From Amoeboaphelidium protococcarum X5 (lineage: Eukaryota > Fungi > Aphelidiomycota): a stretch of 64,000 nt of DNA. The first letter of the stretch is position 1. The number at the start of each line of letters is the position of its first letter. Location of the stretch: positions 717,147 to 781,146 of the forward strand of contig JALDTO010000155.1 in NCBI GenBank assembly GCA_023515725.1, written 5' to 3'. The translations under genes were made by a program, and so were the position numbers. Shown here one piece after another: positions 1 to 64,000 of the stretch. The notes under the pieces were generated by a model. The model was given only the letters and a program-made list of their open reading frames with translations, did not search any database and had not been told where the DNA came from.

Positions 1-63
1 TATTTTCTCACTTGTTTAATTATTTAGATAGATAATCAAGTTTATACTTTCTTAAAGGATAAA

Positions 64-1050
64 ATGATATCACCATTGAGTGGAGTTAAAAGTTAATTGA
101 TGATTGCTGCACCGGCTGAGAGCAAGTCCAATGCGCCACCATCTGGATATGATCTTTATGCTAGATTTGCGTTCGCTGGTGCTGTATGCTGCTCTGTTAC
201 TCACGGAGCACTTACTCCTGTCGATGTGGTCAAGACCCGTATTTAGCTGGATCCTGAGAAGTACAACAGAGGTATGGTGACTGCTTTTAGAACTGTGATC
301 AAGGAGGAGGGAGCTGGTGCTTTACTGACTGGCTTCGGACCTACCGCTTTCGGTTACTTTTTGCAGGGTGCATTCAAGTTTGGTGGTTATGAGTTCTGGA
401 AGAAGACTATGGTTGAGGCTATGGGTGTGGAGAATGCTGTCAATTACAGAACTCCAATTTACTTGGCTTCTTCTGCTATTGCTGAATTCTTTGCCGATAT
501 TGCTCTGTGTCCACTGGAGGCTACCCGTATCCGTCTGGTGTCGCAGCCTTCTTTCGCCAATGGTCTAATTGGTGGGTTTATGCGTCTGCTGAGAGAGGAG
601 GGTGTCGTGCGTGGATTTTACTCTGGATTTGGTCCAATTCTTTTCAAGCAGGTGCCTTATACCATGACCAAGTTTGCCGTGTATGAAGTGGCAGCTGAGA
701 AGATTTACCATATCATCAATGTTCCAAAGGAGAAGTTGAGTACGTCCACCATCACTGCAGTCAATCTGGGAAGTGGTATCATTGCCGGTGTCTGTGCCGC
801 CATCATATCCCAGCCTGCTGATACTCTACTATCCAAGATCAACAAGTAGAAGGGTGACTCTAGACCAGTGTCCACTCGTCTGATTGAGATGGCCAAGAAG
901 TTGGGAACTCGCGGTCTATTCGGTGGTCTGGTTGCGCGTATTGTCATGGTTGGCTCACTGACTGCCTTCCAGTTTGCCATTTATGGTGACATTAAGAGAA
1001 TGCTTGGTGCCACTAACGGTGTGGAAATTGCCAAAATTAAGAAGAATTGA
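64..1050 (+). CDS. MIR1: Mitochondrial phosphate carrier
   Basis: Single table-6 ORF from ATG64 to TGA1050. Motifs [24 protein letters not shown](TAG=Q)[14 protein letters not shown] and [12 protein letters not shown] are the three carrier repeats. Confidence 0.95.
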
Positions 1051-1441
1051 TTAAACATTTTTCACTAATTGGTCTCAAATTGAAAGCCTATTAAATATAA
1101 ACTTGAGGGTGCTATTGTTATTTCGCTCTGGCGCAATTTTATCGAAGTTTATGGCCAGTGATCACGAATGAATTATTTATTTACCATTTTACGTGTTGTC
1201 AGAATGCAATTAATCTGATTCAGCTATACTAAAATTACCGATACAATTGAAGTACAATACCTGAATGTTCAGAGCCATCGTCTTCGTTCCATCGCCTTCC
1301 GCCTTCGATTGGCGATCAGAGCAGAGATTTCCTTTTCCGCTTTCCAATCTTTGTGTAAGATCGTGCTCAGTAAACTTGTGTTTTGTTCCTTTCCTTTGGT
1401 GAGGAGTAATCGGTGGTGTGAACAGTCATCTCAAGGTGTAG

Positions 1442-4021
1442 ATGAGTATGAATGGTACTATTTTAAGTGAGGATACTGATAATGAGAATTTTTACGATGC
1501 TCAAGAGGATTTCTCAGAGGTGGTGTTGAAGGCTTTCCCTCCTCAGTAACCAGTTGATGATGGACGAGGTTCTATGATGAGAACACCATCCATAGTGGTT
1601 ACAGATGACAACAATGTCAGTACTTCACCCGCTATAGACACTCTTCCGAGATAGAATGCACAGGATAAATAGCCTGCTGCAGTTATTGATGATGTTACTT
1701 AAGAGTTGACGCAATTGGATGTTTTGAGTAGCAATAAATCTTCTAAAATGCTGGAACCAGTGGATCAGGTAATGGTGAAAGATTTGGATTCTGGGTAGTT
1801 GTTAGATGCCGATGCTTTACATGAAGAGTATAAACTGAAAAGTCGACTTGGTAATAATCCTCTCAATCAGCTGATTATCTAAAGATCCGGTTAGAGTGCT
1901 GTTGATTTGGCATCTGATGACAGCGATGAAGAGTAGAATGGTAGTAATAATAATAACTCTTAGTAAGCGCAACTTTAAGTAGGTGCTCAGTAGTAGAATA
2001 GAAATAGAGCCAATTCAGTGGGAAAGTAATTGAATAAATCTGCCACTAAAACTAAAGAGTTCTTCTCCAGTCTCAAGCGTAAAGTCTCCAACACCTTAAA
2101 GAATCAAGGCTATGGATCAGACACCTCTACAGTGGATACAGAGTTTACCACCTCGACATTCAATCCATCACGGTACGTGAAGATGAAGTCTAAGCATGTG
2201 AAGATGAGATAATTCAACCGATTGGTAATGGTGCAAGAGTTGGTGAAGGGGATGCCTTAGACTGGAATATCCGTTAAATTGAAGTAGTCCTCATCTTAAT
2301 CATAATTATAACAGGCTTAGTTGAACGCTAATTAGGACTAAAATTTGTAGAATGGTCAGCAGTCTTAGTAGTAGAATCAATCGGATTAATCTTAGTAGGA
2401 GTAGACGACATAGGAGGATGAAGCTGACAGTTGTCGAGGTCCTATCTGGGCTATGAAGTTTAATCGTGATGGTCGATACTTGGCCACTGGTGGATAAGAT
2501 GCCGTGCTTAGAGTATGGTCACTTGTGACTAATATAGATGGTGATGTGAACGAGTAGTAAGAGTCATAGTCGTCGTCGTAAATATAGAATGGAGATAATA
2601 CGTTTGCGAGACAAGAGACTGTGGATAGTAAAGTGAATATGATGTCTAGCAGTAGCACGGGTTTTATGAAGAGCATTTTCAAGCCATAGCCTCATCGAGT
2701 GTATAAAGGACATACTGCGGACATTCTTGACATTTCCTGGTCCAAGAATGATTTCCTCTTGTCATCTTCAATGGATAAGACTGTGAGAGTGTGGCACATA
2801 TCTCGACTTGAGTGTTTATGCGTATTCCAACACACTGATTATGTGACATCTATTGCGTTCCATCCGAAAGATGATAGATTCTTCTTGGCTGGTTGTCTGG
2901 ATTGCCGCGTTAGATTGTGGAATATTCCAGAGAAGAAGGTTATGTATTGGAATGAGCTGCCCGAGGTGCACTCCTTGATTACTGCTGTCGGTTTCACCAA
3001 TGATGGCAAGACGGTGATTGCTGGCAGTTATTTGGGTGCTTGTGTCTTCTTTGAAGTGGAAGGATTAAAGTATCATACTCAAGTTCATGCTCGCAGTACT
3101 CGAGGTAAGAATTCTCGTGGTGAAAAGATTACCGGCATCGAGTGTATGCCTAATTAGCCACCAGGTGAAGAGAAGGTGATGATAACATCTAATGACTCTC
3201 GTATTAGAATTTACAACTTGCGCGATAAGTCTTTATTTTGCAAGTACAAAGGCCTGTCTAATTATAGCAGCTAGATTAAGGCGACATTTAGTGATGATGC
3301 GCGTTATATCATTTCTGGATCTGAGGATAATTACGCTTATATCTGGGAGACATTCCCGGATTAGTAAGGTATAAATGGTAATGGTATGGGTGGTGGTGGT
3401 GGCTCACTATTCTCTTCACACGCCAATCCTAATGCCAGCAAGTCTAATACCAGTCTTAATTCTGGTGGAAGTAAGACAAACACGAATGGTGGTGGCGGTG
3501 GATCTTCGTTTATGCATAACTTCTCATCCATTGGACAGTCAAGGCGAGACAGAAATAATAGATATGAAGCCTTCGCCGCACATGATAGTATCGTGACTTG
3601 TGCAATGTTCGTCCCCTCTAGGATAGTGTAAAAGTTGGAAGAGGCTGGTGCAGTTTAGGGACTTGATCAGTTTAATCCTCAGCAGTAGATGGAGCAGAGT
3701 CAAATGTCATCTTAAGCGTCTTAAAGAGTGCCACAACAGTATCGTCTTGCGGATGGGAGACTGATCATCACGGCGGATTACAATGGATGTGTTCGCATTT
3801 ATGAAAATGAAAGATTTGGCACTTAATCTGGTGTCAACTAGAGCTCTATGAGTACATTTGGTAGCCTGAGGCCTGGTTCTATATTTGGATAATAGTAGTA
3901 ATAGAAGAATGGACCGTAGACAGTTACAAAGTTGTCCTAAAGTGTTGCCGCTAATTCTAACACTAGTCTCTCGTCCCTTCCCAAAGTCTCCGAGATGACT
4001 CAGTAGTAGCAGCAGTAATGA
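1442..4021 (+). CDS. WD40 repeat protein, WDR44/YMR102C-like
   Basis: Continuous table-6 ORF. GPIWAMKFNRDGRYLATGG, YKGHTADILDISWSKNDFLLSSSMDKTVRVWH, ITSNDSRIRIY and QIKATFSDDARYIISGSED are WDR44 hallmarks. PolyQ tracts are written in TAA/TAG. Confidence 0.88.
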
Positions 4022-4364
4022 GTTTGAAAGTAGATCGTGTACCAGAGTGAATTGTAATTATATTCATACATTTTACTTTTGACTGCGTTACTTTTATATC
4101 CAGCAATGTGTTCATTAGATGGCACCTCCGAATAGTATCAGCACTTGAGACTCACTTCATCGTGTGGCTTTTTGGCGCGCGAACTTTCCATCGCTTCTCG
4201 CTCTTTCTTCGCTCCGTCGCCTTTCCGATCGGTCGCTCTTTTTGGTTTCTCGTTCCCTTCTTTTCTTCGCTCACCACAACACATAACAAAGTGCAGTCCC
4301 ATATTAGCAAACCCTGTCCCTCTCAAAATATAGAGTTCAATTATTAATTGGTGATTTATAAGAA

Positions 4365-7300
4365 ATGGATGTTAATTCTGCTGCATTTTGGATTGCAAAA
4401 CTGCAATAGAAATTGAGTGCACAGCCGTTCCAGAAATTGAATCAAGTGGAGGCGTAAGCCATGGTGAATGTGGTGCATCAGTTGAAATAGAATCCATTGA
4501 CTGCTCATTCTACCGATTACCTTCTTCTACTGGAGTTGGTCAAGTAGTATTAGGCTGCCTTGATGCTACGTAATTAATAGAATTAGATTCTCGCAGCTGG
4601 TTAATAGTAGATTCCTCTCCAATAGTAGTAATAGTAGATGGCTCATCATCTTGTTTAGTAGTAGTAATAGTAGTAGTAGTAGTAGCAATAGTAATAGCTA
4701 TAATAGCAAACTTCTGCTTCATCTCCTACTGCATCTGTCGCACCCAGTACGGATGGTGGTAAAGTTTAACCTGCGTCGTTTAATCCAACCAAAGTTGCGT
4801 TTAATGATATGTAAGCTAAATTGCTCAAGCTGCAGATTGCCGCATATCGTTACTTGTCCAAAAATGTTCCCGTTCCCGCGCAGATATTGGCTGCTATTGC
4901 TACGCTGGAGAAGTAGCTCTCTGAAGATGGTGCTGCCTCTGTCGATACATTTACTTAATCGACTTTGGAGTTTGCATAAAAGTTTCAGAATGCTAAAAAT
5001 CAGTATGATAAGCAGCAAGTAGTTGAGGAGTAGAATGGAGGCGCAGACTCGGAGAATCCGTAGCATGAAGCGTATAAGCACTTGGTCAATGGTGAAAAGT
5101 TATCTAATCAGCGTCTGCTTGTACCATCCATAATGCCTGCCGGCTTAGATCCATTAACGTTGCGTAATGAACGCGAAAGTAGAATCAAGAGTAGAATAGC
5201 GCAACGTATTCAAGAGTTGGAGTCTATGCCATTGGATGATTTGCCTGATGGAGTCTCTGGTGACAATCAACAGGGCGATGACACATCCAGCTCTCGCTTG
5301 AATGCTATAATCGAGTTGAAGTCGCTGCGCCTATTGGAAAAGTAGAAGGCCTTACGCGCACAGATTCTATCAACTTATAATCAGCAGACGTCGCTGTAGA
5401 CTGCGTTATCTCGTCATGATTACCGCAGAGCTAAGAAGACATCTGTGCGTGAGATCCGCGTCACTGAGAAGATGGAAAGATAGCAGCGTGTAGAGAGAGA
5501 GAAGAAGGAGAAGTAGAAGCACTATGATTATCTCAACTCGGTCTGCACTTGGGGCAAGGAGATGCTGGCTAATAGGAAAGCTCTGTCGGCAAAGTAGATG
5601 AAGCTTGGTCGTGCAGTCCTGCACTGGCATACCAATGTTGAGAAGGAGGAAGCCAAGAAGTAGGAGAGATTGGCCAAGGAGCGTATCAAGGCTTTGAAGG
5701 CTGATGATGAAGAGGCTTACTTGAAGTTGTTGGACAAGTAGAAGGATACTCGTTTGACGCATCTGCTATCGTAGACGGACTCCTACTTGGACACGTTATC
5801 CACTCTGGTCCAGGCTCAGCAGGATCATATTGCATCTCAAGAGTAACAATCTTCTCTTCCACCTGCTAAGCCTACCGACTTTGGTATGGGACAAGATGAG
5901 GCTATCGACAAGTAGGATTATTATAGTATGTCGCATCGTATCAGAGAGCCAGTGACACAATAGCCAAGTATAATGGTTGGCGGTACTTTGAAAGAGTACC
6001 AGTTGAAAGGGTTAGAGTGGATGGTGTCTCTGTACAATAACAAGTTGAATGGTATTCTGGCTGATGAGATGGGTTTGGGTAAGACTATCCAGACCATCTC
6101 TTTGATTTCATTTCTGATTGAAAAGAAGAATTAAAATGGACCGTATTTGGTTATTGTGCCGCTATCTACTATAACTAATTGGTCGATGGAGTTTGAAAAA
6201 TGGGCACCATCTATTGTGAAGGTGGTGTATAAAGGGAGCCAGTAGTAGAGAAAGAGTATTCAAGCCAGTGAGTTGAGACATAGTAATTTCAATGTTCTGT
6301 TGACAACGTATGAGTATATCATCAAAGACAAAAGTGTATTGGGCAAGTACAAATGGGTGTACACTATTATCGATGAAGGTCACAGAATGAAGAATGCTCA
6401 TAGCAAATTGTCAATTACCTTGACTTAATTCTATTCATCCAGATATCGTTTGATTTTGACTGGAACTCCACTGTAAAATAATCTACCTGAATTATGGGCT
6501 CTATTGAACTTTGTGCTGCCAAAGGTTTTCAACTCTGTAAAGACGTTTGACGACTGGTTCAATACTCCGTTTGCCAACACTGGTGAGAAGATTGAGCTGA
6601 ATGAGGAAGAGCAGCTGCTGATCATTAAGCGTTTGCACAAGGTGCTTCGTCCGTTCTTACTCCGCCGTCTGAAGAAGGATGTGGAGTCTGACTTGCCGGA
6701 TAAGACTGAGCGTATTTTGAAAACTAACTTATCGGCATTGTAGTAGAAATTGTATAGCCAGGTGCGTCAATCTGGTGCTATGATGATTTCTTCCGGTGGC
6801 AATGGTAAGAAAGTGGGTGTTCGTAGTATTAATAATACGGTGATGTAGTTAAGAAAGATTTGTAACCATCCGTTTGTATTTGAGGAGGTTGAGGATGCTA
6901 TTAATCCATCAAGACTGACTAATGATTTCATCTACCGTACTAGTGGCAAGTTTGAATTACTTAATCGTATTTTGCCCAAGTTCAAGGCCACTAACCATCG
7001 TATTTTGATATTCTTTTAGATGACGCACGTGATGGACATTATGGAAGACTTTTTGAGACTTCGCGGCTTCAAGTATTTGCGTCTAGACGGTTCCACCAAG
7101 TCTGAGGACCGTTCTGCTCTGTTAAAGTTGTACAATGCGCCTGATTCTGATTACTTCATATTTATTCTGAGTACTAGAGCTGGTGGCTTGGGGTTGAATC
7201 TGCAATCTGCTGATACTGTGATCATATTTGACTCTGATTGGAATCCTACTCAAGATCTCTAGGCTCAGGATAGAGCTCACAGAATTGGTTAGACGAAAGA

Positions 7301-8042
7301 AGTTCGTGTTTTCCGTCTGATCACAGCAAATAGTATTGAGGAATCTATTCTTGCTCGTGCTCAGTATAAAATGGATTTGGATGGTAAGATTATCCAGGCT
7401 GGTAAGTTTGACAATAAGTCTAGTAATGAAGAGCGTGATGCTGCTCTGAGATCTCTGTTCGAGAATGATCCAGAGAATATGAACGATGTTAACGACGTTG
7501 AGGATGAGGATGAACTGAATGAAATAATATCTCGTTCTGACTAAGAATTGGAGCTGTTCAAGAAGATGGATGCTCAGACAGACAAGGAGAACTAGTAGAG
7601 TTGGAGAAGTATGGGTGGATCTGGCTCGTATCCGCGTCTGATGGCATTGGATGAGCTTCCAGAGATTTACTTGCATGATTTCATACCCGTGGCTGAAGAT
7701 GATGATGCAGCAGATTTGAGCCGTGGGCGCCGTGCAAAGTCTGGCATCATGTACAACGATGGTCTGACTGATGATCAGTGGGCTCGTGCTATTGACAAGG
7801 AGCAGGACATTGATGAAGTGATTTAGCAGAAGAAGACTCGCGGCGGTAAAAGAGGTAGAAAGCCCAAGTAGTCTTTGACTGCGGCTGCGAGCAATAACAA
7901 CAACGGTTCCGATGATGAATCCCTGGTTGAAGCTGCTTAGAATGCGGCGACTACGCCTCGATCCATAAGATTGCGCATCCAAAGAATCATATTACTAGAC
8001 AGCAGGAAGAGTCGGTTCATCCAATCGCGGATACATTAATGA
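4365..8042 (+). CDS. SNF2: SWI/SNF or RSC catalytic ATPase (Snf2/Sth1 family); no C-terminal bromodomain seen
   Basis: QLQ-like ([22 protein letters not shown]), HSA ([19 protein letters not shown]), [45 protein letters not shown], (TAG=Q)AQDRAHRIG(TAG=Q) and SnAC ([12 protein letters not shown]). First in-frame TGA is at 8040-8042. Confidence 0.92.
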
Positions 8043-8903
8043 CTATCGATGACTTTACTAGGCCTATTACTACTATTATTATTATTACTATAATGCCAAT
8101 TAAGAATCAGGAATATCATCCAAAATTCTGCCGCGATAATCAGGATCCAGCTCTTCATAAACAACTTCCTATTACTATTGAGGCTGTGACTTTACAGACA
8201 AATCTTGAACAGTTTCATACTCAACATACTCTTGCTAGTGGTTGATGTTGGGTCCAGTGTATGGCTGCATCGGGATCATTGGATAACCTTGAATGGCTGG
8301 CAGAGTTGGCTGCTTCAAATTAGGTGCCGATGGCACAGGGCCATTCGCATAACCACCTCCATACTGTGCATTTGGATCTGCGTAATACACAGGAGGCGTG
8401 TTCTGAGGCTAAACGCGTCCAGCGTAGTTAGATTTCCGTCTACGCTAACTTCCCAATAGGATACATGAGAACAGAATCACGGCGAATTCAATAGCACACA
8501 TTATAAACAGAAGTACATAGACCGGCACAGAGGCTCTTGTACCAATAGCAGACCAGAAAGCATCATCAGGCCGCAGAGCTTGTGTGTATACCGTGGCAGC
8601 CAAAACAACCTGCGCCACGAAAATAGTGATAACTACAGCCAGATAGGTGATAAGGAGACACTTATTACCCATACACAATCCACAAAATCCAAGAAATCCA
8701 GTACATGCAACTATCAATCCCAATGCAATTAATGCCCACAATATAGCAGTCTATCCTCCCTATGAACGAATCTGGCCGGTTAAATTTAGAATGTACGCAA
8801 CCAAGAAACCAGCTGCAATGGCCAGACCTGCTATGGTGAATACGATATTTATAATATGAAGTAGAAATGAGGCCAACCTATTTTATGAAGCTGCAATCGC
8901 CAT
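7980..8903 (-). CDS. Tetraspanin-like 4-TM membrane protein with Pro/Gln/Tyr-rich tail; 3' end undefined
   Basis: ATG at 8903. MAIAASQNRLASFLLHIINIVFTIAGLAIAAG...LGLIVACTGFLGFCGLCMGNKCLLITY matches the tetraspanin TM2 GFLGCCG..ENKCLL-type pattern. There is no in-frame TGA until 6909-6911, so the 7980 boundary is approximate. Confidence 0.65.
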
Positions 8904-9511
8904 TATACTTTCCACGAGTTTAAACTATATTATATCGACTATTTAATATAAAAGGGTAGGACTTGAAGATAAATACAATAAAATCAGTCCAGTTGATAAA
9001 TGAGTGAAGCAATCAGAAACGAAAGAGATCACAAATGGTTCAAAGAGGCCGATTGACTGATTGGAGCGCGTTTCAAAAATTGCCAAGACCTGACCAATCA
9101 CTATAAACCTTTTAGTAGTTTTGGCTCTTGAAATGACACACACACTCTCACCTTTTGAAAGCGGAAAGATGGATTATTATTATTATTATTATTACAAATT
9201 TAATTGGGATAAAAAAATAATGTATAATAATCATTAATTTCAAGACTTTAATCGTAGCGGTTGAAGAGTGTTCAAGCAGTGTAGGAATCTGAACAGGAGA
9301 ACTGCTAATTATTGAGTATATTTCCTTCACTTTCAATTGGCACCTGTCTTTTACTCAGCACCAGCAGTACAGTAGCTAGGTAGATGATCCATTGTTTGCT
9401 GGAAACGCAGGTCAAGGCTGACTTGTAACTTATTAAGTTGAGCATGATCTGCTCTCACCTTGTCAATTTACGCAATTGACTATTCACCGTGTGGATATGC
9501 TTCGGCTCTTA

Positions 9512-10051
9512 TCAGTGGGAACAAAGTTACATACAGTCGAAAGTCACCTATTACTTAGTCTTTATGTTCTAATAACTGTAGCAATCCCAGATCGGATGCA
9601 ATAGCATTTAACTCATCAGGATCAATGGTCCTTCTAACAAAATTTACCAAATGAACACCCATGTGGTAGAATTCAGAATCCATTCCTCTGATGATATCCA
9701 ATACATCATTGCAGTCATATACATGAAGCCTTGCATACCAAAATTGGAATAGATACTGTATACCGCAATTTCAGGAACCATGGCCCATTATATAAATTAA
9801 TCAATATTACTAGCAGCGTGATCGATCGCTGCTAGATTTAGTTATAATGGGACATGGCAAAAACTGTTGAGATATAACAGATGACTGAAGAATTCATATT
9901 TGACAGCATATGCCAAATACAGAATATCTTCAGTAGTTCCGCGAATCTCAAATGCCAATAATAATTCTAACAGTTTTATTTCGAGCAATGCAGAAGGCGC
10001 AAGCTGTAGAAATGTACTAACTGTATACGCAGTGTAGCTTTTGTCTGTCAT
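9512..10051 (-). pseudogene. Hypothetical ORF or gene relic
   Basis: 180-codon table-6 ORF. An overlapping frame (FWYARLHVYDCNDVLDII...) continues to TGA at 9333 and looks equally protein-like, suggesting a frameshift. No recognisable domain. Confidence 0.3.
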
Positions 10052-10432
10052 TCAAGGATCAATAGTAATTAAAGTGGAACATTAATCTACTTGCGAAAAA
10101 AATATTATTTTCCAGCTTCGGTTCAGGGGCAGACGTTCGGAACATCACTTCCAATTAAAGTTATCCCAACCATCTTTTAGAAGATTATGCATATAATAAC
10201 GCTTAATTGTTTACAACATCATGTTAACCATTGACAAGAGCTGTTCCCGGACTTGATTTTTTAAGATTTCGCTTCAAGTTTTATTTCCATGGGAACGCGA
10301 AATACCAGGAAGGGATGTACAAAGAGAAATCCAATTATTTAGTTATCATTCGAACCAGTTGCGATCTTTTCATCTGGAGATAGCCATTGATACAACTTGC
10401 CATCTTGATCATGTTTGGATTTCCAAACACCT

Positions 10433-10819
10433 TCAACGTATTGGATCCATCATTATAGCAACTCCATACGGGTGGGGCCTCACACTCCTTGATATTTTCA
10501 ATACTTTCAACTTCTGCATTAGCTGCGTAGGAAGATCTCTTACCTACTCGTAGAACAGTTTATTCTGCTGTCTAATTGGATTCAGACTGATCTAGAGACT
10601 TCTTCCATTTTCACCGACGTTCACATATTTGACTTTGCCAATGCAGGTTAAACAGGCACCATACTGTTCATGATCTAATAAAAGAAATTTCTTATCTTTC
10701 TGCGTCCAGTGTACGGAGTCGACACCGAAGCCCAAAATATCAACATTTATACTTTAAAAGTCATCAACAACGTGCTCAGCAGGTTCCTCATCCACTTTTC
10801 TCTTGCTATCGTTAGGCAT
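10433..10819 (-). CDS. Hypothetical protein (128 aa), possibly frameshift-truncated
   Basis: MPNDSKRKVDEEPAEHVVDDF... open in table 6. A protein-like continuation exists in another frame. No known motif. Confidence 0.3.
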
Positions 10820-11445
10820 TTTGATACTTTCACTAAATTGGACCGTAAACTAATTGTTCAGACTATTAGTAAATAGGATAGAAACTTCTCCTAGTATATA
10901 TATACTGCAATCGAATTTCAACCGAGAAATTCTTAGCCAAGTTATCAATCTCTCTAAAGTTTTCTGTCTCAGCAGCTTTAGCATTAACACTTGGAGAAGA
11001 CAAAATCATCTACTATCAGAACCAACAGTACGAAAACTTTTTTGAGACTTCACGAAGAAAAGATGCGGTTCAACAGGTGCTTTTTTATCAATCCGACAGC
11101 TTTAAATGCCTTAAAGACTTCGTCGTTCCACAGCTTGGGAGCATTTATCAATTCATACGCAGAAGTGACTCGCAAAGTTGTCAATACATTGTAACGAACA
11201 TTTCCTCATATTCTCATTCGTACGTCTGTATCACCTGGCGAGCCTGGTACTTTTATTCAATCTTTTATTCAAATCTTAAAGAGTAATCTATCATTAATTA
11301 ATCCTATTTTCTCCAGTAGTTAATTAAGAAGTATATTTATTATTTGAGTATTATTTTCGTCCAGGCCTACAACCACACGGCGGATCTTAGTGATCTCCTA
11401 TTTCAATGAAAAGAATAAAAATTGCGATTTCTAATACAAAAAGCC

Positions 11446-12435
11446 ATGAAGTGTGTAAAGTGCGACGGTAAAGCTAAACTGAAACGACCCAAGACAGCGG
11501 AGCCTTATTGTGACTAGTGCTTCTTTGTGGATTTTGAGCAGGAGATTCATGATACTATTGTGAGTAATGCGATCTTTGGTAGAGGCAAGAGCTATGTGAT
11601 AGGAATGTCTGGCGGTAAAGATTCCACCGTGTTGGCGTATGTTCTAGATAAATTGAATCGAGAGCATGATTATGGTGTAAATCTATTGCTAGTTGCTGTA
11701 GATGAAGGCATTAAGGGATATCGAGATGATAGTCTGGAATCTGTCAAGAGAAATCAAGAGCGATTGCAGTTGCCTCTGAAAATTGTCTCTTACTCTGAAC
11801 TTTATGAAGGATGGACCATGGACAAGATTGTGCAATAGATTGGACTGAAAAATAACTGTACATTCTGTGGTGTATTCAGGCGTCAGGCTCTTGAGAAAGG
11901 AGCTATTTTGTTTGCCGACTAGCTGAATGACACTGTAGATGGTATCATTACTGGTCATAATGCGGATGATATGGCGGAGACTGTGTTGATGAATATATTT
12001 CGCGGTGATATTACGCGTCTGCAATAGTGTACTCACATATCAACCAATGTAGAGGCCAATAGCTCTACCATACGGCGAATAAAGCCACTCAAGTACGCGT
12101 ATGAAAAAGAGATTGTGTTGTATGCACATTACAAGCAGCTTGACTACTTCTCAACTGAATGTATCTACAGTCCGAATGCTTTCAGAGGTAATGCACGCAC
12201 GTTCCTGAAAGATTTGGAGAGAATTCGACCAACTGCTATTCTGGACATTATTCGTAGTGGAGAGTAGATGGAGCAGATGCTTATTGCTAATCAGAAGATG
12301 CATTAAAAGTCTTCCGATGGTAATAAGTCGGCACCGGTTAGCAAGTTGAGGACCTGTTCTCGCTGTGGAATGATTGCCAGTAATGAAATATGCAAAGCAT
12401 GCATGTTATTGGAATCTCTACGCAATGGATAGTGA
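11446..12435 (+). CDS. NCS6: Cytoplasmic tRNA 2-thiolation protein 1
   Basis: N-terminal CxxC...CxxC, PP-loop [63 protein letters not shown] and C-terminal CSRCG...CKAC. Confidence 0.95.
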
Positions 12436-12470
12436 TATTTAAAAAAAGATATATCTTTGCGTTGCAAGTA

Positions 12471-13670
12471 TCATTCCACTTCACCTTCTTCTTCAATGTA
12501 TGGACTTGGCAATTAGATTTTGATAGTTTTGAGAATATTAAACATTTAAGATCCGGCCAGATGTGATTAGAACACACCTTCAAGCGTACTTCTTATATCT
12601 GCGTTAGAGTAGACTTCTTTCAAAATCTTAACACCTTCTTCATAATCATCATACGTGATATTGAGTACTTTGCACCATTGTTGTGCCAGATGGAGACCAA
12701 AAGCTTTGATTAAGCTAACAGCGCTTTCTTCAATAGGAATTGCCAGTTCACCGGTATCAGCACCATCAGTAGGGGCGATGATCTATGAAGACATGTGTAC
12801 TATCTGAGTAACTAATCTAGATTGAGCGAGTATCAGAGCTGTACATGCAATTACATAAGGCTAAAATCTACAAATCACTGGTGTCCTCAGGAAATCTGAT
12901 ACAAAAGTCCACGTAGTCTTCTATAGCTAGTAGTGCCAACCCACATGTTCATCCAACTATTACAAGAGACCGGCATTCGAGACGCGCTCAACCAAAAACT
13001 CAATGTATCCATGAGGATAACCCATACCGCTACTGTCGTGTCCATTAACTTTTTTTTAAAAAGTAACTCGATATATACCTGAAGAATCCGATGTATCAAC
13101 ATTTAAGCTCATCTTCTCAGTCAATGGCACGTTCAACTCACCTCGCATCATTCCAAACTCACAAAAACTCACGCCCAGAACATCCGCCACAATAACATCT
13201 TCTACGCGCAATAACACTTCCATCCATTTCCTGAATTCATTCTACGACTGCACATCACCTGGCTGAATACGAAAATGTTCCTTCTTCAGAGCCACGCGGC
13301 ACACGGCCGTAACGAAATCTTCAGCACGCCGTATAGACTCTTCCAACTTGCACGCGATAAATAATGCTGCAGCGCCTATTTCATAGATATGATACATTTT
13401 GAAAATGTCCTCGCTTTAGCTATTCTTAGAGCTACGATCATTCCTATCTAATCTCTAGAGCGAAAGGTGAACATAGAACTAGTGCAGAATATAACAAGCA
13501 GTAGAGTAAGTATAAGTCGGAACGCGCAATTTCAAGCCCACCTATAGCATGAATAATGAAGCTTTCGCATGATTATAAAGTACAATCTTTCTTCTTAGAC
13601 TACTGGCATCAGTATCCTATGACCCATTTTAAAGATGATTTACAAATTCTGAATAGGTCCACAACTTCAT
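12471..13670 (-). CDS. Transcriptional cyclin (cyclin K/T/L-like)
   Basis: 400-codon table-6 ORF. Cyclin box FMLQVGLKLRVPTYTYSTACYILHQFY...IGAAALFIACKLEESIRR and second box TWTFVSDFLRTPVICRFQPYVIACTAL. Confidence 0.8.
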
Positions 13671-14027
13671 ATTTAGCTAGTTTCCTTATCAACAGTGATC
13701 AAAAGAGGAATAGCAGTACGTTTTGATGAGCGAATATTTGACGCGTATTATTGTAGAGTACAACCGAGAATTTAGACTTGAATAAAGTGCGAAAACAGTA
13801 TTTATTATTTAGAGTGAAATTAAAATCGATAGCTCTATTAATTTCACTATTATAACTCGCTGCACATAATGCTCGGTACATGATTAAAATAATAGGAACA
13901 TCCGTGTTTCAAACAAGGTAAAATTAACGGGTGAGCCAGATTCAGCATAATCAAGCCAATTTATTATGACACAATCCATGATATAGTAAATGTAATTGCA
14001 CGTTTATACATATAAAGATTAACATTA

Positions 14028-14775
14028 TCACGATTTAGTACTTTTAAAAGAGCCAAAACCCATCATTTAAGCCACGTGGTTATCTTGGGAATCTTGGACA
14101 ATCGCATCATCGTCAGCCAAACGTCGTTTTCGTTACTCTTTCAGTTTCAATTTCCTCTATTATATCTCTTACTTGTCCTTCTCCATCAGACCTCTGATAT
14201 GCTCTTCATAATCAAACGCTGTATTCTAAGCAGATTACTATTATTACAATTTTCGCGCCTTCAACTCTTCCAATTTCTATAACACATCCTGCACAGTGGC
14301 ACGTCGCCGTTTCACACTGGAGTTCAGAATTGGCGCGTCCGATAGAGCAGACAATTTGTCCCGATGAGAGCGAGAACTCAAGTGGTCGAGATACGAGTTG
14401 TTGTCTTTGAACAGTTGATCACACAGCTTGCAGTAGAATCCCGGTTTAAGCGATTTATAAGATTATCCGGCGCGTTTCCCCACGGCTGTAGCACTATCAG
14501 GCAAAATCTATGGGCGATTAAGTCCCGATTATAGAGTAAATTCAGAAGGCTTCAGAATTTACGTTGATGCTTATTATTACTACGTCTCTTCAGTGTCATC
14601 CCCAGTGCTCACATTCTGATAATCTGCAACATTAAATTTCCTCCTAAAATTTGTATCTCCACCCTACAAATATATATCTATGAATGATTTGCGTTTTAAA
14701 ATTAGACACTATTACTTATTAGACGTCTTTGTATACGGACTAATTATCGTGATTAGTTTATTTACGGTCTGCCAT
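14028..14775 (-). CDS. SNU23: U4/U6.U5 snRNP zinc-finger protein Snu23/ZMAT2; one intron 14664-14715
   Basis: DTNFRRKFN, matrin-type finger GFYCKLCDQLFKDNNSYLDHLSSRSH and C-terminal AQMMGFGSFKS. A 52-nt GT-AG intron joins the frames. Confidence 0.88.
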
Positions 14776-14998
14776 TGAAAATTTCAAATGTTGAATATAT
14801 ATTGTCTATACACAATTACAGGTGAAAACAATGTCGACGAATCAAAACGAAAACGCGCGTGAATTCTCTTCCTCTCGACGGAATAATAAGTTGTCGCGAT
14901 CAACTCCTAAACTCGAAACGCCTCACATCAGTTCATACATTTCACCATTACAATTACAACAACGATCAGGATTTGCAGAGGATTATAGTGAGGATAAG

Positions 14999-16319
14999 AT
15001 GGCAACTGAACAAGTTTAAACTTAGAGTATGGGTGTTAAGGTTACGCTGCGTCTGTATTCACTGTATCTGTTCTGGCGTGGTGTTCTGTTCACTCTTTTA
15101 TCATATGTTCTACCGGGACTGGTGATTCGCTTCAACCGTAATAGTCCTGCTCTAGCACATGCTCAAGGCCAAGTTCCTACTTAGGCAGCTGTTCTGATTA
15201 CTGGTTGCAGCTCAGGTATCGGAGCTGATGCAGCGCTTTATTTAGCAAGTTCCGGGTACCTGGTCTTTGCTTGTGTTCGCAGACCTGAAGATGGAGAACG
15301 TCTTGTGCAGTTGTTCAGATCTATTGCTGAAAAGTCTCAAGTATCAGTCAGAAATGGTATATTTCAAGGTATTGCTATACATTTGAACTTTAATTTACCA
15401 ATTCTATTTTTTATAGGTGTAGGTAAAATTGTGCCATTAATGTGTGATGTGGTGAAGCAGGACACTATTGACAAGGCTGTGAAGAGAGTGGAGGAGGTGT
15501 GTACGTAGTAGAATGCATCGCTCATCTCCATTGTGAATAATGCTGGTGTCAGCTTTGCATGTCCACTTGAGATGGAAGATTTAAAGCATGTTCAAAACGT
15601 GTTTGACATTAATCTGTTTGGTGTGATGAGAATCACTCAAGCGTTTCTGCCTCTCATCCGCAAGTATACTGTGCAGTCTGAGTAGAATGCAGGGGATAGA
15701 AGTAAAGGCGGAAGTGGCCGTGTGGTGTTTATTGGTAGCTAGAGCGGCACTGCTTCTATTGTTGCAATGGGTGTCTACTCAGCCACCAAGTATAGTATGG
15801 AAGCTCTTGCGGATTCTCTGCGTCAAGAAGTGCTGAATCAGGGCATTGCAGTTTCCATCATCAAGCCAGGTAAAATCTGCTTTCATTTCGTAGATTTATT
15901 CTAAATTATTGAAAATAATTTGTACGAAATGTGTAGGTGCCGTGTTTACTCCCATTTTTGATAAGGCTAGTGTGCAGAATAACAATGCTTATTAGAAAAT
16001 AGCAAAGGATAAGAAATTGATTGCTGATACGTGGTACCATGACATTTATGAAGCGATCAAGGTCAAGGTGACGATGATGCGTGACTTTGGTATTCCTACA
16101 CGATTTGTGAGTCTGAGCATAAAGGATGCCATTGAGGCTAGTGTACCTGCCACACGATACCTAGTGGGACTTGAGTGCGTACTGGGTGTCAATTTGAGAA
16201 CTATTCTACTGATGGTGGGCACATTGGGAGATGGTATTTACGATGCCGTCATCCGCAAAGCTTTCTATATCGGAAAGCAAGTTGGTGAAGAGGTGCTTGA
16301 AGAGAAGAAGGTGAATTGA
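14999..16319 (+). CDS. Short-chain dehydrogenase/reductase (RDH/17beta-HSD-like); introns 15357-15416 (likely) and 15870-15936
   Basis: AVLITGCSSGIG, IVNNAGV, catalytic YSATK and VSIIKPG. The second intron is required for frame. An upstream in-frame ATG at 14831 is an alternative start. Confidence 0.88.
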
Positions 16320-16455
16320 ACTATACTGTGAGGATTGAGATGCGGGGATGGATGGATGGATGTGGGTGGTCGAATACTGCTCAAACTATACTGTTATTCA
16401 CTACCAATTGAAGCAAAAAAATGGAATTGAAATTATTTTATTACATCTTTAATAC

Positions 16456-17565
16456 TCACTCTTCAAAGAATGTCAAGTGTGAGGTGTTCAACAGCGGGTC
16501 GCACTAGGATTGCTACTGGATATTTTAAGATGATGATGTTGATGCAATTGGAGACATTGTCGATGTATTACTACCACCTATAGAGCTCTCCTGAATATCA
16601 ACAGCATCCAATTCATCTTCCTATTCCTCCACATTAGTACTTGATTATGATTATGTAGATTCATCCAACAACAATCTTAATTCAGAGCGATCAAAAAATT
16701 AGATAATCCTTGCAGGAGCACCAAATCTGGATAGAAAACGCGGCAACTTCCAGATCAAAGCATAGCTCAGGTACAGACTCAACACTGGACTGGCATAGGA
16801 CTTCCAGACTAGAGATCGAAGCTTTCTACTATTCAGTCTTTTAATCAATTATCTATCGCGCGAATTGTTAGAACTCTGTACCTTGTTGACACCATACATA
16901 TTTGAATTTAGTGTAGATTATTATTGCTGCCATGAAGATTACCTCAGAGAAGACGTTTATCCCTTATGATCAACTTCAAAATGTAAATAGCAAACATAGC
17001 AGAGCATGAGCGACATGATCACAGCACCAAAAGCGATAAAGTATGCATATAAAAAGTAGGAATATGACGGGATGGTGTTAACAGGACCTCTCCCCAAAGT
17101 CACTTCATCAATCAGAATGTGATAGAAGAGCCATGAGAATCCAATGCCAAATATCAATTCAAAAGACGCGTAAATCAGTGCAGCCGCAGGATCTAATAAT
17201 GCGATAAAAGCGACATATATCATAAGTATGCTGAAAGCCACCGCGGGGAATGTTGTCGTAGACATTGCAACGTGAGGAGACACGGCAGAGAGCAGTGATC
17301 CACAGCATAGAGTGAGGATGAAATAAAATATAGGATGCATGAGCATAAGCTATATGAAGCATTAAAGCAATCTATTCGTATTGCTATAACGGTATATATT
17401 GTGCAGGAATAGCAACTCCTTTCTCAGCGTTGACTTACGGGCAAGCAATACTGATGATCTAAAGGATAGTCGTGGATACTTTGAATTATAATCAAACTCG
17501 GCATCATTATCATTCATTTCTAATAGTGTCTCTCTATTGCCACCTTCTTATAATTATTCTGTCAT
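16456..17565 (-). CDS. Multi-pass membrane protein, weakly DUF962/Mpo1-like
   Basis: 370-codon table-6 ORF with 4-5 hydrophobic helices. LRKELLFLHNIYRYSNTNRLLQCF loosely resembles the DUF962 N-terminus but lacks its His ligands. Confidence 0.55.
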
Positions 17566-18165
17566 TTCTAAATCAGTTTATCCAGATAACTTTACAATAA
17601 TGAATGAACTAGCTTATTAAAGTGATTATAAAGCAAACTAATCAGGGGAAAAGATTGATCAAAGACGACATCTGGCGGAAAAAGCTAAACGCGTGTTAAT
17701 GAACGAGAAGGTGAAAACGCGTAAAGCTTTTACACGCTACGTGGCATAAGCATAAGAGCATACTTTTATAGAGTAAGTAAATAAGGCAATAAGTAAGCAT
17801 CAGATAAAAATTCATGACAATCATCAATGTAATTATGACCGCCCGTCATGATATTTCTTCATCACACGCTTCATATAGTGGATAGATAACGTTACCGACA
17901 ATGAGTAAAGTAAATCTATCTAATACCATAGAATAGCTAATCAGACAAGGCTGAAACTAAAATACAATCCTTCACTGTAATTCAGGTGTATAAAGAAAAT
18001 TTCTTATCATCCCTTTAGCTATTCATTAATATATCAACACACATTTGCTACATGTGCCAAAATGTGTTGCTCAGTCAAATAACAAGTAGAATGCAAATGG
18101 AAAAACTAGAAAGGAAAGGTCCTGTTCGGTTGTCTTTTGACTGAGCGAGCAAGAAACTCACAATC

Positions 18166-18507
18166 ATGGAAGAAGGAGAAGAAGCATTATAATAGTCTGA
18201 GCTGGAGCAGTCAACATCGCCTGTAGATTACTAAACTTCTCCATCAGCGGAGAATGTCCGCGATCAAGGTTTCAATTAAGAAGAAGATAAAGAATAGGAA
18301 TAGGAGGACGTGTTCTTTGATACTCTATATGAGCCCGATCCTCAGTATCAGGCAACACCTCTGATTTCGCCAGTTCCTCCACCTTATATGCCTGCACGTT
18401 CTCGCTAGTCACACCACTCTAATCGGTCGTATTAATAATAACACTAGCAAGGCTCTCATTATTAGCAGTATGGGCACTCATATTCCAGGCGATAGCATCC
18501 TTATTGA
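18166..18507 (+). CDS. Small low-complexity hypothetical protein (acidic N-half, PPPY motif, Gln/His/Tyr tail)
   Basis: 113-aa table-6 ORF MEEGEEALQQSELEQ...PVPPPYMPARSRQ...QHPY. TAR codons fall in Gln-rich context. Confidence 0.45.
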
Positions 18508-18646
18508 TTGTTCATTGTAAATACATTAAACGTATTGATTTCGCGTTAATTTTCAATTGGATGTTACTTAACACCTTAAGGGATCCGTTGAAATAGAAAA
18601 TGCAAATGATATAACAGTAAACTTCGATAGCAAATTGTTTTCATAA

Positions 18647-19539
18647 TCACATAGTCTCCATTGCTGCTGCACTTTGAGTACCGCGACGTTGCTTCTTGGC
18701 CTCAGCTTCACGCTCCTTCTCATCTTCAATTGACTTGACCAACTGCTCAATATCCTTGTCGCTGAGCATTGAGATCACTCCCTCATTCGGGCGCTTAGAG
18801 TCTGCAGAAGGTGCGGTCATTACAGCAATTTCAATATTCTTTGCACCAGTCTGCACAACTTCCAGCAGAGCCTTCACAGTCAGTGCCACAGTCTCATCCT
18901 TGTTCAGAGAGTCGGTCCAGTTCTTCTCCAGGAACTCTTGCACAGTCTTACTATTTCTGCCAATCGCTGCCGCCTTCCACAGAGTATATACACCAGCTGG
19001 ATCGGTCTGATACAACATTGGAGCCAACTTGGCCTCGGTGGATGAACCGCTATCACTCTGCAGATCGAAACCCATGATTAGTGTGCTGATGCCGAATGGT
19101 CGCACACCACCACTCTGAGTGTACTTCTACTAGACACCGGCCACGTACTTGGCAATCTGCTCGGTCGAAGGCGCATCCTCTAGCATGAGACGGAACGACT
19201 AACACTCCACTCTGGCCTTGTTGATCAGAACTCTAGCATCAGCCTACAGACCAGCGAATGCCATACAAATGTGTCTGTCCAACATGACCAATTTCTTTAT
19301 AGTCTTGGACTCTTGCAGTTTAGCCACAGACTTTTTCTCAACGCCCAGCACTACGCAATCTTTACCGCGAACACCAACCTACATAGAATATTAATAATGA
19401 CTTGCGTATTATTAGACCGGCACTTATATTGCATGTAACTTACCACACATGTTCCCTTGCGAACCGCTTCTAAAGCGTATTCAACTTGGAATAAATGACC
19501 ATCAGGCGAAAAGACTGTCAATGCTCTATCGTACGACAT
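18647..19539 (-). CDS. PRE6: 20S proteasome subunit alpha-4; intron 19379-19443
   Basis: [29 protein letters not shown], (TAG=Q)(TAG=Q)[17 protein letters not shown] 65-nt GTAAGT...TAG intron gives 276 codons. Confidence 0.96.
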
Positions 19540-19786
19540 TATGACTCAAATTAATTATATCCGACTCTTGATTTTATTTTAATGTACTGTACGTGGAATA
19601 AGAACGAGAAGACGCTGTAGACAGACAACTTGATACGCACTTGGCTGAAAGAAGAGAGAGAGAGAGAGAGAGTTAGAAACGCGAGCGAGAAGATCTAAAC
19701 TACGTCAGTCGCCAACTACACTTTAAATCAAGAGGGTTATGAAGAACATCAAAGAAGAATGATATAATTACTTTATATGTTCATAA

Positions 19787-22054
19787 TCATGAATCAATGA
19801 TAAAATCATCACCTTCCCAGGCGGTGTTACCACTGCGAGGTTGACTCCATCGCCAGCGGAATAAACGTTCCAAAGATGATAACTAACGAGATTCCAATGT
19901 TTAATGTGACTGTTGATAAGGCTGACCAAATATGACAAAGGGAAGGACAAAGAGGCGCCAAATGGATAACATGATCAGAATCGCTGTTGCCCCAGTGTAG
20001 TCATAGACTGAGCGCAATTATCTGGGAGCAAAGTGGCGGAGAAATAGACCAAACAGAGTAGTGATTGTCACAGCTATCCAACAAGGCACATATAAACATA
20101 GTGATACAATGGATGAAAGGGACATTGGCCATTAAAGCTAACTAGCGCTGCGAAATACATTTGGTTTAAGCACTCGCAATGATTATCTCCTCTATAGCGA
20201 TTACTATCTCATGGCATACGTAGAAGGAGAGTATAATTCCTGATCATCATCATTACCACCGCCGCTGCCTCGATGATAACCCAAAAACTGATCCAACGCG
20301 TCCTGTCTATACGAGTCTGCAATGTTGTTCATGTAATATCGACTCAGCATTTTGAACATGGTCAGCAATTTCGGTCTCAACTTCCCATACAGGCCCAGAG
20401 TTAGTAAATTCATCAGAAGACCAAGTATTGACCAACCAGTAAGTGGTTACCTGATGAAGGAGCAATGCAAAGTGCCAGTGCCAGTGTACTAAAGCGCCAG
20501 TGCATTGCCATTAGCAATCCAAATATTGCGCCATTTTTATATGAAATCTCCGCCAAAATGGCTATTCAGATTGTACTCTAAATCTCTAATAGAATGAACG
20601 TGATCTGCACCACCAATCTCGGAGGACAAGAGGTATGATGCCACCACAAACATCACCATATTGGTTCGATCAAGACAGTCGAGACAATTCAATCTGAACA
20701 TGCTCGTTTATATCTTATTCACCTTCACGTTAAGCAACTATTATGCTTAAGACGGCCCTTGAACCGTACTACTACCACTACTGCTATTTGTTTAACTCCG
20801 TCTTCTCATTCTAGATCCACCGCTGGATACTGGAACTCTAACTGAAAATATAGAACCTTCATTGCCAGCAGAATGACGCAAATTTTCGAGGAGATCTTTC
20901 ATTTGGAAACCGCCACTGTTAATATCTATGGCGTGATGATGCACATCCGGCAGATGCTTGGACATTGCATCAGAAAATACGCGACGCAGCTGAGCCTCAT
21001 ACCCAGCAGTATTCAGTAGATTAATCACACGGACATCCGGGTACTCATTCTGAACCATTTAGAAACTCTTCTTCATCGCTTGTACAGTCTGATCATCCTC
21101 TTACCTTACAACAAGTGGTGGCTTATAGCTGAGATCAACTTCGTGATGCCAAATCCATGGCACACTACCACGAAGCATTACAAATGACGATAATTCCATA
21201 AACTAACTGGACAATTACTTTACCAAAATCACCTCAGTCTCAGCCATCATTGCACAGTATCCATTCAAATCTATTCCACGCCTAGTGTACCGTGTACCAG
21301 CTCTTTTACGTGACATTCTACTTATTAAATACACTGATTAAAACCTATTATTACTATTACTGGTACTAGAGGAGATTTATTAATCTTGTACAGGTATACA
21401 ATTAACATATCCACAAATCAGTTTCCTCTAAAACTATATCAACTAAGGATTATCCATGATGGCTCGAGTCAGAGGGATTTATAAAAATCTATTCCACCAA
21501 TATAAATCTCCATCATGTTAATTTTATTATGATAATTACACTTAAAGGCTTCGAGTCAAGTCATAATCATCACTAAAGTAAATCTAACCAGATTCTAGAA
21601 TACTAATCACATTCTATACAGTTTCATGGAGCAATTACTCTTGCGACAGAGTAAGGAACTATTATTTATGAATATACTAAGAGCCAGCCTTCACGCATCT
21701 CTAGATTGATAAAGATGCTGATGTTGCGTTATTAGAGCCACCGTTCATATTTACAGGAGACTGGCAAATATATTAGGCTTCACTGATATAAAAGATTAAA
21801 CTAGCAAATCCAAGATGCACGAATCCAGCAATACATACAATTCGCTCTTCAACCACATATTTACTAGAAGTGAGTGGTGCAAAGTCATCATGTATTTATT
21901 CCAGTTTAAATTGCAAATCAGAATCTGTAGCAGAAATGGTCAACACATCACTCTATGCAGCAGCAGAAGCAGACGAAGATGATAACGAACTAGCAGATGT
22001 GTCTTGATGAGCACAAATAGAAACTTGACCATCAGAAGAAATATACAGATCCAT
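19787..22054 (-). CDS. SAC1-domain phosphoinositide phosphatase with C-terminal hydrophobic segments
   Basis: RMSRKRAGTRYTRRGID..GYCAMMAETE, LRGSVPWIW, catalytic RLNCLDCLDRTN (CX5RT), NGNALALQYTGTG and SRYYMNNIADSYRQDALD. Confidence 0.88.
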
Positions 22055-22404
22055 TATACAAATTCCCTGTAACTGATAATTATAGTTTGTTCAAATAAAA
22101 TTACAATAGGTACTATGTCAAGATAAAGTACTTAGATTGAAGCGAGTATTATGAAGAAGAAAGTAAAGAAGGACATTTACGAAACGAACGAAGCGTCGAA
22201 CAGACGGTCTTTTGCCACCACTGATAGTGTCAACAGAGCATATTCTACTATCTATATAGCGACAACTATGAAAAGAAGATTTAACCTTATCATATAATTC
22301 TAATTAAATCTTTATTTTTGGCTCTAAGCTGCAATATTATCAACTTTCATTAGTCCCAAGATCGCGACAGAACGACAAATGCCCTTTCCAATACCGCAGC
22401 GGAT

Positions 22405-23868
22405 TCACTTCTTGGTCTTTCCACTCAAGTCGTGAATATCCTGGGACAATAGCAGAGATCTCTACTCTGCAGCCTTGAGACTCTTTTCCGAGTGTGGAAT
22501 AAGACCAATCTTGCGCCACATGTGCTTCTGCATGATGCGCTGGTTGCTTTCAGCATTCTCCTTAATACCTCCTTGTTTCATCGCACGGGTGAACGCCTCA
22601 TCCATATACCAGCCTTACTACGCAACTTCCTCAGCAACGGGACCATCAACCCACCCGCCGGTTAACTATTTAGCCAATCTTCTCAAAGAATTCTTGGTCT
22701 ACGTCCACGCCATACGACTTGCAGATAATGGCATCATATTGAAGGATAGGTAAGTTAACGCGTGTCCAACCTTGATGCGTTTAGCAGAATACGCCTCCAA
22801 CGCAGCGTCAATGTCCTCACCGTTGTTATCGCGTAGACAATGAGACAAAACACTTGCATCAACCAAAGCAGTGTTCAATCCCATACCCATGCCAGGACTG
22901 GTTGCATGAGCAGCGTCACCAACTAAAACAGCACTACCATACTTTTAGCCCAAGTGATACGGATAGCAAGTGAGCTGTTGAGTCTGATACCAGGTGGCTT
23001 TCAATAAATTTTCGCAATCCTCCAAAGACAGATTCAACTTGGCAGATGCATTATTCAACAATTTCTGTAGTTACAAAGGATCAGACGTGATAAATCTCTC
23101 ATCCAGAATATTCTCATCCGATGAGCCAATTATAAAGTTCAAATATTCGCCATCAGAAGGAAGCATCAAAGCATTACATCCCTTAACCACATTTGGAAAG
23201 AAGGTCATTGCTGACGGATTTATGCCCTTCGGACACTTGATAAAGATGGTCTTTATACTTTGGAGGATATCACTCTGCGAGAAGTGGTACTGTGGACTCT
23301 GAGAAAATAAAGAGTTGCGAACCATAGAATATGTACCATCTGCTCCCACCAGAAGATCATAAGTCAGCGGCTACAATGGCTCATCTCTCACCTTAATCCA
23401 CACAGATTTTTCGCGACCATCAACGAACGCCACTTTGCAATTGAATCTCAACGTAAGTCTCTCTGTGGCCTCAGGCATCGCTTTCAGAAAATCCAATAGC
23501 TTTATCACCAAATTGTTTCTATCAACCAGGGCGCTCTCAGACTTGATTTCAAACTTCATCTTGCCAAAATGCATATTGATCTACTTGGACTCTTACACGG
23601 CGACCTTCACTTAGTCCCAAAGGCCATCAATCTCGGATAGCGCCTGCTGCCCAATAGAGGCGATACTTATCATCCAGCTCTTGGCTCGAGTAGCCTCGGT
23701 CAACTCATCGCCCTTCTCCAGCAATGTAACATTCCATCCATCTTTCAGCAAATTGATACCTGTCAGGAGACCACACGGACCGCCACCAGCAATGATACAG
23801 CGTCTTATTTACTCGCAACTTCCCACGGTTCTACCACGGATATCAGAATCAAAATCTTCGGAAGACAT
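22405..23868 (-). CDS. FAD-dependent monooxygenase (kynurenine 3-monooxygenase-like)
   Basis: IIAGGGPCGL, DLLVGADGTYSMVR and VLVGDAAHATSPGMGMGLNTALVD; 488 codons in table 6. Confidence 0.85.
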
Positions 23869-24341
23869 TTCAATTTTAAATTGCTGTTACTGTTCTGATA
23901 AAATGATATTATCAAAAAGGAAGGAAACAATAATCAGATAGAAAGCTTTTTAGGGGGATCGCTTAGTATATCACCGAATGAAAATTAAAGTGGCGCAGCA
24001 GTGCTTAAATAAAACCGCGTGGTTCATTTACTGCAGCCAATAGTTCCAAAAATATTCCTATCTTATTATTAATAACGTTTCAATTTATCTCAGACAATCA
24101 TCAGATATTCACCAATATTACAATTGTCACATCATATTCAATTGGAAGTGGCAGAGGCCTGAGTAAACGCGGTTCACTCTGTTCAGACGTCAGTCATTGT
24201 ATCAGCGCCGGCAGTCTTTATGAATTTTTTAAAGATATCAAACTGTCGTGGAACTATAACTTCAAATATCAAAAATAGAGAAAAAATGTCATACGATGTA
24301 GAAATCATCAAGCTCTATAATCAAGATAATTGCTCAGATAA

Positions 24342-25280
24342 TCAAACATTTTCCTATTCATCAGAAACTGGGACCACTTTGTTTCTATTCAAGTAAAGGA
24401 GAGCCAATTAAACCAATCCATTCAAAGCTGAAAACAAGTTGGGAAGTAGGATAAAGTAATCAGCAATGACCAGACCATAAATCGCCCAAAAAGAGCCATT
24501 GATGAAATACGTGAATGCAAGAGGACCGTAAATTAATTTTGAAGTCTGCTCTGGATTTTTAATGACGCGCCTTATGACAGTGAGAGGACTGGCCAGCATT
24601 ATGGTGTAGAAAGAGACGCTGATCGATCCCATGAACGTGGCTCTACCCTGATCATATTTTGGGTCTCGGAAGGCATTTAAAGCCACGAGCTACGCAACTA
24701 GAGCAATGGCAGGACCAAAGACAGCCAGAGCCGCGGCTGCTTTTAACTATTTCATCATGAGCTGTGGATCGTAGCGTGGTTCAGAGGATGTTTTAATCTA
24801 GTTCTACGAGGACAATGAGCGATACTATCTCTTCTCATCACCATCCGCATTTTAATCATCTTACGAGTCTAAGCCATTGGTAGCCTGAAGCGGAATGTCT
24901 TCATCTTGAGGTGCCACTCCATCGCTAAGATCATCGTTATAAATGAAGAATCCATACGCAACCAGTCCAATTACATAGAAAATGCCAGTACATATACCCA
25001 TAAAGCCGACCCAGGATAGAAACAGGTCCTGCTTTTCTACACTATAAAAAGTAATACCGAGGCCATTACCAAGCTAAAGTGCATAGGGGAGAGGATTAAT
25101 CATTTTAGGGCGCACCAACATACGGCCAGCCGTATTCTTGTACGTCAGCAAATATCGAATCATTTACACAACGACAGGCATCGCAGCTAAATACACCAGC
25201 GCACTGGTCACTGAGCCCAGCGACGGAATCACATACCTCAGCACAATAAAACACTCTTAAGATGCACACTCTACAAGCAT
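24342..25280 (-). CDS. SWEET (MtN3/saliva) sugar transporter, copy A
   Basis: INPLPYALQLGNG and MLASPLTVIRRVIK...NGSFWAIYGLVIADYFILLPN form two MtN3 repeats. Confidence 0.88.
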
Positions 25281-25468
25281 TGTCAATACAATTGATAGCT
25301 GGCGGGGAAATTTATATCGCGGGAGCAAAAATTAAAATTATTTCAAAGCAAAAGGTGAAAAATGAGTTGGCGTCTTAAGAGAAGTAGCGCGATCTGGGAT
25401 CTGAGATTCTCGTCATAAAAAATTACAAGCGCTTGTAAAGCAAAACTATATCGCAATTTTACAAAGTA

Positions 25469-26386
25469 TCAAAGCTCGTGCACTGGCGGAGGCTTACCAA
25501 AAATGAACACCAAAACTACCTGCAAAACTCCAACTACAACAGCGACAACATTCGGGAACCAGATGAAATAATCATTGAGAACAAACCCGTAAACAGACCA
25601 TAGGGAGCCGTTCATAATCATGGCAATCGCCAGCGGAATGTAGATGAGTTCTCGCACCTTGGACTCGTATCTCAACTTGAGAATTCTATACAATACAGAC
25701 AGCGGAGCTACGTACAAGAAGGTTAGAAATATCAGAGACGCCACTCCGAATATCATCTTTCTGGCGGCAAAGTACTACTCAGCATTTTCTCTTGGAGTTA
25801 GGGGAATAAATACAACAATAGCCAAGATCAGATTGATACCAAAAGTCACGGTGGTGACTAATAAACTCTACGCCAGTTAACCAGACACCAATTTGACATC
25901 AACAGCGGTCGCCTGCGACTACTACTGATCATCTTCAATCATTACTTGTGTGGAGCCGCGCGGATTCAAAGCATCTTCGCTGATACTCTACATTTTGGCC
26001 ATACCAAGAGAGTTAGCACTTCTCTTCTAGGCGACTATCAAATACGACCCGTAAACTTGGAGCATCACTAGATAGTAGACGGGGAGTATACATCCAAGAA
26101 AATTGACAGCAGCGATAAAGTAATCTTTGACAACAAAAGAGTAAAAGACCCAAGCGAGAGCATTCGGAAGTTGGAACGCATATGGCAGAGGATTTATCAT
26201 CACAGGTCTCTTGTCAGCATCGATATCGTTCAGCAACACCGCCGACTTGAACTGGCGAGTCATAAATCTATGAATCTTCAATATCGAAGGCAGCGCTGAG
26301 AGATTGACTAAAGTTCCAGTTATCACACCCAGAGCAGGAAATACATACGTCAACACTATTACACACGCTTGAGACTCGCAATTCAT
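25469..26386 (-). CDS. SWEET sugar transporter, copy B
   Basis: INPLPYAFQLPNALAWVFYS and YVAPLSVLYRIL...NGSLWSVYGFVLNDYFIWFPN; tandem paralog of copy A. Confidence 0.9.
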
Positions 26387-26808
26387 TCTTACCGATATAC
26401 GCGGAGTTTGCTAGAGAAGAGGACGAAATAGAGGCTTGCGGTTATTTACGGCAGGATATCACTTATCTAATGTAAGTGGAGCAAGTATTTACGAATTCAA
26501 TCGATCGATCCGATGACAGCCACTAAAATGTAAATGGTTTGAAAATTTCACAAATTTGTCATTATTTGCGCGATCTGATGTGATTTGATCATTCATCGTG
26601 ATATGCGCTTCAAGTATTCTCGGACCACTGTTTGCAGTAATGTCCCTCTGAAGCTGAATTATTATATTTAATTAACGCTGTTTACAGTTCATTATTGACA
26701 AATGAACACAAGGTTTTCAATCGTTACAAAACTCGTCCGATATTAAAGATAACATCCAAATACTTGAATGATTAAAAAACGTATTAAGAAAACGCTATTA
26801 AATTGAAA

Positions 26809-27783
26809 TCACTTGATATTGTTCAATTCAGTTAAGGGTGTAGGCTGTTTGTAAGTTCCGAATAGTCTGTCTAGAACTCCAAAAGGACCATAATTGCAGT
26901 AACCAACGCGATGATGCATGTCGTGTAAAGCCGGAGTGTCCATTGAAGGATACTTGTGACCACAGTGAGCGTGTATGGCAGCTATTTGAGCAGCACAAAT
27001 CCATATAATCACTAAAGCAAAGTGACTACGCATTATCATTGGGCCTACCAGCATTGGAAGAGTATTAACCAATAAATGTTCAACTGGATGGGCTGAAACA
27101 GCAGCTGTTCCCGTTGGAGACTTGAACTGATGATGAATCTTATGGAAACGCCAGAATTACTAAGTATGACACAGACGATGGAAGAAGTATAAAAGTACTT
27201 CGTCAACTGTAGCAATGACCAGAATGTTCAGAATTAAGCGCCATACGGTCGGAAATGGCTGGGATAATGACCAGTCGACGCGAGTCATAACTAGCCAATA
27301 TAAAATAGTAAGTGGAAGGTTAACTACCAACTGATTGCGCAAAACATTCACAGCAGCGGATTTTATATCCTACCATGAAGTTTTGCGTTCAGGTTACAAC
27401 TTGTATTGCGACGCACCAGGCCAGAATTCAAGCGCTGTATACACAGCAGCTGCCACCCAGTAAGCCAAAGATGTAACCGAGAAGCCACCAACTACCATTA
27501 GTAAGAACTGATCATTTGAATCATCAAAATACTTGTCCGCAATCCTACTCCACAAAGCATCCAGATCGCAGAAATGTTACACAGCAGCGTAAAGCAACAA
27601 AAATGTACCCACTTGAATATGCAGATTACCGCCATCACCATCGGGAGTGCCAAATACATGACGAATGTTTGAGGCTCGTATCTTAAAGTCGTTCCAGGAT
27701 AATGGCTGTATAGGCTGAAACTCATCAGCATCAACTGCCTGAGTACTGACCAGCTTTTCAGTTGACTTTTCTAAATCCATCAT
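26809..27783 (-). CDS. Fatty-acid hydroxylase/sterol desaturase family protein (FAXDC2-like)
   Basis: His boxes YFFHRLCH, HKIHHQF, AHPVEH, HAHCGH and HDMHH, then NYGPFGVLDRLFGT. Confidence 0.9.
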
Positions 27784-28349
27784 TGTGTGCTTATTTAAAA
27801 TCGGAAAGGAGACAAAATTATTTATAAAGCCACCATAAGGAGTGGGATTACGAAAGCTTTGTGAGTGCAGACATAGGACCGCGTGTTTATACAGTACATT
27901 GTCTCATTACAAAGTGGCGCGTCTATATCTATTCATGGCTGTCATACGCCATCGAGACGCAAACTAATGCTTATTGGTGATATGTGATAAGCAAATACAT
28001 CAGTACAATCGATAGGATAAGTCTTTAATGACTGACGACCAACATAGGCGTCAACTGCAACTTATTTACACACTATGAGTACAGTACAACATTGATTTCA
28101 CTCAATTCGTTTAGTCGTTAAATAGCTTTGCACGATTCTAGACATATCCGGAACTGAATACGAAATTAAAATCATAAATAGCTTTTCTATTTACATCATT
28201 AGATCGACCTTTCAATCTGAGGTATTAACGCATCTCCGGTGACATATTTAAGGGGTAACATTGGTGTGTGACTTGATCACAATCTACCGCACTTCACTAT
28301 TTTACTGTTGTCCAAGCATAGTAATACATTTTTAGTCTATTGATTCGCT

Positions 28350-30215
28350 ATGTACGCGTTAAAACTTGTTGCTGTTGTTGTGATATCCGTGTGTGGATAT
28401 ATACTGGCAAATGATACTCCACTGCTGCCATTGACTCTGCCCACACAGACTAAGCATTTCTAGACGCCATCGCAGGAGAATCACTTCTTGAGCGTGATAA
28501 CGATAAACAACTAGTAATATGCCAACACGTCAACCAATCTGTTTGCAATTTTATTTGATAGTGACCAAGATAAGCTGGACGCGCATCTGAATAAGACATT
28601 CAACAAAATCACGCCCAATAAATCTGGGGTGATTACAGTATAGCAACTGCAGGCTGGCATGGAACAGTTGGAATCGCCCAAGAACGCGTCGATGGATCCT
28701 CTGTTTAAAGCGCTGGTTCAAGACTATAAAGATTAATCTACAAATATCTTTGATGGTAATTAGGATGGAAATATCACGGTGAGTGAGTTTAGGGAGGTGG
28801 TCACCAAAACTTTGACGCATAATTTTACGCTCTATCCCGGCATATGTCACGAAGCCAGATAGAGACTGGATATCTGTAATGTGAATCTGACTACTCCTGT
28901 CGCTGATGGTAATATCAGCAGATTCAACATGTTTGTAAGAGAGGATACCAAGTGCACATCTGGACTGTCTGGAATTGAAAATGATTTTGCCTTCTAAAAG
29001 TGTATCATTGGGTCTCCGTGCTATCGAATTGGCGATTGCTTTGACACTCAATACAAGTAATCTAATGCTGCGATCGATTTGATTGTTGCAGCGAATAATA
29101 ATATTGATAAAGCCATCGCTCCTCTTGTGAATGAGAGATAGACTCCTATTGATCAGGGAAGTAATACCAAGCAATAGGCTATAATGGGCATATCTGGATC
29201 ATTTTAGGTGATTAATGCTGGTTTGTTATCTTGGCTGGCTGTCCAAGTTGTCTAGGCACTGAAGACCAGTCTCGCTCCATTGATTTCTCAAGGAGTAGGT
29301 GCCATAGTTTAAGCTAGTGCTGCTTGGGTAGCTGCTCTATCAGCGTCATAGATTTTTGTTGGTGTAGCTCTGGTCGCTGTATTAGGCTTTTTTATCTTCT
29401 TCGCCGTGTAGAACAATGATACTTTCTGGACCTTGCTGCGAGACGTGTTCATACCGCGCAAGCGAAATGAATTAGAGATGATCAAATGGGATCCAGATGC
29501 TGGAGAGATGGAGTTCAAGTGCGAGTGGTCTGTATATATGCCTACGCGTTGTTCCGGCAAGCAGACCATGGAGAAAGATTACTGGTCCATCTGTCCGCAC
29601 GGCGGTGAGCCATACATTGATAGAGAGTGCGGGAATGGGTAGTGGAAATTTTTCTATTAGCAAGCATGTGGTCCATTTGGAAAGTGTCGACATTTGTGTC
29701 AGAACACCAACTTTGAATGTGGCAATGATGGATACACATACAAGAATAGAACAGAGTTCATTTACACGTATCCATCTAAACGCGTTAATCCATACATGTT
29801 TAATAAATCGTTCAATGACGATCAGCTGTATGCCATTTTGGATCTGAGATATGTGTATCAGATGAGCCAGTGCAGGGAGACGTGTAATAACTTCTCTGCC
29901 GCAATGACAGGCCGAGATGGGTTTTCCGGTTGCGTAGGATTCGTATTGTCTGCACCTGATCAAATGTTGGATCAGAGACCTGCTTTCTAGCGCAGAATGG
30001 TGTGTAGACTATTGGCGCGTGTTACATCAGATTCATCTTCTATAAGTTACATTAATCAGACGTATAATCCTCTACTGATGAGTGATAAAGATGTTCGCCC
30101 AGTGCCTTCAGACACTGATTACCCTCTGATACTGCAGAATGCGAACATGATGTTTGGGTACAACGTTATGCGCAAGAATGACTATCCTCCAATGATAGTT
30201 GCCATGAAGGATTGA
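28350..30215 (+). CDS. Secreted or membrane protein: signal peptide, EF-hand-like pair, hydrophobic hairpin, Cys-rich C-terminal domain
   Basis: 622-codon table-6 ORF starting MYALKLVAVVVISVCGYILA. DGNQDGNITVSE is a canonical EF-hand loop. Hydrophobic stretch at about 29184-29409. Confidence 0.75.
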
Positions 30216-30288
30216 ATAAGTTTTTGAATAGTAATAATGAAGTTATTTTTATGGATCATTTTACATTTCACTATTACATTGACTAAAT

Positions 30289-31050
30289 TCACCATCTTAT
30301 GCGACCTCTGAAAAGTAGTGCTGTTGACAAAGCACCGAAGGCTAATCCACCCAGATGGCCAACATGATCAATGCGTGTGCCACCACCGCCACTACCGCTA
30401 CCCATGAAAAAGAAGTCATATACCGCAAATCCAATAAGAGCCACTCTGGAAGGCACGGGGAAGATCAACACCCAGACTTACGCGTGAGGAAAGAGGAGCG
30501 CGAAATTGGTGAACATGCTCATCAGACCACCACTGGCACCCATTGAACGCACCTCCTGCGGCCAAGTATTATTAGTAGCAGATCCATAGTGGTAGAGAGC
30601 GGATGTGGTTGATGAGGCTAGTCCTCCACCTAGATATAGTAAGAGAAATCTTTTGAGTCCGATTGAGTAAGCTAGCGACGGACCAAAGCTGTAAAGACCC
30701 ACCATATTCAAGGCCAAATGCAGCACATCCTTGTGTGAGAACATTGACGTCAGCAGAGTATGATAACGATGCTCTCTCAACACCCCGCTCCCTGACACGG
30801 TGAAATTATCCAGCATCTACTTATATCCCTTGTAATCACCATTCCGTTTAGCATTATACTCTCGCCGCTACCACTCGAGAAAGACCAGCAGATTGACGCC
30901 GATCAAACTGTAGATCACCGGCTCTGGATTACCGTCATTCAGCCACTACCATCCTCCCCCTCGTCTCGATCTCTAAAATCTGGAACTCTCTTATATCCAA
31001 TTCGATCTAAAGAGTCTCCTAGCTACTATACTATTTATCATCTACATCAT
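30289..31050 (-). CDS. PCP1: Mitochondrial rhomboid protease (Pcp1/PARL-like)
   Basis: Arg-rich presequence, LLTSMFSHKDVLHLALNM, catalytic GASG and DHVGHLGG. Confidence 0.85.
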
Positions 31051-31293
31051 GTAGTATTCAACTTTCGTTCAAATTCGATAAGCCGGAATCAAGATAGGCC
31101 TTAATTAAAAAAATTGAAATACTAAACATATCGCAAAGTTTAACAACGAAATCATCAAGCCCTGTAATGAAGACAATTGCTTGGACAGCTATATAATTTT
31201 TTGTTCAGAAAGTACGCTAGTTAGAGCACCGAATAATGCCATTTTCATACAGAACTTTTTTAGTTATCATCAATAGACAAATGGTTCTGTATT

Positions 31294-31839
31294 TCATAAA
31301 GTCAATTGAAAAGTTTCCTTCTTATAATTCATCGATAGAGAGAGCATATTGTCCGACAAGAAATCCATTCCAAGCACATTAACATCCGAAAAATGTTTGT
31401 CATGAGGAGATAAATGGCAAGCGATAACAGTATCCGAATGAATCATGACATCCATCATCGAGCCAATATTGCATCCAGGCTTTCCAACCAGTGCCTCCAT
31501 AGCTTTCTCACACAAAAAAGTGTTTGGAGAGGCAGTGTTGATGAGGAAGATGATGTCGACGGGCTTTGAGTTATTATCTCCTTCCTTGCAACAAGAGAGA
31601 GAGACCATAAGTCGCTTGTTATTTCCATGAAGTTTTCCAGATTTTGGGAAGGAGCAAGGAAATTCAGCTGATGGTCCCAAATAGTCCACTCCAAGTCGCA
31701 TTGCAATTTTCAACAACTCTTCAGCAGTAATGTCGGTGAGGGGCATGTCTTGTAAAGAAGGCTTGATGTACCCAGGTGGATCATGTATGGAGTAAGTCCT
31801 GCTTTCACTTCTTGTGGGCAAGGATGTTGATTTTTCCAT
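31294..31839 (-). CDS. Retropepsin-fold (aspartic protease-like) protein with substituted catalytic motif
   Basis: IIFLINTASPNTFL occupies the position of the F-L-I-D-T-G-S motif and VNVLGMDFL is the retropepsin psi-loop signature. Confidence 0.6.
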   Translation of the reverse strand: MEKSTSLPTRSESRTYSIHDPPGYIKPSLQDMPLTDITAEELLKIAMRLGVDYLGPSAEFPCSFPKSGKLHGNNKRLMVSLSCCKEGDNNSKPVDIIFLINTASPNTFLCEKAMEALVGKPGCNIGSMMDVMIHSDTVIACHLSPHDKHFSDVNVLGMDFLSDNMLSLSMNYKKETFQLTL

Positions 31840-31974
31840 TTTTAATACCGTTGAACGGGAATGAAAAATGTTCTACTGATCAAAACTGAAAAATTCTAAA
31901 CCTCGCAAGATTTACAGCGTAATTGCCAATTATATCAGACGTTTATTTAGTCACCCAGCTTCGAAAAATTTAAG

Positions 31975-33312
31975 ATGGTAAATAACGCGTAGAATCAGGG
32001 AGAAGATGATATGGATTTCTTGGGTCATATGATTGCAACTAAAGGTACAGATTGGTAGCCGCTGAGTGAAGATAACTGGGCACAGGAGATGGACCAGATC
32101 CCGCTATTTATGAGCAATAAACCATCTTCTGCTGATATGAAAGACAATCCACAGCTATAAGCATTCCAGCAGTTGATGAGCGATGACTTGATAGAAGGAG
32201 AGACGGTGCAAGAGGTGGTGGAGCGGTGGAAGGTGAGTGGTAATGAGATATTCGTCGAGGCCAAGAAGGAGTATAAGTTGAAGAACATTGACGCGTCAAA
32301 ATATCGCCAATACTTGACTGTGGCACTGGAAAAGTATGGTAAAGGTATTGCATTGCTAGAGCGAGATGATAACAGAAAGTAGGTGGATACTCTATTGATG
32401 ATGCAGATTTACAGTAATAGAGCGGCTGTGCATTTAGAGCTTCAAAATTATAAGAGTTGTATTCTTGATTCCGGTGTGGTTATCAAGATCGGATAGAGTG
32501 CAGCCACATCGTCATAAGAGTGTGATAAGCAGCAACTCGATAATAGTCTACTTAAAGCGTGTTATAGATATTCCAAAGCTACGTTGGCTCTGCAGAAGTT
32601 TGAAGAGTCTAAGCAATGTATCCAGTTTGCATTAAGTCGCGTTAATGAGAGCCAGCGATCAGAATTTAATACTTTGATGCAAGATGTAGATAAGCAATAT
32701 AAGCGCTATACTCTCGAGCAGTAGAGTAAGTTGCAAAAGTCTGAGGCTGTTTATTAAAAGCAAAACGAAATTGTTGAAGCTTTTAGAGGTAAGAAGATTA
32801 ATCTGTAGAATGCACAATGGTTGAAATATCCACCCACTACAGAAATTGGTCCTTAGACGTTATCTACAGCGCTATTTACTTTACCTGCTGGCTTTGATTA
32901 TAAACCAGATGTGTGCGGCGAAGGCGATTTAAATCAATGCTCCCTTATGCTACCTGTTATTATTGTATATCCTCTGCCATAGCGATTTGACGTGTTACAA
33001 AGTGTCGATGAGTAGACGCGTTGGGTAGATCTCCTGGACGAGGTTCTTGCTGATAGAGATGATTTTGATTTCGAAGGTAGTAGTGCATATAAACCTCAAT
33101 TCGTATCCTTATATGTCCCGCTTGATACCAAATATGACCGTGTAATGTGGTCTGAAGTATCCACCGGAGAATCGGTGCTGAATGCATGTTAGAGGAAACG
33201 CTTTACTTATCCTGAAGATGGTGTACTCAGAATTTGGTTATTACCAGCGCTTGATAGCTAATACGGCCACTAGACTAAAGAATGGCTTAAATCCTACCAA
33301 GCACCTAATTGA
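31975..33312 (+). CDS. CNS1: Hsp70/Hsp90 co-chaperone Cns1/TTC4 (TPR)
   Basis: EMDQIPLFM, NPQLQAFQQLM, TPR IYSNRAAVHLELQNYKSCILD and C-terminal PVIIVYPLPQRFDVLQ. Confidence 0.8.
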
Positions 33313-33445
33313 ACTTTGAACATTTGCAATTTATCGCCGCAATATATTAGATTCTTATAGTTATCCAAATTGTATTTCAAGTAGCTCGTTTGATCGCCAA
33401 AACTTTTTTTCGTTCCGAGAGGCAAAGCTAAAATACACCACAACA

Positions 33446-34669
33446 ATGATGATGATCAATAGCGGCCGATTAATTAAGTCTACCGCTGGTGGAGTTAAGA
33501 ATCTGTAGAAGCGACTATTAGCAAGTCAGTCCCAAGTATAGGTATCACATAGTTTAATCGTATCCATGCGCGACTTTATAACATCTGCTGTTATCGACAT
33601 AGTGTAGGTGACTGTGCGCGAAGCTTTAAACTAAGCCATGGAAGAGGAGATGACGAGAGATCCTACCGTGTTCCTACTAGGCGAAGAAGTCGCTCAATAC
33701 AATGGAGCTTATAAGATCTCAAAGGGTCTCCTGGACAAATTCGGTGCTAAGCGTGTTATCGACACTCCGATCACAGAGAGTGGGTTCGCCGGTATGGCTG
33801 TAGGTGCTGCCATGCACGGCCTCAAGCCAATCTGTGAATTTATGACTTGGAACTTTTCCATGCAGGTACGCCCTATAGCAATTCTGTGCTCCTACTTTCA
33901 ACTTTTATTTAATGTCACGTTAACATATCTGTAGGCGATTGATCAAATAGTGAACAGTGCGGCCAAGTAGAGGTACATGAGCGGTGCTGTGGCCACTGTG
34001 CCGATCGTGTTCCGTGGACCGAACGGAGCTGCCAGTGGAGTTGCTGCTCAGCATTCTTAGTGTTTTGCTGCATGGTATGGCTCAGTTCCCGGTATGAAAG
34101 TGGTGTCCCCATGGTCCGCCTATGATGCCAAGGGATTATTGAAGGCTTGCATCCGCGATCCTAATCCTTGTATCTTTTTGGAGAATGAACTGCTGTACGG
34201 TGTCAGTTTCCCTATGCCAGATGAGGCTTTGAAGGATGATTTTGTGCTGGAGATTGGTAAAGCTAATGTTGAAGTCCAGGGAAGCGATATCACCCTGGTG
34301 GCACACTCTCGTCCAGTCGGTCATTGTATTGAGGCTGCCAAATTGTTGAAGGAGAAGCACAGCATATCTGCGGAGGTGATCAACTTGCGTTCCATCCGTC
34401 CACTGGATATGGACACCATCCTGAAGTCGATCAAGAAGACGAACCGTCTCGTCACTGTCGAAGGTGGATGGCCAATGTTTGGTGTGGGGAGTGAGATCTC
34501 ATCCCAGATCAGTGAAGGTGAGGGATTCGATTACCTGGATGGTCCAATCTTGCGTGTCACCGGTGCTGATATCCCGATGCCGTATGCCAAGAACCTGGAA
34601 GATGCCAGTCTGCCAACCATTGAGAACATCGTACGCGTCGCCAAACGTTCAGTCACTGGTAAGAACTGA
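33446..34669 (+). CDS. PDB1: Pyruvate dehydrogenase E1 beta; introns 33542-33607 and 33866-33934
   Basis: VTVREALN(TAA=Q)[34 protein letters not shown]|[11 protein letters not shown] and [14 protein letters not shown](TAG=Q)CF. Confidence 0.97.
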
Positions 34670-34890
34670 AGGTGATTGTCGGTTGACCTTGTTAGAGGGT
34701 GATATATAAAGCAAAATGAGAGGCTATACTTTTTGACTTTATCATTTGCTTTCCCATTCGCTTCTTGGTTTTATTTTTACTACATTAATTAATTTTGACA
34801 AGCGACTTCAATTATGGTAAGCATTTTCTACTAGGCTGATCTATCTAATCTATAATCGTACTGTATGAAGGGAGAGAGAGATTGCCGTAC

Positions 34891-34908
34891 GCGCCAAACC
34901 ACGCGAAA
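34891..34908. promoter_or_regulatory. Adjacent E2F-like (GCGCCAAA) and SCB/MCB-like (ACGCGAAA) motifs upstream of MRC1
   Basis: Sequence gcgccaaaccacgcgaaa about 155-170 nt upstream of the MRC1 ATG. Confidence 0.4.
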
Positions 34909-35061
34909 CTCAGCGAGAGATTTTCTGTTTCAGAAATTTTTGCTTTTCACTGCTCAGAGAACTAACTCACTACGTCCACTCTATACAAAATTGCTTATAG
35001 TCGTCATTACTAGTGCGTATAGGATCAGTAAGTAAGTAAGGACAGCTATAGTATATATAGT

Positions 35062-38000
35062 ATGGCTTCCAAGTTTAGAATTGAAAATAGTACCGATGAT
35101 GATGATGCTGATGCTGGAGTTGATGATTATAAAGTTTAAAGTATTGCCAACAAGTATTTGAGTATGGCTGAGGTGAATAAATAGTCCGTCATTGGTCTTA
35201 ATACTACTGTTGCAAGAATCTCAGTGTCTGGTAGTGAAGATAATGATATTGATGGTGGAAGTGATCACGATTATGATGATGGTGACTTAAGTGACTCTCT
35301 GGAATCTCAGTCGTCCTAAGAACTGGCCGATAAAGAGAATGCTCAAGATCATACTAACCACCCGTAATAGTAATAATAAAAAGTTGCGACAGAGTCCTCT
35401 TAGTCAATAGATGCTGCCAAGAGGGATAGAAAGATGTAAAAGTTATTAAAGAAATTGCCCAAGTTCTTTCTCTCTGCTGATACAGTTGACTCTGACAGTG
35501 ATCTTGACAATGCACCAGTTCCTGATCCTAGAGATAATCTGCATTTGAGGATGGAAGATAGTGATGAGAGTTCCTCATCAGATTCAGAGGCTGATGGGGA
35601 TAAAGAAGCCAGTAATGGTAAAGCTGTGAAGGAAAGGGGCAAGTCTTCATTGCGCAAAAAGTCTAAAAAGTCTAATAATGATGATAGTGATAGTCGTAAA
35701 GGAAGTAGAAAGTAGTAGAAGAAATTGAGCAAGAAGAAGCTTGAAGAGTTAAGATTATAAACTGCTCGATTGAATAGAGCCGCCTTGCTCACTCTTGAGC
35801 CCGCCAATGAGCGTATCACTCTTCAAGACATGATAAAGATTGTCCGTGGTGGAGGATAATGTGAAGACACGATGCAGGATAAAGCAACTTCGTTTGACAA
35901 TGTGAAGCAGGAAGGTTTTGCTGATGTAGAAGATGAAGAGGTTGAATATAGCATATAAGTACCTTAAAGTAATACTGAAGAGTCTAAGTAAGCTTAACGT
36001 AATTAAGATTAGAGTGTGAAGAAGTGGAAGTTTGATGTTAAATCTCTGATATCCAAGTTCTCTGCATCCACAAGTGTTGAGGTGGTGGCTGATTTTAAAA
36101 AGATTAAATCCAAGTCACTTCTTGATGGTATTATATTGAGTAGTAAAAGGCGTCATGGCTAAGACAGTGAAACTGCAGCATGTCACAGTAATCAAAAATC
36201 TTTATCATTTAAAGAGAAGATGGAAGAGGCGCGATTGAAGGTATCTTTGCAGAACAAAGCTAGCTCTGAAGTTAAAAATGTTAATTAATAAAGTTCTACT
36301 GCTGTAGTGCAAGTTGATGGTGATATGAATGAATAAGCTCATTCAAGTTCAATGTTGGATTAGGTTGAAGAAGAACAGTAGGATGATGAAGACGGTGGAG
36401 ATTATGATAACTCAGACAAATCTGAGGACTCAAGTTTTGATTATGACATTTAGTCCTCTTAATAGACTAACAATGATCCATCTCCTACTCTGGACATTTT
36501 GTCTGATGAATATGTCAGTGATGAGGATAATATTGTTGCTGAACGTAATGAGAACCCAGTTTCTCCTGCCAATACGTCTACTAATGATGATAATGCTGTG
36601 GAGGAAGTTAGTATTGAGAATTAATCATACAATCAAGAGTTTAATTTGTTAACTCAAGGCGAAGACTTGTAAACTCAGGCTCCCGTGAATAAGAATAATA
36701 ATGGTGGTATCAAAGGAATGTTGGCTCGTATGAATGTAAAAGTGAAGTCTATTGCTTAAGGTGTTGGCGATAATGGCAATGCTACATTGGTTGATGCGTA
36801 AACTGAGTCCTATGACAGTGAGGTTGATCAATTGCTACGTGATCCGGATGCTGCACCTTAGAGAAAAAAGAAGAGGAAAATTGTTGATACTGATGATGAT
36901 GATAATGATGACGAGCAGGATGAGCAAGATACTTCCAGTGAAGATGAGAATTCACAAGATAATGGTAGTCATCTTGACAAAAAGAAATTCAACACTGAAG
37001 CTAAACTTAAAGAGAGAACAGAATTCATTGATGAAGAAGCTGATTTAGAGGATGATGAGTTTATGAATATGGGCGGTGTCGATGGAGATCTGTTGGACAG
37101 AGAAAAGGCACTAGCAGAAGAACTTGCTGGATTCGTTACAAATGATGCTGATCTGTTGTAAGAATACGCTGATGATGAGCTTATTGATCAAGATGACAGG
37201 GTGCGAGAGCTTCATGGTTTGCTAGAGAGGAGACAGGACTTGGCCCAGGTGAAGAATGCCGTGAAGATAACTGCTGGACAGTTGAGAGGCAAGACCAAGA
37301 CTGCGGCCGCTAATCAGCAAAATGAAGAAGTGAACAAGTTTGGCCGGTTGGAGGATGATGAAGATGAATGTGATCTTGGCTTGAATGAATTGGATCAAGT
37401 TGAAGATTATGGCCAGTTTGGCTCTGTGATTGAGAAGATTATGGCTCGGAATGTGGAATAGAAGAAGAAAAGGATGTTGAATAAGAGGCGTAGGCTGTAG
37501 GATGAGACTGCAGGTGGATAATAATTGCTTGGTAGTAATGCGAACGATGTCATTAATGGTGGAAGTACTAATAACGTTGAGGATGATGAAGATTGGACGA
37601 ATGAACATGGCGCAGATTCTGGATTCGTTAATCTTGGAATAGCAGGTGGTGAATTGATAATCACTGACTTGGATCATCTGGAAGAGTTTGCAAAAAAGCG
37701 ATCCATTTTGGAATAGTTGGATGCCAATGATACTGGCTTTAAATCTTCTGATGTTCTGAGTAGGATTATACTTGATGGTAGTAACAGCTAGGATAGTCTT
37801 GGAGGTGATTAGAAAGTCAGCTCCGCCATATTCAAAAGTTAATCTACTTCTGTCAAATCTAGTGTTACTCATTATAAAAGGCTCTATCGAGCGGATGACA
37901 ATGAGAACTCAATGGGTCTTGCTAATTCTGGCGTGTCAACTAAACAGGATGTCAGTCTTAACCGCTTAAAGTCTGTAGTGTAGCTTACTGAAGATGAACT

Positions 38001-38244
38001 ACATTATATTAGAAGCGGTAAATCTACCAGCAATAGTAATGTCGGCGGAAACAACAAGTCCAGAATGACATCATCTGAGTATAGTAGACACCCTTCTAGA
38101 CACGGTCCGCCACGCAAGACTGTAGGCTTCAAAGTGGGCCTGCAGCCTAGTGAGAAGTTAAGTTCATCCGACTCTCATGATCACAAAGGCAAATCTAGTA
38201 CATTGAGATCTGCTCTGAAAGCTGCTGGCATGTTTGAAAAGTGA
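35062..38244 (+). CDS. MRC1: Replication checkpoint mediator Mrc1/Claspin-like
   Basis: 1061-codon acidic table-6 ORF. LSKKKLEELRLQTARLNR matches the Mrc1 basic patch and EFIDEEADLEDDEFMNMGGVDGD matches the MRC1-like domain start. Many SQ/TQ sites. Confidence 0.75.
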
Positions 38245-38334
38245 CGCTGTTTAAATACACAAAATTTGTACTATGAATGAATAAATGTATTCACCCAGCT
38301 TCAACGATATATCGATTACTTTGGGAATCACTAA

Positions 38335-40326
38335 TCATTACAGCTCTCCCATGAGAAATCTTTCAATTTCATCCATTTTTAGATACTCCTCTTATAGGTT
38401 GTCATTGTCCTCATTGCGTCCAGACGATTAGTCAATATGAGAATTAAACTCTTCAGAGCCATCTTGAGAAGATTTATCAACTTGTAATTCTCCATCCTAT
38501 TCACCTGGACTGCTCAACGACTTGACACGGAGTTCCCAGCTCATGTCATCCAACTTAGGAGTACCAAAGAATCGGTATCTTCCCCGATTATCAAACTCTT
38601 CATCGCCCGTCACAGATCCAGACGATTAATCCAGATCTTCTACTGTCTCAGCAAAATCTTCAACACTGTCCTAGACATATTACAATTGTCTATTAGCTGC
38701 ATTAGAATCAAAGAATATCTGGCATGTATCATCCTCCTGCATGCATAAAGCCGCTTGTTACTAATAATACTCTTTATCCACCTTGTTTCTATTCCCACTA
38801 CTGTCAACAATTAATTGCTTTGGATATACTGCACCAAACATATCATGATGATTCTTTTTCAAATCTTTCAACTTCACTTTCTTAAGCATATACTATGGAT
38901 AATCAACATCATCATCGTCGTCTTGTTATGGATTGCCAGCTGTATTCCGCAATGAATTAGAGTCTTTCAATATATTTAAAGCTTGCAGATTCAGGGTAAG
39001 ATCATCCGACTCTCTCTTGATCAACTCAATTTACTCTTATTTACTCAATAACGGTTTAGGAACATCTTCTTACTCGGAAATATCAGGCAATTGCTACTTG
39101 AACAATTGTTACGGTTCAGAAACGATCTCCTTCAAAGCTTCTTAATCTTCATCTTGCGACTACCTTTTCACTTAAATTAGAGGTGTCGGCGGACTAGGAA
39201 CTTTAATCTATGACAGAGATGATATTCTAGCAATATCAAACTAACTAAGTTTCGCTTTAGGAGTTGGCTAATCATAAACATTGACAGATTGCGGAAAAGC
39301 ACAAGCATCAGGAACCTACTACACTGATTTAGACTCATTCTAGACTACAGAGGCGTTAATACCAACTTTCTAAGCAGTTCTTGATTGAATTCTTTAAGAT
39401 AAACGCTCTATAACACTTTACGCTTCATCCTCTTGCATCTAACCAGGAGATAACAAAGGATCATCCGAATTGAAGTAATCTTGCTCCAAGTCACCATTCC
39501 AAATTTAATCTTCATCATCACAGCCAATTTCATTTCTATCGTCAATCAATCCTTTATCGTGCTCGAATTGAGGATCCATACTAGGCAACAATTTCTGCCA
39601 TTTATCCTTATTCTTCAACTGTTTACTGGGTGTTCGACTCAATTCCACAATAGTTCTAGACATTGCTTACTCAACGCTAACCACTGAACTAGCATTATCA
39701 TCTCCGGACACATTAGAGTTACCATCCTACTAGGCGCGCTTCTTTCTAAAGTGCAAAGATATCCTCCTCTCCAATTTAGAAAATGGCTTATCGTTAATCG
39801 CAGAATGTTGCGACGAAGAGCCAGATTCAGATTGTTAATCATTGGTATCATTTCCCTGAATTCGGGGCAGAACCTTCGCACCGTTAGCAGGCTCCTACCG
39901 AGTATTGCCATTCAATTACTTGGCATTTGTATCAGATTTCTTGTGTTGATCATTATGGGATAGTGGAACAGGACGGCGTGGTTTCACAGCCAGAGTCTCT
40001 CGTCGATGCAATGGAACTCCATTATCAGTTGAGCCAGTCAACCTGCTGCCAACACTGATAGCATCTGTACGTTAATGTCGTACTTGAGGAACTTTCTTCT
40101 TTTCTATGCCGTGATTACTCAGAATGCTTTACAGAGATTTGTGCTCGGGCTTGAATTCCAGACCGGCATCTTGTGGTGGCAGTGCCTTGCGGTCATGACG
40201 CACCTTGTCTGTGGCAAAGGAGAAAGCTTTCGGGACTGTGACATTATTCAACTTTTACTTTTACATTAAAGTTGGCAGCTTGGATCTATTCTCTTTATTC
40301 TCATTTTATTACTGAGCTTAGTTCAT
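38335..40326 (-). CDS. Largely disordered hypothetical protein with TPX2-like and tastin-like short motifs
   Basis: About 664-codon table-6 frame (both ends translated, middle not checked codon by codon). VTVPKAFSFATD and EFKPEHKSLQSILSNHGI near the N-terminus; acidic C-terminus. Confidence 0.6.
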
Positions 40327-40562
40327 ATTGAATAATGACTGCAGATGATATTGCTTTAAATTGGGTAATCGACCTAAAGAAGAATGGGAACGCGACTTGA
40401 AACAAAATTCGAACGATTTCAAAAACTTAATTGAGAGCGACTCTCTAATTATTAAGCTATAGTCTTTGACTGTCTACAGATATACGAAAATTATATATAA
40501 CGGTAGACTACTGTAGTAAATTTTATTAAGAGAAGTTTATATTTCAATTATCACGTAAAATT

Positions 40563-41186
40563 TCATTGCTCAGCAGTCAACTCTTCCTTGTTGATCATGC
40601 GCAAAGAGTTCATCTTGGCCGGTTCTCCAGTGACCACTCCTTTCGCAAACTCGTACAGCACTTTGGCAGTCAACTGATCTTGTCTAGAATAGCAAATGCT
40701 ATCAGCGACAACTTCCAGAACTGCGTAACGAGGATCATTCACACTGGCATCGTGAACGCCATCCTTTAGATCAGTCAGCCATGTTTTCATATCAGCAGCC
40801 CACAGTTCTTGTTTCAGCGCGGAATCATCAACGACGCTGACGTGTCCTGAAACGCTGAACCATTCACCGCCAGCTTGTCCGCTTCCAGTCACTAATCCCA
40901 TTGAGGCAGGTTTGTAGAATCCCAAGTTGACATGGTTATCAAAGCCAATCTCTTCCATCTTGTGGCTCTAATTGTCAGTCACAAACCAGAATTTCGTTGC
41001 ATTCTCATCATGCTTTCTAATAGCCATGACACGAGAGACCAGTTGACCATCAGAACGACGAGTGGTCATAAGGCAAGTCTTAACTTCATCAATCAGTTAA
41101 ACAAAGTCTTTCAACTTTTACTCAGTTGGCAGCTGATTGTCGTAAGACTTTTCTGTAGTAGTTTATTGGTTTTCGCTTTCAGTCAT
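40563..41186 (-). CDS. BLI-3 / general stress protein 26-like (pyridoxamine 5'-phosphate oxidase fold)
   Basis: TCLMTTRRSDGQLVSRVMA, FWFVTDNQSHKMEEIGFDNHVNLGF, WFSVSG and DLKDGVHDASVNDPR. Confidence 0.85.
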
Positions 41187-42836
41187 ACTTATAATGGTTT
41201 CAATGATGTAGTTTATAGAGATGATAGAAAGAAGGATAAGTAGTCACAGATTGGTTTATAACGCCATGGTAATTGAATCATCATGTCAATGAGTCAATTT
41301 TGGGCCGAGCTCTCGTTCGTGCACTTCAAAGTTTTTTTGAAAATTTTCTGTAGTAGATCACAAGATGATGGTTCGCTTGTTTCACAAGTATTTTGATATG
41401 ATTTGTAGCGTTTCAGTATATATGGTGTCCATTGAAACTGGTCTTCAATCGAGGTATTCTCTCTGAACACGTGTCTTTCCTTTAACTAGTAACTCACCTT
41501 GTTTGATTATTACTCTGCTAAATATGAAGGTTAAAGTCTCATTGATTGATGACTTGTCGCGTCACTTTAATGTCACTGGTATTATACTGATTCTACATCT
41601 GTAGCACTATTTGTCTTATTATGTATCCAAGTCAAAAAACGTGCGCTATCCATACCTGCAAAGTCAAGATTCTAGACTAGAGCGTTTCATGATGACATTT
41701 GCGATTGCAGTCCGTGTGTGCCGAGTTAATCAGAAACTCGGATATCAATGACGCATCATGACGTGGTCTGATACGATAGTGTTAGTGATTGAATCAGTCC
41801 TGTTAAAATGATGCAAGTTGACGCCTTACTTCTCTTCTTGATAAGAAATTGCAGAAATTGTGATATTTTTGAATAATAGAAAGTTGCATTTACTGTCCGA
41901 CTTGGGTTCGCCTCTAATGAAACTGTTGCAGTCTTGGCGCTGGTCATTCATATATTGTCACTCTAATGGAGCTTGCATTGTTCATGGAGTTGTTTTAAAG
42001 AAGAAGCTTTTGGTTGCGGTTGACTTGGCGGAGTAGATTATTTGCTTGCAATGTGTGATGTCTGGGTGCATATCTTGCTGAAATACTATCGCGCTGTAAT
42101 TGAATGTTTAGTCTCTATATCAAGAAGTATTACGTTTGAGAGTCATTATTGTTGCATCATACTGTGATTTTCTTTGCGTCTGATTAAATTGGGTAAATGG
42201 TGGACGGCTGCCGTGCTTAGTACTGCTATGGAGGCGCTCATTGGTACTGCAGATGTTGAAAGGCTTATGCAATGAGTTTAGGCATGGTGTCAGGCTAAAC
42301 TGGTCAAGGTTAAGGTGATGGTGTCCTGTTGTAATATCAGGTTGGATTATGGGCTTTATTACGTCGTTGAGACAATTCGAAGATTGCAGTCGCTACTACG
42401 GGGATATGTGGGTACCCCGATGAAAAGATCGCCGGAGCTTTTTTTAAAGTGTACGAGTGATCGCTTAACCCACATGATCGACAGGATTGAATGCAACGCG
42501 TCATCAAACAGACCAAGTGAACCCACTGATAAAGTACAATTACCTACCTATTATTAGAACGAATATCTACCAATGCGCAAGGGAATGGTTCCAATGATTG
42601 ATAGACAACAACTTAGGCGCCGCCAGCCATTTAGAAAGTACACTGGCACTGAAGTTTTGTAGTCTTGGCTTAAGCGATCTCGCTATTTTATCAAGTCTAG
42701 GCCCCTAAAACACAAATTACGAATACACAAGACTGAATGCGCTAATGAAACCGATATACAGCTTGTAAGCTCAATAGACGTAGGCTAAAATAGTACGCAA
42801 TAATTAAGTTGATACAATATAAAGTCTTTCACGATA

Positions 42837-45800
42837 TCAACAATTGACGCGGTCCCAGTTATCAGGAGAGCAGAGGAAGTAAACGTCCATGGCGCGAACG
42901 AAACGCTCAGCATATTTTTGAGGCGAAGAAACAGTTACAGAGCTGGCAGCCTCTTCATAAAAGCTAGTGGAAGAGTACGTGCTTATCTTTTACTTGCGTT
43001 CTTACGTATTCAATCGAGCTTAAGCATCACCATCAAGAGTTGGAGTGACTTGTTGTCCTGTATTGAGCAAAGCCTTGAGTCTTTCAGATAAAGATAAACT
43101 CTAATCACCATTTTTGCGCGGCGATGATTAAGACTTAGCAGGACTGGGAAGTGCATTTTGTATCAGCTTTGCAGCAATCTTACCACCACTTTCCAACATC
43201 TTCCAAAAATTGTACTCGCAGTAGTAATCAACGATGCCCAGAACCAGACTTTAGGTGCCATCTGTATCTTGAACAATGCCTGCAATAAGTGAATAATCAA
43301 TAATGCCACTTTCTTTCAAAAATTCAATGTCATTTCGCAGTACACGTTACAAAATTACATTTGCGTGTGGGTAAATTAATAAGCCACGACAATCAGATTC
43401 TTTGGAATACATATCTTACAACCAATTACCATCCCAGAGAGTCATTGACTTTTTGGATTAATTTAAATCATTTGGACTGGTACTTAACGGCTTTTCAGCA
43501 TAAAGCTTAAATACACTCTAAAGCTCATAATCGTCAGCATCACCAACCTAATCAGATTGCTACAATTACTACTCGCGCTACCTTATTAATATCCCTTTCA
43601 AATCGTACTTTTGCAGCACCTGTTAACCTTTAAATATATTCTCCATGCTGATGAAAAATTGGCGATTCTCAAGGGTCCATACGCCATTGACGGGAGACAT
43701 CTTGGATACTTGAAACACTCCCAATGTCTTGGTGATCATTGACGGCTCTTACAGGAAATTACCCGATCCATCGAGCACATCCGCTTGCACAAATATTCGC
43801 CCAACCATATAGTCCAAATACTTGGGCAGCATCCGCAAAATCATCTTCTTTTCACCTTCAGATTCGGACTTTGCCGCCTGATCCTATGAGCCTTTGGAAG
43901 AGCTTAAGCTGTCGGGCGACCCACCGCTCCCACCAGGCAAACTCCATTTTTGTTTAACACCCACCTGCTTAAGTACGATGCTGTCATCTACGCTCTTGTA
44001 AAATTTACTTGCAGATTTGCCACCAGAAAACTAAGTGCTTAAAGATGAACTCACAGATTCCACATAGTCTGACTCTTACAGTTAAAGTAACTTTCTCAAT
44101 TTCGCGAATTATAAAGCGTAATAAACTGTCACTCTCCAACTACAAATATATGAAGACTCAGAGTGCAGTTCGTCTGATTACTTGGAGTCTGCTCTATTCT
44201 TTACAGATAGCCTTCGACTCGACTGTTCGCAATAGGATGAAGCTCTCATTCTAACCTCTACCTGAATATGTCTACCTTCAACTATACTCGCAATTACCTC
44301 GTAGTTCTCATATTAGGCTGATATTTTCTATGGATACAACGCGTCAACCAGAATTTGCTACATCATAGAACATCGAGCGTCCAAATCTGTAGAAGAAGTA
44401 CAAGCCAGGGATACAAGATCTTCAACTTCTTCCAGAATTTCCATCAACTCTTGTACTTCAAAACTTTACACCACAGACGCGAAGATTGTAAACGCGTTCG
44501 TAGGGTCGAATTAGAATTATTTTTTTAAACTCTTAACCAAACTGAGACTATTAACATCCATAGGCAACGGAATTTACAATTACTAGTACTCATCATTTAT
44601 ACTTTGTGCAAAATCTGCCACTTCACGCTGTATGCTGGAAATCTTATCGGAGAGCGATTTCTTCAGCTGCCTTAGCATAATAGTAGGAGAACTTAGAACT
44701 GCCTTTAGTGACACCACAGACTCACGAGGCTAATTAACCAGGTTACTTGCTCTATTCAAACTCTTCATAGATTAGAGATACTACTCGCACTTGAGTTATT
44801 CTCTAATTATCTGCGCTGATAAATCATTAAGGGCAGACTCCTCCTATCGAAGTTTATCAGCAAAAAGACATGCATACTTTTAAACCAGCTTAGACCGAGT
44901 GGGACAATTTTCGAGATGCTTCATCAATTACTTTAAATATGACCATACATGCGTCCAAAGTTCACTGGCAATGTCATAAGGTTATTCCAATGGACTGAGG
45001 CTTTATGTTATCGAAGCGCAATTATACGATAAAGCCCGTAAAGGAAGACGGATATCATAGAGCTACAACTTCTCTAATTACACCGATATTCTGTATCCAC
45101 TCAGTTCGAAGCATTGTACGATATCAGATTAATGCTGAGGACATCCACCACGTAAAAATAGCGTCTTCAATTAAGATTTCAACTCTTCCACTTCCTGCTA
45201 TCCATATTTGGAAAGTTTATCCAATAATTAGAATGACTACACAGTACTTTGTTAATTCTGCTCAGAGACAACCATCTTGTTGAGAGGCGGAGTGCAAAAC
45301 ATCTATTGTTGAGGTATGAATGTGCCATCATATATCAGCAACTCTAAATACTTTCGCAAAGATATTTAAATAGCTCCTAGACATTACTTGGAAGTTTATG
45401 TCTCGCACTGCTAACACTAAGTCCATGTTACAATCTAGTCGGTGGATTAGTCAGAGCTTTTATTGACACCAATCCTCTGTAGCTTGATATTCACACAGAG
45501 ATCATTGTGAGCATACGAAATGACGTGCATAAATTGAGAGTATTCGCAAGACTTGCATCCTTATTGTGCATTATCGACAAGATCCCGGATATAATCTGTC
45601 AATTTACCATCTCCATCACGAAGCGTTTAGTGTTCAGAGCAACATGGCACAGAGACATCTTCATCTAGATACTAGACAGACTTGATACAAAGCGTATTCA
45701 GGTAATCTACCGCAGAGATATCCGAGCCAGTAGACAATTTATTGCTATTACAAACCAGAGAATCCCAAATGACGCGTTCATCTGCATTCATAACATATTT

Positions 45801-46295
45801 CCGACCGTCATCCATAGCTTGATCCTCCTTGATCTTGATGCGGGATAGAGCGTTAGGAGCCTAATACTAAACAAACGGACTATAACTAGCGACAGAATCT
45901 AACAATACACTTTAAACTCTATCTATCACAGAATCTCTTAACTACTTTGATGTCACACTGTCCAACTCAAAGCCACTACCGCGAAGACATTCCAATATAG
46001 GGACAAAGATGGGCTTTAATTTTGTCATTAGGAGAGAGTGCAAATACTCAATATCATTTTCCTTCTTTTTAGCTTATAACACTTTTGTAATTAGCCTCAC
46101 AATTAGAGCATCATCAAGCAGAGAATATCCCAGCGATTTTTTAGTTTAATGCTCCACCTGCAACTCCTCGTATGCGCGTTACAATGACGAATTGTTAAGC
46201 AACAGATACTCCATAGGATTACTGGGAAATAGCTTCAAGTTTAACGCTTACAAATGGAACACCCCATATATCCCAATATCATTAATAATTTCCAT
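42837..46295 (-). CDS. Fab1/PIKfyve-like PI3P 5-kinase lacking FYVE; 5' end uncertain
   Basis: Cys/His CCR region (CKSC...HVISYAH, TWTQCQQC, ISLRKYLELL) and PIPK domain SGGKSASKFYKSVDDSIVLKQV, YDLKG, DYSLIAG, LGIVDY and SPQKYAERFVRAMDVYF. First in-frame ATG is at 46295. Confidence 0.8.
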
Positions 46296-46917
46296 TTATA
46301 TCGCGCGTTTTATCTCGAATGCTGTCCAGCAATTTGTGACTAGGAGTGAAGCTGCAAAATAGTGAATATACTTCTGATGCCAATCCTTGTGAATATCGTC
46401 AATTCAGCCCCTGTTAGATTTCAACACTGACCATTGTTTGAACCAAACACTCCAGATTTAATTATCCAAATCTACCTAGATATTAACTGATTTTTTAAAT
46501 GTATTTACCAAGTAGATCTATATAAATAGATTCAAATTCCAACTATGCTAATTACGCGTTGTAATAATGCACATTTAATTTCATGAGTCTTTGAATGAGA
46601 TTGAGTTCCGTATATCAAAGAACACAACCAAGAAGACGCGTGAGATCATACAGGTGAATGTGAACTGTGTCCATCTATACGCGTTACTCTTTCCTTGAAT
46701 ACAAAATGCAAATGTCTCAATTATACTGTGCAGTATCGCTTAATCATTAAGCTCGATTTTGAAACAGACGGTGACAGTGTTTACTCACTCAACTTTAAGT
46801 TTTCCTCTTTTTGATCGATCTCACTTTTGTTGCTTGAGTTAGTGTGTGTGAGTGTGTGTGTAGTCTTTAAGACACTCTGACTCAATATAATTATTTATAT
46901 TTTATAAAACTTGCAGG

Positions 46918-48678
46918 ATGAGGAGTAAACAGTTATTGTATTGCATTATAATTTTGATGATGGGAGTGATGATGATGCTAGATGCTGCAGCTGTAGTGGC
47001 AGGATAAAGTAAAGACCGTCAGCATATTGTGATTATAGATGCTGGCAGTTCTGGCAGTCGAGTGTATGTATATGATGCCAAGTCGTTCCAAGTGCTGTAC
47101 AATGACAAAGTTACTCCTGGATTGAGTACAATAATAAATTTCAATACAACGTTTCTGCATTCAAAAGTTCATGATTTGTCTAATATGAATGCAATGGCCG
47201 CCGTAGAACCGGAAATTGTTCAATTTTAAAATGTTGTAACTACATATTGGACTAAATTGCTCAGTAAAGTGATTGCAAAGTATAAAGACGATTTTGCTTT
47301 TTATATCTATGCTACTGCTGGTATGAGAATAATTGATAGTAAAGATGCGCACCTCATATTTAATGTAACTGCTGCGGTCCTGCGAGATTTGATGCCGTCC
47401 CCTCATACGATTGAAGATGGAAATTTGAAAATCATCTCTGGACAAGAAGAGGGACTGTATGGCTGGATATCTCTCAATTATCTCACACATACTCTATACC
47501 AAGATTATACAGTTGGATTTCTGGATATGGGAGGTGCCTCTGCCCAAATTGCCTTTCAGCCATCGCCAGATCAGGTTCTTTTACACGGCAATGATTGCGT
47601 TAATATAAGTGTCGTGGATTTTACACACTCAAGTAAGTAAGCGATATTCAATCACACTATATACACCACTTCTTTCTTGGGATTTGGTGCTAATTAAGCA
47701 CGCAAGAACTATGTTGAATAGGTACTCCAAGATCAAACCGTAGATCCATGCCTTCCTTAGGGATTCAAGACTGATGTTGCGACTTCCACTGCACATAAAA
47801 GCGTCAAAGGCGATGGTGATTACGATAAATGCCGGGAGAGTTTAGTTCCGCTTTTGCATAAAGAGGCCAAGTGTGACGATATTCCATGCATTTTCAATGG
47901 CGTCCACTCCCCCGAGATTCCCTTTGATGAGATGCCGTTCTATGGTGTTTCCGAGTATTACTACGTATCTCATGATTATGGTCTAGATGGTGTGTACAAT
48001 AGTTAGAAATTCGATGAAGCTGCTAAAAAGTCTTGTGCAAATTACAGTAAGAATGATAAAAGTACAGAGTTGTCCTGCTTCAAGTCTTCCTGGGTCAGTG
48101 TGATGCTTCACGATGGATTCGGATATAAGAGCACTTTTTAAGATTTCAAATCGGTGCTAGAAATTAACGATACCGATGTGAGCTGGACTCTTGGTGCGGT
48201 TATTTACTTATCTAGTAAAACTTTTATCAGCGGTATGAAATTGGCTGGTATTGATGGACAGAATAAGGGGAAATCTGGTAATAATAAGGCGGCCATACTC
48301 ACATTCCTTCTCATGACTGGTTTAATCCTGACTGTAGCATTCGGTTATAGAAGATGGCGGAGAGGTGGCAATTCCAGGAATGGTGGATCCAGAGGGAATA
48401 ATGGTGTAGTTGACTGGATGAATAGACGGCGGTATGTGCCATTAGATCTTGAAAGCTCTGGATTGGACTCGTCTGCTGCAGTTGGAGTGGACGCAATTCC
48501 TTTAAACAGTACCAAGAGCAGAAGTTCAGCACCACCTGTATTCTTTAATCAATCAATGTCCTCATCATCAGTTAACGCAAGGACTGGAAGTCCTCTTCTA
48601 CTGGCAGCATTAAATGGTTCAGCTGGTGAGGCGCGACTGAAAAGGGACAGCAAGATCATTCTTGACAAGATCAAATGA
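46918..48678 (+). CDS. YND1: Golgi apyrase, GDA1/CD39 family (Ynd1-like)
   Basis: Apyrase regions IIDAGSSGSRVYVY, ATAGMR, SGQEEGLYGWISLNY, DMGGASAQ and VSWTLGA, with an N-terminal signal and a C-terminal TM plus cytosolic tail. Confidence 0.88.
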
Positions 48679-48740
48679 TCATCAAGTCAATATATCACAT
48701 CATCATACTTTATTGAGTTCATTCAGACATACTAGCGGCA

Positions 48741-49466
48741 TCATTACTCTGTTGCAATCTTTGTTATTTCATAATCATTCAAAAGATCCGTGTCGGAATA
48801 TATTCGCAGCAAGTTATTCACATGCGCGATAGATTAGAATACAATAAGAGCAGATTTACCCTTTTTAGACATGACAATATGCTCCACAGGACCACCATAT
48901 TTCGTACATAGAGACTCAAGGTCATTTTACGACGGCTTGATCTTTTTTATATCCCACTTGAATCTCAGAGTCCTCTACTCTGAAGAATCATTAAAGTCCA
49001 CAGATTATTTGTCGGCATTTGATGCTTACTATTATGTAACATTAGAGGACAATCGCGCGTTCAATATCTCATTCTCCATTCGTTCACGCCATGACACGTT
49101 CTACTGCTTTAGTCTATCAAGTTCACGTCGCAGTGCTTCTTGAGCGGTCACTTCAGCTGTATTGAACGCGGCAGATTCGCGATCATCCAAATCTTCTTTC
49201 ATCCGCCTACGCTTGGCATCCATCAATCGTGTCCTCTATGCTCGAGCCTTATTCAGTTCATACAGCCTGTCAAATGCTTGCCGTGCACTTTCATCCATAA
49301 GAATCTGGTAAGCCTTATTAATCTGCTAGAACATCTCCACCGCTCCTTCATCTCGATTCTTGTCAGGATGGTACTTTAATGACAGCAATCTATAACTCTT
49401 TTTAATTTCAGCATCAGTGACTTAAGCCTTTAATCCCAGCACCGCATAATAATCAATAAAATCCAT
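48741..49466 (-). CDS. CWC23: J-domain splicing factor Cwc23/DNAJC17
   Basis: DYYAVLG...[23 protein letters not shown] coiled coil and RRM-like LRFKW...[10 protein letters not shown]. Confidence 0.85.
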
Positions 49467-49763
49467 TTTAAATTACAGGTGCACTTGCTTGATCAATGAA
49501 TGAAGAAACGAAAAACGACGCGAACAGGCAGTTTCAGCGTGAACGCGCAGATGAAGTTTGACGCGTTTGATGATCAGCGAGATTTACCGCGTTGACACAA
49601 GAACTAGTTTCAAGTCCAGATTGACTGGATTGATGATTTACTCTATATACGGGAGGCATCAACCTGCATAAAAGGAGATGAAAATGTTCATTACTTCTCA
49701 TCCTCATTCAATCCATTTCTATTATCGCTGATAATAATACCAAATACTAATCTAATCCTGAAA

Positions 49764-50372
49764 ATGAAAGTTTTACTACTGGGAACGTTGTTGTTCGTGC
49801 TGTCTATCACTGCTCAAGATGGTCCAACTTACACTGATGTTACTGATGGTGGCTACATTGGTATCGATCCTATCTACGGCGAGTACGATGATGGCAAGAA
49901 GGTTGACAAGAAGAAGGACTACGAGAAGGATTATGGCAAGAAGGATTATGAAAAAGATTATGGTATGAAAGATTACGAGAAGAAGGATTACGAGGAGAAG
50001 GACTACGGAAAGAAGGACTATGAGAAGAAGGACTATGAGAAGAAGGACGATTATGAAAAGAAGGACGATTATGAAATCAATGGTCGTAGCGGATTCCCCT
50101 ATCCTCCATTCATTGGGCGGTTCACTCCGGCTGCGTGCCCGAATCTGAAGAGATGTAGAAATCCGCAAATTCGTAACCTGACTCCATTTGGCAGACCATC
50201 CTTTGTACAATCTGGCCCATCTGGTTTGATTTGCATCTATGGTTCCAATGCGAGTGCTTGCCAGTTTGATGCTAGCTCCCAGTTCTGCGCGTTCTTGACT
50301 CTGAACAAGTATTTTGGTCCTGATAGAGTTGTGACTGGACCTACTGGACAGGCTATCATTCTAGGCTGTTGA
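49764..50372 (+). CDS. Secreted protein with KKDYE/KDYG repeats and a 6-Cys C-terminal domain (family copy 1)
   Basis: Signal peptide MKVLLLGTLLFVLSITA, about 11 repeats, then CPNLKRC...LICIYG...ACQF...QFCAF...LGC. Confidence 0.85.
   Translation: MKVLLLGTLLFVLSITAQDGPTYTDVTDGGYIGIDPIYGEYDDGKKVDKKKDYEKDYGKKDYEKDYGMKDYEKKDYEEKDYGKKDYEKKDYEKKDDYEKKDDYEINGRSGFPYPPFIGRFTPAACPNLKRCRNPQIRNLTPFGRPSFVQSGPSGLICIYGSNASACQFDASSQFCAFLTLNKYFGPDRVVTGPTGQAIILGC
49909..50075 (+). repeat. Coding tandem repeat of 12-18 nt units (aagaaggaytatgar-like)
   Basis: Encodes KKDYE KDYG KKDYE KDYG MKDYE KKDYEE KDYG KKDYE KKDYE KKDDYE KKDDYE. Confidence 0.9.
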
Positions 50373-50649
50373 TTGATTTGTGCTTTCTGAGCTGATTGTG
50401 AACTTTTGAATATCTGAATATGAATGAATGAATGTATGAAATGAAGAAATACAATTGAATCAATTTTGATCTACAATTTACTCTTTGATGCGTCAATCTT
50501 CCATTAGATATCTCTTTGCTATAGCAGTACTTCTTACATTTTAGGGATTGCCATTGCATCAAAGCCCTTTGACCGTATCAAAACATGTTGAAGATATAAC
50601 GCGTTATTCATTCAAACTTGGTGGGCTCAAACCTGATTTTTTTGTTGTA

Positions 50650-51843
50650 CAATGTCTGTCGAGACAAGGTGTCGAGCAATTGAAATATAGGCAAAGACAC
50701 CTTGAAATATAAGTTTTAGTATCACGAGTGAAATAACGACAAATACCAAGCAAACGCCATATTTAGCCTCATTATATGTGCGAAGTAGATTTATTAACTC
50801 CCACGATAAAAATAGTAGATTAGATCTCTGTTACTTTGTATAGTCTTGACGACACATCTCAAGTAAAACAATGAAACTTTTGGGGAAATTATAACCCGTC
50901 AAGCAAGGGTCGTTGTCCAGGTTGATACTGCTTGCAATGAACGTATAACTCTGTGACACTATAAATAGAGCCAGCTGGTGGTCAAAAGCCGGACCGTGGT
51001 ATTCTATGGCTGGGACTTGCTGTTTCTCTCGCTGCAGTACATGGTTGTATAACTGAAATAATACCGCCGGAATATCTATCTATCCTTGGATGTCCGCAAT
51101 ACTGTAAGCAGCTTTTGTGACTTTCCGCTCAAGAACTGACTCAGAGCGCTTGTTTGCTCATAATTATTTCTAAAAATGCAAACTGTTTGAAAAAATGTAA
51201 TATTTGCATCCAATTATCCGCATGCTAACTCCTCAGCTGTTTTTGGTCCAAATGATATATATTACGTCATTCCTTTTGGTATGGAGAATAACTTGAGATC
51301 TTATACAGCTAGAAAGGTTGGTGGTGGATTTTGAGAAATCACTGTAGTCTTATGGCTAAGTGGCTGGCATTTATGGATTAAAAGATTATCCAAAATTATG
51401 GTCGACTTTGGCTGGGTTGAATCGAAATTGAGGAGACTTACAATATATCCGGTAAGGGTATTAACTGTTACATGTCAATGGGTCAGAATTTGTGTCGTTT
51501 GAAAGATATATAAATGTAATTGCCGCTGGAGCTGGAGTAACTGATGTGTTGAATGGGACACAGTAAGCTCCGACTGTATCGCGTAACTTTAGGCATTATG
51601 CAACTTGTTTGGGATGGAGCTAGTAGGTTATGCGTAATGGAATTGGTATCGCTAAGCAGTTACTCAACTTAATATGCTGATTGAGAACTCCTGTGCTCCC
51701 TTGTTAGCAAGATAGATCACCTAGTTGATGTAGCCAAATGAACGCATGGAGCACTTAAAGTTATTTAGTAACTCCGTCGCGAGAAAGACGTTTTTTTAGC
51801 TGACAAGTATGATCAGTGGAATTGGCGTGTCAAGCTTGCATGA
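50650..51843 (+). pseudogene. Tyrosine recombinase relic
   Basis: VVDFEKSLQSYG (catalytic Lys region, about 51321-51356), TVSRNFRHYAT (HxxRH-type box, AGG at 51591) and, after a frameshift, LVSKIDHLVDVAK*TH (H...Y box, about 51703-51750). Several TGA codons and frameshifts. Confidence 0.5.
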
Positions 51844-51884
51844 AGCTCCCCGAGACGCAATCGATGCATTGAGATGCATTCGGA

Positions 51885-53977
51885 ATGTATGCGACTATTG
51901 ACATTGACTCTGCTGAGATGTAATACAGTGCGAAAGGCGGCAGTTTGTTTACTCCATATACAATTAGGATAATGAAGAGCACTCCGGAAGCCAAACAGAG
52001 GATAGCAAAGCTGGAAGATTTATACAAGCCATTTGTTATTGGCAGTGGATGGAAGTTTATCTGCTCAGTACTATCTCACTGAACAGATCTTGGCGTCACG
52101 CGTATATCATGAGTTTAAATATCGCTTAGAAGGCAATGAAGTAAATGATATAGATTTGAATTTTTTGGGTTTGGATTAGACTTTAATTGATAGGCTATTC
52201 AGACCGTTTAAGGGTGCAAATCAAGGCCATGAATTGTGGGAGCAGGGAAATCCGAGTAATATTCACCAGCTTAATTCTGTAAAAGAGAGTTCTTTGATTA
52301 CAAGGCGAATATTCGGTGTGGATCTGGGATATCTCATCCCACGAACAGCCTGCTTACTCCAGAATTGGTTAAAGCTGTATCTGGACAATACTTTGTTGCT
52401 TTAAGAGGACGTATCAAGGCAAACTTTGATTTGGTTTTGATTCGATTCCTAAGGGCGTGTATAAATCTAGAGTCAAAGAAGTCAAAGATTTGCTTTAAAT
52501 AAAGCTTAAAAAGGCTGAGATAGCATTTTACCGGCTGCCTGAGAGAGAATGTCCCTTTAGATTCTAATGAAATTAAGCCTGCATTGTTTGGCGAGTTCTC
52601 TGAGTAGTGGAGAGCTATATTTTTTCGCGCTTGTGATGCTGCATTCCAGAAAGCTCGGAACTATTTGATCAATCATCGCCCTCAAAGTATTACTAATTTG
52701 AATATCCAACAATATTTTGTCATTATGTAATGCTTGCTACGTGATATTGATGATATTTCAGAGTTGATTGGCGTGTATAAGACTGTCTGCTTGGTCCCTG
52801 CTTTCAAAGTAGGATGTCAGAATATGCTCATTAATCAGTCCTATTTTTCACACTGTGGTGATCAACATCTGGCACAACAAGACTGGGCTAATCAACTGTT
52901 TGACTTTGAACGTTGCAGAATTCCTGCTACCAAGTCTTTCTACACTGATATGTTCTCGGTGTCTTTCATCTGTAGACGTGATGCGGATGGTCAAGTTGAT
53001 GATGACGATCAGATGTTTGTCTAAGCTGCCGCCGACGAAAGCCACTTTGACGAGGCTTAAGTAGAAGAAGGCGAATTGGAAGATGAGGAGGAGCAACTGG
53101 AGAGATTGATTCGCCTGCCTTGGACTATTCCCTATCGGATTGAAGCCAGAGTACGGCAGTTGAGTCGTGCAAATTTTACAGATGACATTCCTCAAGACCG
53201 CGAAGGACTAACTTTTATTGGATTTGATGGTAACGTTAGATGCGGTGGCAGTGTAGTAAAGATGCGTTTAACCGGTGAGGATCCTTTGGTGTAGCTTGAT
53301 AGAATGAGACTTGGCATCAATGACTTGGGACTAGACGTTTATGCTGAGTTAGATGAATGGGAAGCTCTAGATGGATTTCACATCACTAATATGGGATAAA
53401 GAACCCCGGTTAGGAAGACTGAAGTTGCGGTGACTCTGTCATAAGGCCGGTCTCGCAAAACTGTGGATCTTGAAAGGTATATCCGGTACGCTAAGGAATA
53501 CCATTGTAAGAGAGGAGATGGTATCGTATACTCGCTAATGGACAATCGACGCGAGGAACGCTATAATGCTTGGTTTTATCGCCGTTCACTTTTGCTGAAA
53601 GCTTTTAAAAAACTGCTAGGGACCAATAGTCTGATGTACGAGGACAGGTAGAAGTTTGTCGTGATTTTTGGAGAGGCTGGAAAGTCAGGCTTTTACAATT
53701 TTGGACGGAAGCGGCGTGCTCCTGTTGCTGAGTTTAGACGCATATTAAACAATTATTCAGTCGTTAAATTAACGCGCGAGAATTGGTCAAGTTAGAGGTG
53801 CTGCCAATGTCCTGATTTGTCAATTGAAGTGAGAATTTGGCTGATGGCTTAGACGCATTTCATTGTCATTATGGCCACCAAGCTGATGGAGATTTAAATG
53901 CTGCAGCGAATATCCTCTATATTGGACTCTACATGATGAATAACGGACTCTTCCCAAAGATCTTTGTCAATCTTTGA
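51885..53977 (+). pseudogene. Fanzor1 (TnpB-derived RNA-guided RuvC nuclease), frameshifted
   Basis: RuvC-I FIGFDGN (D at 53226), FVVIFGEAG...RRAPVAEFRRIL, RuvC-II KLTRENWSS(TAG=Q)RCCQC (E at 53778), then after a frameshift HCHYGHQADGDLNAAANILYIG...P (D at 53891). Further frameshifts near 52050 and 52280; start approximate; about 700 aa when reconstructed. Confidence 0.85.
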
Positions 53978-54343
53978 ATGAGTCTGTAAACGAGAAATTC
54001 ATTTCTTGAACTTAATTACGTTGCTGAATATTATTGCATTTTACGCCAATATCACAAATTGATTGATTTGGATAAGTTCAAACAGTGACACGAGATGTTC
54101 GACTTGAACTCATCGACGGCACAAACATAGAAAACACCATGATAATCGTTACTGTATTGTGGCTGCACATAGACGACTCAGTCGTTGGGTCTTTCTTTTC
54201 AGGAGTTCTGGTCCTTTACCTGCCCACAATGACTTGAGCGCCTAACAGACATGTTCTGTCCGCCCGATGACCTCACTTTTCATTGACTGGGCTCATCCTT
54301 CGGCGTCTGCGCGTGGGAAAAAGGGGGAATATTGAGCAGGATC
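53978..54343 (+). ncRNA. Candidate Fanzor omega-RNA scaffold (element right end)
   Basis: Stems: TTGAACTTA 54006-14 with TAAGTTCAA 54073-81; GCCCA-CAATGA 54222-32 with TCATTG-AC-TGGGC 54280-92; GCTCA-TCCTTC 54291-301 with GGGGGA...TGAGC 54323-37; GGTCCT 54210-15 with AGGATC 54338-43. Position matches TnpB/Fanzor omega-RNAs. Confidence 0.6.
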
Positions 54344-54643
54344 TGCAGCAGCGGCTATACCTCGTTCCCATATCCTCCATTCATTGGACGTTTCACTCCG
54401 GCTGCGTGTCCAAATCTGAAGAGATGTAGAAATTCTTAGATTCGTAACTTGACTCCATTTGGCAGACCAACCTTTGTACAATCTGGCCCATCTGGTTTGA
54501 TTTGCATCTATGGTTCCAATGCGAGTGCTTGCCAGTTTGATGCTAGCTCTTAGTTCTGCGCGTTCCTGACTCTGAACAAGTATTTCGGTCCTGATAGAGT
54601 TGTGACTGGACCTACTGGACAGGCTACTCTTATGGGTTGTTGA
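54344..54643 (+). pseudogene. 5'-truncated copy 2 of the secreted 6-Cys protein
   Basis: Near-identical to 50093-50372 from FPYPP onward. No ATG or signal peptide: the upstream in-frame TGA is at 54284, inside the element end. Confidence 0.85.
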
Positions 54644-54916
54644 TTGTAAAATGGCGATGTAGCACGATACATGAATATCGATGAATGATGATTAAATTGC
54701 AATGTAGAAACTTGATTTAAAACTTTGTCTTTAGCGCGTTTTATCTTTCGATTGCTTTATAGTTTATTTACCATACTGGATTGCAATAACGAAAGCTCTA
54801 TTGACACAAAACATCTAGAAATTTTAAATCCAGTAGACCGTCACAAAAAATCAATTTAGCTTTTTCCGAATTGGTATACAATCAAACTGGCCAGAAAATT
54901 GCGATGATTTCCAGTG

Positions 54917-54988
54917 TCTCCAATAGCATAGTGGTAATGCGTCTCACTTGTAATGAGAAGATCCTTAGTTCAATTCTGAGTTGGAGCA
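54917..54988 (+). tRNA. tRNA-Thr(UGU), intronless, with U1-C72 mismatch
   Basis: Acceptor (T)CTCCAA/TTGGAG(C), D-arm GCAT-AGTGGTA-ATGC, anticodon arm TCTCA-CTTGTAA-TGAGA, T-arm CTTAG-TTCAATT-CTGAG, followed by an oligo-T Pol III terminator. Confidence 0.92.
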
Positions 54989-55177
54989 TTTTTTTGCCAC
55001 TTTGATTTTAACAACAAAGCATCATTGATGAACATTGATCTCATCAGAACCAGTTCTGTGATATATCAATCACTTTATAAGCTTATATCCATGCTATATT
55101 TCCCTCTTCTCTCTATCCGTGTACCGCTTGTCTCAACTTCAACAATAATAGTTATAAGAATAACACTTTTAAATAAA

Positions 55178-55474
55178 ATGGTCAGCTATATCTCTGTTGT
55201 ATTGTCTACTCTGGTGGTTGTGGCATACGCGTTTGTCCCTTCTCAGTGCCCAACACTAAGTCAATGCAGTAATCCTTAGATCAATTAATTGGGTCAGCCG
55301 ACATTTGTTTCAAGCGCTCCTGCTGGTCTGATCTGCATCTACGGTAACAATACCAATTCCTGTCTGTTCAGTGTTGCGTCTCAATTGTGTGCATTCCAGA
55401 CACAACGCGTCTATCTGGGTCCTGAGAATATCACATTGACTCCTGATGGTTAAGTTCAATTGAAAGGATGCTGA
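55178..55474 (+). CDS. Small secreted 6-Cys protein (family copy 3, no repeats)
   Basis: MVSYISVVLSTLVVVAYA-FVPSQCPTLSQCSNPQINQLGQPTFVSSAPAGLICIYGNNTNSCLFSVASQLCAFQTQRVYLGPENITLTPDGQVQLKGC; all six Cys align with copy 1. Confidence 0.85.
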
Positions 55475-55732
55475 ATTCCCATGAAATGAGAATCACTTGC
55501 AGTAATAAAAATATTGAAAATTAGATATAATAGACTTTATGAATATGACATATTGGCGCGTCATTTACTCTTGAAGTTGTCTATCTTCATCGTCTTGAAA
55601 CGAAAAACAGATTTCCTTCAAACGGCCGTCTCTTCACAGTTAAAAATCTCTTCACGCGACTCATTTCTTCCTAAAACAATCACTGTTAGTAATTTAACTC
55701 AACTTATCTATCATCTTGATAAATAATTGATT

Positions 55733-58700
55733 ATGGCAGAGGAGTAAGATTTTACAAAGCTTCCTCTGGATTAGTTACTTAGTCATAAACTTTGGAAAGC
55801 TAGAGTACAGGGCTATGAGCAACTGTCTCAGGTAGTTTTGAAAGATGGTAAAATCCCGCCATTTGCATTGGATGTCATTAAGACGTGCTGTGGTGATAGT
55901 AATGTTGCTGCTCAAGAGTCTGCTCTTTAGTTACTGCTTTCCATTATTCAAGTGGATGAGGTTCATCCAATCTTGTTAAAAATGCGTGTTCATATTTCCA
56001 AACTCATTGTGGATAAATGCTTAAAAAGTCCTCGAGCCTCTTTGCGGTAAAAGTCTGCAGATTTACTACTGGCTTTAATTGATCTTGACACTCCAGATGC
56101 TATTGTGGAAGTCATCATAGAAGGTACCGGGAGCAAGTAGCCGAAAGTGGTTTGCGCGTGTCTAGCTATACTGAACGACATTGTAAAGTTTTACGGGTCG
56201 TAGACTGTGGATTGTAAACCAATATTCAAAGTCTTGCCACAGATGTTTGCTCATTCCGATGCTTTGGTCCGCAATGAGGCTTAATAGCTCGCAGTCTCGA
56301 TATTTCAGTGGATTGGTCTGAAGCCATTTGAATCTGTTCTATATCCACTATTAAAGCCTGTACAAATGTCTTAGCTCAATGAAGCATTCGATACTGTTAA
56401 AGATGTAAAGTTGGTTCAGACTAGATTTCTCAATAAATAAAAGGATCGCTAATAGACAGTATAAAGTGGCGATGATATTTAAATTGACGTTGATTAGGAA
56501 GCTGTTGGTGGTGAGTAATAGAGCGATTAACTAGCGGAAGAATTGGATTTCACTGAGCCTGTAGACGTTCTGAGTAATGTTCCCGCTGATATTGAAGATT
56601 AATTGAGTTAGATCAAGTGGAAAGATAAGAAAGAGGCTTTGGATAATCTCTGTAAAATTCTTGATGCACCAAAGTATGTTAAAGGGAATTTTCATCCACT
56701 TCTGAGCGTGTTATGTAAGAAGGTTGGAGATATCAATATTGCAGTTGCGGTAAGTGCTATTTAATGTGTGGAAAAAATTGCCAGCGGATTAAAATAAGAT
56801 TTTCCATAGTTTAAGAATGATGTAAAGTAATCTTTATTGGATCGGTTGAAAGAGAAGAAGTAGAATGTCATCTAAGCTCTGAGATTAACATTAGATGCGG
56901 TGTATCAGTTTTGTAAAGATGTAGATGTTTTTGCAGATATTATACCATATCTTGGTAATAAAGTTCCTTAAGTTCGCTCAGAAGTACTTCTTGTCTGTGT
57001 CAGGTATGTTCAGGGTCATAAACTAACAATGTAAAGAGCTGATGCAAAGCAATTTATACCGCCAGTCGTTTAATGCCTAGATGACGCGACACCGGAGGTT
57101 AGAGATGCTGCTGCTGAGGTTCTTGGCTCTTTGCAGTCTAAGCTAGCCTCCGGACTTTTATAGCCTTATTTAGATGGTTTGGACTAGATTAAGTTGGACA
57201 AGATTAAAAGCTTTGGATCCTAAGCTTAGTAGTATTAGTAGACTGTTGTCCCTAAAAATGCTCCTTCTTCTACCTCCTCTACTTCAGGAAAGTTGTCACA
57301 GGGTAAAGAGAATTCTCTTCCTCAATCTAGTATTAACCGTGCATTGAAAAGTAAGCCTGTTAGTTTAACTGCGGTGTCTGCTGGGAAGTTCAATGTTGCG
57401 AAAGTTAAAACATCTACTGTTGTCACAAAGAAGTCAAAATCTTAGTCTTAAAATTCAACTTCTCCTCCTGCAAAGTAAAAGTCGCGATAATCTATTGGTG
57501 GAAGTTAAGCTGTGATGATGTCCTGGACAGAGGAAGATGCAAAAGAAGAAGGTCTCAAATACTTTTAATCGTTTGATGCTAATTTAGGTAGCTCTAACTG
57601 GAAAGAGAGATTAGAAGCTGTATCTCTCTTGCTTGAATTTGATCATGCTTAATCATTGAAAGATGTCAAAGCACCTGTGGAATTGCTCTTCAAGTATCTG
57701 GAGGCAAAGGCTGTTTGGACAGATTCAAATTTTCAAGTTATGAGTAAGCTGTTTACATTGTTTAAGGAATTAGCGCAACGCGAATAGGCACCTATGGTTG
57801 ACCGTGCGGCTGCTTCTCTGTGTGTACCTTTACTATATGACAAGATTGGCGATATTAAGTTGTAGAAGGTCTCTGTTGAAGCTTTGAATTCAATTATGGA
57901 GCAATGTGGTTGTGGTTTTGTTTTATCAATTCTACCTACGTCGCTGAAAAAGTAGAAATCGCCAAAGTACATTGCGGAACTATTAAAGTTTGCATCAAGT
58001 GCTCTAAATGATTTTGGACTCACCACCGACTTGGATTTAGTTTCATTGGTTGCTGCAATGAAGGAATGTATTGGTAATGCTAATGCATAAGTAAGAACAG
58101 CTGCGCTTGGGCTTGCAAGAACTTTGAGAATATTCGTCGGGCCTGATATTACATCTATGCTTGATGGTCTGGGCGCCTCATAAATGTCTCTTCTGTAGGC
58201 AGAATTCGATAAGGTTGTTGACGTCGCAAAGCCAGAGCCGACTAAATTGTAAAAGTCGTCTTCTATGAATGTAGACTCTGCCTCTTCTGCTGTAGATTTG
58301 ACTTAATTAGTACCTCCCAAAGATATTATGGCTCTTTTACCTGATACTGTGATATAAGATCTTGCGGATAGTAACTGGAAGGTTCGGAAAGAAGCTCTTG
58401 ACTCCATTCAAGACATTTTGAAGACGTGTTCAACCATAGTTCTGCCTCCTGCAGATTTTATTGAGAATGTTTTTGCACTAATGAAGGATCATAACAAGAA
58501 TTTAGTGATCCAAGTGTTGGATATCATTGGTAAATTGTCCGCAGCTGCTTCCAAGTAGATATTTAATCTTGTCAAGTCTCAATTTGAGTCCATTATCGCA
58601 AATTACACGGACAAGAAGTAGGCAGTTAAAGTGGCTGTATCTGAGTGTTTGGTTGCTTTGATTTCGGCTTTCAAAACTGTTCAAGTTAAAGAGCTATTCC

Positions 58701-61240
58701 ATGCTGGTTTGCAGAATAACTCGGGTATCATTAGAAAGGAGATTCTGGACGTGCTTGTAGATCGCAAGGAGTTGTGTACAGCTTTAGATGCCTCAACTCT
58801 AGTGTCTGCAGTTGTAAGCTGTCTTGGGGATAAGTAAGTTGATGTTCGTCAGTCGGCTTAAAAGTTTACTCAATCAGTTTTAAAGTCGATTTTTGATGCT
58901 AAAACTCTGCTCAATCTATTTTCAAAGTTCAAAGCTGATAAGAATGCTCTGGCCTTGCTGGCTGGTGATTCTAAACTTGCCAAAACTGCCCCTGCTAGCC
59001 CACAGTCTGCAAGGAAGATATCGCAGCCTGCACTAAAAGCAAAGACTTTGCAATCGTCCATTTCTACCAAGTCGTTAGCCTCTGTCAGTCGCAATATTTC
59101 AAGCACGTCTATATCCCTGAAAGCATCGTCCGTAGATCTTGCTTAGTCTAGTGGAGACGAGTATCCATTTATTGATTTAGGTTCCGATTCCAAATAGTAG
59201 AGGATGCTGTAAGAACGCAGCAATTCTTAGAGATGGTAATCTACCCAGAGCTAGGCGGAGTATATAGAATAGTTGCAATCTGCTTGCAGTCAGGCGTTTT
59301 CCGAGGATTTAACGAAGTTGCTATTTGATAAGGGACACTCTCAAGATAAAAGCCATATGGCAGCGGTCAACATTATAGATAAAGCGCTAAGTTTTGATAC
59401 TGAATCTGCATGGAGTGCGGAATATTCCATTTAGTAGCAATAGTCATTAGCATTGAATGTGTCGGATCTCATTCTAAAGTATGTAAGCGTTAGGCTTAAT
59501 GACACCAATACCGTGATGACTATTAAATGCTTGGAGATTGTTTAGAAAATTGTAGATCTGATGGAATAAGCTGATAATTATCGCGTTACTGATTATGATA
59601 TTGATTGCATCTTCTCTGCTCTGAGTTCAAAGCTTGGTGATGCTAAAGAAAATATTCGCTAATAATCGCGCACTATCGTCCGTAAGATTGGCATTCTTTA
59701 TCCTGCAAGCAAGTGTATGCCTTATCTGATTCAGGCCTTAGAGTCCAAGAATGCTAGACAGCGGGCCGAGTGTTTGGAGGAGATTAGGTATTTTATTCAG
59801 AGAAATGGAGTCCAAGTTTGCAATGCATCCAAGCAGTTTCCTTTAGTTGCCGTGTTGTTGTCCGATAGAGACTCCACTGTCCGTAGTGGGGCCATAAACT
59901 TTTTTGTCGATATGTATGAGCATTATGCAGATGAAATGTTCAAGTACATGGGTGAAATATCTGCTCGAGAGAAATCATTCATCATGGATCGATTGAAAAG
60001 AAAAGATGGCAGTAAGTAATCTTTGCCTGTGCATTAGTCGCCAACACCTAAATCCCCATCTCAGAGGTTGAAACTTTAGAAAGAGCAGCCATAGCAGAAT
60101 TCCACGTAATAGTAGAAAGTTCAATAGCAAGATTAGTCATAGTTGCCAATGCCAGCTTCAATTCTCAGGAAGCCATCAGTGTCGTAATATGTCAGTTCTA
60201 TGGAAGAAAATGCTCCTACAGAGATTGTGTAATAGGTTAAGCAAGAGGTGCAGGTGCGCACTCCTGTTAAGCGATTCAGTCTAGAATTCTCCAAATTGAA
60301 TCTCAACTCGCCATCGTAGGCTGCAATCAATTTTAAACAGGCAGATACTCTACAACAAGCTACTTAACAAGATGATGGTAAGCTGGGCTACATGATGGAT
60401 TTTATGCTGGTATAAATTACAAGCGGTGATGTATTGCAAGCCATTAGCGCCTTAAAGTAGTTGGAGCAGTACATTCATGAATCTCCGCGTACTATCGAAT
60501 CTTACATGGATCGTCTGACTATAGCTCTAACTCTTCAGGTTCGTTTGGCGTTCACTTCCCCGATGTGGTAGACCAACTAGGATCATGTAAATCTAATTCG
60601 ACTGTGTAAGCACCTTATCAACTCTCTCGTTCAGCTATTCTCTAATCCTTAACTGGCCAAGTCAACCACGCGTGAGTCTTTGCAGCCGTTGATATAAGAG
60701 TTGCTTTTACATCTGACAGATCCCCTGCATGGTGTCGGCCAAGATGTTGAAGAGGCTAGCAGTTAGTTGACGCGAGCACTAAATGTTCTCATGCTGCGTA
60801 TTCTGGATAATTGTGATAAGAATGACGTGTTCAAGATACTGTTTAATCTTTTGGAGAATAGTGTGGATGCGATTGATAGTGGCCGATAGACGGGTAGTGC
60901 CAAATTTGGAGAATTGGTCATGAAATGTATCTGGAAGTTGACTAAAGTACTGAAGGATGTCATTATAAGTGGCGGTATTGATGTATAAGTGCTACTGCTC
61001 AACTTGCACAATTTCTTTACCAAAACACCGCCTAATGAGTGGAAGAAGCGTGCGATAGATTAGAAGTTGCTTGGTGATATGCCTTACAGAACTATCAAGA
61101 CTATTATACATGAGATTGTGATCGCTCTCGGTGATCAAGCATTAGCGATGATGCGTGGGATGGTGGAAATTAATAATGTTGAAAGAAGCGTAGTTTATGG
61201 ATACTTGGTTCAAATGAATCAGTATCGCAGCAAAGAATGA
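55733..61240 (+). CDS. STU2: XMAP215/ch-TOG microtubule polymerase with multiple TOG domains
   Basis: MAEEQDFTKLPLDQLLSHKLWKARVQGYE, TOG starts KWKDKKEAL, NWKERLEA and NWKVRKEAL, ESKNARQRAECLEE and C-terminal LTRALNVLMLRILDNCD...LVMKCIWKLTK; 1836 codons in table 6. Confidence 0.93.
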
Positions 61241-61293
61241 TCAACTTACACCAATGTATAAGGAAAACTATATTACTTTAATCATGATCAAGT

Positions 61294-62847
61294 TCATTTC
61301 CATACTTTTAGCGTCTGATCAGCACTTCCAGAGACTAAATAATTACTGATCAAGTCCATAGATGTGCCATTAGATGAACTCTACCGCCTCCTATCCGTTT
61401 AGTTGAACATCAATTATCTATTTACCGGATAGAAAGGACAATGTGCCAGACAAGTAACAAACTATAGGTGCTCATTAATTACTCGTACACAACGACCATT
61501 TTTGAGATCCCAGAAGCGCACAGTCTTATCATCGGATGCAGATACCAAATAAGGAATTAATACTTGCTTACTACTAACACTGGACTCCTTGACAGAGACG
61601 GTATAAAAATCCAGTGCTCGCACCCAATTCTCGTGCCCCTTAATAGTATACACACATTCCCCACCAGATTAGTAGATGCTCCAAATCTTGATCAACTTGT
61701 CCCTAGATGCAGATACTATAAACTATTACTTATCAGCTGAATCTTCATTATCTTTATCATTGGATCTAAACTATTAACCACCACTTGCAATCAGTTCATG
61801 GATCAAGCTGTTAGCTGTGTGAGGTATAAATTAGACATCCTCAACCACGTTAGAGTGACCATACATTTCATCAAACTTCACCTGACCATCCGTGGTGTCT
61901 ATTAAAGTCAGAGTTTAATCATTTCCACCACAAACTAATAATTTACCATCTGCAGACACGTCCATACACCGGATCCATTAATCAGATTACTTTTAGGGTA
62001 ATCGGAATACATTCAAGCAGAATCCGGTAGAGATATTCCACTTGCGGATAGTTTTATCACGAGAACATGAATACAAAAGTTGACCATTTAACTACTATTG
62101 CTATTGAGGACACATTAAAACTCTAGATACACTATGATCATGTCCATATAAAGTCCTCACGCAACTCCAAGGGTTATTGTTGTTGTTGGTCTAATCCCAT
62201 ATCTTGATTGTAGTATCTGCAGATCCGCTTATAAGAAATCTAGACTTCTACTACCGGGACTATGTATTATCATCAGATACTATAGCAAAAGACTAATTCA
62301 ATATAGTATCTTGATTGAATGTTAGAGAAGTGACGCCTTTAGTGTGACCTTTAAGAGTCTGAATGAGCTCACCATCATTGTCCAAATCGAAAAGTCGTAT
62401 CATGCAATCTTCATTACCACATGCAATGATCGAGTGCTGATAATCTACAGCGACACAATTAACACTAGACTTGGTATTAAGTGTTAGTTGACTCTATGAT
62501 TTAGGAAGTTTTTATAATGGATTAGTGGTATTCTTCGAGGGAGTTAATGATGATGATAGTGCAGAACCATTATTATTACTATTCTGCATTTCAATCTACT
62601 ACTGCATTGATGGTGGAAGGGAACGCAATACTTCTTCCAGTTCCAACACCTTCCTCTACAATCTCAGTGTTGATGTCCATTTCCTTTCCAATAACTATCT
62701 ATATTATGGCTATATCTCTTCATCTAATCCAATTCCAGTCGCCTCTCTAAACTATTTACCAACCTGAGGAAGACTGAGTTGGTTCTCTAAATACTCACAT
62801 ATAGCCAGATTCAACTCTTTCTACTAAGTCTGTGTCAGCAAAGACAT
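61294..62847 (-). CDS. PAC1: LIS1/NudF dynein regulator (LisH, coiled coil, WD40)
   Basis: MSLLTQTQQKELNLAICEYL, LLERKWTSTLRLQRKVLELE, TLKGHTKGV, GHDHSVS, SASRDKLIKIW, GHENWVR and SGSADQTLKVW. Confidence 0.92.
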
Positions 62848-63071
62848 GATCTCCTTTAATCTTTACAGTATTAGAATTGCGAAATGTGGATATAAAGTGT
62901 AATGATAGATGGTATTAAGAGCAGTGATATTATATTAAGTTTACGCGTTCTTTTCAACGTCGCGTGTTTTTAATTGAAATGAAGAAGAGAAAGGCAACTG
63001 AAGAACTTCAGAAATGATGTACTGTAAATAGCCTTGACCAAGAGAATTTAACTACAATAATTGTTTGTAAT

Positions 63072-64000
63072 TCATTGATTGTTTAAATATTTATCACGAT
63101 TATGATTATGAGCATTCTGTCCATCATTTGAATCCTCAGCGGAATTGAAATCGCGCTAATACAACTCTTCAAATTGACTCTTGAGGACACAGCTGGCAAC
63201 GAATGAGAATCCATGAAATGTATCGTCTTGAGCCGCCATTATATTAGAGTCTATTCCAGGATTCTGAGATGAGTTGAGAATATCCAGAGCTTACTATTGC
63301 TGATTCTGTTACTAATCGCGGAGTGGCTGAGCAGATGATTTCTATTACTACTACCACTGTTAATAATTCAGTAGTTCCGAGTCTGCGATGGGAGAATCAA
63401 CCACAGGCATCTGGGTAAATGTCGAGTGAAAGTTGTTGACATCTTCATCCGTTCTTAGGATGGGTACAATAGGAGGTTTAATCTTCTTCTATAGCAGTTT
63501 CTGAAAATCCATATGTCTGAACCATTAGTGCTTCTTAATAGCATCTGCATCCTCTGGTCCATATCCTAGTCTAACAGTTGGTCTCTTTTTTAACAGTTTA
63601 GTAATCAGGTCCCGCGCAGAGCTGGATAAGTAACTAGGCAGTACCAACTTCTTGTTCAGAATCATATCGATAGTCTTCTTTCGATTATTGGATGTAAATG
63701 GAGGAGATCCGGTGAGCATATCGAATATCAGAGCACCTAAAGACCACCAGTCCACACTCTTCTCATATGGCATATTGGCCAGTACTTCACACGCCATATA
63801 CTCCACAGTGCCCGCCATGGTGGATGTCTTGCCATCATCACCCACGGCCACTTTACTCAAACCAAAATCGGTCAGTTTCAGGTAACCATCTCTGTCCAGC
63901 AGGACATTCTCCGTCTTCAAGTCACGATAGATTATACCAAGAGAATGTAGGTGACCAAGCGCTAGTAAGAGACAACTGGAGAAAAATATTGCCTCATCCT
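63072..64000 (-). CDS. AGC kinase, p70 S6K/Psk1/Ypk3-like (5' part outside the window)
   Basis: IIYRDLKTENVLL, DFGLSK, AGTVEYMA, VDWWSLG, SNNRKKTIDMIL, PPIVP and hydrophobic motif FHGFSFVA. Confidence 0.9.

Follow-up and report, generated by a model that had tools for sequence, protein, structure and literature searches.

The 64,000-nucleotide stretch of Amoeboaphelidium protococcarum DNA that we analysed (the window) contains a Fanzor-type gene that once worked and is now broken; the segment in which it lies is not the same in the two homoeologs. The best joint explanation of the evidence, and in our view very probably the right one, is that the sequence at 51885/51918-53977 is a Fanzor1 pseudogene, the relic of a mobile element. 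With TAA and TAG (TAR) read as Gln, this interval gave a Fanzor-type protein of ~690 residues that is interrupted by three single-base breaks (Table 1).

Table 1. Features of the Fanzor locus, in window coordinates
Feature	Position	Strand	Basis or content
Segment absent from homoeologous locus C146:1018432-1024153	50494..54347		3.85 kb; C146 alignment
Left flanking direct repeat	50094..50375	+	3' half of KKDY-repeat secreted-protein gene (49764-50372)
Right flanking repeat	54349..54646	+	second copy of that gene, truncated at its 5' end; coding part 93% alike
Upstream ORF with breaks, member of a small repeat family	50931..51900	+	tyrosine-recombinase-like motif by eye only
Piece 1, N-terminus	51885..52061	+	likely start ATG 51918, then a TAA=Gln codon; aligns to C69, C264 and C155:119k N-termini
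Piece 2	52066..52296	+	downstream of one-base frame break near 52062; alignment to relatives
Piece 3	52299..53831	+	REC/WED-like region, acidic linker, RuvC-I (D53226, DGN), bridge helix, VVIFGEAG strand, alternative Glu (E53778), CxxC
Piece 4	53834..53977	+	C-x3-H zinc knuckle half, RuvC-III (D53891, G-D), TGA stop; PF07282 E 0.0033
3' segment, near probable right end	54153..54341		85% to C98 copy; no folding signal, z = +0.68

Reconstruction of the gene and its genetic code

The frame 52233-53933 in translation table 6 was open for 567 codons, with 15 TAA/TAG and no TGA, and the portion alignable to relatives began at 52299. The FIGFDGN, VVIFGEAG and RENWSSQRCCQC motifs all lie inside this frame. 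An earlier note on this DNA had joined fragments at 52734, 53076 and 53463 into one frame; they do share one, and it is longer than the note said. Alignment to relatives pushed the 5' end of the gene out to about 51918 (or 51885) and placed the single-base breaks near 52062, 52297 and 53833, which agrees with the count of at least three frameshifts given in that note. The tail (53843-53971) is in a separate frame and matched PF07282 by itself, below the cut-off as a fragment.

The joined read-through was aligned with an X at each break, and database queries were stop-free pieces or NCBI paralogs. The read-through aligned with KAI3637405.1 over 659 residues (26%, E 1e-50), and KAI3642987.1 as the query matched the locus as four pieces in the correct order (E 3e-5, 8e-9, 3e-24 and 9e-6), its residues 27-98 pairing with 52015-52227. 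Based on these alignments, we conclude that the likeness of the reading frames is not due to chance.

UAR is reported to encode Gln in A. protococcarum (PMC5304391), and TAR makes up 58% of the Gln codons in long host ORFs. Where TAR codons were altered between the members of five homoeologous ORF pairs (two of them Fanzors), 13 of the 20 changes were to CAA/CAG. TGA is 47% of the regional stop triplets, yet the read-through contains none, against 13 TAR (P about 3e-4). These counts bear out the TAR=Gln reading that had been proposed from the letters.

The gene was under selection in this code. The dN/dS of the window copy was 0.23 (p 3e-5) relative to an 87%-identical copy on C98, indicating that the gene was once functional in the code of its host; for the C69/C264 pair it was 0.33 (p 3e-12). 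The Gln of SSQRC is a TAG in both the window and C98 copies, which have three TAR codons in common in total, and with the dN/dS of 0.23 this shared TAG indicates that TAG was read as Gln at a time when selection acted on the gene. These results support an element that was recoded and functional here, as had been claimed in placing its recoding during residence in this host, and they do not date the recoding. The Gln of the motif had also been called conserved; it is TAG-encoded, but it is Lys in C69/C264 and Ser in KAI3642987.1. At shared Gln columns TAR and CAR interchange among copies, and the Gln of N-[ML]-G-Q is TAA in 4 of the 4 long copies in the genome, with 27-33% identity between lineages.

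An element that came dead from a standard-code donor might in principle look similar, with its TAR codons being nonsense mutations of decay: a single C-to-T change converts CAR to TAR, and TAR makes up 13 of the 37 Gln codons in the window copy, which is below the host value of 0.58 (p 0.007). We give this explanation almost no weight and regard it as already refuted. None of the 13 'stops' is TGA, the three TAR codons are common to a C98 copy that gives a dN/dS of 0.23, TAR is present in both C69 and C264 at 46 of 56 comparisons at TAR codons, and the unbroken relative KAI3642987.1 has 26 TAR in a 664-codon frame. It is fair to infer from a gene written in TAR=Gln that it would not easily move to standard-code hosts, as had been suggested.

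Codon usage in other Fanzors of the genome differed. A young multi-copy family (L007-L015, L017-L019 and L048) consists of near-identical copies with RTSQRC...HRDVNAARNI. TAR is 4 of its 21 Gln codons, compared to 0.58 in host genes (p 5e-4), and the family appears to have entered recently from a donor with the standard code. At the end of 12 of the 71 long table-6 frames in the window and the fetched loci, including KAI3642987.1 and the young family, there is a TAR directly before the TGA. These terminal codons are possibly relics of an old stop codon.

Family identity and relatives

The published fingerprint of Fanzors (PMC10711439) has two parts: DPG at RuvC-I ('near exclusively'), and a Glu located six residues ahead of CxxC. 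The sequence E-N-W-S-S-Q-R-C at 53778 has this alternative RuvC-II Glu six residues before CxxC, and the Glu is invariant in the aphelid subfamily described below. The Fanzor-type RuvC layout with a Glu before the knuckle, which the earlier note had recognized, thus stands by the published fingerprint, as does its claim that the three acidic residues are retained (GAT at 53226, GAG at 53778 and GAT at 53891). The RuvC-I column is DGN in the window copy, DVG in C69/C264, and DPG in KAI3637405.1 and KAI3642987.1. From these sequences, DPG appears to be present in the subfamily and to have drifted to DGN in the window copy, where half of the fingerprint is lacking. DGN, G-D and the CxxC...C..H knuckle had all been listed as divergent features of this copy; the last two are traits of the subfamily.

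Every subfamily member seen has Gly in place of the Arg that precedes the RuvC-III Asp, and the copies are few and old. This G-D, along with the DGN here, could point to RNA-guided DNA binders, weak as nucleases or domesticated, and not to cutters. We consider this quite improbable, as no full copy has lost any of the three acidic residues, and the copies are mostly broken and dispersed, like selfish elements. D-x-N alone is no sign of death, because SpuFz1 binds Mg through D383 and N385 (PMC10432273).

Profile comparisons were consistent with assignment to the Fanzor/TnpB group. The C98 sister (31.8 bits) and KAI3642987.1 (27.5 bits) both scored over the PF07282 cut-off. Compared with TnpB and Cas12f (AsCas12f1, PDB 8J12; PF07282; NF040570), RuvC-I and the knuckle/RuvC-III region align (E 2e-4 and E 2e-5), with both regions in register in the match of the subfamily profile to AsCas12f1 (E 2e-4). 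TnpB and Cas12f differ in having the canonical RuvC-II Glu, in their size (about 400-430 aa) and in being prokaryotic. In the ESM Atlas, the clusters nearest to KAI3642987.1 were PF26935+PF07282 giant-virus proteins of 606-656 aa (score 0.98), at a recognition of 2288, slightly below the 2300 mark. Two AlphaFold models of the intact relative had pLDDT of 46.9 and 49.9, too poor to judge convergence of the D-E-D residues. The best rows in Foldseek with these low-confidence models were Cas12/TnpB/GtFz (E 0.05-1, none significant), and VIA-align was uninformative.

Proteins of this kind were 626-697 aa long, and no serine-recombinase neighbour (no IS607 TnpA) was seen. Length, layout and the Atlas neighbours favour a Fanzor1 over a long Fanzor2, an assignment that stays provisional with a tree that holds aphelid copies only. 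The locus is eukaryotic and not a bacterial contaminant: it is in a 1.15-Mb host contig, with host genes on both sides, homoeologous flanks and the host code.

Known Fanzor1 proteins (SpuFz1 of Spizellomyces punctatus, GtFz1 and CrFNuc; PMC10432273, PMC10530073, PMC10711439) are alike in length (about 630-690 aa) and in having a long N-terminal region followed by RuvC-I, the knuckle and RuvC-III. In them, as in the window copy, a small residue replaces the canonical RuvC-II Glu and an alternative Glu is found six residues before CxxC. The aphelid subfamily also resembles Fanzor1 in having many partial copies per genome, and a Helitron link is known for CrFNuc. Unlike these Fanzor1 proteins, the window gene is in the TAR=Gln code, has G-D in place of R-D and C-x3-5-H as the second half of the knuckle, has a D-to-E spacing of 171-184 residues and DGN in this copy, and is broken, with terminal repeats and omegaRNA not located.

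There were 41 PF07282 matches in the genome, belonging to several families. The window copy falls in a tree clade (support 95/99) with C98:883k, the homoeolog pair C69/C264, C155:119k and KAI3642987.1. Searching 1.84 billion proteins with a profile of the stop-free pieces gave four real matches, all from A. protococcarum, the best being KAI3637405.1. No relatives were found outside A. protococcarum, a weak blank from searches that reach only close relatives or one length range. KAI3642987.1 and KAI3637405.1 (MP228_012542 and MIR68_004054) belong to the same subfamily, with the same G-D and His knuckle, and align with the window copy, the former at 38% over its C-terminal 217 residues and the latter at 26% over 659. 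Both differ from the window copy in keeping DPG and in still having remains of a downstream ORF, and KAI3642987.1 differs also in being one unbroken frame that adjoins a Helitron Rep/PIF1 gene. Intact copies from which a consensus might be built had been proposed as a check; no near-identical intact copy was found in the genome, and the sole DNA match was the 5'-truncated C98 copy. The relative at G000:C98:1474637-1476628 (minus strand) has a reported 669-aa open frame, and the same match row lists 3 internal TGA; this genome thus probably has an intact copy there.

In the other subfamily copies, the Fanzor gene is followed on the same strand by what is left of an unknown ORF, at L058:10696-11082, L046:6190-6570, L037:3448-3834 and L005:6038-6208 (24-33% identity) and probably also at L045 (about 6000-6500). 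They are absent from the window.

The earlier note had described the gene as hidden, and invisible to standard-code surveys. This is true of the broken copy alone. Its longest standard-code piece is 97 aa and the ORF limit of one survey is 100 residues (PMC10530073), so it would escape a standard-code ORF scan. The description fails for the family, because paralogs are full-length in NCBI nr as hypothetical proteins (KAI3637405.1, 626 aa, and KAI3642987.1, 639 aa) and one of them is over the PF07282 cut-off. Published Fanzor surveys worked from annotated proteins, and an accessible part of the table of Saito et al. 2023 includes the A. occidentale Fanzors KAI3658238.1 and KAI3657820.1. These are from the same genus, and the sequence displayed there ends in a K-D knuckle/RuvC-III, unlike the subfamily. 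We found no literature naming Fanzor together with Amoeboaphelidium in the main text.

Reality of the breaks and present state of the locus

The breaks are genomic. A short-read contig of 3,479 nt (depth 80), probably from the source sample, spans 50986-54464 and matches it base for base, with 0 differences and 0 gaps. This confirmed the breaks, for which a check of the reads at the indels had been proposed, and ruled out assembly error as their source. Run X7 (another sample of the species) gave a gap-free contig over 51897-52079 that shares the break near 52062. Runs X5 and X7 (two other samples) both have one extra base at 52297 and no break there, which makes that break specific to the present strain. 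The break at 53833 is also found in run X5, and run X7 has more indels at 52844-52906, with 53504-54116 uncovered. Given the first break and the added indels in X7 and the third break in X5, both of the alleles that can be read from DNA are also broken. The C98 copy continues in a single frame through the point equivalent to 53833, with one extra base at about 53833.

We conclude that the locus very probably makes no nuclease today, because the break near 52062 leads to a TGA after 52079, where translation now stops. The alternative, that the locus is still functional through splicing, editing or frameshifting at the breaks or through an intact allele in other strains, is very unlikely. It would fit with the retained catalytic residues and with the NCBI model of the C155:119k paralog, which spans its own break by a called intron. 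It would also fit with run X6 (kind unknown, patchy RNA-like cover), in which 53243-54300 is thinly covered and contains 3 gap letters. Against it, the breaks are single-base differences relative to relatives, and the runs that cover them in other samples are broken in turn, by the shared 53833 break in X5 and by the additional indels, beside an uncovered stretch, in X7. An intron across the 53833 break was ruled out: the GT..AG candidates there are 24 and 54 nt, multiples of three, and their removal leaves the frame unchanged. The 3' part of the locus in run X6 was at a depth of about 6, and may reflect transcription in another strain.

The extra segment and its possible carrier

The homoeologous locus matches the flanks of the segment (47500-50493 at 87% and 54348-57400 at 86%). 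Against the background of this species and the homoeolog matches, we interpret such 86-89% pairs as corresponding halves of a genome that is duplicated or hybrid. The difference may reflect gain of the segment here or its loss from C146. We found no terminal inverted repeats for 50494-54347, only chance 7-9-mers, and no target-site duplication at the segment. The direct repeat that flanks it was rejected as a simple target duplication, because it consists of a host gene copied in tandem, in which divergence is much greater in the 3' untranslated parts than in the coding parts. Loose ends of short-read contig sequence are at 54361-54365, in the right repeat copy.

There was no conserved sequence 3' of the stop across six copies that might indicate an omegaRNA. 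Folding of the right end gave z of -1.0 and +0.7, with one compensatory pair in two sequences.

The surrounding DNA has three related secreted-protein gene copies: the KKDY-repeat gene, the truncated copy and a third at about 55180-55470. A tRNA-Thr(UGU) gene (54917-54988) is between the last two. This tRNA gene was rejected as a target, as it is in host DNA shared with C146. Targeting of tRNA genes in general was rejected as well: the tRNA-linked copies, near tRNA-Leu/Ser genes, belong to a sister Fanzor family (L039, L040 and L047), and there are none at L037, L045, L046 or L058. At about 881.2-883.0k and 888.9-890.6k of G000:C98 (L005/L006) there is a 1.76-kb inverted duplication (97%) bearing another KKDY-type gene. 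Its inner end is the point of 5' truncation of the C98 Fanzor copy.

A Helitron is associated with one relative. At L058:2252-9995 (GCA_023515745.1, JALECJ010000258.1), KAI3642987.1 is head to head with a Helitron Rep/PIF1 frame of 1,147 codons (table 6), with a gene for 250 aa between them. Within the subfamily, L058 is the most promising candidate for an element that is still active. An association of Fanzor1 with Helitrons is already known (PMC10530073). No Helitron genes were found near the window copy, with no PF14214 or RepHel match in or near the window.

The window copy might instead have been carried by a tyrosine-recombinase (Crypton-like) element, with the ORF at 50.9-51.9 kb as the recombinase and the 3.85-kb segment as one transposon. 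This concerns the carrier and is compatible with a Fanzor1 pseudogene; we regard it as possible but doubtful. The ORF is on the same strand as the Fanzor gene, reaches its start and is inside the segment missing from C146. It belongs to a repeat family (69-77% DNA look-alikes in C212, C192 and C249, and protein matches of 52-63% in the same three for the piece 51191-51331) and has an R-S-Y-T-A-R-K motif that resembles, by eye, an HxxR box. Crypton-Fanzor pairs are known (PMC10530073). However, short stop-free pieces of the ORF matched nothing among Pfam, NCBIfam, PHROGs and PF00589 profiles, and the relatives of the ORF (C192:899-907k, C212:318k and C249:465k) adjoin no Fanzor match. No other subfamily copy has this ORF upstream, so it may be a separate insertion. 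In runs X5 and X7, the depth at 51519-51730, in the ORF, was raised three- to fourfold, indicating that this part is multi-copy in other strains and single in this one.

Known Fanzor/TnpB biology suggests how the element may have worked before it decayed. The intact protein of ~690 aa would have bound an omegaRNA from the right end of the element, with a guide from the DNA flanking the element, and its D/E/D RuvC centre would have cut element-free target sites next to a TAM. Cutting of such sites would have helped the element to be copied or retained. Its movement would have been the work of a partner enzyme, which for the unbroken relative would be the neighbouring Helitron Rep/helicase and for the window copy might be the product of the now decayed upstream ORF. 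The break near 52062, by stopping translation early, would account for the present lack of nuclease.

A more speculative and rather unlikely proposal is that an aphelid-specific Fanzor1 subfamily, with G-D in RuvC-III and a His knuckle, switched carriers within one host, so that one lineage travelled with a Helitron and the copy here with a tyrosine-recombinase element, and that its guide helped to reshape the secreted-protein cluster. As the right end abuts the truncated secreted-protein gene, the guide would then have targeted that gene family. If this is true, the reshaping would comprise the duplication here, the single unit in the homoeolog and the inverted duplication at the C98 copy.

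The window copy, a pseudogene, matters little in itself. It indicates that a Fanzor did work under selection in a TAR=Gln genome, and it points to an unnamed aphelid Fanzor1 subfamily with assayable members, including at least one unbroken and Helitron-linked (KAI3642987.1) and probably C98:1474637-1476628. For assays of activity, the unbroken relatives are better targets than the pseudogene in the window. The TAR share of Gln codons varies among the Fanzor families of this genome, and could act as a residence-time clock for such elements in a recoded host.
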